Positions 1 to 64,000 are shown, counted from the first letter of the stretch. The stretch is 64,000 nucleotides of DNA from Nitrospiraceae bacterium (GCA_037442105.1 JBBIQV010000011.1:1-64000); one strand, 5' to 3'. The notes: generated by a model from the letters alone, not told the origin. Numbers and translations are program-made.

Positions 1-54
1 AGCATCGCCTTGCCAAGGCGAGGGTCGCGGGTTCAAATCCCGTTTCCCGCTCCA
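1..54 (+). tRNA. tRNA-Gly(GCC), 5' end truncated by the window edge
   Basis: Anticodon arm TCGCC-TTGCCAA-GGCGA, T-arm GGTTCAAATCCC, and acceptor end TTCCCGCTCCA with encoded CCA. Confidence 0.95.
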
Positions 55-307
55 TTTTTTCTCTTTCAAGACCTACGAACGATTCAGGGAAGTCGGCCCC
101 CCCAAAAGCTCCTCACCATGTTCAAGCGAACACGCCGGTTTTTCCGAGCCTGTCTACCCATGCCAGCCATGGCAGATAGTTAGTCACTCGCCCGCCTGCC
201 TTGTTGGGGGCAGGTCTACCCGCACGTCTCTCACCGCGTAACGAACGGCAATCTCAGGCAGGTTTGTAGGGAGCGGAGAAGGACTATCGAAGGAGAATCG
301 GGATCGA

Positions 308-2518
308 TCAGGAAAGGTATTTGGAGCGAGCAGGTCGCCCGATGGTACGGAGGTTCCGGAGAAGATCTTCCGCCAACACTAAATCGTCGGCAGTCAAAGG
401 GGCATGACCGAATCGGACTCTGCAATAAAGGCGGATCAACGTCTCGACTTGTGGGCCAGCTTCCTGCCAGTGGCATCTCACCAGCTTGAGGAGTTCGGTC
501 GGGGTCGTGCTGGCCGATTGCCGAATGCCGTGCGAGGTGACCACCCGCATCATCCGCCGATAGAGCTGAGTAACGGTCGCTTGTTGTACGGAGGCAGAAT
601 GTTTCCTGCCAGCCAACCGCCACGGTTTCCTTATAACGAGCCATCCGAGAAGAGTGCATCCGACCCCAACGATAAGCAGCATGAGCCCAAGCTGAAGCAA
701 GTTGAGGGTCGTCGACATGCTCGTCAGCACAGCGAGGCCTACAGAAACCGGCGCGAGCAGAGTGATCAGCGATTCGGAGAATTTTGATCTCAACGTATCA
801 CCACTCTCGCGAATTCCCTGCACGACAGCCATCTGGTCGCTGCCACTGTACTGGACGAAGAACCGGTCCCATCGCAACCGAACCGAGTCCATCATCCGTC
901 CGAACGATACCCACCAGAGATCGGATGGCACCCCTCCTGCCGTCGGAGTGGGATCGACGGTGATCCAACCTGACAGCGGGAAAAACACCTCGACCCATGC
1001 GTGGGCATCCTGCTGCCGTACCGTGAAGTAGTTGCCGAAGTCGTTCCACTCGGTGGCAAGAAATCCCGTGACCAACCGCGCGGGGATACCGGCAATCCGC
1101 AGCATGATGACCATAGCTGTGGCGTAGTGTTCGCAATAGCCGGTCTTGCGCTGGAAAAGGAACTCATCGAGCGGCCGAACTAAGACCGGTGAGCCCACAT
1201 CCAGGCTGTATCGATAATTCTGCAAGAGATGCTCCTTGATCCTGGTGATCCGGTCATGCGGGGTTTTTGCGTTCCGGATGATCTGATGTGTCAGCTCCAT
1301 GATCTGTGCGCTAAGAGGGGGAAGCTGAAGGTATCGCTTCCGGATCGTGTCAGGGTATGGGATCGATAGTGCCGCACGTTCTTCAGGCATGAGTCGATTG
1401 ATCCGGGACGCGACTTCATATGGGACGCGCGATCCTGAGGGATAAGAAAGGTACAGGGCTCCCATCGTGTCGATCTGAACTCCCAGCAGTTCGCCGGTGA
1501 TGGTCTCGACAGACGGGGCGCCGAAGAGCACCGGAGTATCCAAAGGTTCCAGAAGAATTGCCTGCCGCAGAATCGGCGAACGCTGTTGAACCGATCCTCC
1601 CGTGAGGCCTCCACGCACCCTGAAAGTCCCCACCGGCAGCTCGGCGAGCAATCGTCGGTGTGTAAAACTGTTGCTCCACGAGTTGCCGGAATAGTGGTCA
1701 TAGGCCATGCCGCGCAGGTACAACCGCTCGGCATGGTCGCTCGTGAAATCGGGCAGTTCGACTCGCATGACCACACTGGGATCCAGCTTGATCGAGCCAA
1801 TGGCGCCGAGATCGACCCTCTCGGAAAAGCCGGACATACGCAACCCCTCGCCCCTGCTTTTCTGGAAGAAGCCGGCGCCGATGCGCGGAAGAGCGAAGAA
1901 AATCACCAGGGTGAGGCCAAAGGCGCCCACCGCCATACCGTTCGTCGTCCAAAAAAACCGTGCGGTGATCCGGCTCGTCGCCCGGAAGCGTTCGATAGAG
2001 CCGCTTCTCTTGACACTGTGGGATGCGGACTCTTCCGTCTCTTTCGTCAGATGATAGAGCAAGAGCGTCCATACGGCGGCAAGCAAGTAGGCGAGGAAGA
2101 TCGAAGCAAACCATACCTTGTTCGTCAGGGCCGCTGACGCGAGGATCGTCATCAGGCTGATCGCATACAAATGGAGAAAGTCGCGCCGCTGGTGCAGATT
2201 AAACAGCTTGTTGACCATGAGCGCGATCAAGAAGTGGATGCCGGCTGAGAGGAGGTTCTGCGAGATCCAGAGCAGATCGATCCAGAACCCGACAAACGCA
2301 AGAATCAGCAGAATATTCCATGTCGTTGCGGAGAGGCGCGTGACCGCCGAGATGCGCTGAAACAGGCTGACCCCGATCGTCCGCAGGAAGCTCACCACCA
2401 GCACCAGACCGCCGGCCATCAGCACCCAGGCCGACGGCACGCCGGCCAATGCCAGGCCGGCGTAAGCTGTTGCCGCCAACAAGATAGAGCTAACGCGAAA
2501 GGCCAGATTCAGCGGCAT
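308..2518 (-). CDS. Membrane transglutaminase-like protein (TgpA type: DUF3488 + transglutaminase core + DUF4129-like tail)
   Basis: 736 aa with N-terminal TM helices; catalytic motifs GYCEHYA, HAWVEV and VDPTP. Confidence 0.9.
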   Translation of the reverse strand: MPLNLAFRVSSILLAATAYAGLALAGVPSAWVLMAGGLVLVVSFLRTIGVSLFQRISAVTRLSATTWNILLILAFVGFWIDLLWISQNLLSAGIHFLIALMVNKLFNLHQRRDFLHLYAISLMTILASAALTNKVWFASIFLAYLLAAVWTLLLYHLTKETEESASHSVKRSGSIERFRATSRITARFFWTTNGMAVGAFGLTLVIFFALPRIGAGFFQKSRGEGLRMSGFSERVDLGAIGSIKLDPSVVMRVELPDFTSDHAERLYLRGMAYDHYSGNSWSNSFTHRRLLAELPVGTFRVRGGLTGGSVQQRSPILRQAILLEPLDTPVLFGAPSVETITGELLGVQIDTMGALYLSYPSGSRVPYEVASRINRLMPEERAALSIPYPDTIRKRYLQLPPLSAQIMELTHQIIRNAKTPHDRITRIKEHLLQNYRYSLDVGSPVLVRPLDEFLFQRKTGYCEHYATAMVIMLRIAGIPARLVTGFLATEWNDFGNYFTVRQQDAHAWVEVFFPLSGWITVDPTPTAGGVPSDLWWVSFGRMMDSVRLRWDRFFVQYSGSDQMAVVQGIRESGDTLRSKFSESLITLLAPVSVGLAVLTSMSTTLNLLQLGLMLLIVGVGCTLLGWLVIRKPWRLAGRKHSASVQQATVTQLYRRMMRVVTSHGIRQSASTTPTELLKLVRCHWQEAGPQVETLIRLYCRVRFGHAPLTADDLVLAEDLLRNLRTIGRPARSKYLS

Positions 2519-3659
2519 AGCTGGGCTCGGAATGCGTGGCGAGATCGAGAATTCGGTTCACGTTACCACAGGCGGCTACGATTTCTTCATCCGACCAGGG
2601 GAGCACGGCCATGACAAACTCATCCGGGGACACACTCTGCATCAGCGAACGGAGCGCACTGAGAACCCAATTCCTATCCGAAGGGAGACGGCGCTGGCAT
2701 AGTGCGAGCGCACGAAAGAGGCCTCCCAGCGTGTCGAAATCGGTCTCTGCCGGGACCTCCTCGTGACCGACAAGAGCCCGCACGGTAAATGCGCGCGCTT
2801 GAAAAAACGCGGCCAGAGAGGCGGTGAGGGAGACAGCCCGTTCAAATTGCTCGTCGTGCGAGTCTGGAGCAATCGTCGACAGCACGAGCGTCACCTGGCG
2901 CTGTCCCTCCGCGGCGGTTTCTTTGATGATCAGTTTGGCAGTCCGTGCGGTGGTCATCCAATGGATGGCGCGCGAATCGTCGCCCGGTAGGTAGAGCCGG
3001 AGATTATGCAGATCCACGCCATGCCCACGCCGAGGAAGCATCCCGCCCTGTCCATCACCGGTCAGTTCGAGGAGCAAGTCATCCGGGAGCGGTGTGATCG
3101 CAGGTCCCACAAGCACCACGTGCTCCGCCGGATAGAACGCCTTTTTGAGGAAAAGACCAAAGGGAAAGGGAGTGAGCGCACGGATTCCTTGCAGACGATA
3201 CGGCCCCCTTCGCTTGACCAGGAGAGGATACGAGAGTAACGCCGAGGACTGCGCGGGCAAATGCGGCACATGCAGGCCGCGGTCAAGATCGTCCCCATCC
3301 ACGACGTCCAGTATCCGCAGGGAGAAACTCGGCAGCCGCAGCTTGCGATTGGCGATCGACAAGCTGACCGTAGTGGGCTCGTTCGCCACAAGCGAGTCGG
3401 GGAGGTACCGATGAAACTCCAGCCGCCGAAGACACTGTTCGGAGAGCAATCCGGAGATCACGATAAGACTCAGCATCATGGCGAGCAGCAGATAGAAGAG
3501 ATTGTTGCCGGTATTGACGGCAGCCACACCAACGGCCAACGTGAACAACAAAAAGCGGGTCCCTTCGGAGGTCAGCCTGATCGAACGATGGCGGGAGAAC
3601 CAGTGGGAGAACGAACGCAGCCGTGGAAATGTCATGGGAAGCCGCCGGCGTTCAACCAT
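2490..3659 (-). CDS. DUF58 family protein
   Basis: N-terminal TM pair (AAVNTGNNLFYLL); LRLYLPGDDSRAIHWMTTAR motif; lies between MoxR and TgpA; start may be 3635. Confidence 0.88.
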   Translation of the reverse strand: MVERRRLPMTFPRLRSFSHWFSRHRSIRLTSEGTRFLLFTLAVGVAAVNTGNNLFYLLLAMMLSLIVISGLLSEQCLRRLEFHRYLPDSLVANEPTTVSLSIANRKLRLPSFSLRILDVVDGDDLDRGLHVPHLPAQSSALLSYPLLVKRRGPYRLQGIRALTPFPFGLFLKKAFYPAEHVVLVGPAITPLPDDLLLELTGDGQGGMLPRRGHGVDLHNLRLYLPGDDSRAIHWMTTARTAKLIIKETAAEGQRQVTLVLSTIAPDSHDEQFERAVSLTASLAAFFQARAFTVRALVGHEEVPAETDFDTLGGLFRALALCQRRLPSDRNWVLSALRSLMQSVSPDEFVMAVLPWSDEEIVAACGNVNRILDLATHSEPSYAAESGLSR

Positions 3660-3723
3660 CAGTTCGACAACCGGTTTCCTGTTCCCGCTGACTGCGGACC
3701 GCTGATGGCTGACAGCTCTTTTT

Positions 3724-4665
3724 TCACAGCGGGACCGGAACCGTCTCGAGGAGATCGAGAATGATGCGTTCCGCCTGTTCGAAACTCCGGCCCTTCACCC
3801 CGAAGGTGCGATTCAGCATGATGCGGTGTGAAAGCACGGGCGGCGCCATTTCTTTAATGTCCTCGGGCAGGCAGTAGTCCCGGTGTCGCACGAGAGCGAG
3901 CGCCTTAGCCGCCTTGCTGAGCGCCAACGCGCCTCTCGGACTCACTCCCAAGGAAAGTAATTCACTGTGGCGAGTCCGCTGCGCAATAGCCAAGAGATAG
4001 TCCATCAGGCTGTCATCCATGCGAACCTTCTCGACTGCCTGCTGCAGATCCAGCACTTCCTGCACGGTCATGACGGGCTGGAGTTCATCCGCCGGATGGA
4101 GGGACCGGGACCGATCCAGAATTCGCTTCTCTTCCTCTGGTGCGGGGTAACCGATCCGCAGCCGCATCAGAAAACGGTCGAGCTGGGATTCAGGGAGAGG
4201 GAAAGTCCCATGATACTCCGCCGGGTTCTGGGTAGCAATGACCATGAACGGTTGTTCAAGCGGGTAAGTTCGGTTCTCCACGGAAACCTGCGCCTCGCTC
4301 ATGGCTTCCAGCAAGCTGCTCTGGGTCTTCGGCGTCGTGCGATTGATTTCATCGGCGAGCACGATGTTGGCAAAAATCGGTCCGGGCATGAACTCGAAAG
4401 CCTGCTTCTGGCGGTTGAAGATTGATACTCCGACGATGTCGGAGGGGAGGAGGTCGCTGGTGAACTGGATGCGTTTAAACATGCAATCCAGCGAGCGAGC
4501 CAAACTGTGCGCCAGCGTCGTCTTCCCGACGCCAGGGACGTCTTCTATCAGCAAGTGTCCGCGCGCCAGGAGGCACACCACCGTCATTTCGATCACGTGG
4601 GGCTTCCCCCTGATGACCTGCGCGATGTTGTCCTGAATAGCGCGAATGGCCTGGGCTGTGTTCAC
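3724..4665 (-). CDS. moxR: MoxR family AAA+ ATPase
   Basis: HLLIEDVPGVGKT Walker A, RIQFTSDLLPSD, LADEINR, ATQNP, LPESQLDRF; GTG start at 4665 chosen where family similarity begins. Confidence 0.95.
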   Translation of the reverse strand: MNTAQAIRAIQDNIAQVIRGKPHVIEMTVVCLLARGHLLIEDVPGVGKTTLAHSLARSLDCMFKRIQFTSDLLPSDIVGVSIFNRQKQAFEFMPGPIFANIVLADEINRTTPKTQSSLLEAMSEAQVSVENRTYPLEQPFMVIATQNPAEYHGTFPLPESQLDRFLMRLRIGYPAPEEEKRILDRSRSLHPADELQPVMTVQEVLDLQQAVEKVRMDDSLMDYLLAIAQRTRHSELLSLGVSPRGALALSKAAKALALVRHRDYCLPEDIKEMAPPVLSHRIMLNRTFGVKGRSFEQAERIILDLLETVPVPL

Positions 4666-4807
4666 GATGGAGTTATCGGTGAAAGTGGGCCAAGCTTGAT
4701 CGGTTGGCGGGCACGGTCGCAGTCTAGCAAAGGACGGAGGGAAGTCAACGAATCCGGTTTTTCGCGCGGGCAGCGGCTCCAAACCAGCGAGAGGATTGTA
4801 CGGGCGG

Positions 4808-6142
4808 TCATTCCGCCGACTTAGCCGCGCGATCGGGGACGAGGATCAAGAACCACGGCGGGGCTTCCTCCACCATATTCCGAAACATGCGAGCAGTGCT
4901 GCTGGCCGGGATGTTTTCGAAGGTCGCCCCCCGGCGTATCTCGACGTGCCGAAACCGGTACAAGGATGTATAGCCGACTGACTGATCGAGGACATGAGGC
5001 AGATCGGCTCTGATTTCGGCCACGTCGGCTAGATGCAGTGAGCCGCCGATGGGAAGCCGGCTCAGTCGCTGATAGACCTCGCCAAAGAGGGACGGAAGCA
5101 TTGAAGGAACTAGAATCTGGTTGGCAGGCCTGAACCGCGCGTCGGCGAGTAACTGCGACAGAATCTCCCAGAACACCTGCCCATCCACGGCGCCTAGGAC
5201 ACAGAGCAAGCCGCGGCGCGAGAGAAGGTCCAACAGAGCAAGGGGACCACGGATCTCAAACTTCCAGGGAGGAAAGAGTAACGAGCGGCCACTATATTGC
5301 ACCTCCAGGGCATGTTCTCCGCTCACGCGCGTCTTCCAAAAGGCCCCTTTGGTACGCCGGAGATCCTCGTGAATGAGCTCCTGCGACAAACGGGTCGGTT
5401 CGTAAGCGAAGGTCGGTGTGGCCGGAGCCCAACAGGTGGCAATGGTATAGCGGGGTGCGAGGCTGCCAGCTCGATCAAGCTGGTCCAGATCGAACATGTC
5501 TCGGTTGCCGTAAAACCGGAACTGCGCGCCGGCACGAGCGCGAAGTTGCGACAACCGGGCCGCGTCCGGATGGAGCGGTCCACCGAGTTTCGATCCCGGT
5601 GCCAGCCGATCCACACAATGGAGGATCAGCTCTTTGTGACGCGCTTCGAGTGGAGGCCCATAGTGGTCGGTTAGCTCGGCAGCGAACGAAAGGTCTCCCG
5701 CACCAAGGTCGAGCACTGAGGCTACGTCCGCCTCTAACAACAGATCGAAAGGATTCCGATGACCCTGCGCGAACTGCTCCGCCTCTATTGAGGTCAGTTG
5801 AGAGACGGGAAACGAAGGAATCGTGCGATCAACCAAACCGAATAGCACACACAACGCTCGCACCGCCTTCGTCGGTGGAAAGCCCGTCAATTCCTTGAGC
5901 TGTTCTCCGGGCAAGTCTTCGATGCGCCCGGCGAACCCTCGACCCAAGGCCCGGACCACCGTTTCCTTTAATGGGGCGGGCAGAGATGACTGCTGCACTG
6001 CAATGGCAAGCTGATCGAGCGTGCGGCGGATATGGGATGCGTCCACCAATTTGCGTGAAGCGTCCCATCGTGTATCTTCCGCTGTGCGGAGGTGAGTAAC
6101 CTGTCGCCGGAAATCGGCCAGGGTGTTCGGCTCGCGATCCAT
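4808..6142 (-). CDS. Hypothetical protein with a class I SAM-binding-like motif
   Basis: Long ORF with typical codon usage; motif SVLDLGAGD followed by LHCVD; start uncertain (6142 or 6205). Confidence 0.65.
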   Translation of the reverse strand: MDREPNTLADFRRQVTHLRTAEDTRWDASRKLVDASHIRRTLDQLAIAVQQSSLPAPLKETVVRALGRGFAGRIEDLPGEQLKELTGFPPTKAVRALCVLFGLVDRTIPSFPVSQLTSIEAEQFAQGHRNPFDLLLEADVASVLDLGAGDLSFAAELTDHYGPPLEARHKELILHCVDRLAPGSKLGGPLHPDAARLSQLRARAGAQFRFYGNRDMFDLDQLDRAGSLAPRYTIATCWAPATPTFAYEPTRLSQELIHEDLRRTKGAFWKTRVSGEHALEVQYSGRSLLFPPWKFEIRGPLALLDLLSRRGLLCVLGAVDGQVFWEILSQLLADARFRPANQILVPSMLPSLFGEVYQRLSRLPIGGSLHLADVAEIRADLPHVLDQSVGYTSLYRFRHVEIRRGATFENIPASSTARMFRNMVEEAPPWFLILVPDRAAKSAE

Positions 6143-6279
6143 GCTGGGGACTGACTCACTTTCAGTAGGCGGACAAGAAGCTCCACAGAGCGAATGCGGC
6201 AGCATACCGGCGAGGGGGAAAGTGCGTCAAGGATAGGGCTTGCTGGGAGCCCAGGCGTATGTTAGGTAGGAATCCGATC

Positions 6280-7290
6280 ATGAAACGGACGCTGCGGTCC
6301 ATCGTATCAAAAGTGCCGGCAACGGGCTTGGTGGGATGTGCCTTATTCTGGCTGTCGATGGCGGCCTGTTCCGGCCGAGCTTCGATGGCGGTTGCTTCAC
6401 TGGAGGATGTTCAGGCCGCGCGAGAGTGGGATGTCATTCAGACGAGCACCGGCCGCCTTATGCCGATGGAACAGTGGTTGGACGAACTCGCGCAGCAGGA
6501 GGTGGTGTATCTTGGCGAGGAACACCATAATCGATTCCATATTGACGCGGCCCGCAAGATCCTGGACGCCCTGCTGGCACGAGAGCGGGTACCGGTGATC
6601 GCCATTGAAATGTTCGGGTGGGATGGGCAGGCTGCACTGGATCGCTATCTTGCCGACCCAACGTGGACAAGGATCGAGTTCCTTGAGCAGTCCCGTTGGA
6701 AAGAGAATTGGGGCGGTCCGTTCGAAGACTACGAACCGTTGATGACGTTCGCCAGAGACCATCGGTTAGCGGTGCAGGCGCTGAACCCTCCGCGTCAATT
6801 GGTACGGCGTGTCGCTAAACAGGGGTTGATCGAAGCGAAAACCGATCCCGGAATGGTTCAGTGGGGGATGAAGGACGAGCTGATCATCGATGATCCAACC
6901 TATCGAGCAACGATCCTCAGACAGCTTCGTTTGTGCCACGGAGGCGGATCAGATAGCGATTATTCCGCCATGTATGAAGCCTCCCTGTTTCGGGACGAGG
7001 CGATGGCGAAAACGGTTGATGAGGCGCTGCGAAGGTTCCGCGTCACAACCGGCTCGGGGACCGGGCCGGTGTTCAGTTATACGGGTGGCGGGCATATTCA
7101 GTATCAGTTGCCGGTCCCCAAGCGCGTGGCGCGCCGACGGCCTGATGGCGTGCGCCAAGTGACCGTGTATATGACGTCCTTTCAGTCCGAACGGCGGGAT
7201 GAAGCCGCGGAACTCGTCCGGGATCGGATTGCGGATTATGTATGGCTCACGCCTCTCAGTGCGCAAGGACCACCGCGCCGGTGCCGATAA
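6280..7290 (+). CDS. ChaN/PhuW-family heme-uptake lipoprotein
   Basis: Lipobox-like MAAC; VVYLGEEHH, IAIEMF, LFRDEAMA and YTGGGHIQY motifs. Confidence 0.85.
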   Translation: MKRTLRSIVSKVPATGLVGCALFWLSMAACSGRASMAVASLEDVQAAREWDVIQTSTGRLMPMEQWLDELAQQEVVYLGEEHHNRFHIDAARKILDALLARERVPVIAIEMFGWDGQAALDRYLADPTWTRIEFLEQSRWKENWGGPFEDYEPLMTFARDHRLAVQALNPPRQLVRRVAKQGLIEAKTDPGMVQWGMKDELIIDDPTYRATILRQLRLCHGGGSDSDYSAMYEASLFRDEAMAKTVDEALRRFRVTTGSGTGPVFSYTGGGHIQYQLPVPKRVARRRPDGVRQVTVYMTSFQSERRDEAAELVRDRIADYVWLTPLSAQGPPRRCR

Positions 7291-7315
7291 GTATCGAGAA
7301 TAAGAGAGGCTGAGG

Positions 7316-8116
7316 ATGGCCTTACTCGACAATCAGCACAAACCGGAGACTGAACGAGCCCGCTTCCAGCTCTATGCTGCCGCCTGCCGGCACCTGGCTG
7401 AGGCTGATCCGGTGATGGCGCGACTCATCGCCCTGGTTGGCCCCTGTCACCTGAGGCCACGCCGCCAGTACTTCATAACGCTCTGTGATTCGATCATCTC
7501 CCAACAGTTGTCCGCCAAGGTCGCGGCGACAATCTTCGACCGTTTTGCGGCGCTCTATCCCCGACAGCGCCCGACTCCTCAAGGCGTCGCCTCGACGCCG
7601 TTACGGAAACTGTATGCGGCGGGACTTTCTCGACAGAAGGCCGAGTATCTTCAAGATCTCGCAACCGGCTTTCTTGACGGGCGTGTGGCAACCAAGCGAT
7701 TTGGTCGGCAATCGAACGACCAAATCATCGAATCACTCGTTAGGATTCGTGGGGTCGGCCGGTGGACTGCGGAAATGTTCCTGATTTTCTCTCTGAACCG
7801 ATTGAACGTCCTGCCTGTTGACGATCTGGGCATTAAGAAAGCCTTGCAGCTTGCCTATAATCTCCCCGCGTTTCCGACGCCGCATAAGATCCGGACGGTC
7901 GGGCAAGTCTGGCATCCCTTTGAGACCATTGCCTCTTGGTACCTCTGGCGAAGTCTTCAAGCTGAACCTGCGATTATTTCGTTCCCGCGGCTGCCCCAGT
8001 TTCTTGAGGACAACTTTCGGAGTTCGTCCTGGCATGCGGTTTCGCCCACCAAAACAGAACGAACGCTTGACAGCTATTGGTTTGAATGTACAGTTGAATA
8101 TGGCACGAGCTTCTAA
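7316..8116 (+). CDS. DNA-3-methyladenine glycosylase II (AlkA-like, HhH-GPD)
   Basis: SIISQQLS, IRGVGRWTAEMFL helix-hairpin-helix, LPVDDLGI, WYLWRSL. Confidence 0.92.
   Translation: MALLDNQHKPETERARFQLYAAACRHLAEADPVMARLIALVGPCHLRPRRQYFITLCDSIISQQLSAKVAATIFDRFAALYPRQRPTPQGVASTPLRKLYAAGLSRQKAEYLQDLATGFLDGRVATKRFGRQSNDQIIESLVRIRGVGRWTAEMFLIFSLNRLNVLPVDDLGIKKALQLAYNLPAFPTPHKIRTVGQVWHPFETIASWYLWRSLQAEPAIISFPRLPQFLEDNFRSSSWHAVSPTKTERTLDSYWFECTVEYGTSF
8067..8094 (+). promoter_or_regulatory. Sigma-70-like promoter of the SWIM gene
   Basis: TTGACA-16 nt-TACAGT, ending 5 nt before the ATG at 8100. Confidence 0.55.
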
Positions 8117-9029
8117 CCCCATCTTGCAAAAGAGTAAATGTATGCGAAGTGAGATCCCCTGTACCGCCGAGCACCTCAACCTCCTGGACCCTCCGATGGT
8201 GCAGTCTGTCGTGGACCCGGCTGCCTTCCAAATCGGCTACCAGTATGTCTCTGAAAATCGAGTCCGCATTGCCGAAGCCGACGAGACGCAGGTGACCGCC
8301 GCAGTCATTGGCAATTCCGGTCTCTATGAACAGAGCATCCAGCTCAAGGATGGGCATTTAGTCACCAACTGTTCTTGTACCCTTCCAGAGGATCCGATTT
8401 GCCGGCACTGCATTGCCGTACTTTTGGAATACCACCGGTGGGCGCAACCGCGTACTGCGCGCAAGGCTCGCGCATCGAAGTCGAAGGAAGTGGTCGAGAG
8501 CCCGAAGCCCGCCAATGGCGCCTCAGCCTCAGCAGACGTCAAGCTAAGCGAGATTATGAGTTTTGTGGAGTGGCTGCAGCCGGCGATTAAGACCATCGAG
8601 CGAGGCCAGGAGTTGCCGGAGATGCCCAAGCTGGGACCTGGCGAGGTCTCCACGTGGATCCAAGCCATTCGCAACCTGGAGGAACGTCGTCGGGAGAGCG
8701 AAGCCATGCAGATATCGCTGGAATCAGACATGCGGGAACGGGAGGCCTATGTTGCCCGTCTCACCCAGCAACTGCAGACATCGATCGAAGAGGTCAAGTC
8801 GACGCAAGCCGCTTGTAAGGAGTTTCAGCGCGAACTGGCTTCCTATAAGGGCCTGTTCGGCAAGATTTCAGAAATCACCAGGGAGGTCGGTCGATTTGAC
8901 GGACAGATGCGGATCATGGCCAACGACTTGGTGCAAAAAGGATCGCAGCTTGAATCCCTAGCCGGGTCTTTCAAAGAAGTGGCATCGACGCTCAAGGCCC
9001 TCTCCAAATCCTCCGGGGATCAATCGTAA
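8100..9029 (+). CDS. SWIM zinc-finger protein with C-terminal coiled coil
   Basis: CSC-x7-CRH SWIM motif; heptad-rich C-terminal half; start 8100 or 8142. Confidence 0.85.
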   Translation: MARASNPILQKSKCMRSEIPCTAEHLNLLDPPMVQSVVDPAAFQIGYQYVSENRVRIAEADETQVTAAVIGNSGLYEQSIQLKDGHLVTNCSCTLPEDPICRHCIAVLLEYHRWAQPRTARKARASKSKEVVESPKPANGASASADVKLSEIMSFVEWLQPAIKTIERGQELPEMPKLGPGEVSTWIQAIRNLEERRRESEAMQISLESDMREREAYVARLTQQLQTSIEEVKSTQAACKEFQRELASYKGLFGKISEITREVGRFDGQMRIMANDLVQKGSQLESLAGSFKEVASTLKALSKSSGDQS

Positions 9030-9182
9030 CCCTTGCCCAGTTTCTTCCGCTTTTCTCTCAGATTCTCTTGGCCCTTCAAACCGTGACGGTCAGTTCTGTG
9101 CAACCCTCTTGCACCCCTCCGATGGAATTCTGTAAAATGCGCCCCTGTTTTGCGGTCATCATTTGAACCAGGGGGGGTTGTT

Positions 9183-9368
9183 ATGAGCAGACTGGTGGCG
9201 AAGCTAATGGCAATCGGCGGTGCTGTTGTTGTCAGTGCCTCAGTGGCATTCGCAAATGAGCCCAAGAGTGGGGCACCGGACTATACCGGTATCACGGGCA
9301 TGTATTACGCCTTCATTGGGCTGGTCCTGGCCTACGGCGTGTATGACACGTTCTTCAAGAAATCCTGA
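9183..9368 (+). CDS. Small membrane protein (signal peptide plus one TM helix)
   Basis: 61 aa; AFA cleavage motif; hydrophobic YYAFIGLVLAYGVY; G-rich RBS; hairpin downstream. Confidence 0.7.
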   Translation: MSRLVAKLMAIGGAVVVSASVAFANEPKSGAPDYTGITGMYYAFIGLVLAYGVYDTFFKKS

Positions 9369-9398
9369 TCCTTCCATACGATTACATCCGCGATTCGG

Positions 9399-9439
9399 CC
9401 CCGCCTGATCCGCCCACCGGCCAGGCGGGGAATTTTATT
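9399..9439 (+). terminator. Putative intrinsic terminator
   Basis: CCCCGCCTG...CAGGCGGGG stem followed by AATTTTATT, between convergent genes. Confidence 0.6.
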
Positions 9440-9453
9440 CTGAGCCCCCCACT

Positions 9454-10230
9454 TCAAAGTGCTCGCACCTGCTTCTTAAGCAGAGGCTGGAGCGCCTTTA
9501 ACACAGTCTCAGCCACAACCTGGTAGCCTTCTGCAGTCGGGTGAATCCCGTCAGCCTGATTCAGGGATGGCTTGGCGGCCACACCTTCGAGCAAGAAGGG
9601 AATCAGCGTTACTCGATACGTGCGGGCCAAGTCGGCATACAGCGCTTCGAATTGCGTCGTGTAGTCGAGCCCATAATTGGGCGGGAGCTTCATCCCAGCC
9701 AGCACGACGGTGACCTTCTGGGCTTGGAGCTGCCGGATGATCTGCTCCAGATTCGTGCGAGTCTCCATGAGGCTCAAACCTCGAAGCCCGTCATTACCAC
9801 CCAGTTCGAGGATGACGACTGAGGGCTTGCTGTTCAGCACCCAAGCCACCCGCCGGAGCCCACCCGCCGTCGTGTCGCCGCTGACTCCTGCATTGACCAC
9901 CAGGTAAGGATAACCTGCCGCATCCAACCTCCGTTGCAGTTGAGCTGGATATGATTCGTCCGGTGCGACCCCTAAGCCTGCGGTCAGGCTATCGCCGAGT
10001 GCGACAATGCGTAGACGCTCCGCAGAAGGCTGAGCCCCCGACCGACCCCGCTCTGTCGTGACATCGGTTCCGAAACGTTGCTCCAACCTGTCTCGATGTT
10101 GACCAGCCTGCGGTGGTACGGAGGAGGGGGGCGAGTTCTGGTCGCAACCGAAGAGAATCATCGCGAAGAAGCAAGCAGACGGGAGCCGCAGCCAAGGCGG
10201 GCTTATGAAAATCCTCAAGCGGCTCATCAT
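9454..10230 (-). CDS. SGNH/GDSL arylesterase / acyl-CoA thioesterase (TesA-like), lipoprotein
   Basis: GDSLTAG, NAGVSGDT, LGGND and DGIHP blocks; lipobox LFGC; divergent from the ybbA-like gene. Confidence 0.92.
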   Translation of the reverse strand: MMSRLRIFISPPWLRLPSACFFAMILFGCDQNSPPSSVPPQAGQHRDRLEQRFGTDVTTERGRSGAQPSAERLRIVALGDSLTAGLGVAPDESYPAQLQRRLDAAGYPYLVVNAGVSGDTTAGGLRRVAWVLNSKPSVVILELGGNDGLRGLSLMETRTNLEQIIRQLQAQKVTVVLAGMKLPPNYGLDYTTQFEALYADLARTYRVTLIPFLLEGVAAKPSLNQADGIHPTAEGYQVVAETVLKALQPLLKKQVRAL

Positions 10231-10287
10231 TCTCCAGTATAATATAGCCTCCATGTTGGAAAGTAATCGCCGACCCTCGGAATCTGC

Positions 10288-10962
10288 ATGATTGCGATCC
10301 ACCACCTGACGATGCGCCTGGCTGGCGGCAGGCATCACATCACGATTCTCGACGACGTCACCATCGAGATTCCTGAAAAGCAACGCGTGGCCGTCGTCGG
10401 CCCGTCCGGCAGCGGCAAGTCCACCTTGCTCGGACTCATCGCGGGGCTGGATCAACCGACGTCGGGTTCGATCAAGCTGGACGGCGTAGAAATCACGACC
10501 ATGCCGGAAAGCGCCTTGGCGCGGTATCGGCGCGAGAAGATCGGCTACATCTTTCAATCCTTCCACCTCATCCCTACCCTGACGGCGCTGGAGAACGTAT
10601 CCGTTCCTCTCGAATTAGCCGGTGCCGCAAACGCCAGCGATCGGGCAACCGATTTGCTCAAGGCGGTGGGTCTCAACGATCGGCTTGATCATTACCCTGT
10701 GCAATTGTCCGGTGGCGAGCAGCAGCGAGTGGCAGTGGCTCGCGCGTTTGCCTGTCGGCCTCCGATCCTCTTGGCGGATGAGCCCACCGGCAATCTGGAT
10801 TCGGTCACAGGGCGACAGGTGATAGATCTTCTCTTGTCGCTGCACCGAGATCATGGAACAACGTTGGTCCTTGTCACGCATGATCAGGAGTTGGCGAGTC
10901 AAATGGAGCGAATCGTCAGTCTGCGGGATGGGCGAATTGAAGCGGATGAAAGAAGAGGGTAG
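10288..10962 (+). CDS. ABC transporter ATP-binding protein (YbbA-like)
   Basis: GPSGSGKST, LSGGEQQRV, ADEPTGNLD. Confidence 0.95.
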   Translation: MIAIHHLTMRLAGGRHHITILDDVTIEIPEKQRVAVVGPSGSGKSTLLGLIAGLDQPTSGSIKLDGVEITTMPESALARYRREKIGYIFQSFHLIPTLTALENVSVPLELAGAANASDRATDLLKAVGLNDRLDHYPVQLSGGEQQRVAVARAFACRPPILLADEPTGNLDSVTGRQVIDLLLSLHRDHGTTLVLVTHDQELASQMERIVSLRDGRIEADERRG

Positions 10963-10979
10963 GCTCCCAGGGTGAATGT

Positions 10980-13697
10980 GTGAAATCATTTCCATTGAAG
11001 ATGGCCTGGCGGGAGACACGGGCGGCCTGGCGGCACTTCATCTATTTTTTGACCTGCATCGCGCTGGGTGTCGGCGCGGTGGTCGGAATCGGCCTCTTTG
11101 CGGCCAACGTCGAACGGGCGGTCACACGGGAAGCTCGAGGCCTGCTCGGCGGAGATCTGGAGGTTCGCGTCTCACACCGATTGAGCGACAGCGGACAGGC
11201 AGTGCTGCAATCGCTGGCTGACCGCGGCATTGTCATCTCCCATGCGAGCGAACTCGTGGCCATGACTGCGGCCATCGACGATCGGCAGGCCGGCTCGAAC
11301 CGGGTCACGCAACTGGTGGAGCTGAAAGCCGTTGAGTCCAACTATCCGCTCTATGGGACGGTGCACGTCGAGCCCAGTCAGCCGTTAACCGATCTTCTCA
11401 TGCCCTCTACGAATCTGTGCCGGCTCCCCTCTAATTCCCACGCACTTCACCCTTCACCCATCACTCTTCACGCGCCTTGCTATGGCGCGGTGGTACAGAA
11501 GTCGCTGCTGATTCGGATGGGCCTGTCGGTGGGGAATCGACTGAAAATCGGACAGGCCACCTTCCTCATCACGGGGATCATCCGCAAAGAGCCGGATCGG
11601 ATGGCCAACATGTTCAGCCTCGGTCCACGGGTGTTGATCTCTCAACAAGGATTGACTGCCACCGGCTTGATCAAACCAGAGAGTCGCGTCCGCGAGCGGC
11701 ATTTGTTGAAAGTGCCATCCTCGGTCGAGTTGCAACCGCTGCTCTATGAGGTGCGCGGACGGCTGGCAGCAGAATCGGCGCGCGTGTCGTCTTACCGCGA
11801 GGCCCAGCCGCAGCTCAAACAGTTTCTCGACCAGCTTGCTCGCTACTTGGGCCTGATCGGGCTCACGGCGCTATTCGTCGGCGGGATCGGCGTCTCGATG
11901 TCGGTTCAGGCGTTCCTCCGCGAGAAGCTGTCAAGTATTGCCATCCTCAAGACGTTCGGGGCGGAATCGCATACGATTGTCTTCACCTATCTCGGACAGG
12001 GCATAGGACTCGGACTTATCGGCAGTCTCGCCGGCGTGGCAGTCGGAGTGGGACTGCAATGGGTGTTGCCCACGGCGCTCGCCGGGCTGTTGGATAGCAA
12101 TCTGTTGGAACAAGTCGAATTCTCCAGCTCCCTATCGCGTGCCTCCGTGCTGCCGATCCTGAAAGGAATTGGTGTGGGACTGTTCACCACGCTGCTCTTC
12201 ACTCTCTGGCCGCTTTTGAGCATCCGCCATGTGCGACCGGCGCAGATCTTTCGGCGAGACATTGCGACGGGCGGCGAGGATACCGTCGGGCCGCTGCGAG
12301 GCCGGTGGGGGACGCTGAGGCGATGGCGCTCGTTGGAGGATCGAACGAGACTGATGACCGCGACCGTGATCGCAACGGGGCTCGTGAGCCTTTCCATTTG
12401 GCAGGCCGGGTCCTGGCGAATCGGCTTGCTGTTCCTGGGAGCGCTCGCTGTGGCCGTGCTGCTGTTGTTGATCGTGGCGCATGCCCTCATCAAGGTGATC
12501 CGACTGGTATCGTTGCCGCGAGCCGTGAGTGTGCGACATGCCATCAGCAACCTACAACGGCCAGGCAGCCAGACCACCGGCGTGATCGTGGCCATCGGGA
12601 TCGGGGTGATGGTGATCGTAGCTGTGGGAGTGCTGGAACGATCCTTGATCCGCCAGATCGGTGAGAACCGGCCCACCGATGCGCCGACCTTTTTCTTCAT
12701 CGACATCCAGCCGGATCAGGCGAGCGGCTTTTCCCGGTTGATCCATCAACAGACCGGCGACCTCAGCCCAGAGCTCACGCCGCTCGTGCGGTCACGGCTG
12801 CACGCCATCAACGGGCAACCGGTGAAGGTTGAAGAAGACAGCGACAAGGACCACGAGAAGAAGGACGAAAAGCGCAAGACATGGTACTTCACGCGGGAAT
12901 ATGTGCTGACGTTCGGGAAGCAATTACCCCAGAACAACATCGTCACCAAAGGGGCGTGGTGGAAGCCTGGGCAGACGTTCAGCAAGCCCTTGGTGTCGGT
13001 CGAAGAAGAAGCGGCGAAGAATCTGGGATTGGACATTGGCTCAACGGTCGAACTCGAGATACAGGGTGCCACGGTAACCGCAGAGGTGAGCAGCATTCGC
13101 AAGGTGGACTGGGGAAACTTCTCGACGAACTTCTACATGATTCTGTCGCCTGGGTCGCTCGATGGCGCGCCGTTTACTTACGTGGCGACGGTGCGGGTGG
13201 CACCCGAACAAGAAGTCCCGCTTCAGCAAGTTGTGGTGGCCATGTTTCCCAACGTCACGGCGATCAACATCGGCGACGTGCTGGATAGCTTTGCCCGTAT
13301 TCTCGACCGGCTCTCGCTCGCAATCCGCGCCGTGGCCCTCTTCTGTGTGCTGGCCGGCGGACTCGTGATGGCGGCGGCACTGGCCGCCACGCGCTACCGG
13401 CGACTCTATGAATCCGTCATCCTCAAAGCGCTCGGCGCCACGCGCGGGCTTATTGCGCGATCCTTTGCGGCCGAGTTTGCATTAATGGGGGCGGTGGCGG
13501 GCCTGATCGGAATCGTGTTGGCCAGCACGCTCTCCTGGGCTGTACTGCACTATATCTTCGACCTGCCCTGGAGCTTGCAACCAAAAGTTTTGGCGACCGG
13601 CCTTGCCCTCACCATCATCCTCACGCTTATCGTCGGCTTCCTCAGCACCTTCCGCATCCTCGGCCAACGGCCGTTGGCGGTGCTTCGTCACGAATAG
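10980..13697 (+). CDS. ABC transporter permease (YbbP-like, duplicated FtsX/MacB architecture)
   Basis: 905 aa with two TM blocks; LLGGDL, ELKAVESNYPLYG and PTFFFIDIQ motifs. Confidence 0.92.
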   Translation: MKSFPLKMAWRETRAAWRHFIYFLTCIALGVGAVVGIGLFAANVERAVTREARGLLGGDLEVRVSHRLSDSGQAVLQSLADRGIVISHASELVAMTAAIDDRQAGSNRVTQLVELKAVESNYPLYGTVHVEPSQPLTDLLMPSTNLCRLPSNSHALHPSPITLHAPCYGAVVQKSLLIRMGLSVGNRLKIGQATFLITGIIRKEPDRMANMFSLGPRVLISQQGLTATGLIKPESRVRERHLLKVPSSVELQPLLYEVRGRLAAESARVSSYREAQPQLKQFLDQLARYLGLIGLTALFVGGIGVSMSVQAFLREKLSSIAILKTFGAESHTIVFTYLGQGIGLGLIGSLAGVAVGVGLQWVLPTALAGLLDSNLLEQVEFSSSLSRASVLPILKGIGVGLFTTLLFTLWPLLSIRHVRPAQIFRRDIATGGEDTVGPLRGRWGTLRRWRSLEDRTRLMTATVIATGLVSLSIWQAGSWRIGLLFLGALAVAVLLLLIVAHALIKVIRLVSLPRAVSVRHAISNLQRPGSQTTGVIVAIGIGVMVIVAVGVLERSLIRQIGENRPTDAPTFFFIDIQPDQASGFSRLIHQQTGDLSPELTPLVRSRLHAINGQPVKVEEDSDKDHEKKDEKRKTWYFTREYVLTFGKQLPQNNIVTKGAWWKPGQTFSKPLVSVEEEAAKNLGLDIGSTVELEIQGATVTAEVSSIRKVDWGNFSTNFYMILSPGSLDGAPFTYVATVRVAPEQEVPLQQVVVAMFPNVTAINIGDVLDSFARILDRLSLAIRAVALFCVLAGGLVMAAALAATRYRRLYESVILKALGATRGLIARSFAAEFALMGAVAGLIGIVLASTLSWAVLHYIFDLPWSLQPKVLATGLALTIILTLIVGFLSTFRILGQRPLAVLRHE
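11445..11472 (+). repeat. In-frame heptamer tandem repeat (CTTCACC-like x4)
   Basis: CTTCACC CTTCACC CATCACT CTTCACG inside the permease CDS. Confidence 0.75.
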
Positions 13698-13734
13698 GCT
13701 GGGTCGCGAGAGGAAAACGAGCCCCGGTCGAAAA

Positions 13735-14259
13735 CTACAGGCGGGAGTTCTCCGGAAGCCACAGGTCGATAATCTGCCGGATCCGCAGTTCATCTTCTCG
13801 TAGTAACCGCACGAAGCGGACTCCGATGGCATCCTTCGATGAGGAGCGCACGACCGCGCCGTCTATGGTGATGGGGAACGTGAAGCTGGATGGTTGGAAT
13901 TCCAATTTGAGGCGGGCACCGGTCGGGGCCGGAGCCTCGCTGCGGATACGGCAGCCGCGAATCGAAAGATTCTCGATGACTCCTTGCTGCCCGAGCTCTT
14001 GCGTGGCGGAGACCGTCGGCTTGAACCACACCGGAAACTCCACCAGAACCCGCTCAAAGCTGCGGCGTTGGTTGGAGGTTGGCCGACCAGAGAATGTCCG
14101 AAAGCGCGTGGCGCAAAGCTGACATCGCCAAGGGTAGATGGTAAGCACGCTCAACAGATGATCAGAAACGGTTTTGCGTGGAACCAGGCGGGTTTTTACG
14201 GTGCCGCACTTCGGACAGTTCATGACCTGCATCGGAGACGCCTTGCTATGCATAAGCAA
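13735..14259 (-). CDS. PilZ-domain protein with N-terminal zinc ribbon
   Basis: CPKC...CQLC; PilZ motifs RRSFER and ENLSIRGC; the start may be a later ATG. Confidence 0.85.
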   Translation of the reverse strand: MLMHSKASPMQVMNCPKCGTVKTRLVPRKTVSDHLLSVLTIYPWRCQLCATRFRTFSGRPTSNQRRSFERVLVEFPVWFKPTVSATQELGQQGVIENLSIRGCRIRSEAPAPTGARLKLEFQPSSFTFPITIDGAVVRSSSKDAIGVRFVRLLREDELRIRQIIDLWLPENSRL

Positions 14260-14356
14260 TGTGGGTAAGGGTAATAGAATGGAGGATCAAAAGGCAATAC
14301 CCCCAAATAGGTGGGGCAAAGACTGGCTGGATCGAACGGAGGACAGAGTTTGAGGT

Positions 14357-15562
14357 TCAGTTCTGCACAATGCGCCAGAGACCTCCGCCGGAGGTCATGA
14401 TATACAGCTCACCTTGGGCGTCTTCCCCGAAGCTGGTGATGAATTTCCCCGGCGGGTTGAGGAGCGGCCACTCGGTTTGCTCAGTCGCTTGCCCATTCTG
14501 GAACCGGAAGCTCCTGACGAATCCTGCACAGAAATCGGCGTAAAAGTAAGTCCCCCGCAGGGAGGGAATTGCGGCCCCTCTGTACACATAGCCTCCCGTG
14601 ACCGAACAGGCTCCGCTTGCGTGGGGATAGTCGAGGATCGGTGGAGTGAGCCCTCCGGGGTCGCAATTACTGGAGGGATTGAAACAGGCGAACCCTTCCG
14701 TCAGTCGCCAGCCGTAGTTGAGCCCCCGTCCCGCATTGGGCGCCGGCGACACGTTGACCTCTTCTCGCGCATTTTGGCCGACATCAGCAATATAGAGATC
14801 GCCGGTCTGCCGATCGAACGAAAATCGCCAAGGATTGCGAAGCCCCAGGCTCCAGACGAGTAAGTCCCCTCCGCCTCCGGCAAACGGGTTCGCGATCACA
14901 TTGGCACAGGGTCCGCCGGTGGTTGGGTCGAGACGCAAGATCTTGCCGAGCCGCTGGTTGAGATTCTGCGCGTTGTTATTCGGGTCACCACCACTCCCTC
15001 CGTCGCCGGGCCCAGCATACAAACAGTTGTCGGGACCGAAGGCGAGCATGCCGCCGTTATGGTTCGAGAAGTTCGGGTGCGAGATTTTAAGCAGCACTGT
15101 TGCGGAAGAGGGATCAGCGAGGTCCGGATTCGCTGCGTCTCTCAGATACCGAGCGATGACGAGATCACCGTTGGCGTCTGTGTAATAAACATAGAACCGC
15201 CGGTTCGTGGCGTAGTCGGGGTCAAAGGCCATGCCGAGAAGGCCGCGTTCACCACCTGACAAGACAAGTCCGCTGAGATCGAGGAATGAAGTGGCTCGTT
15301 GTGTTCCGCCAGGCACATCGAAAATCCTGACTCGCCCTCCTTGTTCGACGATGAAGAGTCGCGCGGTGTCGCCGGGGGCGGCGGTCAAGAACACGGGGGA
15401 AGAGAGGCTCATCGTGATCTGTTGGAGCGTGAGGCTAATGGATGGGGGAAGAGGTTGTAGCGATTCCTGGGGAGCATCGTCTCCGGGACAGCCGGTGAGG
15501 AACGCCGGCCCAGAGAGAAGCAAGCCCAGGATTGCAATTTGCCGAGCCCGAACCATGGACAA
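14357..15562 (-). CDS. PQQ-dependent glucose/sorbosone dehydrogenase family lipoprotein
   Basis: Lipobox LTGC; GERGLLGMAFDP, NHNGGMLAFGPD, GLRNPWRFSFD, SFGEDAQGELY. Confidence 0.9.
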   Translation of the reverse strand: MSMVRARQIAILGLLLSGPAFLTGCPGDDAPQESLQPLPPSISLTLQQITMSLSSPVFLTAAPGDTARLFIVEQGGRVRIFDVPGGTQRATSFLDLSGLVLSGGERGLLGMAFDPDYATNRRFYVYYTDANGDLVIARYLRDAANPDLADPSSATVLLKISHPNFSNHNGGMLAFGPDNCLYAGPGDGGSGGDPNNNAQNLNQRLGKILRLDPTTGGPCANVIANPFAGGGGDLLVWSLGLRNPWRFSFDRQTGDLYIADVGQNAREEVNVSPAPNAGRGLNYGWRLTEGFACFNPSSNCDPGGLTPPILDYPHASGACSVTGGYVYRGAAIPSLRGTYFYADFCAGFVRSFRFQNGQATEQTEWPLLNPPGKFITSFGEDAQGELYIMTSGGGLWRIVQN

Positions 15563-15604
15563 CCGTCATGTTTGGAGGCCAAGGTCTTGCAGCGACCTGA
15601 GCAA

Positions 15605-18199
15605 CTAGCTTGGTGTATATCGTGCCAGAAACCCGCTTAGCACCTTCCCGTCCCGCTCACGGAAGCTCACTGCGACCCGCAGTTGCTCCAAATACTGCTC
15701 CAACGTTTTTCCGCCAAGATCGATCTTGCGGGTGATGAAAAAGTCGCGGACGTCGCGTTCGAGTTCAGGCGTGGCCAGGCCGACAATCCCCCCGCACATG
15801 CGGCGAAGCCCTTGCTTGGGGAAGAGCCGGTCCATGGTGTCCCAGTTGGCTTTCACGAAGTTCCAAGCCAACTCTCTGCCGTACACGCTGCCCATGATGA
15901 CACTGACGAGAAACGGCGCGTCCTGTGCGCGAACTTCGCCGTTGAGGGTACGGGCCAGCGTGTGTTCGAGCAACGCCCTCGGTTGGAACGCGGCGAGCGA
16001 GAACAGATACCGGCGCTCTTCTTGAGGCGTCGCGGCAGTGCGGAAGCGTTCGGAGAATTCATCGTACCGGGCGGCATCACCGGTATGTGCAAGGATGGCT
16101 ACGAGTGCCGGCAAAACATTGGGGTCCACCGCGGCGGCGTCTTTCCGATAAGCCCGGTACAGCTCGGCCGCCTTCCTCTGGGTCGCTTGGTCATTGCCCA
16201 GCTTCCCAAACGCACTGATCATCTCCCCACGCAGTTGCTTGGTCAGTTCACTCTCGCCGTTGCGCGGTGTCCAACCCAACTCAGCTACAGTCGGACCGAT
16301 GCGATCGCGAACGAAGGCTTCCAATGCAGGCCGGTCGGCTGGGGTGATGATGCGATTCAGCAGAGAGAACGAATCCAGCAGGACGGCCCAGACGTTCTTG
16401 TCGCGCTCCTGCTTGAAACGCGTGGTGAGGTCGAGATAGTCCGCAAGCGGCACGAGGCCGGCGATCGTCGTCGCCCAGGCGTCGCTGACAAGGTTGAACC
16501 GCTCGATTGCCGCGAGCCGATCAAGCCCTGCGCTCAAGAGCCGGTCAAGGAGTTCCGGCGCATAGCGCACCCGGTAGAAACCATGCCCGCCGTCGTTGAG
16601 GAAGACCGACTCGCAATCTTTCGGAACGGCAAACCTCATTTCAGCTTCCGTGAGGAGTACCTTTTTGGTTTCAGCCTTACCGCCGATCGTGGTCCTCAAC
16701 TGAATCGGCACGTGCCAAGTGGTCGGTGAGGGGCGGGGGGTAAGGGGTGAGGCGATGTATGTGAATCGTTGTTGAGTCAGCGCCAGTTCGGAATCGCCCT
16801 TGAGCTCGGCGGTGATCAGTGGGTAGCCAGGCTGAAAGATCCAACTATCCATCAGTTCGGGGATCGGCTGCTTGGCGACTTTCCCGAGTGAGACCCAGAG
16901 GTCCTTCGTATCGGCGTTGCCGTATGCATGAGCATGGAGATAGTCGCGCACCCCTTCGCGGAACACCGTCGGCCCAATGTGCTGCTCCAGCATCCGGAGC
17001 ACCGAGGCGCCTTTCTCATACGTCAGCACATCGAACATGGCGTCAGCATCCTTGGGGGCGCGCACGGGGTACTCGATCGGCCTCGTGCTCTGCAGCCCAT
17101 CTACCGAGAAGGCTGCAGCGCGGGAGACGCCGAAGCTCGTCCACCGTTGCCATTCCGGTTTCCAGGCGTCCACGGCCAGCATCTCCATGAACGTGGCGAA
17201 GGCTTCATTCAGCCACAGACCGTTCCACCAGGACATCGTCACCAAGTCGCCGAACCACATGTGCGCGTTCTCATGAGCAACCACGTCCGCCACGCGCTCC
17301 AACTCGGCATGGGTAGCGGTAAGCTGATCCACCAGCAACGCGGTCTCGCGGAACGTGATGGCGCCAAGGTTCTCCATCGCGCCTGAAGCAAAGTCCGGGA
17401 TAGCGATCAGGTCCAGCTTGTCGCCAGGATAAGGAATCCCATAGTAATCCTCGAAGAACTTGAGCGAGGCCGAGGCGATCTCTTGTCCGAATCTTGCGAG
17501 ATGGCGTTTGCCGGGAACCGCCCAGAGGCGAAGCGACGTCCGGCCGGCCATCACCGGTTCCGTGGCTTCGAGCTGTCCCACGATGAAGGCGACGAGGTAC
17601 GTGGACATGTGGATCGTATCCGCGAACTGCAGGATTTTCTTTCCGCCGTCGAACGATTCGGATGCGATCTTGGTGTTGGACACGGCCGTGAGTGCGGGAT
17701 CAATGACCAACGTCGTCGCGAAGATAGCCTTGAAGTCCGGCTCGTCCCAACAGGGAAAAGCCCGTCGCGCATCGGTTGCTTCGAACTGCGTGGCTGCCAT
17801 CGTGTGGGTCGTGCCGCGTTCATCTTTGTAGGTGCTTCGGTAGAATCCACGGAGCTTGTCGTTGAGCTTGCCTCGGAACGTGAGGTTGACCCGCCATGAT
17901 CCTGGTGTGATGGACGTAGGGAAGCGGAGGTGACAGCGTTCGACCGATTCCTCCAACTCGACCCACGCTTGCTGGCTGGCGTCCGATCCTCCTTCGATGC
18001 GGGCGGAGGTCACCTCCAGCTCGACAGCGTTGAGGACGATCTCGGAGGTGGGCTGATGAACTGTGACGGTGATCGTTTCCTGTCCGGCGAAGGTCGCGGC
18101 AGTCAGGTCCGGTGCAAGCCGTAGCTCGTACCGAACCGGCACGACGTGCCGCGGCAACCGATAGGGACTGAGCGCCCGTAGAGAAGGAGTCTGGTCCAT
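15605..18199 (-). CDS. M1 family (puromycin-sensitive/PepN-like) aminopeptidase
   Basis: GAMEN, HENAH-x18-E zinc motif, YEKG, ERAP1-like C-terminus; alternative start at 18373. Confidence 0.95.
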   Translation of the reverse strand: MDQTPSLRALSPYRLPRHVVPVRYELRLAPDLTAATFAGQETITVTVHQPTSEIVLNAVELEVTSARIEGGSDASQQAWVELEESVERCHLRFPTSITPGSWRVNLTFRGKLNDKLRGFYRSTYKDERGTTHTMAATQFEATDARRAFPCWDEPDFKAIFATTLVIDPALTAVSNTKIASESFDGGKKILQFADTIHMSTYLVAFIVGQLEATEPVMAGRTSLRLWAVPGKRHLARFGQEIASASLKFFEDYYGIPYPGDKLDLIAIPDFASGAMENLGAITFRETALLVDQLTATHAELERVADVVAHENAHMWFGDLVTMSWWNGLWLNEAFATFMEMLAVDAWKPEWQRWTSFGVSRAAAFSVDGLQSTRPIEYPVRAPKDADAMFDVLTYEKGASVLRMLEQHIGPTVFREGVRDYLHAHAYGNADTKDLWVSLGKVAKQPIPELMDSWIFQPGYPLITAELKGDSELALTQQRFTYIASPLTPRPSPTTWHVPIQLRTTIGGKAETKKVLLTEAEMRFAVPKDCESVFLNDGGHGFYRVRYAPELLDRLLSAGLDRLAAIERFNLVSDAWATTIAGLVPLADYLDLTTRFKQERDKNVWAVLLDSFSLLNRIITPADRPALEAFVRDRIGPTVAELGWTPRNGESELTKQLRGEMISAFGKLGNDQATQRKAAELYRAYRKDAAAVDPNVLPALVAILAHTGDAARYDEFSERFRTAATPQEERRYLFSLAAFQPRALLEHTLARTLNGEVRAQDAPFLVSVIMGSVYGRELAWNFVKANWDTMDRLFPKQGLRRMCGGIVGLATPELERDVRDFFITRKIDLGGKTLEQYLEQLRVAVSFRERDGKVLSGFLARYTPS
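16725..16752 (-). repeat. In-frame heptamer tandem repeat (CCTCACC-like x4)
   Basis: Minus strand reads CCTCACC CCTTACC CCCCGCC CCTCACC, encoding SPLTPRPSP. Confidence 0.7.
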
Positions 18200-18369
18200 G
18201 TCATCGCCTTTCGGTCGACCAATCAGGAGCGGTTTGAGGCCAGGGATCAGTACAGGATCGAGCAGACTCAAGAGAGGAACGGCAAGAAATCCCTTCGCGC
18301 TTTGAAGGATCGACCAAAGCGTCTGTCGCCGGTTAACCAGGCGCCCATCCTCACATTCGTCCCGCTCAC

Positions 18370-19071
18370 TCATACCCTCGCGGCAGGCCTGGTCTCGACG
18401 CCGGTCGGAGTTCCCACAATCAAGAGATGGGCACGCCCCACAAACAGGCCGGTCTCGACGATGCCGGGAACTTGATTGAGCTGAGTTTCCAGCCGGGCCG
18501 GGTTGTCGATCCGCGCGATGTGCAGGTCCAGAATGAAGTGCCCCGCTTCGGTTCTGAACGTCTGGCCGTTGCGCTCCCGCAGCGCGGCCTTCCCGCCGGC
18601 CACTTCCTCGATCTGGCGCGCTGTGCTGCCCCAACCGAACGGGATAACTTCAATGGGCAGAGGAAAGGAATTTCCCAGGGCCGGCACGAGTTTGGTGTGG
18701 TCCACGACAACGATGAATTGCTTTGCCGACGCGGCCACGATTTTTTCTTTGAGGAGTGCTCCCCCCCCGCCTTTAATCAAATTGAATTGAGGGTCAACTT
18801 GATCCGCGCCGTCGATGGCGACATCGATAACCCAGGCGTCATCCGTTTCAATCAGCGGGATGCCGTGCATCTGAGCGAGCTTGGCGGTCTCGTGGGAAGT
18901 CGAGATGCCGCGAATCCTCATGCCGGCCCGGACTTTTTCCCCAAGGGCAATGACCATATGTTTGGCAGTCGAACCGGTACCAAGCCCCACGACCATCCCG
19001 TCACGGACGTATTCCGCTGCTTTCAGAGCTGCGGATCGCTTGAGACTGTCAAGGTCTTGAGTCACCGTCAT
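18370..19071 (-). CDS. rpiA: Ribose-5-phosphate isomerase A
   Basis: VGLGTGST, IDGADQVD, IKGGGGALLKEK. Confidence 0.97.
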   Translation of the reverse strand: MTVTQDLDSLKRSAALKAAEYVRDGMVVGLGTGSTAKHMVIALGEKVRAGMRIRGISTSHETAKLAQMHGIPLIETDDAWVIDVAIDGADQVDPQFNLIKGGGGALLKEKIVAASAKQFIVVVDHTKLVPALGNSFPLPIEVIPFGWGSTARQIEEVAGGKAALRERNGQTFRTEAGHFILDLHIARIDNPARLETQLNQVPGIVETGLFVGRAHLLIVGTPTGVETRPAARV

Positions 19072-20150
19072 GATGACACCGCATGAGCTAGCTGCGCAGC
19101 GACCGATGCCGCTCCGAGCAGGGCGGTCTTGTCGTTCATCACCACCTTGACCGGGATCGTGCTCATCATGCGTTTGTATCGGCCTTTATTGGTGAAGGCC
19201 TTCATGAACGTCCCGTCCTTCAGCTTGGCGAGCAATTTCGGCGCGATGCCGCCGCCGATAAAGACACCGTCCAGCGCCATGGCTTTGAGCGCCAGGTTGC
19301 CAGCCTCCGCTCCATAAATTGAGGAAAAGAGTTCCAGCGCTTGTTTGGCGATCTCCGCTTGGCCCTTCAAGCCCGCCTCCGAGATGGTCGCCGCGGGATC
19401 TTCGATCTTGATTTTCTCAGCCAGCCATGTCGGCTCGTTTTTCTTGGTATCGCGCAGATAGTCGTAGATGGCGTGAAGGCCGGGCCCCGAGAGCACTCGT
19501 TCATAACTGACGTGCAGATAGCTGCTTCGCAAATGGCGCAAGAGCTCGATCTCGCTATCGCTGTTGGGGGCGAAGTCCGCATGGCCACCTTCCGAGGGCA
19601 TCGGTTTGTACCGTTCCCCATCCCAGAAGAGAATGGACTCGCCCAGGCCGGTGCCGGCTGCGATGAGGGCCAGCGCTTGTTTTTTTTTGGGAGGGGTTCC
19701 GGCGTTCAGCACTTCCACTTCTTCCGGCCTAAGAAGCAGGATGCCATAGGCGGTGGCCTCGAGATCGTTGAGCAATTGGACCTTGGGGATAGAGAACTGT
19801 TTGGCAATTGCCAGGCCATCGACCACCCAGGGAAGGTTGGTGGTGTGGCAACGGTTGTCGATGACTGGGCCGGCCACACCGAAGCAGGCGGCATCGATCT
19901 TAATCGGCTCCGTCAGAGCGGCAGCCTTCGGCCGCTCCCTTTCCGAGGGAGGTGATTCCTCTACACTCTCCTCTTCCTCGATGGGTTGCGGTGAAGCGGG
20001 CGGAGTCAGAAATTCCTCGACGATCTCCTCCAGTGATTTGTAGTCCGCACTGTGAAAACTCTGCGCCCGCGCCGGGTCTACCCTCACGCTCGTCCAGTCG
20101 AACAGAGCGAGGTTCGTTTTCGTACCCCCAATGTCTCCAGCGAGAATCAT
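19068..20150 (-). CDS. glk: Glucokinase
   Basis: LAGDIGGTK, LNDLEA, GTGLG, SEGGH, GGGI. Confidence 0.95.
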   Translation of the reverse strand: MILAGDIGGTKTNLALFDWTSVRVDPARAQSFHSADYKSLEEIVEEFLTPPASPQPIEEEESVEESPPSERERPKAAALTEPIKIDAACFGVAGPVIDNRCHTTNLPWVVDGLAIAKQFSIPKVQLLNDLEATAYGILLLRPEEVEVLNAGTPPKKKQALALIAAGTGLGESILFWDGERYKPMPSEGGHADFAPNSDSEIELLRHLRSSYLHVSYERVLSGPGLHAIYDYLRDTKKNEPTWLAEKIKIEDPAATISEAGLKGQAEIAKQALELFSSIYGAEAGNLALKAMALDGVFIGGGIAPKLLAKLKDGTFMKAFTNKGRYKRMMSTIPVKVVMNDKTALLGAASVAAQLAHAVSS

Positions 20151-20930
20151 TTATTCCTCTCGAGAGTTCATGCCTTGTCGACTCACCGTCAGGTCCATCG
20201 CTGCCGCCTGATCAAGGAACCAGATCAATCGTCCCGAGATAGGACGGACGAGCGATGCCGGCCATGATGGCCCACCAGCCGCTGAATTCTCAAGCACCTT
20301 CCGCGTGATGCCTGATTTTTTCTGACCGGTTACGAGAAAGAGTACCGCACCGGCGCGATTCAGAACCGGCAACGTGAGCGTGATCCTGGCCTGAATCCCT
20401 TTCGGCGACGTACTCGGCACCACCAGCCTGGTTTGCTCATCGAGCGCGCTTGTTCCAGGGAACAGGGAGGCCGTGTGCCCATCTTCGCCGAGGCCGAGCA
20501 GAATGAGATCGAATCGCGGGAGGGAGGAGTCGGAACCCGGCCATTCTTGACGCAACGTTTGTTCGTATTGCCGAGCCGCTGTTTCGGGCTGCTCCTCACC
20601 TTTCATGCGACAGATGTGATCGGACGCAATCTTGAGCGGCTGGAAGAGCGTGACATCTGCCATTCTAAAATTGCTCTCGGGGTGAGAGGGCGGCACGCAG
20701 CGCTCGTCGCCGAAAAAGAAGCGCACTTTCTTCCAGTCCAGGCGGTGGGCATATTCGGAGCTGGCCAGGGTCGCGTGGAGTGTCGCCGGAGTCGTTCCTC
20801 CGGCAAGCGCGACGCGGAACCGCTCGGTTGCGGCGATCGCCTGCTCGCCAAGCCAGAGAAAGAGTTCCGCCGCTTCGCGCGCCAACTCGTTCGCGTCTCG
20901 CATGATACGAATTTCGCGCGCGTGGGTCAT
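20151..20930 (-). CDS. pgl: 6-phosphogluconolactonase
   Basis: LAGGTTP, FFGDERCVP, LLGLGEDGHTASLFP, RITLT. Confidence 0.95.
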   Translation of the reverse strand: MTHAREIRIMRDANELAREAAELFLWLGEQAIAATERFRVALAGGTTPATLHATLASSEYAHRLDWKKVRFFFGDERCVPPSHPESNFRMADVTLFQPLKIASDHICRMKGEEQPETAARQYEQTLRQEWPGSDSSLPRFDLILLGLGEDGHTASLFPGTSALDEQTRLVVPSTSPKGIQARITLTLPVLNRAGAVLFLVTGQKKSGITRKVLENSAAGGPSWPASLVRPISGRLIWFLDQAAAMDLTVSRQGMNSREE

Positions 20931-20931
20931 G

Positions 20932-22638
20932 TCATCGTCTCGCCGGTCGGCGGGGCCGTTTCGTTCGCTTGGTGCGGGCTGGCCGGCTGGGCTTGGCCCG
21001 GGGCCGCAAGCCGTCAATCAACGCATGGATGGTGTCAAGAGGCCGGGTGCCGAGCTTCACGCGTATTGCCTGCCGACTGTGGGTACGAAGCGATTGGAGA
21101 TCGCCGACTGCTTGTGCTTGTGCCAAGGTACCGAAGGAATAGGGTTTGCCGGGGATTGGCAGGTCGGATACCATCTCTTCGACCAGTTCCAGGAACCGGC
21201 CGGCGTTCGATCCACCCTTGTGCAACTGGCCGGTCGAATGAAGGTACCGTGGGCCATAACCGCTGGTGGTCGCCAGCTTGGTGGAGGTCAACACGATCTT
21301 TCGCAACGACTGCAGCGCCGCGTCCATGCGAGGCGAGGGCGTCGCATAGGCTAGGATCGCGAGATACCGGCCCGGCTGGATGTTGCTCGCTATCTGTTTA
21401 GCCGCTTGGGCCGGAGTCGCGCTCGGCATCATCGGCAGTTTCCCGCTTGCTTCGACTTGCTGCAGGACACGCTGGGTGTTGTCTTTACTCTCCTGGACGT
21501 TCGGTTGATCGAAAGGGTGAATGCCGAGAAAATGGCCTGCGACCGCGGTGGCGAATTCCCACCGGAAAAACTCGGCACCGAGATCGTACCGATCCTTTAA
21601 GGCAAGCCGCAAGACCGGCTGCCCGGCTTGCTCGATTGCGCGCACCTGCCGATCGGTCGTAGCATTGGCATCGCCGGCTAATCTCAGATAGACGAAGAGT
21701 CGATCATCGCCGTAGGCAGACGGCTTGGCCAACGGCTCTTCCGCGATCGGCACGAGGCCTTTACCTTCCTTGCCGGTGCTCTCCGCAATGAGTTGCTCCG
21801 CCCAGAGACCGAAGGAGCTGATCTTTGGTGAAGCGACAATCGTGACCTTATCACGACCGGTTCGCCATAGTGCTCCCATCATCGCCCCCAAGGAGACTCC
21901 GGGGTTGTCGCGTAGCGGAGCACGGTGGCGGCAGGCGGCTGCCATGGTGCAGGCGCGGTCGAGCAGAGCAGCGACGTCCATCCCGATCAAGGCGGCCGGA
22001 ACCAATCCGAAATACGACAGGACGGAGTAGCGCCCCCCGATGTCGGGCGGATTAGTGAAGGTCTGCCAAAAGCGATAGTCGCGCGCCATTCGTTCGAGCC
22101 CGGTTCCAGGGTCTGTGATCGCGATAAATTGCATCCCGCCCCCCGCACCGCTGGTTTTATTGACCAGTTCCCAGAAGTGCGCGAAGAGCGACATGACTTC
22201 GATGGTACCGCCGGACTTGCTGGCGACGATAAAGAGGGTCCGCGCTGGATTGATGGTGTCCGTTACCTGACGCACGAAGCCGGGGACCGTCGAATCGAGC
22301 ACCCACAGGTGGGGAAATCCGCGAGCAGAACCAAAGGTGCAGCGGAGGACTTCGGGACCCAGACTGCTTCCGCCCATGCCCAGCAGCACGACGTCTTTTA
22401 CGCCTTGCCGACAGACGGATTGGGCGAACGTGCGGAGCTCGGCGACGTTTTGTCGCATCTGGTCCGCCACCGTGAGCCAGCCAAGCCGGTTCTCAATCTC
22501 CGTCGGTTCCGGTTTCCACAGCCTATGGTCTTTTGCCCAAACCCGGTCGACCAGGCCGGCTTGAGCCAACTCGCCGAGCGCGGCAGTTATTGTGGAATCA
22601 TAGGCATTGCTGTTCGACCGGCTCCGTGAAGCCACCAT
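20932..22638 (-). CDS. pgi: Glucose-6-phosphate isomerase (type found in Tal/Pgi fusions)
   Basis: LGMGGSSLGP, SKSGGT, IGGRYS, EQLIAESTGK, FDQPNV, YLHSTGQLHKGG. Confidence 0.88.
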   Translation of the reverse strand: MVASRSRSNSNAYDSTITAALGELAQAGLVDRVWAKDHRLWKPEPTEIENRLGWLTVADQMRQNVAELRTFAQSVCRQGVKDVVLLGMGGSSLGPEVLRCTFGSARGFPHLWVLDSTVPGFVRQVTDTINPARTLFIVASKSGGTIEVMSLFAHFWELVNKTSGAGGGMQFIAITDPGTGLERMARDYRFWQTFTNPPDIGGRYSVLSYFGLVPAALIGMDVAALLDRACTMAAACRHRAPLRDNPGVSLGAMMGALWRTGRDKVTIVASPKISSFGLWAEQLIAESTGKEGKGLVPIAEEPLAKPSAYGDDRLFVYLRLAGDANATTDRQVRAIEQAGQPVLRLALKDRYDLGAEFFRWEFATAVAGHFLGIHPFDQPNVQESKDNTQRVLQQVEASGKLPMMPSATPAQAAKQIASNIQPGRYLAILAYATPSPRMDAALQSLRKIVLTSTKLATTSGYGPRYLHSTGQLHKGGSNAGRFLELVEEMVSDLPIPGKPYSFGTLAQAQAVGDLQSLRTHSRQAIRVKLGTRPLDTIHALIDGLRPRAKPSRPARTKRTKRPRRPARR

Positions 22639-22745
22639 AGCATTCCTCCATCAGACTGTAGGGTGGATATGAGAGAGCCAGCAACGCTGTCGTATCTTAG
22701 GTCCGACCCGCTGAAAACGCAAACGCGACAGGATCGCCCTGCCCC

Positions 22746-23390
22746 CTATTCTTTATCGGTTGTTCGGCGGATGAGTAAAGGCATACCCTCGGTGACAGAC
22801 CAGGCCAGCGACTGCGCCTCCTCTGCTCTGAGGGTGAGTCGAATGGCTGGCGGAGCGGTCGCGCTATTTCCTGAGAGAAGTGCGGTGATCCCGTTTCGGA
22901 ACGATGTCCAATAGTTCAACGCCATCGTGAGGAGCCATTGCCAGGGATTCTCGCGGGCGATGGGGAGAACGCGGATGACCAAGGGCGGCTGGAACTGGAG
23001 GTCGAACGCCACGGGCATGTCTTTGAGAGAAATAGGCTCTTGCTCTTGGTTTTCAGTTGGGACGGCCTTGCGTCGGACGATAGGAGGGCGAGCCACAAGA
23101 CGAAACACCCCTTTCATCCGGCGCTCATCCGTTGTCCGGCAGTCGAGGACCGGCAACCGGTGGAGATCGAGGCCCCGCCCTTTGATGAGAATGGCCTGAG
23201 TCGGCAGGTCCAAAATCAAGTAGGGTTGTGGCCGGCCGGCCAGTTTCAGCTCCTCTTCGAGGACGCGGTTGGCCTCTCGCAGCGTGGCAGGGCTGTCCGA
23301 GTCGAGGCCGTTCCTGGCTGGCGGTTCGGATGAGAGAATAACGGACGGGTGAACAAGGAACAGGAGGAATATCGCGCAGAGAAATGTCAT
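22746..23390 (-). CDS. Secreted protein resembling a degenerate YkuD/L,D-transpeptidase fold
   Basis: Signal peptide; PYLILDL and VTEGMPLLI parallel PYIVVDT and AKIGTPIMI of the neighbouring LDT; no HGC motif. Confidence 0.6.
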   Translation of the reverse strand: MTFLCAIFLLFLVHPSVILSSEPPARNGLDSDSPATLREANRVLEEELKLAGRPQPYLILDLPTQAILIKGRGLDLHRLPVLDCRTTDERRMKGVFRLVARPPIVRRKAVPTENQEQEPISLKDMPVAFDLQFQPPLVIRVLPIARENPWQWLLTMALNYWTSFRNGITALLSGNSATAPPAIRLTLRAEEAQSLAWSVTEGMPLLIRRTTDKE

Positions 23391-23415
23391 GAAGTCTGCG
23401 CTGACGAGGCGGGTG

Positions 23416-24045
23416 TCAATAGATCATGATCGGCGTGCCGATCTTTGCGACTTGGTAAACGGCCTTGAGGTCCTGGTCGTTCAGGCGAATGCACCCGTGG
23501 GTCACATTTTTCCCTAAGAGACGGGTGTAGAGGGTGCCATGGATGAAGTACCCCTTGCCGAAGCCGAGGGCGTATTCCCCGAGCACGCCAGGTTCCACGC
23601 GCTGGGCTAGGCTGCGGGGGACTTCCTCTCCTTCTTCGATGAAGGCCCAGTCCGGCTTCACCCAGACCGGGTTGGTGAGTTTGGATTGAACGGTAAACTC
23701 GCCCCGGGGCGTGTCGAAGATCCACTGGCCACTCGCTTCACCGGGTTTATCGAGAAGTGTGCCGCTCCCGGTTGAAGCAATGGCATCAAGCACCACCTGT
23801 CCATGGCGCTTCACGTAGAGATGATTCCGCGCAGTGTCAACGACGATGTACGGGCCCGGGGGGCTGAGCTGCGCCAACTGGCGTTGTAGCGCCAGATTTC
23901 GCGCACGCAGGCTTTGGAGGGTTGAGGCATCGATCGGCTCCGAGGTGATGAAAGAAGCATCAGAGTCCTGCAGCCCGCTGCTTTGCGACAGCGTCAGCAA
24001 CAGGAATGCTGTGGATATCAGCAGGAGAGCCGAAGTGCGTGTCAT
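23416..24045 (-). CDS. L,D-transpeptidase (YkuD family)
   Basis: Signal peptide; TPRGEF, FIHGT...VTHGCIRL. Confidence 0.93.
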   Translation of the reverse strand: MTRTSALLLISTAFLLLTLSQSSGLQDSDASFITSEPIDASTLQSLRARNLALQRQLAQLSPPGPYIVVDTARNHLYVKRHGQVVLDAIASTGSGTLLDKPGEASGQWIFDTPRGEFTVQSKLTNPVWVKPDWAFIEEGEEVPRSLAQRVEPGVLGEYALGFGKGYFIHGTLYTRLLGKNVTHGCIRLNDQDLKAVYQVAKIGTPIMIY

Positions 24046-24052
24046 TGCGACG

Positions 24053-25195
24053 TCAGGTTTCTTCTTCTTGATCCCCTATATCGGCCAGCGCGAGCGCAAC
24101 GGCATTTTGCGAATGGAGGGCCCCCACAATCGTGATAGGAGTTCCCATCTCCACCAACGCGAATAGTTTCTCCATCTCCGGGTTGTCCAACATAATGCAG
24201 CCCAGAGTCTGGCCCATCAACTCGTTCTCGACTCCATGAATCTCGATCTGCCCGCCGATGTTGCGCTCCAACGGGATACGGCCGGCCTTTCGCGCGAGCT
24301 TGAAGCGGCGCCGGTCGTTGGCATTGGGATAATCCAGCACCAAGGCACGATAGAACTGAGTGTGCCCCTCACCTCGCTTGTGCGTAATGTGATATTGCCC
24401 TTCAGGTGTGGCGCCGTCCCCTTGGTATCGCTTTTCGCGGATGCCGTTGTACCCTAAACGAACGGGGTATGATAGCACTTTCCGCCCGTTTTTGTAGAGG
24501 GTCAGAATGCGGTCCGCCTTGCTCACAATGATTGCCGAAGCGTGGTGTGCGCGCGACCACTGGATCGTTCGACGGGCCATAGCACGCCAGGCGTTAATCC
24601 GATCTTGGTCCGCGTACCGTCCCAATTCACTGTTCAGTGTGGCCCGTTGGGCCCCTAACAGTTGGGCGGCATGGTCTGCGGAGTTGAGTGCTCGCGCGAA
24701 TTGCCCCTGGTCAAAGAAGGATCGCGCTTGCTTGACCAGCAATTCGGTCTCGACGGGTTTGTGGCCTAACACCAGGCGCCCGTCGATCTCGACGATCTTC
24801 GTGTTCATCGCCTGCAAGCGCTGCTCGACACGGTTTAACCGTTCCTCTGCCGTCAGCCGCTGGCTGTCTTTACGGTGCGCCACCTCGAGGGCCGTTCGCG
24901 TCCCTTCCTCGTGCAAGTGGCGTAGATCGGTTTCCAGCCGATTCGGTTCCCACGGCCATCGAATCAGATCCTCGTCCGCCTGAACCCTGGCCTTCAGCGC
25001 TACCCACTGCCGGGCGAACCGCGTGTATTCATCGGGGGCGAATTCAGCGGCCCGCTCGGCGACGAGGTCGCGGTCTAGGCTTTCTAGTGCCTCGACGAGA
25101 TCTTCTGGAATCGTCTGAACGCAGCCCGACAAGCTCGTGAGAGTGAGGACAGTGATGAGCGTCAGAAGACGGGATATCGGAAGGGCCAGGCCCAT
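24053..25195 (-). CDS. L,D-transpeptidase lipoprotein with N-terminal helical/coiled-coil domain
   Basis: Lipobox LSGC; GDGATPEGQY, IEIHG...TLGCIML. Confidence 0.9.
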   Translation of the reverse strand: MGLALPISRLLTLITVLTLTSLSGCVQTIPEDLVEALESLDRDLVAERAAEFAPDEYTRFARQWVALKARVQADEDLIRWPWEPNRLETDLRHLHEEGTRTALEVAHRKDSQRLTAEERLNRVEQRLQAMNTKIVEIDGRLVLGHKPVETELLVKQARSFFDQGQFARALNSADHAAQLLGAQRATLNSELGRYADQDRINAWRAMARRTIQWSRAHHASAIIVSKADRILTLYKNGRKVLSYPVRLGYNGIREKRYQGDGATPEGQYHITHKRGEGHTQFYRALVLDYPNANDRRRFKLARKAGRIPLERNIGGQIEIHGVENELMGQTLGCIMLDNPEMEKLFALVEMGTPITIVGALHSQNAVALALADIGDQEEET

Positions 25196-25210
25196 GATAA
25201 TTATTGTATC

Positions 25211-25840
25211 CTACTTCCCCTTTTTCGGCTGAGAATGTTTGCCTTTCGCCGCACTGATCTTTGCGAGCGCATTCTGGATCTCGGTTGAAACCGCCTGGCT
25301 CTTCTCGTGAATAGCCTTGGCTTTGGCCTGTGCCGCCAGGTAATCACCTCCATCGATCGCGGCTTGGACTTCGCCGAGCGACTTGGTGAGCCCCTCTGCG
25401 TCGGCTTTGATGGCTTCTAGGGCGGCGCGATCCTTGCCGACAGGAGCTTTTGCGACGAGCTCTTGGGTGGCCTTCACCGCTTCTTGAGCAACCTGCAGGG
25501 TTTGAAGAGCCGCCGTCTTGGCTTCTTCTTTTTTCTTCTCCGCCTCAGCCTTCACGCGCTCGGCCTCGGCCTTCGTGCTGGCTGCCAACTGCTCAGCTTT
25601 TCCATAGTCGCGCAGGAGAGTAAACTTTGCGTCTTGGTCAGCCACTTCTTTCTTGGCGTTCGCCAACATCCCCTCCAGTTTCGCATAGTCCTGAGGTGTG
25701 TAGGCGGTGGCGCCGCTTTGCTGGGCGTCTTTGACTGCTTTCTCTGCTGTATCGATCTGTTCTGTCGGGGGCTTGGCACAGGCGGCCAGTAAGAGCAGCA
25801 TGACCGCGGCGATCCCCCTCACATGGATTGTAGATTTCAT
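25211..25840 (-). CDS. Ala/Lys-rich coiled-coil lipoprotein (DUF4398-like)
   Basis: Lipobox LAAC; helical heptad composition; ends in KKGK. Confidence 0.85.
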   Translation of the reverse strand: MKSTIHVRGIAAVMLLLLAACAKPPTEQIDTAEKAVKDAQQSGATAYTPQDYAKLEGMLANAKKEVADQDAKFTLLRDYGKAEQLAASTKAEAERVKAEAEKKKEEAKTAALQTLQVAQEAVKATQELVAKAPVGKDRAALEAIKADAEGLTKSLGEVQAAIDGGDYLAAQAKAKAIHEKSQAVSTEIQNALAKISAAKGKHSQPKKGK

Positions 25841-25959
25841 GACCTGTCCTCCTGACGAAGAGGGAAGAGTGCTCCGTTCAGCTATTCCTCCCCGCCTCCT
25901 CCCCGCCGTTCGTTTTTTTGGGTTACAGCCGTAAGCTTGCTTATCTACCGAGTCGGAAT

Positions 25960-26009
25960 GGGAAAAACCGGCGCCCCTTCAGAAGCCCTACACCGGCATG
26001 AAGGGGGCC
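25960..26009 (-). terminator. Putative intrinsic terminator after the Lys-rich small-protein gene
   Basis: GCCCCTTCA...TGAAGGGG stem, with a T-run following on the minus strand. Confidence 0.5.
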
Positions 26010-26037
26010 AGTAGGCTGTGAGGGACTGGAACGACGT

Positions 26038-26289
26038 TTATCCCGCCTTCTTTTCCTTTCCCTTCTTCTTGCCGTGCTTCTTTCCCTTCTTGTCCTTCTT
26101 TTCGCCTTTTTCCCCTTCGGCTTTCTTTGCTCCTTCAGCCGGAGCAGCAGGAGCTGGAGCCACGGCAGCCGGTTCAGCCGGGGCAGGGGCCGGAGCAGCC
26201 GCCTTCTCCTCAGCCTGGCTCAGGGATGCAACGCCAAAAACCATAGCCATTGTAAGCGCCATCACGTTTAAAATTGATTTCGCCATCAT
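26038..26289 (-). CDS. Small secreted low-complexity protein (Pro/Ala linker, Lys-rich tail)
   Basis: 83 aa; strong RBS AAAGGAGGTG; signal peptide ending SQA. Confidence 0.85.
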   Translation of the reverse strand: MMAKSILNVMALTMAMVFGVASLSQAEEKAAAPAPAPAEPAAVAPAPAAPAEGAKKAEGEKGEKKDKKGKKHGKKKGKEKKAG

Positions 26290-26385
26290 CGTGTCACCTC
26301 CTTTCTGCAAAATGGATTATATGAGTCATCTTGACTCCTTAAGCTGGTTCCTACGCCACCAATGAAAAAGAAAGCTGATGCAACC

Positions 26386-26400
26386 GCAATGTTGGTGCCA
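26386..26400 (-). promoter_or_regulatory. Sigma-54 (-24/-12) promoter
   Basis: Minus strand TGGCAC-CAACA-TTGC. Confidence 0.75.
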
Positions 26401-26660
26401 CCGTGTCGCAGATCTCTAAGAGGCTGTTTATGCTTAGGATGTATTGGGCGTGAAAAAGGATCGGTGGTCAGGAAAATACAAGAATCTGTGGCACCTTTGC
26501 TTAGCATTCAACAAAACTGCCTCACGAAATGCCTCGGTTCAACGGAACAAAAATTCCATGATATCAAGCTCAAGCTGTACTTCACCCGGAGCAGAAAGCA
26601 TTTCCAGTGTCAGAGAGGGTCGGGTAGTCACTCAATGTGAGTGGTCGATCTGCCTTCGCG

Positions 26661-26689
26661 TTGACACCCCGGCTTGCCATATCTATAAT
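26661..26689 (+). promoter_or_regulatory. Consensus sigma-70 promoter of the rpmH operon
   Basis: TTGACA-17 nt-TATAAT. Confidence 0.9.
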
Positions 26690-26730
26690 GCCCGGTTGAA
26701 TGATTGTGCAATTCCAGGAGGAAAGTTTCA

Positions 26731-26868
26731 ATGTCCTTTACGTATAAGCAACCGTCGAATCTCAAGCGGAAGCGCGAACATGGGTTCCGTAAACGGATGA
26801 GCACGAAGAACGGACGAAAAGTTCTTGCTCGCCGACGTGCTAAGGGGCGTGCTCGGTTGACCGTGTGA
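26731..26868 (+). CDS. rpmH: 50S ribosomal protein L34 (not in the ORF track)
   Basis: Translates to [54 protein letters not shown]. Confidence 0.97.
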
Positions 26869-27094
26869 GTCGTGCCCAAGCCGCAGCGGATTTCTCAATT
26901 CAGATCGATCAATTCCAGTCACAGATTAATGAACGCTTTTCGGCGGGTGGTGTATACCGTGGGACAAGCGCGCAGTGACTGCCTGCTCGCGGGAAGGGGC
27001 TGACTCTGGCGCCATCTGCAGGGCGAGCATTCACCGCACCGGCTGACGTGTGGAGCGAACACTCCAGCGTTGCCAATGTACTGATTTCTAACGC

Positions 27095-27457
27095 ATGGCT
27101 GTGGCGCATAGGCATGTGGACTTCTTTCTGCGGAGCAGCCGCGACATCGAACGAGTGAAGCGAACCGGTCGCCGGGTTTCGACGGCGTTTTTTAATCTTC
27201 TCGTGTGCCGTTCGGACAGGCCCGACAGTCGATTGGCCATCATCGTCGGCAAGCGGTTCGGTACGGCTGTCCGTCGCAACAGGGCAAAACGTGTGTTTCG
27301 GGAGCTTGGCTGTAGAGTCCGTCCCGCGTTACTGCCGGGGTTGGATTGCCTCGTGTTTCCCAAGCGTGAGGTCTTGAGCCAGTCTTTTGCAGTCCTCCAA
27401 GATGCCTGGGTGTTAACCTTGCGACGACAAGGGCTTTTGAGCTCTGAAATGGCATAA
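27095..27457 (+). CDS. rnpA: Ribonuclease P protein component
   Basis: VGKRFGTAVRRNRAKRVFRE RNR motif; synteny. Confidence 0.93.
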   Translation: MAVAHRHVDFFLRSSRDIERVKRTGRRVSTAFFNLLVCRSDRPDSRLAIIVGKRFGTAVRRNRAKRVFRELGCRVRPALLPGLDCLVFPKREVLSQSFAVLQDAWVLTLRRQGLLSSEMA

Positions 27458-27459
27458 CC

Positions 27460-27669
27460 ATGCGACGGCTCTGTCTTTGGGTCCTTGCCCTGTATCGGCA
27501 ATGGATATCACCGGCTCTCGGTCCTGCATGCCGCTTTGAACCCACGTGCTCTCAGTATGCGAGTGATGCCATTAGCCAGTATGGCCTCCTGGGAGGTATA
27601 GGGTTGACCTGCCTCCGCCTCCTCAAGTGTCACCCCTTTCATCCCGGCGGGGTCGATCCAGTGAAATAA
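27460..27669 (+). CDS. yidD: Membrane protein insertion efficiency factor
   Basis: CRFEPTCSQY...KCHPFHPGGVDPV. Confidence 0.95.
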   Translation: MRRLCLWVLALYRQWISPALGPACRFEPTCSQYASDAISQYGLLGGIGLTCLRLLKCHPFHPGGVDPVK

Positions 27670-27704
27670 GTCCTGCAATCGGACGGTCTAAGGTCGCACA
27701 CCGC

Positions 27705-29483
27705 ATGGAAAAGCGCGTCGTCATCTTCCTCATCATCTCGTTGACCATCATTATTGGGTACGACTATGTCCTCAAGGAACTCGGGCTCTTGCCACAACCT
27801 TCCAAGACCCAGGAGTTGGGAAGCTCCGAACCCTCAACTCCTGTTCGTTCGGATTCCGGACAACCCCCTACTTCGGTGGGCATTGCTGGCCAACCCGGCA
27901 CCTCGCTGAATCGAGAAGCCACTACTGAACAGAGTCACAGGAACCAGGCGGGTGGAACTGCATTGGACGAACAGACGGTGCAGGTCGATACGACTCTCTT
28001 CCGGGCCAGTTTTACCAATCGCGGCGCGGTGGTGAAGAGCTGGGAGTTGAAACGATACTACGCCAGCGCTTCTGATGGGCAAAAACTTGTTCAACTGATC
28101 AACCCGGAGACGAAGTTTCGCCGACCGCTGGCATTGACCGTAGAGGATCAAGCGCTGACGAAATTGCTTGGTGAGGCCTTGTACCAAGTTGAGCGGGATT
28201 TTGAATCGTTGGACTCCATGCATCCAAGCGGACATGTGACATTTCGGTTCGCTGATCCCGACCGGAAGCTGTTGATTGAGAAGCAGCTTACCTTTCACCA
28301 CGATAGCTATGTGGTAGATATTGCTCTCAAGACCGAAGGCCTGACGGGGCCTTTCGATATCGGCCTGGGGACCAATTTCGGCATTGTGGAATGGGGTGAA
28401 GGGTTTATCGGCCTGATCGGTTCCGCCTCGCTGGTTGATGGAAAGGTTGAAAAAGAAACACCGGACACGGAGTCTGAACGAAAAGGGGCTGTGCGATGGG
28501 TAGCACTTCAGGACAAATACTTCCTGAGCGTCCTGATGCCCAGTCGCGCATCGTCCGCGTTGGCCAAGAAAGAGGGGGATAAGTTGGTCTCAGCCGGTGT
28601 ACGAATGGCGTCCCCAGGCGTTGGCCCGGCATTGACTCTGAAGTTGTTCGCAGGTCCCAAGGAGTATGACACGCTGAGGGCCCTTAATGTGGGCTTGGAA
28701 GATACGATCGACTTTGGATGGTTCATCTTTGGAAGCTGGAGTTTCGTCAAGGCCGTGGCGAAACCGATTTTTTATGTGCTTCGGTTCCTTCATGACTACA
28801 CCCACAACTACGGGCTCACCATCATCCTGTTGACGGTGGGGATCAAACTGCTGTTCGTCCCGTTGCAGTATAAGAGTTACAAGTCGATGAAGCAGATGCA
28901 GGTGATCCAGCCCAAAGTGCTTGCGCTGCAGACCAAGTATAAGGATGACCGCGATCGGCTGAACAAGGAGCTCATCAAGCTCTACCGCGATCACCGGGTG
29001 AATCCGGTGGGAGGCTGCTTGCCCATGGTGCTCCAGATGCCGGTGTTCGTCGCCCTCTTTAATATCTTGTATATGACGATCGACTTGCGGCAGGCTCCAT
29101 TTACCCTATGGATCAAAGATCTCTCCGTTCAGGACCCGTACTATGTGCTTCCCCTCGTGATGGGAGCCACCATGGTGATTCAACAGAAAATCACGCCCAC
29201 CACGATGGATCCCACCCAAGCGAAAATCATGTTGATCCTCCCCGTGTTCATGACTTTCCTCTTCATCACCTTTCCTGCTGGCCTGGTGCTGTACTGGCTC
29301 ACGAATAACGTGTTGACGATTGGGCAACAGATCATCACGGATCGCTACATCCTCGGAAATCGTCCCATGCTAGCGACCTCTTCAGGGTCTGATACCGGCG
29401 AGGTAACCCTTGCCGAAGGAGGCTCGTCGGGAAAGCGGCGGAAGGTGTCGGCTGGTTCCACCGAAGGCGGAGAGCAAAGCTAA
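27705..29483 (+). CDS. yidC: Membrane protein insertase
   Basis: FTNRGA, NPVGGCLP, LWIKDLS, GLVLYW. Confidence 0.96.
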   Translation: MEKRVVIFLIISLTIIIGYDYVLKELGLLPQPSKTQELGSSEPSTPVRSDSGQPPTSVGIAGQPGTSLNREATTEQSHRNQAGGTALDEQTVQVDTTLFRASFTNRGAVVKSWELKRYYASASDGQKLVQLINPETKFRRPLALTVEDQALTKLLGEALYQVERDFESLDSMHPSGHVTFRFADPDRKLLIEKQLTFHHDSYVVDIALKTEGLTGPFDIGLGTNFGIVEWGEGFIGLIGSASLVDGKVEKETPDTESERKGAVRWVALQDKYFLSVLMPSRASSALAKKEGDKLVSAGVRMASPGVGPALTLKLFAGPKEYDTLRALNVGLEDTIDFGWFIFGSWSFVKAVAKPIFYVLRFLHDYTHNYGLTIILLTVGIKLLFVPLQYKSYKSMKQMQVIQPKVLALQTKYKDDRDRLNKELIKLYRDHRVNPVGGCLPMVLQMPVFVALFNILYMTIDLRQAPFTLWIKDLSVQDPYYVLPLVMGATMVIQQKITPTTMDPTQAKIMLILPVFMTFLFITFPAGLVLYWLTNNVLTIGQQIITDRYILGNRPMLATSSGSDTGEVTLAEGGSSGKRRKVSAGSTEGGEQS

Positions 29484-29500
29484 CTTCACAGAGTCAGCCA

Positions 29501-30952
29501 ATGCGCGGAGGGCTGGAAGATACCATCTGTGCCATCGCCACTCCTCTCGGTGAAGGCGGTATCGGTATTCTCCGCGTCAGCGGGAACCGGGCGATTGAAG
29601 CGGTTTCTCCTCTCGTGCAGCTCCGATCAGGCAAGCCGCTCTCCCAGGTTCGGAGCCACCACCTCTATCTTGCCGATATCCTCTGGCCTTCGGGCGAACG
29701 CTGTGCTGGTGCCGGCCTTACCCAATCCACTGGTCGAGATCACCGCGGACGGGTTATCGAAGAAGCCTTGGTCGTGGTGATGAGAAGCCCACGATCCTTT
29801 ACTGGCGAAAACGTGGTCGAGATTCATTGCCACGGGGGGGCCCTTGTCTTGCAGACAGTCTGTGAGGCGTGTCTGGCGCACGGCGCGCGCTTGGCCGAGC
29901 CGGGCGAATTTACCAAGAGAGCGTTCTTGAACGGACGACTCGATTTGACCCAAGCAGAAGCGGTGCTCGATACGATCCGTGCGAAAACGACTATAAGCTT
30001 GAAACTCGCTCAACAGCAACTGAGAGGTGGGTTGTCATCAGAAGTTGGCCGTGTTCGGGACGCACTGGTCAGTATGCTGGCTCATGTCGAAGCCGCCATC
30101 GATTTTGCCGAAGAGGATATCACCTTTGTCGGGCACGAGGAACTGCGCGCGTTGATTCAGTGGGCGAAGGAGCGGATAACCCAGATGATCAAGACGTCGC
30201 AGGAGGGGCGAATCCTACGCGAGGGCGCGACAGTTACGATCTTAGGGAAACCGAACGTGGGGAAATCGAGTGTGATGAACGCGCTGCTACGCATGGATCG
30301 CGCGATCGTCACGCCGATTCCCGGCACGACGCGCGATGTCCTGGAAGATTTCATCAATGTGCGCGGTGTGCCGGTTCGTTTGCGCGATACAGCCGGGATT
30401 CGAGTGACCAGTGATCCCGTCGAATTGGAAGGCATCCGTCGGAGCCATGAGGCACGAAGGGAAGCCGATCTGATTCTGGTCGTTCTTGATGGAGCGGAAC
30501 CACTAACCGTGGAGGACGCAGAGATCCTCCGGGGGCTCGGGGAAACCAAGTGCGTGATCGTGGCGAATAAGGCGGATTTGCCGTGCCAATGGACGAGCGC
30601 AGAACTGTCGAAGATCTTGCCGCAAGAATTGAATGCAGTCGTTAGGCAAGTGTCTGCCAAGACTGGATCGGGCATCGAAGAACTCAAGGACTTGATGCGA
30701 TCGCTTCTGATTTCAAATCATCCTGAGGCCAGCGAGGGAGTGGTCATAACGCACGTGCGGCATCTGTCCGCATTGCAGCGCGCTAACGAAGGGCTGGAGC
30801 ATGCAGGAGTCTCGATAGTTGAGGGACTTCCTGGCGAGGTGATCGCGACCGACTTGCGAATTGCGACCGAGGCCTTGGGGGAGATCAGCGGCGAGATCAG
30901 CACCGACGAGGTGCTTGATCGAATTTTTTCAGAGTTCTGTATCGGAAAATAG
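29501..30952 (+). CDS. mnmE: tRNA modification GTPase
   Basis: DTICAIAT, GKPNVGKSS, DTAG, NKAD, FCIGK terminus. Confidence 0.97.
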   Translation: MRGGLEDTICAIATPLGEGGIGILRVSGNRAIEAVSPLVQLRSGKPLSQVRSHHLYLADILWPSGERCAGAGLTQSTGRDHRGRVIEEALVVVMRSPRSFTGENVVEIHCHGGALVLQTVCEACLAHGARLAEPGEFTKRAFLNGRLDLTQAEAVLDTIRAKTTISLKLAQQQLRGGLSSEVGRVRDALVSMLAHVEAAIDFAEEDITFVGHEELRALIQWAKERITQMIKTSQEGRILREGATVTILGKPNVGKSSVMNALLRMDRAIVTPIPGTTRDVLEDFINVRGVPVRLRDTAGIRVTSDPVELEGIRRSHEARREADLILVVLDGAEPLTVEDAEILRGLGETKCVIVANKADLPCQWTSAELSKILPQELNAVVRQVSAKTGSGIEELKDLMRSLLISNHPEASEGVVITHVRHLSALQRANEGLEHAGVSIVEGLPGEVIATDLRIATEALGEISGEISTDEVLDRIFSEFCIGK

Positions 30953-30964
30953 CCAGGAGGTCTT

Positions 30965-32857
30965 GTGGCTCGGCATTATGACGTGCTTGTCGTCGGGGGT
31001 GGTCATGCAGGCTGTGAGGCGGCCCTCGCTGCGGCCAGAATGGGAGCGCGCACGTTACTGCTCACCATGGATCTGGAACGGATCGCACAGATGTCCTGCA
31101 ATCCGGCGATCGGTGGCATTGCAAAGGGCCACCTTGTGAAGGAGATCGATGCGCTTGGGGGCGAGATGGGCCGTAATGCGGATCGAGCCGGGATCCAATT
31201 TCGCATGATCAATACAAGCAAGGGACCTGCCGTCCGCGCACTGAGAGCGCAATGTGATAAGGCGCTCTACCGGCGTACCATGCAAGAGATCCTCAGGGCT
31301 CAGGATGGACTAGACCTCGCGCAGGGAACGGTTGATCGGCTCCTAACCGAGGGGGACAGTGTGGCAGGTGTCATGACAAGCTCAGGAGAACAGATACGGG
31401 CAAAGGCCACGATTGTAACTTCAGGCACATTTCTTAATGGACTTATTCATATCGGAATGAATCGTTTCCCGGCCGGACGCGCGGGTGAGGCCTCTGCAGA
31501 GCATTTGTCAGACTGTATGCGTGATTTAGGATTCGACGTAGGACGGCTGAAGACAGGGACGCCACCGCGACTTGATCGGGACACGATTAACTTTTCAGTG
31601 ATGATCCCACAGCCCGGCGATGATCCGCCGCCGCCGTTCTCTCACCGCACAGAAATGATAACGACGCCACAGGTTCCGTGTTATCTGACTTATACCAACG
31701 AGGAAACGCACCGAATCATTCGTGACAACCTCGATCGATCACCCCTGTACAGCGGCGTAATCGAATCGATTGGCCCTCGCTATTGTCCTTCGATTGAAGA
31801 CAAGGTCGTGCGGTTTGCCGATAAAGAGCGGCACCAAGTATTCATCGAACCTGAAGGCCTGGAGACGCGGGAATTTTACCCGAATGGGATCTCAACGAGC
31901 TTGCCCGTTGATGTCCAGACAGCTATCTTGAAAACTATTCCCGGCTTAGAACATGTTCGTATGCTCAAACCTGGCTATGCCGTAGAGTACGACTATTTTC
32001 CTCCAAGGCAGCTACATCCAACTCTCGAAACCAAGTTAGTCGCCGGGCTGTTTCACGCTGGTCAAATTAACGGTACCTCGGGTTATGAAGAAGCAGCAGC
32101 GCAGGGGATTATTGCGGGGATCAATGCTGTTCTCCGAGGACGCAACGAGCCTCCGCTCGTGCTTGATCGGTCGCAAGCATATATTGGGGTCCTCATTGAT
32201 GACCTGATCACCAAGGATGCCCGTGAGCCGTACCGCATGTTCACCTCTCGGGCCGAACATAGGCTTTTATTGCGCCATGACAATGCTGACTTTCGGTTAA
32301 TGGAAATCGGGCATAATTTAGGATTGGTCTCCAGAGATGCGTTTGCGAAATTGGAATGTAAGAAAGAGATAGTAGCCAAGGAGATCAGCCACCTGAGAAA
32401 GGTTCGTCCTCTCTTGTCGTCCGAAGCCAGAAAGAAAATCGCCGCTGCCGGTTTGAGCGAGATTTCTCCAACACATACTTTGGGTCAACTGCTCAAGCGG
32501 AAGGAGTGGACCTATTCAAGGCTCACCTCTCTATTGAACCACGAAGGAATCAAGGAAACTGAGCTATCTGAAGCAGTTGAGATCGAGATTAAGTATGAAG
32601 GCTATATAAAGAGACAATTGCAACAAATTGATCGATTCAAGAGATTAGAAAAGCGAGGGATTCCAACAAACTTCGATTATGACGCGGTCGTAGGGTTTTC
32701 CCGTGAAGTCCGAGAAAAACTAAGACGTGTGAGGCCAGCATCGATAGGACAGGCCTCGCGTATTTCCGGTGTCACACCTGCTGCAATCTCTCTCTTGCTT
32801 GTTGAGTTAGAACGTCAGAAGAGAAATGGGAAGGAGTTTTATGTTGCTCCGAGTTAG
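30965..32857 (+). CDS. mnmG: tRNA uridine-5-carboxymethylaminomethyl modification enzyme
   Basis: [47 protein letters not shown]. Confidence 0.98.
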
Positions 32858-32963
32858 GGAAGGTCTGACTCGACCTTGGATTGTCACACGGTCGGTTGGG
32901 CCATGGCTTTCTCACCAATGAGGACAAGAAAATAGCTTGACCTGTTTGACCACTTTCACGTAA

Positions 32964-33668
32964 ATGTTCCACGTGGAACTTGGCAGATCACTCAGGGAGT
33001 ATTTTGTTCACTCCGCGGCGGGCTTGGACATTGAGCTTTCAGCGGAGGCAATCGAAAAGTTCTCTATCTATTTGAATGAGCTAATTTCTTGGAATAAGAA
33101 AATCAATCTCACGGCAGTTACGGATAAGAAAGAAATCCTTGTAAAGCACTTTCTTGACTCCTTAATGGGTGGCAAAGCAATCGATCAAGAAATGAATTCT
33201 TTGATTCTTGATGTTGGGAGTGGCGCGGGATTTCCCGGAATTCCACTTCGAATTTTTCGAGGAAGTCTGAATCTGTTGCTCATTGAACCAAACAAAAAGA
33301 AGGTGGCGTTCCTCAGACACATTCTTGGATGCCTTCATCTCTCAGGAGTCACAGCGTTCCAAGGAACCTTTGACGATTTTCTCAATGAAAGAACTCGGTC
33401 GAATACTATTGGCTGGATCGTAAGCCGTGCGCTCAATGTGGAAAGGATCTTGACACAATTCCATTCGGCGCTAGGGATCAATGGCAGAATCATGTTGTAT
33501 CGAACCATGCCTTATACAGAAAACAGCAACGTGAGCCTTCAAATTGATCGTGAGATTCACTACCAACTTCCACACGGCTTTGGAGAAAGAGTTTTGACTA
33601 TACTGAAAGTACCCGATGCTGTTTATCAGACAGTCAATCCCCTCACGCTCATGGCAACTCATGAATAA
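32964..33668 (+). CDS. rsmG: 16S rRNA m7G527 methyltransferase
   Basis: WNKKINLT, HFLDSL, LDVGSGAGFPGIPL, VSRA; start uncertain. Confidence 0.93.
   Translation: MFHVELGRSLREYFVHSAAGLDIELSAEAIEKFSIYLNELISWNKKINLTAVTDKKEILVKHFLDSLMGGKAIDQEMNSLILDVGSGAGFPGIPLRIFRGSLNLLLIEPNKKKVAFLRHILGCLHLSGVTAFQGTFDDFLNERTRSNTIGWIVSRALNVERILTQFHSALGINGRIMLYRTMPYTENSNVSLQIDREIHYQLPHGFGERVLTILKVPDAVYQTVNPLTLMATHE
32965..32980. promoter_or_regulatory. parS site (15/16 match)
   Basis: TGTTCCACGTGGAACT, overlapping the rsmG ATG. Confidence 0.85.
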
Positions 33669-33680
33669 AAGGCAGCTTTT

Positions 33681-33696
33681 TGTTCCACGTGGAACA
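33681..33696. promoter_or_regulatory. parS site (perfect palindrome)
   Basis: TGTTCCACGTGGAACA immediately upstream of parA. Confidence 0.95.
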
Positions 33697-33763
33697 GAAT
33701 CCTAACCATCGTAAACCAAACTAACCATCCAACTACCTTTTGCGCCTGAGTGAGAGATTCTTC

Positions 33764-34540
33764 GTGCAGCGAATCGTTTGTGTCGCCAATCAAAAAGGTG
33801 GTGTTGGGAAAACCACGACTTCTGTGAACTTGGCTGCGGCAGTCTCCCTACAAGGACACTCGGTATTGTTGGTGGATATGGACCCTCAGGCAAATGCCAC
33901 AAGCGGCCTCGGAATTGACCCGAGAACATCACCGGTATCAATATATAATTGCTTGATAAAACAAGATAATATTGGAAATGTCTTGTGTCATACTGGGGTG
34001 AATGGATTGGACATTTTGCCAGCGAGTGCGGACTTGGCCGGGGCTGAAGTAGAACTCGTTCATGTCGAAGATCGTGAATCTATCCTCAAGTCGGTCCTTA
34101 GTCAAATTAGTGACCACTATGCGTTTGTGTTTATCGACTGTCCGCCAGCTCTAGGCCTCCTAACGATCAATGCATTGGTGGCGGCGTCTGCAGTCCTCAT
34201 TCCCGTTCAATGTGAGTACTACGCAATGGAAGGTCTTGGTCGGCTTGTGACCAACATTGAGAGGATCCGGCAATCATGGAACCCCGGGCTGGAAATGCAA
34301 GGCATCCTCCTCACAATGTACGACTCGAGAAACACCCTTGCACGCCAAGTGGCCGAAGAAATCCGGGGGTACTTCAAAGAGAAAGTATATCGAACCGTGA
34401 TCCCTCGTAATGTGACACTGGCGGAGGCACCAAGCTACGGGCGGCCAGCCATGCTATATAACGCTGCATCAACAGGTGCGCAGGCGTACCTGTCACTCGC
34501 TAAGGAGTTCTTAGGTCATGGAGAAAAAAGCACTTGGTAG
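33764..34540 (+). CDS. parA: Chromosome partitioning ATPase ParA/Soj
   Basis: NQKGGVGKTT, DMDPQANAT, IDCPP, LAEAPSYG. Confidence 0.97.
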   Translation: MQRIVCVANQKGGVGKTTTSVNLAAAVSLQGHSVLLVDMDPQANATSGLGIDPRTSPVSIYNCLIKQDNIGNVLCHTGVNGLDILPASADLAGAEVELVHVEDRESILKSVLSQISDHYAFVFIDCPPALGLLTINALVAASAVLIPVQCEYYAMEGLGRLVTNIERIRQSWNPGLEMQGILLTMYDSRNTLARQVAEEIRGYFKEKVYRTVIPRNVTLAEAPSYGRPAMLYNAASTGAQAYLSLAKEFLGHGEKSTW

Positions 34541-35366
34541 AGGGCTCGACGCGCTGTTGCCACTAGCACGGGTTGGTACTGCCTCTGAGCATGCCGATGT
34601 TCAAGAGCTGTCGATCGATTCGATCGTGCCGAATCGATTCCAGCCGAGGCAAAGTTTTCCTGAGATGGAACTGGTCGAACTCGCGGAGTCGCTAAAACAG
34701 AATGGTCTTCTACAGCCAGTTCTTGTAAGGCGGAAAGGAGATGGAATATTTGAGTTGATTGCTGGAGAGCGACGGTTGAGAGCAGCCAAGCTTGCCGGTC
34801 TGACCAAGATCCCTGGATTGATCCGAAATTGTAACGACGAAGAATCGATGATGCTGGCCCTCGTCGAGAATATCCAGCGCAACGACCTCAATCCCATGGA
34901 AACAGCACGAGCCTACCACCGCATGATGAACGAATTTGGCCTTACACAGGACATAATTGCGCAGAAAGTCGGGCGGGAGCGGTCGTCAATTGCAAATTTT
35001 GTCCGCTTGATCAACCTTCCGGAGGAAGTCCAGCAGCTCGTTGAATCAGGAAAACTTTCCACCGGCCACGCAAAAGTTATACTGGGATTACTCGCGCCAG
35101 ACATGCAAATCAAACTAGCCCGTCAAATTGTTGACGCGCACCTATCTGTCCGTGAAGCCGAACAAATTCTCTCTTCAGAATCTACAAGACGGCGAAAAGG
35201 ACGGCTCTTACACCGTCGCAGTTCTCTAACTGGAATAGAGGAACGTCTCCAAAAACACCTCGGGACCAAGGTACGCCTTGTTCGAGGCCGACGGGGAGGA
35301 AAAATTATCATCCAGTATTTCTCATCCGAAGAGCTCGATGGTCTGATTGAGAGGCTCTTAGGTTAG
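34518..35366 (+). CDS. parB: Chromosome partitioning protein ParB/Spo0J
   Basis: ALGRGLDAL, QPR, LIAGERRLRA, ENIQRNDL, HTH. Confidence 0.97.
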   Translation: MEKKALGRGLDALLPLARVGTASEHADVQELSIDSIVPNRFQPRQSFPEMELVELAESLKQNGLLQPVLVRRKGDGIFELIAGERRLRAAKLAGLTKIPGLIRNCNDEESMMLALVENIQRNDLNPMETARAYHRMMNEFGLTQDIIAQKVGRERSSIANFVRLINLPEEVQQLVESGKLSTGHAKVILGLLAPDMQIKLARQIVDAHLSVREAEQILSSESTRRRKGRLLHRRSSLTGIEERLQKHLGTKVRLVRGRRGGKIIIQYFSSEELDGLIERLLG

Positions 35367-35533
35367 CTTTCTGATCGCTCGTCTCTATCCTACTTTCCCG
35401 TTAGCCTCCAAAAAAGGCACATTTTTTGCGTTCCCCTAAAGAAATTATTCAACTCTTCCCATGATCAACCGATACAGAACCAGCGGTCAACAGGGCTCAC
35501 CACTCATAGTTCTAATCGGGAGGGTTGCTCATC

Positions 35534-36040
35534 ATGTGGAAGCAAGACAAGCCTGAGACGAAGCGCGGGAACGCAGCCAATGAGGAGGAAGTAGAAGAAA
35601 GTGTCCAAGCTCCACCGGTCGCAAGGGCTGAAGCCACGGAGGATGTCAGCGCCTTCGTAGGTAAGGGAGTCGAATTCAAAGGGACCATCACCTACAACGG
35701 TACTGTGCGTATCGATGGATACCTCGACGGTGAAATCCACACGGAAGGTGTATTGCTCGTTGGCGAAGAGGCGGTGATTACCGCGAAAGTCAGTGCAGGG
35801 ACGATTGTGTGTAAGGGGAAGATTACCGGCGACATCGTGGCAAAAGAGAAGGTCAAGCTCCGAGCTCCGGCCGTGATTAACGGAGGGGTCAAGACACCCA
35901 TGCTCTCGATTGAAGAGGGAGTGTTTTTCAACGGCACTCTTGAAATGGCCCAAGCACCGGTGCGCGAGGTACCGCGAGAGACTGGGCTGCACACAGTCGG
36001 AATGCCGGCAGGGCCTTCCTTGAAACGGGTTGCGGGGTGA
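35534..36040 (+). CDS. Bactofilin (polymer-forming cytoskeletal protein) 1
   Basis: VGKGVEFKGTI, VRIDGYLDGEI, IEEGVFFNGTLEM beta-helix repeats. Confidence 0.92.
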   Translation: MWKQDKPETKRGNAANEEEVEESVQAPPVARAEATEDVSAFVGKGVEFKGTITYNGTVRIDGYLDGEIHTEGVLLVGEEAVITAKVSAGTIVCKGKITGDIVAKEKVKLRAPAVINGGVKTPMLSIEEGVFFNGTLEMAQAPVREVPRETGLHTVGMPAGPSLKRVAG

Positions 36041-36154
36041 TCCCAGCTCCAACGCAACATCGAATAGACTGAGGAAAGAGCTCGGCTGAGAATCATAGGT
36101 CGCTCGGCAGTGGAATTATGCAGCGGTCTATCGATCGAAACCGAGGAAGAGCGC

Positions 36155-36601
36155 ATGTGGGCACTTGGGGATAAGAAGACGAAGACCGAAACGGAAGAAG
36201 ACAACTTTACCTTTCTGGGGAAGGGTGTCGACTTCAAAGGCATTGTCAACTTCGATGGGACCGTCCGCATTGATGGACGGCTCGAAGGAGAAATTCATAC
36301 CACAGGAACCCTCATTGTCGGCGAATATGCCGTCATCATGGGAATTATTTCGGCAGGCACGGTGGTCACCAGCGGGAAAATCAATGGCACGGTCACCGCT
36401 ACCGAGAAAATTCAGATCCTCAAACCGGGTATCGTGATCGGCGATATCCGCACTCCCTCCATCTCCATCGAAGAGGGCTCGCATTTCCACGGCGTGTGTG
36501 ATATGGGTGCCCACAAGTGGGTAGATGAGCATGCGTCGCCCAGTAAAACCGTTCACGACCTCGCAACCTACCGGACCAAGGTACGCGCCCAAGACTTGTG
36601 A
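36155..36601 (+). CDS. Bactofilin 2
   Basis: LGKGVDFKG, VRIDGRLEGEI, IEEGSHFHGVCDM. Confidence 0.92.
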   Translation: MWALGDKKTKTETEEDNFTFLGKGVDFKGIVNFDGTVRIDGRLEGEIHTTGTLIVGEYAVIMGIISAGTVVTSGKINGTVTATEKIQILKPGIVIGDIRTPSISIEEGSHFHGVCDMGAHKWVDEHASPSKTVHDLATYRTKVRAQDL

Positions 36602-36646
36602 TTCCAGCCCTCTATCCCCAACATCAACGATGAGTGAACAGGGACC

Positions 36647-37726
36647 ATGAAGCGTCCAGCCGTTCTACTCGGGATGAGCGGCGGAGTAGATAGCTCCGTC
36701 GCCGCCGCGCTGCTCGTGCGAGAGGGGTACGACGTCTCCGGCATCACGCTCCAAGTATGGGAGCAGGAGGATGAAACCGTTGCGACCTCCAAGCGATGGC
36801 AGGAACGTGGCTGCTGCAAAGTGGGGATTGCCCGGTACGTCGCGGAAAAGCTGGGTATCCAGCATGAGGTCGTTGACACACGCCAAAGCTTCCGTTCAGG
36901 GGTGATCGACGATTTTCTGGCGGGCTACCTATCCGGGACGACTCCGAATCCCTGCATCAGGTGCAACGAACGCGTCAAGCTCCGCTCGCTGGTGCAGATC
37001 GCGCAAGAACGCGGCATCGACTATGTTGCTACAGGACACTACGCCCGCATAGTGAAAGAGCAAGGAACCATCAGCCTGCGCAAGGCGCACGATCCGCGAA
37101 AAGATCAAAGCTACTTCCTCTATCGGATCGACCCAGTATGGCTGCCGCGATTGCTCTATCCTGTGGGTGGCATGCAGAAGACAGAAGTCTGGGCGGAAGC
37201 TGAGGCATTAGGATTGCCAACCGAAGAGCTGAAAGAAAGTCAGGAAATCTGCTTCGTCAGCCAGGGCGACTATCGAACCTTTATCGAACAGGAAGCGCCT
37301 CAAGCAAAGCGCCCAGGAACCTTCGTTGATATGCAGGGACGACCATTGGGAGAGCATGAAGGCATCGCCTTCTACACGCCAGGCCAGCGTCGTGGGTTGG
37401 GAATTGCCGCCGGACAGCGACTCTATGTGCAGAAAGTGGTTCCCGAGACCCGCACCGTTATTCTAGGGCAAGAAGACAGTCTGTTGTGGTCCGAGTGCCG
37501 CGTGAGTGACCTGAATGTATTCGACCGGCTGATGCTGACGGCCCCAATGGAAGCAGAAGTGAAAGTTCGCTATGCAACGCCTGCCTCGCCGGCAACCCTC
37601 CACCCGGGCGGTGATGGGACAATTCGCGTCTTGTTCCACGCTCCGCAACGTACGCTCAGCCCAGGCCAGTCGGCCGTCTTCTATCGCGGCGACCTGGTTC
37701 TCGGCGGCGGCATCATTCAGCGGTAG
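36647..37726 (+). CDS. mnmA: tRNA 2-thiouridine(34) synthase
   Basis: GMSGGVDSS, TPNPCIRCN, ATGHYA, KDQSYFL, ESQEICF, PGQSAVFY. Confidence 0.97.
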   Translation: MKRPAVLLGMSGGVDSSVAAALLVREGYDVSGITLQVWEQEDETVATSKRWQERGCCKVGIARYVAEKLGIQHEVVDTRQSFRSGVIDDFLAGYLSGTTPNPCIRCNERVKLRSLVQIAQERGIDYVATGHYARIVKEQGTISLRKAHDPRKDQSYFLYRIDPVWLPRLLYPVGGMQKTEVWAEAEALGLPTEELKESQEICFVSQGDYRTFIEQEAPQAKRPGTFVDMQGRPLGEHEGIAFYTPGQRRGLGIAAGQRLYVQKVVPETRTVILGQEDSLLWSECRVSDLNVFDRLMLTAPMEAEVKVRYATPASPATLHPGGDGTIRVLFHAPQRTLSPGQSAVFYRGDLVLGGGIIQR

Positions 37727-37859
37727 CTATTTCCCTCCTCTTTTTTTTGCCCTTCTCAGCCGGACATGCTCCAGATGGTTTTATCTGCACACGCACTACG
37801 CGAGCACAAAAGCCATCTGGAGTCTGTCCGGGTCTCCCTACTTCTGTTTCCCTCGCTTC

Positions 37860-37889
37860 TTGACACATCCTGCTCACGAATGCTAGGTT
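37860..37889 (+). promoter_or_regulatory. Sigma-70-like promoter of the F1 atp block
   Basis: TTGACA-18 nt-TAGGTT with TG extension. Confidence 0.55.
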
Positions 37890-37966
37890 GGCGCGCTTTT
37901 TGTCGTGCCTACCCGCACGAAAGCTTCTCGCCTGCTCACAGCGAGAGGTTTCATCGGAATCGTTCT

Positions 37967-38506
37967 GTGATTAAGACAGCAGTCGCACGGCGCTACGCTA
38001 AAGCTCTGTTTGATCTTCTGGATCAGCCCAGCATCGAGCCGGCTCGTGCCGCGCTCAACGGACTGGGTCGCGCTGTGGCAGAATCCTCGGCGCTGCGCCA
38101 CGTCCTGGCCTCGCCGGCATTTGGCCCCGAGGAAAAGCTCGCTGTGCTGACGGAGTTGGCAGCCCGCCTCACGTGCCCGCCTGCCGGAAACAATTTTCTC
38201 GCGCAGCTCGTGAAGAAAAACCGCGTCGGGTTCCTCCCGGAGATCGCGGATGCCTTCGCCAAGTTAGTGGACGAGGCGAAAGGCACGCAGCAAGTTACCG
38301 TGTCCTCCTCCATGACGCTCGACGAGGCAGAGCAGAAGCGAATCCGGACCCGGCTGCGCGATCTCCTGAAACGCGAAGTCGACGTGGTTTTCGAGACCAA
38401 CCCCCGGCACCTCGCCGGCTTGCATATTCGAATCGGCAGCACCGTCGTCGACAGCACGATTCGTGGACGGCTGACCGCTATGCAGGGCCTATTGACGAAG
38501 GAGTAG
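37967..38506 (+). CDS. atpH: ATP synthase F1 subunit delta
   Basis: [27 protein letters not shown]. Confidence 0.93.
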
Positions 38507-38508
38507 TT

Positions 38509-40026
<1,518 letters not shown>

Positions 40027-40074
40027 GATTTGTTGATTGTGTGACCTGGCGACTTATCGTACTTTCTGTAAGAG

Positions 40075-40965
40075 ATGCCTAGCTTGCAATCACTCCGCCG
40101 CAAGATTGCGGCGGTCAAGAACACCCAGAAGATCACCAAGGCCATGAAGATGGTGGCCGCGGCGAAGCTCAAGCGCGCGCAGGATCGGATTCTCGCGGCG
40201 CGGCCCTACGGTCACAAAATGCGCGGCGTCATCAGCAACCTGAGCCGGCGTGTGAACCGGTCGTCCCATCCCCTTCTCCAGAAACGCGAAGGCAAACGGG
40301 TGGAAGTGCTGGTGGTCACAAGCGATCGCGGACTGTGCGGCGGCTTCAACGCGAACATCGTCCGCAAAGCCGTCGAGTTCTTGCGCCAAAGCGAAGCGCG
40401 GGGCAGCCGGGTCAACCTCAGCATCGTTGGGCGCAAAGGTCGCGACTATTTCCGCCGGCGGCCCTGGCCGATTCGCCAGGAATGGATGGGTATCTTCGAT
40501 CGCCTGAGCTACGAGCACGCCATCGATATGGGGCAGGATCTGATCGACAACTTCACGAAGGGCGCATTCGACGAGCTCTACGTGATCTACAACGAATTCA
40601 AGTCGGCGATTCAGCAGCGAGTCATTGTCGAGAAGCTATTCCCGGTCGACGCCTCGGTCGAGTTCGGGGCCGGAGCGCAGGACGCGGAAAGAACTGAGGC
40701 CTCTGGGGGAAGCTACCTCTACGAACCGGAAGAGGACGAGTTGCTCGCCGCCCTCCTGCCCAAACATTTTCAGACGCAGGCGTTCCGCATCCTACTGGAG
40801 TCCTCCGCCGCCGAGCACGGCGCACGGATGGCAGCCATGGACGGCGCGACGAGGAATGCCGGCGAGCTGATCAAGAAAGTGACGCTGTATTACAACAAGA
40901 CTCGGCAGGCCGCCATCACCAAGGAACTGATGGACATCGTCGGCGGTGCGGAAGCGTTGAAGTAA
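40075..40965 (+). CDS. atpG: ATP synthase F1 subunit gamma
   Basis: KITKAMKMVAAAK, SDRGLCG, RQAAITKEL. Confidence 0.99.
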   Translation: MPSLQSLRRKIAAVKNTQKITKAMKMVAAAKLKRAQDRILAARPYGHKMRGVISNLSRRVNRSSHPLLQKREGKRVEVLVVTSDRGLCGGFNANIVRKAVEFLRQSEARGSRVNLSIVGRKGRDYFRRRPWPIRQEWMGIFDRLSYEHAIDMGQDLIDNFTKGAFDELYVIYNEFKSAIQQRVIVEKLFPVDASVEFGAGAQDAERTEASGGSYLYEPEEDELLAALLPKHFQTQAFRILLESSAAEHGARMAAMDGATRNAGELIKKVTLYYNKTRQAAITKELMDIVGGAEALK

Positions 40966-40972
40966 GAACGCG

Positions 40973-41046
40973 GTCATTCGTCAAACGTCATCGGTCAATC
41001 GAGCTGCTCCCATCATACGATTGACGATTGACCGTTGACGATTGAC
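40973..41046. repeat. Inverted heptamer-array hairpin between atpG and atpD
   Basis: GTCATTC GTCAAAC GTCATCG GTCAATC, a loop, then GATTGAC GATTGAC CGTTGAC GATTGAC. Confidence 0.85.
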
Positions 41047-41053
41047 GGATTGA

Positions 41054-42507
<1,454 letters not shown>

Positions 42508-42508
<1 letters not shown>

Positions 42509-42537
42509 GCACGAGACGGCTGAGTCGATCTCGTGCT
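42508..42537. other. Stem-loop between atpD and atpC
   Basis: AGCACGAGA...TCTCGTGCT 9-bp perfect stem. Confidence 0.5.
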
Positions 42538-42627
42538 CGCAGGCCCCGCGTTTCAGGAAGCGCTCGGTCGATGCGCGCAGAAGAGATCGGCCCAGCCGCC
42601 TCTCAGACTTGAGAGAAAAGGGAGAAC

Positions 42628-43050
42628 ATGGCGGGAAAGTTACTGTTAGAAGTGGTGACGCCGGAGAAGCTCCTCCTAAGTAAAGAGGTAGACGAAGTCA
42701 TCGCTCCTGGCTCGGAGGGAGAGTTCGGGGTGCTGCCCGGCCACTGCCACTTGCTTTCGACGCTGCGGATCGGCGAACTCCGCTACCGCGTCGGCGATCA
42801 GACGAGCTATATGTCTGTCCTCTGGGGTTATGTCGAAGTGACACCGGCGAAGGTCACCATCATGGCAGAGATCGCCGAGAAGGCCGAGGACATCGATGTC
42901 GAGCGCGCCCATGCAGCGGTGGAGAAGGCCGAGCAGCGCCTCCAAATGGGCGGCCTCCCATCCGAACTCAAAGATGCGCAGATTAGCCTCGAAAAAGCCC
43001 GTCTCCGGAAGAAGATCGCCGAACGTGCGCGACGCACGACCCACATCTAG
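42628..43050 (+). CDS. atpC: ATP synthase F1 subunit epsilon
   Basis: LEVVTPEK, GEFGVLPGH, DIDVERA. Confidence 0.97.
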   Translation: MAGKLLLEVVTPEKLLLSKEVDEVIAPGSEGEFGVLPGHCHLLSTLRIGELRYRVGDQTSYMSVLWGYVEVTPAKVTIMAEIAEKAEDIDVERAHAAVEKAEQRLQMGGLPSELKDAQISLEKARLRKKIAERARRTTHI

Positions 43051-43276
43051 TCCATCGTGGGGAGATAGTGCTCGGCACGACCGGCTCCTTTCCCTGACAA
43101 GTCTTATCTCACGAAGCAAGCACCAACAGGCTACTTGGCCTTCCCGACAGAATGATCATTCGGCAGCTCCCCTTCCGGATGACCAGGGCAAGAGTCATTG
43201 GAGCATGCGAGGAAGAGCCGTGCGATCGGCCGTTCGTTCGACCTTCGATGCACCACACTAAGGAGGATCGATCATC

Positions 43277-44149
43277 ATGCAACCAGACGAGTTCCCCCGG
43301 TTGCTTCGCGTCCTGGAGAACCAGAAAGGGTCCTTCGATCCCCAGCTCGTGATGTACGATAACGTGTTCCGATCGGAGTATCTCCATTTCGGCTACTGGC
43401 CTCCGGAAGACGCGAAGGAGACGGACCTGCTCAGCGATTTTCGCTTGGCGCAAGAGCGTTTCGCCGATGAACTGCTGGCCTGTCTCCCCGCAGGTTCCCA
43501 GCGCGTGCTGGATGTCGGTGCCGGATTGGGTCGGCTGTCAGGAGAAATGGCTTGCCGCGGACATTCTGTAACTGCTGTGACACCCTGCTCGTACCAAGCA
43601 GAACGGATTGCCGCCAACTACCCACGTGTCAGCGTGCAGCACGGACTGTTCCAGACAGTCGGACAGACTCTGCTTCCCGCCAGTTTTGACGTCATCCTGT
43701 TCTCGGAGAGCTTCCGGTATATGCCGCTCACGCAAGTGTTTCCCCTCCTTGATCGTCTCCTCACCCGGAACGGCTCTGTCCTGATCGGGGACTGGTTCGC
43801 ACAGAATACGGCGAGGGCTGGACGCGGCCATGATCATAACGAAGCAGTCTTCCGGAGACTCGCACAGGGTAACGGATGGACCATTGTGTCTGAGCGTGAC
43901 GTGACCGCGAACATTCTGCCAACGGTCAGGCTAGCACACAATGTCCTCTGCGACCTCTATTTGCCGCTGGTCGGGTTTGTGCTTGCCAAGTTTGCCCAGA
44001 AGCGACCGACCCTCTTCAGATTCTGCTCTTCGTGGATGATCAGATGGATCGAAAAGAAAGTGTTGCCGCAACTATCTTGGCGTTTCGAGCCGACCGTTTT
44101 CGCCGCACACTACCGGTATCTCTTTTTGGTTTTACGGCGAACCACCTGA
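43277..44149 (+). CDS. Class I SAM-dependent methyltransferase (sterol/tocopherol/cyclopropane-synthase-like)
   Basis: YLHFGYW, VLDVGAGLG, FDVILFSES; RBS AAGGAGG. Confidence 0.85.
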   Translation: MQPDEFPRLLRVLENQKGSFDPQLVMYDNVFRSEYLHFGYWPPEDAKETDLLSDFRLAQERFADELLACLPAGSQRVLDVGAGLGRLSGEMACRGHSVTAVTPCSYQAERIAANYPRVSVQHGLFQTVGQTLLPASFDVILFSESFRYMPLTQVFPLLDRLLTRNGSVLIGDWFAQNTARAGRGHDHNEAVFRRLAQGNGWTIVSERDVTANILPTVRLAHNVLCDLYLPLVGFVLAKFAQKRPTLFRFCSSWMIRWIEKKVLPQLSWRFEPTVFAAHYRYLFLVLRRTT

Positions 44150-44192
44150 CCCCGGCTGGCTACAGTCTTGCAGTCACAGCGAAAGTCGGCTC

Positions 44193-44768
44193 CTACCGTC
44201 CCAGCGGAATCTCGATCACAAGCCCGCCCATGACGTCGTGCAACTTGAAATCTCTTTTCGTACTACGCGGGTGAGCATTGTGACAGCCGATGCAGGCTTG
44301 CGTGACGGCACGATCGGCGTAGATAGCTTGAAAGTACCGCTCTTCCCCGATCGTGATGGTGCCTGTGGAAGACCGCTCGGGATGTTCACCGACCTCTTCG
44401 AGGCCTTTCTTCTCGAACTCGCTCGACGGGCCATTATGCGGATTGATCGGCCAGAGACTGATGAGGCGGTACCGCACGCTCGTGCCGGTCATTGCCGCCA
44501 AGTCGCTGGCTTCCGCGAGGAACTGCGCCGGTAACGGCAACGACTTTTTGTCGGTTCGCCAGGTCTCCGATGCGGAGGGCCCACCCTGTTTCTGCATCCG
44601 TTCGACGACGTGGATCGTGTAAAACGTACGATCGGCTTCAATGACAGCGTGGATATAGTCCGCCACCGTTTCCGGTGGAATGCCCGGCAGGTCCGCCGCC
44701 TGTGTCTCCCCCAAGAGTCCGGAAAAGATGGCCAGCAACGTGCTTAACGTGGCGACTGTCGCTCTCAT
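44193..44768 (-). CDS. Periplasmic c-type heme protein (DUF3365/Tll0287-like)
   Basis: Signal peptide; LPLPAQF, ISLWPIN, CIGCH heme motif, DVMGGL. Confidence 0.85.
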   Translation of the reverse strand: MRATVATLSTLLAIFSGLLGETQAADLPGIPPETVADYIHAVIEADRTFYTIHVVERMQKQGGPSASETWRTDKKSLPLPAQFLAEASDLAAMTGTSVRYRLISLWPINPHNGPSSEFEKKGLEEVGEHPERSSTGTITIGEERYFQAIYADRAVTQACIGCHNAHPRSTKRDFKLHDVMGGLVIEIPLGR

Positions 44769-44944
44769 GGCTGTGCCTCCTCCTGTTGGTTTGGACCAGC
44801 CCCGCTGGTTCCACAATAGTCCGATTCGAGGGAAGAGGCAAACGGGCGATTCCCGTTGGTGGCTGATGAGTCTTCTTCCGGATTGCAATTCATCAGGGTG
44901 CTGAAGTAGCGTTGATTGGTTATGCGAGAGAGTGCACTCCGAAT

Positions 44945-45922
44945 ATGCAAACAGAGCTGATTGTCACGGCCGGGGAGGTGCCGAAGCGGTTGGATGTCTT
45001 TCTGGTCAACCGTGAGCCGAAGTTGTCGCGATCGGCCTTGCAGCGGTTGATCGAAGAAGGTCGTGTCAGGATCAACGGCCAAATCGTCAAGCCCAGCCAG
45101 AAGATCAGACCCGGTGACCTGATCACGTTTGACGTCCCTAAAGCGGAACCACTGGAGCTCAAGGGCGAGGCGATCACCCTCGACATTTTGTTTGAGGACG
45201 ACGCGCTGCTTGTCCTCAACAAACCGGCGGGACTTGTCGTGCACCCCGCGCCTGGCCATTGGTCCGGCACACTGGTCAATGCGCTGCTCCACTACTTTCA
45301 GACTTCCGGCGGAACCCTGTCAACGATCGGCGGGAAAGAGCGGCCGGGTCTCGTCCATCGCCTGGATAAAGAAACGTCGGGCGTGATGGTGATCGCCAAG
45401 ACCGATCAGGCCCATCGAAGTCTTGCCGCCCAATTCAAGCACCACACGATCACGCGGGCCTATGAGGCGCTGGTGTGGGGCGTGCCGAAGAAAGGACATG
45501 GCTTGATCGAGCTGGCAATTGGGCGAGATAAGAAAGAGCGGAAGAAGTTTTCGACACGCACCGCGCGGCCGAAGGAATCGGCGACCGAATACCAAGTCGA
45601 GCATCGCTTCGGAAAGCTCGCTGCACAGGTGATGCTGTTGCCACGAACAGGACGGACGCATCAACTTCGCGTACATCTCACCTGTCTCGGCCATCCGATT
45701 CTTGGCGATCCGGCTTATGGAGGCCGCAAGGTTAGCCTGATTGAAGACCTCAAGATCCCGCGCGTGATGTTGCATGCGCGCACGTTGGGCTTCACGCATC
45801 CCACCACCGGCGCCCATCAGGAATACACCGTGCCCCTCCCACCCGATATGGAATCGGTTCGTCAGGCCCTCCAGCTTCTCGCCGTCAGTAGGAGACCGCT
45901 GAAGGTAGCGGCAGAGTCTTGA
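44945..45922 (+). CDS. rluD: RluA/RluD-family pseudouridine synthase
   Basis: S4 domain; NKPAGLVVHP, VHRLDKETSG, TGRTHQLRVH. Confidence 0.92.
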   Translation: MQTELIVTAGEVPKRLDVFLVNREPKLSRSALQRLIEEGRVRINGQIVKPSQKIRPGDLITFDVPKAEPLELKGEAITLDILFEDDALLVLNKPAGLVVHPAPGHWSGTLVNALLHYFQTSGGTLSTIGGKERPGLVHRLDKETSGVMVIAKTDQAHRSLAAQFKHHTITRAYEALVWGVPKKGHGLIELAIGRDKKERKKFSTRTARPKESATEYQVEHRFGKLAAQVMLLPRTGRTHQLRVHLTCLGHPILGDPAYGGRKVSLIEDLKIPRVMLHARTLGFTHPTTGAHQEYTVPLPPDMESVRQALQLLAVSRRPLKVAAES

Positions 45923-45972
45923 CAGAGTCGGCACGTGAGCGTATCAGACTCCTGCAATGTTGGAGGTTCGCC

Positions 45973-46395
45973 GTGGACACAAGCGAGGTGCTGGATATGT
46001 TTGGCGGGCTGACCTCTCAGCTCAAGAGCTATGCGGCTAAGCTCCCGGCCGTGGTCCACCTCAGCGCCGTGCCGTCCGGCATGAAACCGAAACCGGAAGC
46101 GATCGATGCCTACGAAGCGGCGGTTTCACGCTTTCGCAATCAGTGCGGCGGCACCGTGTATAAGGGGCTGAATGAACCGTTCATTGAATCGCTGGAAGCA
46201 TTCGAAGCGGGCAAGCTGTTGGCTTCTGTGCAACCCTTACTGGCCGTGCTCGATCATCTGGATCGAATGCGGCGCGACAAAGAAATCAAAGTGAGTCCGG
46301 CAGATGAGAAACGGATGGCCGAGTATCGGACGGCGCTGCAGAAGATTCTGCCAGGAAACAAGCCGGAGCTGGAAGGAGCCGGGCGCGGCATGTAG
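45973..46395 (+). CDS. Hypothetical helical protein
   Basis: RBS GGAGG before GTG; typical codon usage. Confidence 0.7.
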   Translation: MDTSEVLDMFGGLTSQLKSYAAKLPAVVHLSAVPSGMKPKPEAIDAYEAAVSRFRNQCGGTVYKGLNEPFIESLEAFEAGKLLASVQPLLAVLDHLDRMRRDKEIKVSPADEKRMAEYRTALQKILPGNKPELEGAGRGM

Positions 46396-46428
46396 GTACG
46401 CCGATTCTCAATGAGCAACTTTCAGTTT

Positions 46429-46608
46429 TTAGTGGCCCATCTTGGGGCCGGCTGCCGTGTTACCCTGTGTGACGAGCTTGAGCCGGATGGTTTGCTGACA
46501 ATGAGGACAAGTTGTTCGGACGGTGTTCTCATCAACCGGTTCCCATTGCTCTTCCTTGAGCCACATCAGCTTGAAGCACTTCGGACAGCTACGCACTTGT
46601 GTTGCCAT
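46429..46608 (-). CDS. Small zinc-ribbon protein (59 aa)
   Basis: CPKC...CPHC. Confidence 0.75.
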   Translation of the reverse strand: MATQVRSCPKCFKLMWLKEEQWEPVDENTVRTTCPHCQQTIRLKLVTQGNTAAGPKMGH

Positions 46609-46674
46609 ACGACAATCCTCACCCACAAGAGATCTTGCTCGACGATCATTGCGAAACGAGACGTAATGTAATAT

Positions 46675-47109
46675 ATGAGGCCCTCCACCCTCAAGACCAT
46701 GGTCACATTCTCCGAGCGGAAGGACATCGATCCTGCACAGCTTGTGCGGTTATACCGGCAGGCGCCCTGGGCCCAAGGGCGCACGCTGGAGGATGCGCGC
46801 GCCATGCTGAGCCACACTGATGTTGTGATCTCGGCTTGGGATGGCGACAAACTGGTGGGATTCGGGCGTGTCCTGACGGATTACACCTACCGAGCGTCGA
46901 TTTGGGACGTGATCGTAGACAAGTCCTACCAGGGGCAGAAGATCGGCACCGAACTCGTCCAGCGGATTCTCCACCACCCCAGCCTCAAGAAGGTCGAACT
47001 CTTCTGGCTATGCACCCGCATGCCCGGCTTCTATGAAAAACTCGGCTTCAGTTCCAAAGATCAGACCGGGATGGTGTGGGCACGGTCCAAGCATGCGCGT
47101 CTCGAATAA
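46675..47109 (+). CDS. GNAT family N-acetyltransferase
   Basis: LVGFGRV, DVIVDKSYQGQKIG, GFYEKLGF. Confidence 0.9.
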   Translation: MRPSTLKTMVTFSERKDIDPAQLVRLYRQAPWAQGRTLEDARAMLSHTDVVISAWDGDKLVGFGRVLTDYTYRASIWDVIVDKSYQGQKIGTELVQRILHHPSLKKVELFWLCTRMPGFYEKLGFSSKDQTGMVWARSKHARLE

Positions 47110-47136
47110 GCATACACGTCGGCCGTCCCGCTTCGG

Positions 47137-47781
47137 TCAGAAAAACATCCTGACACCAAAGAGGAAGCCGAAGGAGGAAGCGTTCCAATCGTCGGAACGC
47201 GCGCCGTTGACGGTCACGTGTCCATCATTGCGCTTGTAGGCCATCTCGGTGTTGAGTGCGAGCTTGGAGGTCAAGAAGTAGTCTCCGCCCCAGGCGAGCC
47301 GCCACGCGAAATTGTTGCTGGGAGATATCCGGCTGTTCGTGTTCTCGCTAAAACTGTTCACGCTCACGCCGAAGCCCATGGACACATAGGGAGTAATCGG
47401 GCCGAACCGCGCAGGACGAAGCTCGATCGTCGGCAGTACCGATACGGTGTCTTGATGGCCGAGGTCCACGGTCGGTCGTTCCTGATCCACCGCCCGCCGC
47501 TCCCAATCGAGCGTCAAGCCCAAAGACAACCAGTCGTTCACGCTATACAGCCCCTGCAGGTTGACCAGCGAGCCGATGTCCGTTCCAAAGTTCGTCCGCA
47601 GGGACTGAGTCAGGGGCGAGAATCCCGCACGAACGCCCATCACCCACTTCCCCGATCTGGTCCCACCTGATGTCCACTGCCATGCTTCCTCACCATGTGC
47701 CGAGCCCAGGACGCTGAAGATTCCAGCAACACTGCACACCATCAACGCGATCATCACTCGACGAACACGAACTGCCCACAT
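47137..47781 (-). CDS. Outer-membrane beta-barrel protein (OmpW/OmpA-TM-like)
   Basis: Signal peptide; alternating beta strands (PYVSMGFG, GGDYF); C-terminal Phe. Confidence 0.8.
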   Translation of the reverse strand: MWAVRVRRVMIALMVCSVAGIFSVLGSAHGEEAWQWTSGGTRSGKWVMGVRAGFSPLTQSLRTNFGTDIGSLVNLQGLYSVNDWLSLGLTLDWERRAVDQERPTVDLGHQDTVSVLPTIELRPARFGPITPYVSMGFGVSVNSFSENTNSRISPSNNFAWRLAWGGDYFLTSKLALNTEMAYKRNDGHVTVNGARSDDWNASSFGFLFGVRMFF

Positions 47782-47832
47782 ACTACGCCTCCCTGTTCGA
47801 AACAATTAAGTCGAGAAATCACGGTCTTGACG

Positions 47833-47847
47833 GCAAGTCTCGTGCCG
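47833..47847 (-). promoter_or_regulatory. Sigma-54 (-24/-12) promoter
   Basis: Minus strand CGGCAC-GAGAC-TTGC. Confidence 0.65.
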
Positions 47848-48082
47848 GTGTGACTCGTCCTTAATGGGTTTAATACAAAAGCCGAAACCGAGCAATCTTA
47901 CACGAAGAGGGGTTTCTCTACACCAAGGACCAGCACTTGCTGTTCCGGTGATTCCGCATCGATGTGTTTGTAATGTGAGCCAGCATGCAGGTGATTGCCT
48001 ACAGGCTTGGTCATCCGCTCCCTCTGTGATTCGCCATATCTACATTTTTCTGACACGGGACCGAGAAGTCCAACGGAGAAGA

Positions 48083-48904
48083 TCAGTGTGCATGAGCGTG
48101 CCTAAGGCGTTTAGGTGAGAAGAGCACGGACAGAAAGAAGCACGTCGTGGCGAGGAGCACAATCGCCGGACCGGAGGGAAAATCCCATGCATAGGAGAGC
48201 AACACACCACCGACCGCACATCCGACCCCAATGATAGTGGAATAAACCGTCATGCGGAACAGGCTATGAGTAAGCTGATAAGCCGTGGAGGCGGGAATGA
48301 GTATCATCGCAAAGACCAATATCGCGCCGACCGTCTTGAGCGACACGACGACTGTCAGCGCCACGAGGCTGAGCAGGAGAAAAAATATCCTCCGCGCCGG
48401 CACACCTGACGCCTCCGCCATTTCCTGGTCGAAGGCAATGAAGTAGAGTTCTTTCGAGAACAATGCAATCACGCCGAACACCAGCAGGCTAAGCGACAGG
48501 ATCGTGCCCATCTCCTCGCGTGTGACCGACAACACGCTGCCAAACAGATAACCATATACTTCCGCGTTGTAGGTTTTCATCAGGCCGATGAACAGAATGG
48601 CCAGCGCCATAGTCGTGGTGTAGAGAATACCGATCGAGACATCGAGTTTCATCCGGCCTCGTTCTTCCATCATGCCGGTGATCCAAACCGTGATGAGCCC
48701 GAAGACAATCGCCAGCGCCAGCGGCGGCAACCCGATAAGGTAGGCCAGCGTCACTCCGGCAAAAGCAGCGTGGGCCGTTCCAGCCCCGACGAACGCCAGC
48801 CCGCGCAGGACAACGAATACGCCGATCACCGAACAGAGCGCCCCCACAAGCCCCGCCGCCAGCAGCGACCGTTGCATAAAATCGTACGAGAGCATTTCGA
48901 GCAT
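48083..48904 (-). CDS. Zn/Mn ABC transporter permease (ZnuB/MntB-like)
   Basis: ABC-3 motifs (YLFGSVL, VGAILV, PSGPAIV). Confidence 0.93.
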   Translation of the reverse strand: MLEMLSYDFMQRSLLAAGLVGALCSVIGVFVVLRGLAFVGAGTAHAAFAGVTLAYLIGLPPLALAIVFGLITVWITGMMEERGRMKLDVSIGILYTTTMALAILFIGLMKTYNAEVYGYLFGSVLSVTREEMGTILSLSLLVFGVIALFSKELYFIAFDQEMAEASGVPARRIFFLLLSLVALTVVVSLKTVGAILVFAMILIPASTAYQLTHSLFRMTVYSTIIGVGCAVGGVLLSYAWDFPSGPAIVLLATTCFFLSVLFSPKRLRHAHAH

Positions 48905-48923
48905 ACCAGACTCAGGTGAAGCG

Positions 48924-49703
48924 TTAGTGGTGGTGATAATCTTCGACGATGACCATATCTTTCTCTGTGATCACGAGATCCTTGCCGTAGACCTCGTGAA
49001 GGATATCCGGCTTGAGAACTTGGTTCGGCGGACCGGCTGCAAACAGGCGGGTCTTGAGCAGCACCAGACGATCCACTCGGAAGCGAATCATGTTGATGTC
49101 ATGGGTGATGAGCAGCACGGTGAGCCCAAGTTCGCGGTGCAGGTGTTGCACAAGTTCGACGACACTGTGTTGCGTGGTGATGTCCAACCCGGTAGTGGGT
49201 TCATCCAGCAGGAGGACTTGCGGTTGTTGGGCCAGGGCGCGGGCGATCAAGACGCGCTGCTGCTGGCCGCCCGAGAGGTGCCCGAGCGCCGTGTCACGGT
49301 GCGCCTCCATTCCCACATGAGCCAACGCTTCGAGCGCGAGTTCGCGATCACGCCGTCCCGGCCGCCTGAACAGGCCGAGTGCGCCGTACCGGCCCATCAT
49401 CACCGCTTCGAGGACGGTGACCGGGAAATTCCGATCGATCATGCCCTTCTGAGGTAAGTAGCCGATCTTGGCGCGATGATGGCAGCGCAGCTCCTCGCAC
49501 GAACAGTCAAAAATGCGGAGGTTTCCCTCGCGTGGCGCCATCAGTCCCAACACAGCCCGGCAAAGCGTCGTCTTCCCCGATCCGTTGGGGCCGATGACAC
49601 CCACGAACTCGCCCTCCTTGATATCGAGGCAGATATCCTGAAGGGCGATGACGCCAGGAAAGCCGAACGTGGCGTGATCAAACCGAATGATGGGCTTTGC
49701 CAT
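48924..49703 (-). CDS. Zn/Mn ABC transporter ATP-binding protein (ZnuC-like)
   Basis: GPNGSGKTT, IGYLPQK, LSGGQQQRV, LDEPT. Confidence 0.93.
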   Translation of the reverse strand: MAKPIIRFDHATFGFPGVIALQDICLDIKEGEFVGVIGPNGSGKTTLCRAVLGLMAPREGNLRIFDCSCEELRCHHRAKIGYLPQKGMIDRNFPVTVLEAVMMGRYGALGLFRRPGRRDRELALEALAHVGMEAHRDTALGHLSGGQQQRVLIARALAQQPQVLLLDEPTTGLDITTQHSVVELVQHLHRELGLTVLLITHDINMIRFRVDRLVLLKTRLFAAGPPNQVLKPDILHEVYGKDLVITEKDMVIVEDYHHH

Positions 49704-49736
49704 AAATTCGTACGAGTCAGAATGTGGAAAGTCTTA

Positions 49737-49942
49737 ACCCGCATTATTCATGAACGCTTCTGCTACAAACGCCTGTCTGCGTGTCCGCACAGGCAGGCGG
49801 ATACGCTGTTGCGACGGGCGTGCTCGCCACTCAGTCGGTCACCATACTGTTTCAAGTATGCCTCCCTCCTTCGTGGCTGCGCTTGCCCGTCTCACAACGC
49901 GTCTGCGCGTTTTCGCGACGAACCGTCATGAATAATGCGGGT
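49737..49942. mobile_element. MITE-like non-autonomous palindromic element (~206 bp)
   Basis: 17-bp perfect terminal inverted repeats ACCCGCATTATTCATGA / TCATGAATAATGCGGGT; flanking direct repeat AAAGTCTT; body folds as a long imperfect hairpin. Confidence 0.8.
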
Positions 49943-49995
49943 AAAGTCTTCGGACCCTTGAACTTGATGACCTTACGACCTTTCGAAACGATGCG

Positions 49996-50919
49996 CTATG
50001 ACGTTTCCAACGCTTGGGCTAATTGGAGCACATTATAGCGGAGCATGTCGAGGTAGGTCTCGGTGCCGGGCAGGGCGCCGGGCAGGGTCGTCAGCTTGAC
50101 CACCCGTGCGCCGGTTTCGTTGGCGAGGAGTTCGGGAATCTTTTGGTTCAGTTGGGGTTCGGAAACAATGACACGGATGCGATCTTTGCGGATCTTCGTG
50201 ATGAGGGCTTGCAGGTGATGGGCCGAAGGCTCAGCGCCCGGCTGCGTCTGGATCGTGCCGGCGATGTGAAGACCGAACCGCCGGGCGAAGTACGGCCATG
50301 CTGGATGATGCACGATAACACGGCGGTCCCGCACGGTGCTAAGCCGCTCGGTAAGATCCGCCCGCGCCCGGTCGAGCTGCCGCAGGTACACAGCCTGGTT
50401 ATTCCGGTACTCCCCGGCGTGGGCCGGATCGACTTTGATAAATGCCTCGGTGATGTGGCGCAGCATGGTCGCCGCGCTTTCCGGATCGAGCCATACATGG
50501 GGGTTGCCACCCTGCACGTCTTCGCGCGCCGGTGTCACCGATTCCTCGTGGCCAGGATGGTCTCGAACCAACCCGATCCCTTTCGAGGTGGTTACCACCA
50601 AGAGCTTGGGGTTGCCGGCGTTACGCACCAGCGAGCCGACCCAGACCTCGAGCCCCACCCCGATCTCGATGAACACCTGCGCTTTCCGCACCGCGATCAG
50701 ATCGCTGGGTTTCGGCGAGTAGGTATGCTCGTTTTCATATCCCGTCATGAGCGATGTGACACGCACGTGGGAACCACCGACTTGCTCCGCAAAGTCTTTC
50801 AGGACCGGCATGGTGACCACGACATTGATCGCCTCGGCTGCGAGCGCGAAGGGAGGAGAAACCTGGAAAAGGAGCGCCGTCAAGGCACTCGAAACGGCGA
50901 CGTAGGCCCTCGAAAACAT
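49996..50919 (-). CDS. Zn/Mn ABC transporter substrate-binding protein (ZnuA/TroA family)
   Basis: NEHTYSPKPSD, NPHVWLDP, HHPAWPYF. Confidence 0.93.
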   Translation of the reverse strand: MFSRAYVAVSSALTALLFQVSPPFALAAEAINVVVTMPVLKDFAEQVGGSHVRVTSLMTGYENEHTYSPKPSDLIAVRKAQVFIEIGVGLEVWVGSLVRNAGNPKLLVVTTSKGIGLVRDHPGHEESVTPAREDVQGGNPHVWLDPESAATMLRHITEAFIKVDPAHAGEYRNNQAVYLRQLDRARADLTERLSTVRDRRVIVHHPAWPYFARRFGLHIAGTIQTQPGAEPSAHHLQALITKIRKDRIRVIVSEPQLNQKIPELLANETGARVVKLTTLPGALPGTETYLDMLRYNVLQLAQALETS

Positions 50920-50925
50920 GGCGGG

Positions 50926-50954
50926 ACCGTAGCACTCGTCCTGGACAATGTCAA
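50926..50954 (-). promoter_or_regulatory. Sigma-70 promoter of the metal ABC operon
   Basis: Minus strand TTGACA-17 nt-TACGGT with TG extension, 6 nt before the ATG. Confidence 0.7.
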
Positions 50955-51142
50955 CGCGCGCTGCTTCGCTCCCTCCATTGTCCGCTTGACCCGATGGGGG
51001 ACTTCGATTAGCGTAGCGCCCGGTGTTGGATGAACCGCGCATCGTCGGTCGTCAACCGAGCAACACTCCCGGAAGATCGCATGTCCCGTGTCGTATTCAC
51101 GAATGACGAATGACCAATGATGATCGACGCCGAGGTATACAC

Positions 51143-52327
51143 ATGAAAGTCATCGGCCTTATGTCCGGCACCTCCAGTGACGGAGTCGACGCGGCGCTGG
51201 TGGAAATTCATGGCCGCGGGCAGAAGCTCTCGGTCCGGAGTCTGGCCTTTTATTCGCTCCCCTATTCCCGTTCGCTGCGAACACGGATTCTCGCAGCTTC
51301 GATGGAGGGACACGTCGCCGACATTTGTCACCTGAACGCAACATTGGGCGAGCTATTCGCAAAGGCGGCACTGGGAGTGATCGAACGTGCCGGTCTTCGC
51401 CCGGCGGACGTCCGCCTGATTGGTTCACATGGACAAACCGTGCACCATCTTCCCAAGGGCCGCCGTGAGCCAGGAGTTGGGCTGATACGCTCGACGTTGC
51501 AGATTGCCGAACCAGCGATAATAGCGGAACGTACCGGCATTACAACCGTGGCGAACTTCCGCCCGCGCGATATCGCGGCCGGTGGTGAGGGAGCACCGCT
51601 GACGCCTTATGTCCATCACCTGCTGTTTCGACATCCTCGCCGCTCACGCTTGATCGTGAACCTCGGAGGCATCAGCAATGTGACCTACCTTCCCAAAGGG
51701 GGCGCGCTCGACTCGCTACGCGCGTTCGATACGGGGCCGGGGAACATGGTACTCGACGCTGTCGCCTCTCGCATAACCCATGGCCGTATCGCCATGGATC
51801 GTGGGGGAAAGTTGGCAGCACGTGGACTGGTCGATGCCGACCTTCTTGCCGGGTTGCTCACCCATCCATTTCTGAAGCGGCACCCTCCCAAATCCACAGG
51901 CCGAGAAGAATTCGGGGAGGCCTTTCTCCAAACACTGATCGAGCAAGGGCGCCGACGCAGACTCTCTCCGCATGACCTTCTGGCGACCTGCGCCAGATGG
52001 ACTGCGGAAGCCGTTGGGACGGCGCGGCGGTGGTTGAACGGGCCGATCGACGATGTGCTCGTCGGTGGCGGAGGTATCTATAACCGGACGGTCATGGCCA
52101 ATCTGGGGGAAGTGTTTGCTCCCGCCGGAGTGCAGACGTTTGATGACGTAGGTTGGCAGAGCAAGGCGTTCGAAGCGATTGCCTTCGCAGTGCTGGCGTA
52201 TCAGACCATTACAGGCTGCTGTACAAACATTCCGTCGGTTACCGGGGCAACAAGGTCGGTGCTCCTCGGAACCATTGTTCCTGGAGATTCCACGTGGTTG
52301 TCTCGACTGCATCGGCTCCCCAAATGA
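51143..52327 (+). CDS. anmK: Anhydro-N-acetylmuramic acid kinase
   Basis: IGLMSGTSSDGVD, IGSHGQT, GGEGAPL, NLGGISN, FDTGPGN, KSTGREEF. Confidence 0.96.
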   Translation: MKVIGLMSGTSSDGVDAALVEIHGRGQKLSVRSLAFYSLPYSRSLRTRILAASMEGHVADICHLNATLGELFAKAALGVIERAGLRPADVRLIGSHGQTVHHLPKGRREPGVGLIRSTLQIAEPAIIAERTGITTVANFRPRDIAAGGEGAPLTPYVHHLLFRHPRRSRLIVNLGGISNVTYLPKGGALDSLRAFDTGPGNMVLDAVASRITHGRIAMDRGGKLAARGLVDADLLAGLLTHPFLKRHPPKSTGREEFGEAFLQTLIEQGRRRRLSPHDLLATCARWTAEAVGTARRWLNGPIDDVLVGGGGIYNRTVMANLGEVFAPAGVQTFDDVGWQSKAFEAIAFAVLAYQTITGCCTNIPSVTGATRSVLLGTIVPGDSTWLSRLHRLPK

Positions 52328-52336
52328 GAGCGTGAG

Positions 52337-52861
52337 GTGCTCGCTATGGATGGCGTGATCATCGGAGTGACCGCTGCGCTGTTGTTGATCGTGGGATGGT
52401 GGTGGAACCGCACGGCGCCATCCTCCACGCCGGGTCGCAAGTCCGGTCCCTTTATTTCTCCCACCGTCACCATCGTGGCCCAACCACCCCTGAACGACAT
52501 GGACGTGTATTTTTTCAACCTGCTGTCTTTGGCGGTACAGGACCGGTATTTGCTCCTGGCGCAAGTGCCGCTGTGGTGCCTTGTCGATGTCCGAGCGCCG
52601 GAGCCAAAGGAGCGAAAACGAGTGCTTGGTCAGATTGCCTTGAAACGGGTGGATTTTGCGCTGGTTCATCCGGGGACAAAAGAAGTGGAGGCCGTCGTGC
52701 AGTTGGAACAACCCTCAACAGACGCGTTGAGGCAGCAGCGGGATCGGCTGCTTGACACGGTGCTCCAGATGGCGGGACTCAAATTGGTTAAGCTTGAGGT
52801 CCGAAAGACCTACACCGTTTCTGATTTGAGCAAGGCGTTGGGGATAGAGACGACGGAATGA
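52337..52861 (+). CDS. DUF2726-domain membrane-anchored protein
   Basis: N-terminal TM helix; LAQVPL, RVDFALV, RDRLLD. Confidence 0.8.
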   Translation: MLAMDGVIIGVTAALLLIVGWWWNRTAPSSTPGRKSGPFISPTVTIVAQPPLNDMDVYFFNLLSLAVQDRYLLLAQVPLWCLVDVRAPEPKERKRVLGQIALKRVDFALVHPGTKEVEAVVQLEQPSTDALRQQRDRLLDTVLQMAGLKLVKLEVRKTYTVSDLSKALGIETTE

Positions 52862-52922
52862 AGTTGGGAGCCATGACCCAGGAGTCGGTTCCCCGAGGCT
52901 GGTCCAAAGCCTCCAATCGTGA

Positions 52923-53432
52923 TCACCGCTGAGGGGCTGGACTGTCTTTGGCCGCGATCGCATCAATGGCTTTGCGGGCGAGTTCTGCTTCGGGACTGTT
53001 GGGGTATTGTTCGATGACTCGCTCATACATCAGGCGGGCTTTCTCATGGTCCCCGAGTCTTGTGTACGTTTGTCCGATCTTGAGGGTGGACCCAGGCAAC
53101 TTTTGACTGAGTGGATAGTACGACACGACGTTGTAGAAAGACATGAGCGCATCCTTGTATCGTCCTGTGCGGTATTGGCATTCTCCAATCCAATACTGAG
53201 CATTCGATGCCAGAGAAGACGAGCCATGCAGTTCCAGGAAGAACCGGAATCCTGCAAGCGCGGCTTCATAATCTCTCCCGCGAAATTCTTCCATCACACG
53301 ATCATAGAGACGGCGTGATGCATCCTGCGCCTTCTGGGGCGCGGCGCTCACAGCATCGACCGACCCAAGCATCAGCGATACAAGGAGAATGGCAGCCTGA
53401 GTGTGCTTTGACCTCATGATTGCGTTCAGCAT
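52923..53432 (-). CDS. TPR protein, CpoB/YbgF-like (TPR domain only)
   Basis: Signal peptide; NAQYWIGECQY, VIEQYPNSPEA. Confidence 0.85.
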   Translation of the reverse strand: MLNAIMRSKHTQAAILLVSLMLGSVDAVSAAPQKAQDASRRLYDRVMEEFRGRDYEAALAGFRFFLELHGSSSLASNAQYWIGECQYRTGRYKDALMSFYNVVSYYPLSQKLPGSTLKIGQTYTRLGDHEKARLMYERVIEQYPNSPEAELARKAIDAIAAKDSPAPQR

Positions 53433-53468
53433 TGCCGGGGCTCCTTCGCTTTCGGATGATTCAGAAAC

Positions 53469-53483
53469 GCAAGCGCTATGCCA
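53469..53483 (-). promoter_or_regulatory. Sigma-54 (-24/-12) promoter
   Basis: Minus strand TGGCAT-AGCGC-TTGC, about 36 nt upstream of the start codon. Confidence 0.7.
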
Positions 53484-53734
53484 GAGACAGCATCTTTCTC
53501 AACTGGCGGCATCCTGAAAAAGCAGCGAGAAATAGAGGCCTTTGGCCGACTGAAGCCGAAAGCCCAACGACGGCTCGCGAATGCAGAATTATTACGGCAT
53601 GACAGAATTGTACGCATAGAGGTCCGGAGAGCTGACGGTCATCTCACTCCTGCCCAGGATCACCCGGTGTCCTCGAACCACTCTGGCCTGTGTCAGTTTG
53701 GAGAGGAGTACGGGTGTCCAACCGCGTGGAACGA

Positions 53735-54688
53735 TCAAGTACGTCGCTGGGGATTCAGCGTATCAGCGGAGGCGAGGGATTTGTTGTCTGCGGAGGGATG
53801 AAACTGGAAGCAGTTCCCACCTTGCTGCTTGGCGCGGTACATCGCGGCGTCGGCGTGCTTGAGCAGGATATCGATGTTCTCGTCATCGGCCGGATAACTG
53901 GTAATGCCGATGCTCACGCCAATGGAAATGCGGCATTCGCCGAGCAGGAACGGTTCCGTCATGGCATGAACGATCCGGCTGCCGATAATAGCCAGATCTT
54001 GATTCCCTGAGAGACCCTCCAAGATGATCGTAAACTCGTCTCCCCCCATCCTAGCGATGGTGTCCACTTCCCGCACACACCGATGGAGCCGCTCAACCAC
54101 TGCCTTGAGCAACTGGTCTCCAACGTCATGTCCGTGGGTGTCGTTCACGGCTTTGAACCGATCAAGGTCTAGCAACATCAGACCGAGGGGCTGTTCTGTA
54201 CGCTTGCTACGCGCCATGGCCTGAGTGAGCCGATCGCGGAAGAGGGTGCGGTTCACCAATCCGGTCAACTGATCGTATTGCGCCAGGTAGGTCAGCCGCT
54301 CTTCAGCGCGTTTGCGTTCGATGGCATACCGAAGAGACCGAGCCAACAGCTCGCTGTGCCCCTGTCCTTTGACAAGATAGTCTTGTGCCCCCTGCTGGAC
54401 TGCCTGAAGCGCCAAGGTCTGGTCGTCATGCCCGCTCAGCACCACGATGGGAACGCCCGGACTCATGGCCTTGACTTGAGTCACCGTGCCAAGACCCTGG
54501 GCATCAGGGAGAGAAAGGTCGAGCAACACGGCGTCGAAACATTCACGGCTAAGTCGAGCCAATCCGTCCGCCAGCGTGGTGACTAGAATGACGTCAAACT
54601 GATCGGCGTGCCACTCAGTGAGAATATCCTGGGTCAGTTGGGCATCGACGGGGTTGTCTTCGACGAGGAGAACCTTGATCATGTGCAC
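53735..54688 (-). CDS. Response regulator-diguanylate cyclase (REC-GGDEF)
   Basis: VLLVEDN, LLDLSLPD, DLDRFKAVND, intact RMGGDEF. Confidence 0.95.
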   Translation of the reverse strand: MHMIKVLLVEDNPVDAQLTQDILTEWHADQFDVILVTTLADGLARLSRECFDAVLLDLSLPDAQGLGTVTQVKAMSPGVPIVVLSGHDDQTLALQAVQQGAQDYLVKGQGHSELLARSLRYAIERKRAEERLTYLAQYDQLTGLVNRTLFRDRLTQAMARSKRTEQPLGLMLLDLDRFKAVNDTHGHDVGDQLLKAVVERLHRCVREVDTIARMGGDEFTIILEGLSGNQDLAIIGSRIVHAMTEPFLLGECRISIGVSIGITSYPADDENIDILLKHADAAMYRAKQQGGNCFQFHPSADNKSLASADTLNPQRRT

Positions 54689-54907
54689 CCACGCTGGAAG
54701 GCGTACGGATACCTTCCCACGTCATACCTATGCCACCAGAGGCTTAGTGGTGAGTCTCCCCCCTTTGAATACACAATTATAGCGGAAGCCCGCTCGCCAA
54801 CAAGGGAATTAGCGATTCTCAGGCGTCAGAATTCTCCCGCCCCTGAGAAGATCACCGACCATCCAGGTGGGGAACGACTCCGTCGAGAGCCCAGATTCGT
54901 GCACGAG

Positions 54908-55291
54908 CTAGCCGCAATGAAGTGCCTCGGCCCGCCGGCGGACTTCCTGGGCTTTTTTCGACTGCCCGAGATTCTCATACAGCGAGGCGATGTTGGCATG
55001 CAAATGCGTGAGGAGTTGCCCCAACTGCGCTTCTTGGGCGATGACGTTGGCCTCCAGCGCCACCTTCTTCTCTTCGCTGCGACGGAAGCGTTCTTCGAGT
55101 CGCTGTACGAGCTGGATCCACCCGCGAATCTTTCCTGAATCGAGCTCGGGCATCGCCGGCAAGGACTCGCCGCAATCCAGCGCCTTCTCCGTTTGGTTCA
55201 TCCAATTTATGAAGACGAGAAAATCGCCGAGCGTAATTTTGAGAGCGGATGAGGCCCCTTCTTCTTCAATAACCAAATCTTCCATCGTCAC
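54908..55291 (-). CDS. Hypothetical helical protein
   Basis: RBS GAAGGAG; plausible coiled-coil/TPR-like C-terminus. Confidence 0.65.
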   Translation of the reverse strand: MTMEDLVIEEEGASSALKITLGDFLVFINWMNQTEKALDCGESLPAMPELDSGKIRGWIQLVQRLEERFRRSEEKKVALEANVIAQEAQLGQLLTHLHANIASLYENLGQSKKAQEVRRRAEALHCG

Positions 55292-55651
55292 TCCTTCGAG
55301 ACGTTGATGATTATTCCACGATCAGACCTGATCCCTTCCACCTTCACCCAACCCAGTAAACCCACCGTTCTGCCGGAATCCCCGTCGCCGCGCTCGAACC
55401 CATGGGGCATACCTTGACACTGCGGCGTGACGGCAGCGCAGGGTAAAGAGATCACCTCCTTCTGAGAGAACTTGTTCCGTTGAGAATGAGAGGCACGACG
55501 GAAGAGGGTGTTTCATCCGGCAGGCAGGTAAGTGATGTTGTGTAACTACATACTGCGGGAAGGTAGTCCAAGTCAACGGGAGTCCATCCCGCACCTCGAC
55601 GAGTTGAGGCCACCTCGTAGACAAAGGCTAAGAGCATGTTATCATGCCGGC

Positions 55652-56467
55652 GTGGTACGCCTCTCTCTTCCACCGCAGTCGGTTCGAAGCCGAGTGCTGC
55701 GCACAGCCATTGACGCCGCGACGAAAGCCGGAGCTGTGTTGCAAGAACATGCCCGCAAAGGATTCCGTATCGCGCACAAGAACATCGTAAACCTCGTCAC
55801 TGATGCGGACCACGCAGCGGAACAATGTATCGTGGACCTGATCAGGACATCGTTTCCAGACCATCGTATCCTAGCCGAGGAACGAGGGGCCAACGAGCCC
55901 ACGACCTCGCCCTATCACTGGGTGATCGATCCGCTCGACGGCACCACCAATTTCGCGCACGGCTTTCCGGCTTACTGCGTCTCGATCGGGGTGGAATACG
56001 AAGGACACGGCATGCTCGGTGTGGTGTTCGACCCGACCAGGCAGGAACTTTTCACGGCAGAGGTGGGCGGTGGCGCCTTCCTCAATGACGCAAAAATTCA
56101 GGTGTCGAAAACGCCGGCGCTCGATCAGGCGCTTCTCGTAACGGGCTTCGCATACGACATTCGGGAGACGTCCAACAACAACCTCGATCACTTCGCGCGA
56201 TTTGCGCTGCGAGTGCAAGGCTTGCGTCGAACCGGCACTGCGGCACTGGACCTCTGCTACGTCGCTGCAGGACGCTTCGACGGATTTTGGGAGCTGAAGC
56301 TGAATCCCTGGGACATGGCTGCCGGTGTGGTCATCCTCCGTGAGGCCGGAGGCACCGTGACCGATTTCTCAGGAGCAGCGTTTTCAATCTTCGGACAGCA
56401 GCTTGTCGCCAGCAATGGTTTGATCCACCAGGCCATGATCTCCATGTTGAACCAAAACCCCGCCTGA
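55652..56467 (+). CDS. suhB: Inositol monophosphatase family protein
   Basis: ILAEE, WVIDPLDGTTNF, WDMAAG. Confidence 0.93.
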   Translation: MVRLSLPPQSVRSRVLRTAIDAATKAGAVLQEHARKGFRIAHKNIVNLVTDADHAAEQCIVDLIRTSFPDHRILAEERGANEPTTSPYHWVIDPLDGTTNFAHGFPAYCVSIGVEYEGHGMLGVVFDPTRQELFTAEVGGGAFLNDAKIQVSKTPALDQALLVTGFAYDIRETSNNNLDHFARFALRVQGLRRTGTAALDLCYVAAGRFDGFWELKLNPWDMAAGVVILREAGGTVTDFSGAAFSIFGQQLVASNGLIHQAMISMLNQNPA

Positions 56468-56631
56468 TTTTTCTCTCATCTGTTCGAACTCGCTTGAGTT
56501 TTCCTTGCGGTTCACAGGTCCCGCGTGAAGCCTGGCTGCGACGGACGCTTTTCTCTCCCCTGACATCGGTATACAGGACACTTGCCGGTGCGCTATGATC
56601 GGCATGGAACAAGCAAGGAGGCGCCACACAC

Positions 56632-56901
56632 ATGGCTAGTCAGACACCGCCGTCAAAACCAGGACTTGGAGCACCACCGCAGCCGGAAGTCTGGGATGTC
56701 GAACTCCTCCGCGTCCTCGTGAGCCGCAAAGGCAAACAAGTGAATGCGGAGTGGGCTATCCACCCTCAGATCAAGCATGATCTCCTGCCCGCCGAGTGGA
56801 AAGAGCTTACCGACCTCATGGCAAAAGTCACCAACATCGTCGGCAACCGTTTCTCGCAGATCCTTGTGGAAGCGGAGCCGGATCCGCCGGGCCACGCCTG
56901 A
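56632..56901 (+). CDS. Small hypothetical protein
   Basis: RBS AAGGAGG; 89 aa. Confidence 0.75.
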   Translation: MASQTPPSKPGLGAPPQPEVWDVELLRVLVSRKGKQVNAEWAIHPQIKHDLLPAEWKELTDLMAKVTNIVGNRFSQILVEAEPDPPGHA

Positions 56902-56906
56902 AAACC

Positions 56907-56977
56907 AGTGATGAGCGACGAGTGACGAGTGACAGAGTTGTCCGCCACCCCATGCTCGTCGTCCATCACCCATCACC
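56907..56977. repeat. Heptamer-array imperfect hairpin
   Basis: AGTGATG AGCGACG AGTGACG AGTGACA ... TCGTCGT CCATCAC CCATCAC. Confidence 0.7.
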
Positions 56978-56989
56978 GGGAGTTGATGC

Positions 56990-57322
56990 ATGGAGACCTA
57001 TTACCATCCCAAAGATTTGGACAAGTTCGGCGACATGGGCAAGGGCAACAAGGAGTTGTGGGAGAAGTTTATGAGCTATTACAGCGCCGTCTTTGCGGAA
57101 GGGACGCTGAGCGAACGTGAGAAAGCTCTCATCGCGCTCGGCGTGGCTCACGCAGTTCAGTGTCCCTACTGCATCGATGCCTACACGCAGGCCTGCTTAG
57201 AGAAAGGCTCGAACGTGGAAGAGATGACCGAGGCTATCCACGTGGCCTGCGCAATCCGCGGAGGCGCCTCACTGGTCCACGGTGTACAGATGCGGAACAT
57301 TGTGGAGAAACTTTCCATGTAG
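56990..57322 (+). CDS. Carboxymuconolactone decarboxylase/AhpD-like protein
   Basis: REKALIALGVAHAVQCPYCIDAY, GGASLVHG. Confidence 0.9.
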   Translation: METYYHPKDLDKFGDMGKGNKELWEKFMSYYSAVFAEGTLSEREKALIALGVAHAVQCPYCIDAYTQACLEKGSNVEEMTEAIHVACAIRGGASLVHGVQMRNIVEKLSM

Positions 57323-57417
57323 CTTCTCCACAGGCTATAGGTCCGAAGATCTCTCTTGCCTCTTTCCAGACAAGCTTCCAGTCTATCGTCCATAGCCTAT
57401 TGCCGATTGCCTGCGCG

Positions 57418-58428
57418 CTACGCGCGCAAGTACCCATTCTCGCGAAACCACGCCAGTGCGTCCGAGAGCGCGGTTTCCACCGGACGACGCGGATAGTCCA
57501 GCTCCCGTATCCCTTTGGAGCAATCGTAGTGCTGCATGTGCCGGAGCACCTCCATGAAAAAGCCGGGGATGGGAGCGGGCTTGCGTAATACGGTTCGGAA
57601 CACCCAGTCGCCGAATTTCGATCCGAGTCGAGCTACTTCGAAGGGCGCGGGGAAAAGCGGTGGCCGGACGCCGGCCACGCTGGCGATGAGTTGGTTCAGG
57701 GCTTTCTGTGTCGTGTTCCAATTGCCCAAAATGTAGCGCTCGCCCACGCGTCCTCGTTCCGCCGCGCGAATCATGCCCTCCGCCACATCCCGCACGTCGA
57801 TCACGTTCACCGGCCCATCGACATAGGCCGGCATCTGCCGCTTGGCGATCATCAGGATCTGCGTCCCGCTGGTCGGCCGACTATCGTAAGGGCCGTAGAA
57901 TGCCGTGGGATTGACCACGATGGCCGGCACACCCCGGCGCGCCGCGTCCAGCACCTCGCGCTCCATCGCGATCTTCGACATGAGGTACGGATTCTCCGTA
58001 TAGGTCGTAGTGAATGGGCAGTTTTCGTCGGCGAGTCGGCCCCTCCGAGGAGGAAACCCGATCGTCGTGAGCGTGCTGGTGAAGACCATTCGCTCGACCG
58101 AGGCACGAGCGACGGCCTGCAGCAAGTTGTCTGTTTCGGCCAGCGCCTGCTTGGTAGCGACCTCAACGGGAATCGTATAGGGCGGGTAGTAGCTCGCACA
58201 CTGGTACACAGCGCGGACTCCCTCGCATGCACGGATGAGGGAGTCGGCATCGTTCAAGTCACCGTCGACGCGCTCAATGTCCAACCCTTTCAGAGAGAGA
58301 TGGCGACGGGCCTGCGCGCTGGACTGAACCGTGTGAAACAACACGCGCACGTGCTCCCCTCTGTCCAGCAGCGCGCGGACGAGGTTCGCGCCGAGGTGTC
58401 CGGTCCCGCCGAGTACCAGAACTTTCAT
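57418..58428 (-). CDS. NAD-dependent epimerase/dehydratase (HpnA/dihydroflavonol reductase-like SDR)
   Basis: VLGGTGHLG, YLMSK, VNPTAFYGP, IDVRDVAEG, GERYIL. Confidence 0.9.
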   Translation of the reverse strand: MKVLVLGGTGHLGANLVRALLDRGEHVRVLFHTVQSSAQARRHLSLKGLDIERVDGDLNDADSLIRACEGVRAVYQCASYYPPYTIPVEVATKQALAETDNLLQAVARASVERMVFTSTLTTIGFPPRRGRLADENCPFTTTYTENPYLMSKIAMEREVLDAARRGVPAIVVNPTAFYGPYDSRPTSGTQILMIAKRQMPAYVDGPVNVIDVRDVAEGMIRAAERGRVGERYILGNWNTTQKALNQLIASVAGVRPPLFPAPFEVARLGSKFGDWVFRTVLRKPAPIPGFFMEVLRHMQHYDCSKGIRELDYPRRPVETALSDALAWFRENGYLRA

Positions 58429-58492
58429 GTTGGTCTCTCCCGAGCGAGGAGCAGAGGGAACCGAAAATGCGCGGTTCAGCAGATACGTCGGA

Positions 58493-60355
58493 CTACAGGT
58501 ACGGATACTCAGGAATCGCCAGAGTGAAGTACTTCCCTCGCTCTTCGTATAATATGCGCTTTGTGGTCAACTCGGCCAGCGTCGTAGCAAGCCTGTCGTG
58601 GGAGAGCATTCCTTGCGCCGGCTGCGCCATCGCCGCGCTGCGGATCTGCTCAGCCGATTTCGGCGCCTCGTTGCAACACTCAATGACGAAGGATGCCGGC
58701 CAGTCGAATCGTTCCCGCGTCGGGGCGCCGGGGTTCCGCCCATCGTACACCGTGACATAGGTCATCGCTTTCGAGTAATAGAGGAAGGGTTTGTCGGCCG
58801 AAGCATGCCGGCGCCGCCATTCGCATACCAGATCGACCAACTCCTGATAGACGCGGGGATCGACTTTCCAGTCGTCCATCTCGTACTCGAAATCGTAGGC
58901 GATCTTCATCAAATCCACCTGCCTCGCATCATACACATATTCGTACGCCGCCCCCGGTCCCGTAATTCTGATTCCATACTCCTGCGGCCGTCTGAAGTAA
59001 GGACTGAATCGCTCCAGCCAGAACTTGCCGGCCCCTTCCGGCGGCTGGAGATGGAACAACGAGGGTAGGAGCGCGAGCTGCCGGCGATAGTCCTCATTGG
59101 TCTCGCCTGGGAACCCGAGCAGGATGTTCCATGAAACGCCGATGCGATAGTAGTAACTCCACTTCAAACATTGGATGTTCTGCAACGGGCTGACTCCCTT
59201 GTCCATCGCATGGAGCTGCGCGTGACTCAGGCTTTCCAGTCCCGGCTGCATGCACTTCACACCACCGGCCGCCAGCGTGCGAATCTGCTCCTTGTGCAGG
59301 TTGCTCTTGGTCTCGATGAAGACGTCGAGATCGCAGTGGTCGGCGGCGAACTTACCGAAGAGGTGCTCGATGTACTTCATGTCGATAATGTTATCCACCA
59401 GCCGGAAGCGCGCCGTGTCGTACCGGCTCGACAGATAGGCCATCTCCCGCGCCACCTGCTCGGAGGACTTCGCACGAAATTTCATGCTCTGCGCATTCAA
59501 GCCGCAAAACGTGCAATGGTGCTTCTCACCCCACCAACAACCGCGCGAGCCTTCGTAGAGCAGGATGCGGTTTAATCCATGAGCCGCATCTGTGCCCAGT
59601 TCGGCGAGCAGATGATAGTAGTCATCATAGTCCGGCGGACCGGTCCGGGCAAAATCGGAAAACAACGCCGTATTGGGTTCATAGCCGATGCGGCCGCCTT
59701 TTCGAAAGATCACCCCCTTGGGATAGCCGTCTTGCTTGCCTGCGAGCACGTGCTCGACCAGAGCGGGGAAGACCTCCTCGCCCTCACCGACTACCACATA
59801 GTCGATCCAGGGAAACGCCCGGAAGTACTCCCATCCCATCTCGCCGTCGTAGTTCGCGCCGCCGAAGACGACCTTCACGTCCGGATAAAGATCCTTGATC
59901 AATTTGGCCATCGTGAGACTGGCCACATTCTGATCGAACGTCGAGGTGAACCCGACGATCTTGTACCGCTCCCAATCCATTGCTGTCAGCGCCCAGGTGA
60001 GGAATTGCGGGGCAAGGCGACCGGCCAGGTCTTCAAAATGCGACACGGGGCGCCCGCTCTCCTCAGCCAGTTGCTCGAACACCGGCTTGAAGACGCGCGG
60101 ATATTCGCCCCGCTTCGGGTTGTCGCGAAACAGCAGATACGAAAAGAGCCATTCGCCGAACAGCGCCCGCTTCTCGCAAATCAGCTCATACAGCGGCACG
60201 CCGATCTTGTAGGCGAACCGCACGTTGAGGTGGTGGCAATCGACCGCTATGCCTCGAGACTTCAGGAGGGCGGAAAGCGTCCCCAATTGAATGGACGGGT
60301 ACTTCGAAAAGCTGAACGGCATATTGACGAGCGCCACCTGGGCCTTCTCGCTCAT
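58493..60355 (-). CDS. Cobalamin-dependent radical SAM protein (RiPP-maturation C-methyltransferase-like)
   Basis: B12-binding domain (VGFTSTFDQN, VFGGAN, VVGEGE); RGCWWGEKHHCTFCGLN (CX7CX2C); QPGLESLS; WNILLGFPGE. Confidence 0.9.
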   Translation of the reverse strand: MSEKAQVALVNMPFSFSKYPSIQLGTLSALLKSRGIAVDCHHLNVRFAYKIGVPLYELICEKRALFGEWLFSYLLFRDNPKRGEYPRVFKPVFEQLAEESGRPVSHFEDLAGRLAPQFLTWALTAMDWERYKIVGFTSTFDQNVASLTMAKLIKDLYPDVKVVFGGANYDGEMGWEYFRAFPWIDYVVVGEGEEVFPALVEHVLAGKQDGYPKGVIFRKGGRIGYEPNTALFSDFARTGPPDYDDYYHLLAELGTDAAHGLNRILLYEGSRGCWWGEKHHCTFCGLNAQSMKFRAKSSEQVAREMAYLSSRYDTARFRLVDNIIDMKYIEHLFGKFAADHCDLDVFIETKSNLHKEQIRTLAAGGVKCMQPGLESLSHAQLHAMDKGVSPLQNIQCLKWSYYYRIGVSWNILLGFPGETNEDYRRQLALLPSLFHLQPPEGAGKFWLERFSPYFRRPQEYGIRITGPGAAYEYVYDARQVDLMKIAYDFEYEMDDWKVDPRVYQELVDLVCEWRRRHASADKPFLYYSKAMTYVTVYDGRNPGAPTRERFDWPASFVIECCNEAPKSAEQIRSAAMAQPAQGMLSHDRLATTLAELTTKRILYEERGKYFTLAIPEYPYL

Positions 60356-60397
60356 CTGCTGCCTCGTGGGTTCATAGAAAAGCGTTCTGACCGACGG

Positions 60398-60748
60398 CTA
60401 GCCGGCGGCGGCCCTGAACGGTTCGAATTCCCGATCGGCCTTGGCGGCCAGATAGAAGTCGCTTTCTGTCAGACCGTTGATCTTATGGGTCCAGATTTCG
60501 ACCTTGCATTTGCCCCAGGCCAGATAGAGGTCCGGATGGTGGCCTTCGGCCTCAGCAATCGCGCCGACCTTGTTCACATACGCGAGAGCCTGGGCAAAGT
60601 TTTTAAACGTATAGAGTCGCTCCAGATGCCCGGCTCCATTCAAGAACCAACCGTGACCAAGTTCTTGCAATAAGCCCTGCGCCCGTTCTGCAGGAAGAGG
60701 TGGGACTCCTCCGCGACAGGGAATACATTTGTTATCGGCGAGACTCAT
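60398..60748 (-). CDS. Pterin-4-alpha-carbinolamine dehydratase
   Basis: AEAEGHHPD, WTHKINGLTESDFYLAAK; N-terminal CIPC. Confidence 0.93.
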   Translation of the reverse strand: MSLADNKCIPCRGGVPPLPAERAQGLLQELGHGWFLNGAGHLERLYTFKNFAQALAYVNKVGAIAEAEGHHPDLYLAWGKCKVEIWTHKINGLTESDFYLAAKADREFEPFRAAAG

Positions 60749-60826
60749 CGTTCTTCTCCTTCATATCATGACCGACAAATATTCTAAGGGGCGATGCGCG
60801 GAGAAACAAGGCAAGGGAGGGGGCGA

Positions 60827-61825
60827 CTATTCGGTTTCGTCCGGGGTTCCACCGGTTTTCGCCAAGTCGTCCATTTTGATCTTGTCGGGGTTGAACTTGG
60901 CCGCTGCTGCCGCCATCCGGTCGAGGGCCTCGTCGAAGGAAAGGGGCGGTGCATCTTTGGGCCGAAAGCGAATGGGATTCACGCGCGCCACGACAAAAGC
61001 CTTGAGGTACGGACTCGTCAACCCCCTGACCTTCAACGCCTCCACTTGCTTGACGATCTCGTCATCGAGCGTCAGGACGGTTCGTGCCCGCGCGTGCCGC
61101 ACTTCGATCGCCGAGCGCAGCGGCTTCTTCAAAAACTCGTCCACCCGTTTTAGTACCGGATGATAGGCGCCCCCGCTGAACCGAGGGCGTTCCTCATAGC
61201 AGAGGCCGAGCGTAATGAACGCCGGTTCTTCGAACTCCAGGGCATAGGTCTCCTCGGTCACCTCATCGAGACGGGTCAGTTCTTTGTACATGCGGATGAC
61301 TTCCAGCGCCTTCTCCCTGAGGTTGTGCGCTTTCTCGGTATTCAGCGCGAGAATTTGATAGGCTGCCGCCGCTTCCGGCACCACGATCGCCACGATGCTC
61401 TTGGCCCCCAGCATCCGCATCGCCGACAATCGGTGATGCCCGTTCGGCGTCCAGTACTTCGCGGCATGATCTACCTTCGGCATATGCACGGCAATGACCG
61501 GATCAAGGAAGCGGCCGATCTTCCCGATCACAGCTTCCAACTTACGGACGTGGGTCTCGGAGAGATTCCGCTGATAGGGCGTGGGCTCCACCAATTCGAT
61601 CGGCAAGGCAGCCATCACCAGCCAACGTCCACCGTAGGGCTCGCGATAGACCGCAAGCACTTTGCCGCCATCCTGATCGATCGCCCGATGCAGTTCGGCG
61701 ACGTCAGCCGGGGGCGCGGCAGCTTGCAACTCCGTCGCGGCGAGGCCGACCGCGGCGCCGGCCGGTTTCCGCCGACGCCGGACACTTCCGGACGCTCTCG
61801 GCTCTTTGAGTTTCTTCCCGGCCAT
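60827..61825 (-). CDS. Stand-alone ParB/Srx N-terminal-domain protein
   Basis: PTPYQR, FLDPVI, TPNGHHRL, LALNTEK. Confidence 0.85.
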   Translation of the reverse strand: MAGKKLKEPRASGSVRRRRKPAGAAVGLAATELQAAAPPADVAELHRAIDQDGGKVLAVYREPYGGRWLVMAALPIELVEPTPYQRNLSETHVRKLEAVIGKIGRFLDPVIAVHMPKVDHAAKYWTPNGHHRLSAMRMLGAKSIVAIVVPEAAAAYQILALNTEKAHNLREKALEVIRMYKELTRLDEVTEETYALEFEEPAFITLGLCYEERPRFSGGAYHPVLKRVDEFLKKPLRSAIEVRHARARTVLTLDDEIVKQVEALKVRGLTSPYLKAFVVARVNPIRFRPKDAPPLSFDEALDRMAAAAAKFNPDKIKMDDLAKTGGTPDETE

Positions 61826-61899
61826 CGTTCAATATGGTAGGGAAGTGGAGGGATAAAAGAAAGCCCCTGATCCAGCATGCGCACAAGGAGGATTCCGCG

Positions 61900-62562
61900 A
61901 TGCTTCGCATCGGTCACCGTGGCGCCGCCGGTCATGCGCCGGAGAATACACTGGCCTCCGTCGAGCAGGCAATTTCCCTCGGAGTGGACCTCGTCGAAGT
62001 AGACCTTCGGAGCACTCGTGACGGGCACCTGGTCATCATCCACGATGAGCGCGTCGACCGGACCACCAATGGCAGGGGAGTTGTCGCCGAGATGGCATTG
62101 GCCAAACTCCAGCAACTCGACGCAGGCAATGGCCAACACATTCCCACGCTCGTGGAATTACTTGACGCCACCCGCGGCCGCGTCGGCCTGCTGCTGGAGA
62201 TCAAGGCGGCCGGCGTCGCCGAGAACGTGCAAGCCATGCTCCACAGCGCGGAATTTCCCGGCCCGGTCATCATCGCTTCATTCCTCGCCGAGGAGCTGCT
62301 CTCGATCCGGAACTCGGACCCTTCGGTCTCTACACTGGTTCTGTTCGATAAGTACGCGAGGGATCCGCTCTCCCAAGCAGTCATGGCCAAGGCTTCGCAC
62401 ATAGGAGTTCCTTTCACGAGGGTGACGCAAGCACTGGTCCAAGCTTCCCGCCGGGCCGGACTGCGCGTGTTCGTCTACACCGTCAATGATCCTCGCGATA
62501 TTCAGAAGATGCGCGCGCTCGATGTCGACGGCATCATCTCCGACTTTCCTGACCGCTTGTAA
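61900..62562 (+). CDS. Glycerophosphodiester phosphodiesterase
   Basis: IGHRG, PENTL, EVDL, HDERVDRTTNG, DGIISDFP. Confidence 0.93.
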   Translation: MLRIGHRGAAGHAPENTLASVEQAISLGVDLVEVDLRSTRDGHLVIIHDERVDRTTNGRGVVAEMALAKLQQLDAGNGQHIPTLVELLDATRGRVGLLLEIKAAGVAENVQAMLHSAEFPGPVIIASFLAEELLSIRNSDPSVSTLVLFDKYARDPLSQAVMAKASHIGVPFTRVTQALVQASRRAGLRVFVYTVNDPRDIQKMRALDVDGIISDFPDRL

Positions 62563-62567
62563 TTTGA

Positions 62568-62594
62568 ACCCGGATTATTTATGACGGCTCGTCG
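62568..62594 (+). repeat. Solo degenerate end of the 49.7-kb MITE-like element
   Basis: ACCCGGATTATTTATGACGGCTCGTCG versus the reverse complement of the element's right end, ACCCGCATTATTCATGACGGTTCGTCG (24/27 identical). Confidence 0.7.
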
Positions 62595-62642
62595 TTCCCC
62601 TTTGCTTCAGCCACACTTCCTGGTGCTTAACCGGGAGGCCTC

Positions 62643-63977
62643 GTGAGTCATCCAGCGCCGTCCCGACAGATCGGCTGGTTCACCGCAGCCTGTGTGCTGG
62701 TGAGCAACATCATCGGCGGCGGCATCTTTACCACGACCGGCTTCATAGCCAGGGACCTCGGCGAGCCCCTCACCATCTTGATCTTGTGGGCGGTCGGAGG
62801 CCTGCTCGCGCTCGCCGGTGCAATGGCCTATGCCGAACTGGGCTCGGCCCTTCCACAGGCCGGCGGTGATTACATCTACCTCCGGGAAGCCTACGGGCCG
62901 TTCGTGGCATTCCTGAGCGGATGGACCTCCTTCACGATCGGCTTCGGCGCTGCAGTCGCAGCGTCGGCCGTCAGTTTTGCATCCTATGCGCTTCGCGTCA
63001 TGCCCATCGGGGAAGAAAATGAGCCGGTCGCCAAAGCCCTGGCGCTCGGGTTGGTTTGGAGCCTCTCTGCCGTCCACGCAGCCGGGATCGCCACCGGCGG
63101 GTGGTTACAACGGCTCCTGACCACGACGAAGATCCTGGCGATCACCGGGTTGATCCTGGGCGGACTCACAATAGGGACAGGCCAGTGGACACATCTCAGC
63201 GAGCGAGTACCGGACACAAAGCCGAACCTCGGTGCGTTGTCTGTCGCATTGATATTCGTGATGTATAGCTATCTCGGCTGGAACGTGGTCGGGTACATCG
63301 CTGGAGAAATCGCCAACCCACAGCGGACCCTGCCGAAGATCATGATCGGCGGCACATCGTTCGTGGCCGTGATTTACCTGCTGCTGAATCTGGTCTACTT
63401 CTACGCACTCCCGGTCGCGACCCTGGCCCACCCCCCCGTGCTCCCGGTGGCGGAGAAAGCCGCGGCCGCCCTGTGGGGACCGGCGAGTGCCCGCATGGTC
63501 GCGGCACTCCTCTGCCTCTCGATCGCCGGCGCCGTCAGCGCCATGATCTGGGCAGGCCCACGGGTCTATTGGGCCATGGCCCGGGACGGAATCATTGCGC
63601 CCTGGTTGGCCCAACTCCATCCGAGCTCCGGCGCACCGATCCGTGCGATCCTGCTCCAAAGCGTCTGGGCGTCCGTCCTCATCCTGACCGGAACGTTCGA
63701 ACAACTGATCGTCTATAGCGGATTGGTCCTTGCCGCATTTGTGGCGTTGACCGTGAGTACCATCTTTCTTTTGCGGCAACAACAGCCTGACCTCGTGCGG
63801 CCCTATCGAGTGCCGCTCTATCCGGTGCTCCCTGCCCTGCTCATCGTCGGCGCCACAGGCATTGTGGCCTACAGTGTTGTCCAACGGCCGATCGAGTCTC
63901 TCTTTGGCATAGCGACGGTTCTCAGCGGAATTCCATTCTACCTTCTCTGGCAAAGATCCCATTCCCGCAAATGTTGA
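62643..63977 (+). CDS. APC family amino acid permease
   Basis: IIGGGIF, YAELGS, GGDYIYL, YSYLGWN, RPYRVP; about 12 TM helices. Confidence 0.93.
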   Translation: MSHPAPSRQIGWFTAACVLVSNIIGGGIFTTTGFIARDLGEPLTILILWAVGGLLALAGAMAYAELGSALPQAGGDYIYLREAYGPFVAFLSGWTSFTIGFGAAVAASAVSFASYALRVMPIGEENEPVAKALALGLVWSLSAVHAAGIATGGWLQRLLTTTKILAITGLILGGLTIGTGQWTHLSERVPDTKPNLGALSVALIFVMYSYLGWNVVGYIAGEIANPQRTLPKIMIGGTSFVAVIYLLLNLVYFYALPVATLAHPPVLPVAEKAAAALWGPASARMVAALLCLSIAGAVSAMIWAGPRVYWAMARDGIIAPWLAQLHPSSGAPIRAILLQSVWASVLILTGTFEQLIVYSGLVLAAFVALTVSTIFLLRQQQPDLVRPYRVPLYPVLPALLIVGATGIVAYSVVQRPIESLFGIATVLSGIPFYLLWQRSHSRKC

Positions 63978-64000
63978 GTCAGTGCCCCCACGTGGCCGTC

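Follow-up and report, generated by a model that had tools for sequence, protein, structure and literature searches.

The window, the whole 64,000-nucleotide stretch of Nitrospiraceae DNA that was analysed, carries five co-oriented open reading frames (ORFs) on the minus strand, as an earlier sequence-only reading had proposed. The first, g1 (26038-26310, minus strand), encodes a 90-aa secreted protein with a signal peptide, an Ala/Pro-rich stretch and a poly-Lys tail, the composition being 18 Lys and no Arg. It is followed on the same strand by g2 (25211-25840), coding for a 209-aa lipoprotein with the lipobox LAAC and Cys21, g3 (24053-25195), coding for a 380-aa lipoprotein with the lipobox LSGC that combines a rod with a YkuD domain, g4 (23416-24045), coding for a 209-aa secreted canonical L,D-transpeptidase (LDT), and g5 (22746-23390), whose 214-aa product has an N-terminal signal or anchor and a predicted YkuD-like fold without the catalytic Cys and His, as in a pseudo-enzyme. 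The LAAC lipobox and the KKGK end of g2 were both confirmed.

Terminator-like hairpins lie 3' of g5 (22725..22737, minus strand) and 3' of g1 (25973-25986, minus strand); both are consensus matches only, of which six were found against 4.7 +/- 2.2 in shuffles. All five genes had originally been taken as one system. Four of them do form a conserved cassette, but g1 is set apart from g2 by 197 bp and the hairpin, and is peripheral, probably with its own transcript. ORFs resembling g1 occur at the same position in at least 27 of 77 loci, and the protein weakly resembles Asr (23 bits, cut-off 50). The widely conserved cassette is g2-g3-g4-g5, and g1 lies outside of it. By sequence inspection, a Shine-Dalgarno-like AGGAGGA (25847..25853, minus strand) is located 6 nt upstream of the g2 start codon and no comparable motif precedes g3, g4 or g5, suggesting that g2 is made in excess over the enzymes.

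Predicted structures and catalytic motifs

The lipoprotein g2 had been described as almost entirely Ala, Lys and Glu, forming a continuous heptad coiled coil of ~190 residues that would be longer than Lpp. However, these three amino acids account for only 47% of the mature protein (28 Lys, 3 Arg), and although it is helical, the monomer prediction (pLDDT 88, pTM 0.71) contains two three-helix bundles. The predicted helices comprise residues 26-41, 49-70, 80-131, 138-163 and 167-200, the longest being 52 residues, the turns between them coincide with conserved Gly/Pro motifs, and residues 201-209 form a disordered basic tail, the C-terminus reading KGKHSQPKKGK. Judged by these helix lengths, g2 is about as long as Lpp and not longer. 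The N-terminal half (model residues 22-124) superimposes on the DUF4398 crystal structure 4fm3_A (Z 11.7, rmsd 2.9, 93 of 95 residues). The Pfam match of g2 itself to DUF4398 (PF14346) is weak, with 21.2 bits against a cut-off of 27.9; the close homologues P0088, P0106 and P0107 have PF14346 as a precomputed assignment, and relatives are named 'DUF4398 domain-containing protein' in public sources. In total, 975 homologues of g2 were found. Membership of the Lpp/OprI alanine-zipper family was considered and rejected, since the family model NF040598 (Ala_zip_lipo) gave 16.5 bits, below its cut-off of 43, Pfam LPP (PF04728) had no match in the whole genome with a positive E. coli control, and the monomer model has five helices and not a short single one.

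Both g3 and g4 match Pfam YkuD (PF03734), with 73.5 and 81.9 bits, respectively (cut-off 23.4), and no further YkuD gene was found in the genome, whose completeness is 86.7%. The sequence-only reading had called both L,D-transpeptidases; the family assignment stands, but only g4 has the motif THGCIR, while g3 has TLGCIM. In g4, Cys185 (codon 23491-23493, minus strand; motif IHG...THGCIR) is invariant together with H169, H183, G184 and R187 in 31 sequences. Judging from these residues, g4 is of the catalytic type, with the domain match, the His and an [ST]xGChR motif with Cys and Arg, and it is the sole canonical LDT found in the genome. The YkuD domain of g3 (residues 221-356) retains Cys333 (codon 24197-24199, minus strand; motif IHG...TLGCIM) and has Met in place of the transpeptidase Arg. 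Of 76 cassette orthologues, 74 share the motif GC.M, and distant cassettes have TYGCI[S/A/G] or TDGCVA, giving TxGCh[M/S/G/A] overall. The best solved relatives of the g3 profile were 8ikr (E 4.6e-11), 7o21, 4xzz and Pgp2, with canonical LDTs behind at about 7e-5; we take Pgp2, 4xzz and 7o21 to be LD-carboxypeptidases. Against the DpaA/YafK/LdtF amidase model NF040599, g3 scored 31.8 bits, below the equivalog cut-off of 365. A retained catalytic Cys with the transpeptidase Arg missing, as in g3, is the mark of DpaA-type enzymes in the available text of PMC12729407 and PMC10434034. The accessible part of the latter assigns SxGChR to transpeptidases and SxGChA to DpaA and LdtPae3, and the motifs of g4 and g3 agree with this split; it also states that LDT lineage gives no reading of an anchoring versus a cross-linking role. 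Together, these motifs suggest that g3 is a hydrolase-type (DpaA/LD-carboxypeptidase-like) YkuD protein, LD-carboxypeptidase activity being equally compatible with the solved relatives. In addition, g3 contains a homologue of the g2 rod at residues ~15-181 (hhalign, A1 versus A7: probability 98.1%, E 1.3e-13, 166 columns).

The claim that a third related protein is encoded next to the two enzymes was borne out. The AlphaFold2 model of g5 (pLDDT 83.9) gave 20 Foldseek matches with E <= 0.001, all of which, among the matches listed, are L,D-transpeptidases, and its first ~60 residues are linked to g4 (hhalign, probability 91%, E 9e-7). No Cys or His was present among the invariant or near-invariant columns of 30 sequences, and no Pfam domain was found in any of the 30 family members. 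By its model and alignment, g5 is an inactive paralogue with a YkuD fold.

Conservation and decay of the cassette

The order g2-g3-g4-g5 was found in 75 of 80 Nitrospiraceae species loci, and in the other five the contig ends inside g3. Nine loci came from five other Nitrospirota families, and seven of these have all four genes; of the exceptions, one contig ends after g4 and one has a partial g5 match within a 393-aa ORF. The cassette is also present on a distant metagenome contig (L149), and N. moscoviensis (L074) is among the Nitrospira that carry it. Among 301 Nitrospirota genomes, g5 was present in 44, accompanied by g2 in 43, and the sole genome without g2 (G183) has a contig end there. 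All 44 contain a g4 match (E <= 1.4e-84, except for a contig-end fragment in G183, E 2.5e-54), thus g5 was always found alongside g4. In one family (f13), g4-like genes were present in 58 of 64 genomes lacking any profile match to g2 or g5, a g5-like ORF following the g4-like gene in 6 of 6 loci examined, indicating that g4 must have a role independent of g2. Likewise, g2 paralogues and distant g2-like genes occur without a nearby LDT. The cassette is dispensable, since 15 of the family's 50 genomes showed no g2, g5 or intact g4.

The original proposal placed the attachment at the C-terminal Lys of g2 and named poor conservation of this residue as an argument against itself. Conservation is partial, so that this objection applies in part. 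A C-terminal Lys is present in 57 of 80 Nitrospiraceae species loci and in 102 of the 120 closest clusters, and in 9 of the 80 loci the last Lys lies 3-9 residues before the end. In the wider family (n=129) the terminal residue is Lys in 37, Arg in 36, Gly in 11 and Ser in 11. A C-terminal Lys is common anyway, occurring in more than 20% of E. coli periplasmic proteins and lipoproteins, as quoted in the available part of PMC12274547. The best-kept Lys of g2 is Lys136 (codon 25433..25435, minus strand), found in 102 of 111 wide-family representatives and located in the turn A-P-V-G-K-D-R that joins helices 3 and 4. Positions 72, 136 and 194 carry Lys in every one of the 90 aligned cassette rows (the window, the 80 species loci and the 9 loci from other families) and Arg in none. 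Lys136, in its AP-x-G-K turn, may be considered a candidate internal acceptor, and attachment via a non-terminal Lys has precedents in LimB27 (Lys21) and Lpg1810 (Lys-Thr), as described in the accessible text of PMC12729407.

Decay states of the cassette were compared at the same locus between rpmH and pgi. One genus retains g3 alone, with g2, g4 and g5 in 0 of 10 genomes (loci checked in four). A second genus retains g2 and g3 only; a g2-like gene lies beside a Pfam YkuD match in 5 of 5 genomes, and in two of these g3 and the locus were examined and the g4 and g5 profiles run. Furthermore, genome G204 contains g3 and g4 fragments, and G265 a g3 fragment only. In the second genus, mature g2 contains 2-4 Lys and 19-31 Arg versus medians of 24 and 5 in 80 cassette orthologues, and positions 72, 136 and 194 are Gln, Arg and Arg. 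The composition of g3 in these genomes is unchanged (13-14 Lys and 35-40 Arg versus medians of 14 and 36.5). The Lys-to-Arg shift counts as one evolutionary event (one genus, five species). It extends over the whole of g2, which is not explained by a single acceptor site.

The two lineages that have lost g4 and g5 both show Ser in place of the catalytic Cys of g3 (motif G-S). A quick tree does not group them as sisters, with one inside a 95% SH-aLRT set and the other outside it, and the replacement probably happened twice independently. The functional link between lipoprotein and YkuD proteins, first proposed from their proximity, thus gains new support from sequence comparison: different families retain the gene order, g2 has disappeared or has its Lys exchanged for Arg where g4 and g5 are gone, and g3 has lost its Cys there, which suggests that the lysines of g2 are functionally linked to the LDT.

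A possible reversible tether and its alternatives

In our judgement, the chances are about even that the lysines of the g2 rod are joined covalently to peptidoglycan by g4 and released by the hydrolase-type g3. In E. coli, Asp at position +2 retains a lipoprotein in the inner membrane. In g2 this position is Ala, not Asp, and if the same rule applies, g2 would be held in the outer membrane through Cys21. Going by the five-helix order in the model, g2 would be a rod roughly 8 nm long, with the lipid at one tip and the C-terminus at the other, this distal tip bearing Lys136 in the AP-x-G-K turn, Lys194 and the Lys-rich tail. Aided by its inactive paralogue g5, g4 would then transfer a tetrapeptide stem donor to a g2 lysine acceptor. 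Since g3 has its own copy of the rod, it could sit at the same depth, and it would either hydrolyse the product of g4 or trim donor stems, which in both cases would make the link between g2 and the wall reversible. A more specific version, which we put forward only tentatively, is that the two-bundle DUF4398 lipoproteins are a reversible covalent membrane-wall tether unrelated to Braun's lipoprotein, fixed via Lys136 and not via the C-terminus, with g5 directing g4 to Lys136 and g3 cutting the link.

It is possible, but we think rather doubtful, that the cassette remodels peptidoglycan without anchoring any protein. Then 3-3 cross-linking or D-amino acid exchange would fall to g4 together with g5, and the trimming of tetrapeptides or cleavage of cross-links to g3. 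Anchored in the membrane but not bound covalently to the wall, g2 would serve as a scaffold or regulator, its rod and basic tip holding the enzymes in position or activating them. The g4/g5-like pair without g2 in family f13 is in line with this, as are the presumed LD-carboxypeptidases Pgp2, 4xzz and 7o21 among the nearest solved relatives of g3, and the rod common to g3 and g2, which might allow pairing. That proteins of the wider family end in Arg about as often as in Lys would also fit an electrostatic role, yet for a purely electrostatic role a charge-preserving Lys-to-Arg exchange exactly where g4 and g5 are lost would be unexpected, and so would three positions that are always Lys and never Arg in the cassette rows. 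LDT lineage is no predictor of function in the available text of PMC10434034, which leaves room for remodelling, whereas the strong Shine-Dalgarno motif points to g2 being a structural protein needed in stoichiometric amounts.

We consider it improbable that g2 functions independently of the cell-wall enzymes, for instance in periplasmic stress, in ion binding or as a spacer, and is merely co-transcribed with them, its lysines serving solubility or helix stability. Solitary g2 paralogues do occur in this genome and two relatives, distant g2-like genes (L124-L128) have no LDT within 6 kb, and the adjacent g1 is also poly-Lys with a weak likeness to Asr, but the cassette order is conserved over families and on the distant contig, g2 is lost or remodelled along with g4 and g5, and a homologous rod is present in g3. 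That g2 is an inner-membrane lipoprotein, linking the wall to the cytoplasmic membrane in the manner of Dickeya OutB, appears equally unlikely in view of Ala instead of Asp at +2, the one argument against it, which counts only if Nitrospirota follow the E. coli rule. In its favour, the same enzymes can anchor an inner-membrane protein (PMC12274547, available text).

Relation to known tethering systems

Covalent lipoprotein tethers between the outer membrane and the cell wall are textbook biology. In the available text of 10.1101/2021.05.31.446380, Lpp is confined to a subclade of Gammaproteobacteria. No description of the g2-g5 cassette was found in the titles, among the matches listed, of literature on DUF4398, LDT tethering, or the periplasmic space and peptidoglycan of Nitrospira. 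The cassette would be a concrete and testable candidate for covalent outer-membrane fixing, if any, in diderms without Lpp, and its bearers include nitrite oxidisers that drive nitrification. It supplies a candidate substrate, attaching enzyme, releasing enzyme and adaptor, and the decay lineages are natural 'knock-outs' that point to Lys-to-Arg exchanges in g2 (Lys136, Lys194 and the tail), Cys333 of g3 (Cys to Ser) and Cys185 of g4.

The N-terminal bundle of g2 is predicted to have the same fold as DUF4398 (PF14346; structure 4fm3 of PA2901), a family for which we know of no function, and g2 extends beyond it with another bundle and a basic tail. The two-bundle, spectrin-like shape is also seen in the N-terminal domain of Borrelia burgdorferi BB0323 (6rjx/6rjw; Z 10.3, 158 residues) and in EzrA (4uy3; Z 11.0, 170 residues), although with an rmsd of 6.5-7.3 and an identity of 8-9%, such Z values for helical bundles may reflect a common arrangement only. 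Coxiella burnetii LimB27 (Lys21) and Legionella Lpg1810 (C-terminal Lys-Thr) are anchored via a Lys that is not the last residue, according to the accessible text of PMC12729407 and PMC11841132, and anchoring of g2 at Lys136 or Lys194 would require attachment of this kind. Both proteins are unrelated to g2, and for them the responsible LDT is not known and there is no conserved operon. In Pseudomonas aeruginosa, OprI, LdtPae2 (anchoring) and LdtPae3 (release) follow the same logic of substrate, anchorer and releaser, with the releaser distinguished by its motif (PMC10434034, available text). However, OprI, unlike g2, is a member of the Lpp/OprI family, and the Pseudomonas genes do not make up one four-gene cassette with a pseudo-enzyme.

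The E. coli system of Lpp, LdtA/B/C and DpaA/YafK/LdtF likewise combines a helical lipoprotein, basic and Lys-bearing at one end, with YkuD proteins of the transpeptidase and the hydrolase type. The rod lengths of Lpp and g2 are similar when estimated from helix lengths, the motif of g4 is of the SxGChR type, and the Arg is missing from g3 as it is from DpaA, going by the available text of PMC12729407 and PMC10434034. In contrast, Lpp is a trimeric 56-residue zipper with no sequence relation to g2 and its two predicted intramolecular three-helix bundles, and the terminal Lys is not strictly kept in g2. Moreover, unlike in E. coli, the partners g2-g5 are all encoded in one operon, the hydrolase-type g3 has its own rod and lipid anchor, and the cassette includes the additional inactive paralogue g5.

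Organization and conservation of the cassette

The genes of the cassette lie close together on the reverse strand, in the order g2 (25211-25840), g3 (24053-25195), g4 (23416-24045) and g5 (22746-23390), with intergenic gaps of 15, 7 and 25 bp. It is flanked on one side by the divergent rpmH, rnpA, yidD and yidC genes (26704-29483, forward strand), and on the other by a glucose-6-phosphate isomerase gene, which together with glucokinase-like and 6-phosphogluconolactonase-like genes occupies 19068-22638 on the reverse strand, downstream of the cassette. These identities come from reading the translations and from tblastn markers. In most loci the isomerase gene is conserved as the downstream neighbour, and a perfect sigma-70 consensus (TTGACA, 17 nt, TATAAT) is located at 26661-26689, just 5' of rpmH. 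Terminator-like hairpins were found 3' of g5 and 3' of g1, the gene 197 bp upstream of g2, as consensus matches only, with 6 observed versus 4.7 ± 2.2 in shuffled sequences.

g1 (26038-26310, reverse strand) encodes a small secreted protein of 90 residues (18 Lys, no Arg), which has a signal peptide, a region rich in Ala and Pro and, as its tail, an extreme poly-Lys sequence. The gene is preceded by a strong Shine-Dalgarno motif, AAGGAGGTGA. A tblastn search with g1 gave a match in just one of 80 loci; judged by composition, at least 27 of 77 loci of Nitrospiraceae, L002-L015 among them, have a g1-like ORF in the same rpmH-g2 gap. The resemblance to Asr is weak (23 bits, cut-off 50). g1 might act as another substrate carrying lysines, or as a polycation.

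Homologues of g2 are numerous, with 975 at E <= 0.001 among 90% clusters. Among 50% cluster representatives the g2 profile gave 1394 matches at E <= 0.001, 698 of them at E <= 1e-10, and some carry the source name Acidobacteriota DUF4398 protein. Contigs from one genome per species yielded 191 stretches with a g2 relative, of which the best 80 were kept. In these best 80, g3 adjoins g2 in every case, rpmH is located upstream in 77, and g4 and g5 are present in 75, the other five ending inside g3 at a contig end. The cassette also occurs in N. moscoviensis (L074). Five other families of the phylum contributed nine loci, seven of which have the order g2-g3-g4-g5; in an eighth the contig stops after g4, and the ninth has only a partial match to g5, within an ORF of 393 aa. 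A narrow metagenome scan for distant g2 relatives gave two loci, and genomic context was obtained for one, the low-GC contig L149. This has the same order of g2-like, g3-like and g4-like genes, followed by an ORF of 267 aa whose end resembles g5, as judged by eye and not by HMM.

Several arrangements depart from this layout. In G275, a genome from another family of the same order, a g2-like gene (16 Lys, 10 Arg, ending ...EKTQDRNP) directly adjoins a g4 orthologue in a reduced cassette without g3 and g5. In six loci of family f13 (L136-L141), a g4-like L,D-transpeptidase of ~215 aa is directly followed by an ORF of ~175 aa with a g5-like C-terminus, ...YYALEEGALAYVIR, and the pair adjoins an ORF of ~455-466 aa ending ...LDPNNILNPGKIF; neither g2 nor g3 was found beside it. 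This pair of enzyme and pseudo-enzyme is apparently the older unit. The genome of the window, G000, has a second, Lys-rich paralogue of g2 (23 Lys, 3 Arg; G000:C5:72335-72922; L111 6132-6935), and such paralogues are also present in G092 and G116. No L,D-transpeptidase gene lies within 6 kb of these copies, and two OmpA-domain genes are located downstream of the L111 copy, at distances of 2.5 and 4.8 kb (L111 9389-10198 and 11769-12536).

Predicted fold of g2 and the YkuD-fold proteins

g2 has an LAAC lipobox and ends in KKGK, and its mature form of 189 residues contains 43 Ala, 28 Lys, 18 Glu and 3 Arg. The Pfam match to DUF4398 is sub-threshold (21.2 versus 27.9). An AlphaFold2 model based on 39 homologues (pLDDT 88, pTM 0.71) predicts helices at residues 26-41, 49-70, 80-131, 138-163 and 167-200, after which the tail is modelled with low confidence; the predicted turns fall on LRDYGK and APVGKDR, the non-helical motifs with the strongest conservation. 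Foldseek gave no match to the PDB at E <= 0.001. In an exhaustive VIA-align comparison, the DUF4398 structure 4fm3 (PA2901) ranked first (Z 11.7, rmsd 2.9), with 93 of its 95 residues aligned to model residues 22-124, and the second half of the model resembled three-helix bundles. Because of these helices and structure matches, g2 is modelled as a rod in which two three-helix bundles have a 52-residue helix in common, and not as a continuous heptad coiled coil. The coiled coil of heptads proposed in the sequence-only reading is thus not what the prediction gives, and a long continuous coiled coil setting a wide periplasm was rejected on the AlphaFold2 model and the VIA-align matches.

g3 is likewise a lipoprotein (lipobox LSGC), with a YkuD domain at residues 221-356 (73.5 bits in Pfam). 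Nearly the entire g2 rod has its homologue in the first ~170 residues of g3 (hhalign probability 98.1%, E 1.3e-13, 166 columns), a relationship that emerged by profile-profile comparison, since BLASTP of g2 against g3 gave no match; g3 orthologues are also matched by the g2 HMM. The YkuD domain keeps the His and Cys, and has Met at the position of the transpeptidase Arg, where distant cassettes have Ser, Ala or Gly. The best solved relatives of the g3 profile are 8ikr (4.6e-11), 7o21 (6.9e-10), 4xzz (5.2e-7) and Pgp2 (1e-5), and canonical L,D-transpeptidases rank behind these at about 7e-5. As we take 8ikr to be DpaA, and 7o21, 4xzz and Pgp2 to be LD-carboxypeptidases, the profile matches place g3 in the hydrolytic branch. 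Against the DpaA equivalog model, g3 scored below the cut-off (31.8 bits versus 365). A division between SxGChR transpeptidases and the lipoprotein-releasing SxGChA enzymes DpaA and LdtPae3 is described in two published studies (PMC10434034; PMC12729407).

g4 shows the canonical motif IHG...THGCIR in a YkuD domain of 81.9 bits (Pfam), and across 31 sequences drawn from six families H169, H183, G184, C185 and R187 never vary. Among solved structures, the L,D-transpeptidase 4lzh is closest to g4 (E 9.5e-9). None of 30 g5 members has a Pfam match, nor is any Cys or His conserved in g5. The first ~60 residues of g5 can be aligned to g4 (probability 91%), and its model (pLDDT 83.9, pTM 0.75) gave 20 matches at E <= 0.001, all of them L,D-transpeptidases among the matches listed. 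By sequence and model, g5 is a predicted inactive YkuD paralogue.

Lysines of g2 and the loss of g4 and g5

Profiles of g2, g5 and g4 were compared with 301 genomes of the phylum. Among the 50 genomes of the window's own family, g2 was found in 34, and g5 and an ortholog-level g4 in 33 each; all three occur together in 32, and in G183 g4 and g5 are at a contig end. No g2, g5 or intact g4 was found in 15 of the 50, one of which, G204, contains g4 fragments. Outside this family g5 occurs in 10 genomes, each with g2 (E < 1e-30) and g4 (E < 1e-84). Four decay states can be seen at the syntenic rpmH-pgi locus. In one genus, g3 stands alone between rpmH and pgi, and g2, g4 and g5 are present in none of 10 genomes. 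Another genus has retained g2 and g3 without g4 and g5: a g2-like gene adjoins a Pfam YkuD match in all five species genomes, in four of which this match, at the g3 position, is the sole one, and g3, the locus rnpA-rpmH/g2/g3/pgi and the g4/g5 profiles were examined in two of the five. G204 has an intact g3, a g4 split into two fragments, and no g2, with a gap of ~820 bp at its expected position. In G265, only a g3 remnant of 47-49 residues with two TAG stops lies between rpmH and pgi. The loci in G204 and G265 represent cassette decay in progress.

Where g4 and g5 are missing, the other two proteins have changed. Mature g2 of the genus that retains g2 and g3 contains 2-4 Lys and 19-31 Arg, compared to a median of 24 Lys (range 17-38) and 5 Arg in the 80 cassette orthologues, and 26-32 Lys and 1-5 Arg in nine distant cassettes. 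The Lys and Arg content of the adjacent g3 is unchanged, therefore the shift in g2 is not genome-wide drift. The catalytic Cys of g3 is replaced by Ser in both lineages without g4 and g5. In a quick maximum-likelihood tree of g3, a set with 95% SH-aLRT support holds one Ser lineage and leaves out the other, both being long-stemmed, which suggests that the replacement arose twice independently.

The last residue of g2 is Lys in 102 of the 120 closest clusters. In the best 80 of 191 species loci it is Lys in 57; in 71 a Lys occurs no more than two residues from the end, and in nine it is 3-9 residues away. For the wider family, the 129 full-length representatives include 37 ending in Lys, 36 in Arg, 11 in Gly and 11 in Ser. 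Conservation of the terminal lysine, on which the sequence-only reading had staked the tether, therefore does not hold strictly, which counts in part against that reading; what the aligned sequences indicate is a conserved basic tail. C-terminal lysines are frequent in envelope proteins anyway (PMC12274547), and anchoring via non-terminal lysines has precedent in LimB27 (Lys21) and Lpg1810 (Lys-Thr) (PMC12729407). In 90 aligned g2 rows, comprising the window plus the 80 and the nine distant loci, 22 positions have Lys in at least 60%, and only Lys72, Lys136 and Lys194 are Lys in all 90, without any Arg. In the genus without g4, these positions are Gln, Arg and Arg. Lys136, in the AP-x-G-K turn, belongs to the six best-kept columns. 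Lys is found there in 102 of 111 wide-family representatives, and six of the nine proteins that differ are rich in Arg and poor in Lys.

Proposed attachment and release, and the g2 rod

We read these changes as suggesting that the g2 lysines and the catalytic Cys of g3 matter only where g4 and g5 are present, and such a dependence fits the prediction of an attach-and-release cycle, in which g4 would link a g2 lysine to the stem peptide and g3 would reverse or limit this link. The rod of g3 itself, the strong Shine-Dalgarno motif on g2 alone in the cassette, and the absence of Lpp also fit with a tether: Pfam LPP has no match in G000, a genome 86.7% complete. g3 and g4 are the only YkuD genes found in this genome, which also has ten OmpA-domain genes. 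Several observations argue against it. In family f13, 58 of the 64 genomes have a g4-like gene and no g2, and a short g5-like ORF follows in all six loci examined, thus g4 and g5 have a role independent of g2. Paralogues and distant relatives of g2 stand alone, and the Lys-to-Arg shift is one event that affected the whole protein rather than one site. Moreover, published work on these enzymes holds that L,D-transpeptidase function is not readable from phylogeny (PMC10434034). On balance, we give covalent tethering roughly an even chance. A non-covalent scaffold role for g2 within a wall-remodelling module is possible, though we rather doubt it, and other readings share the small remainder.

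Following the order of the helices in the model, the lipid anchor would be at one tip of the rod and the C-terminal tail at the other, with Lys136 and Lys194 at the tip far from the anchor. The rod would then be about as long as Lpp, and the whole g2 model aligns with EzrA and with the N-terminal domain of BB0323 at Z 10-11 and rmsd 6.5-7.3 (VIA-align).
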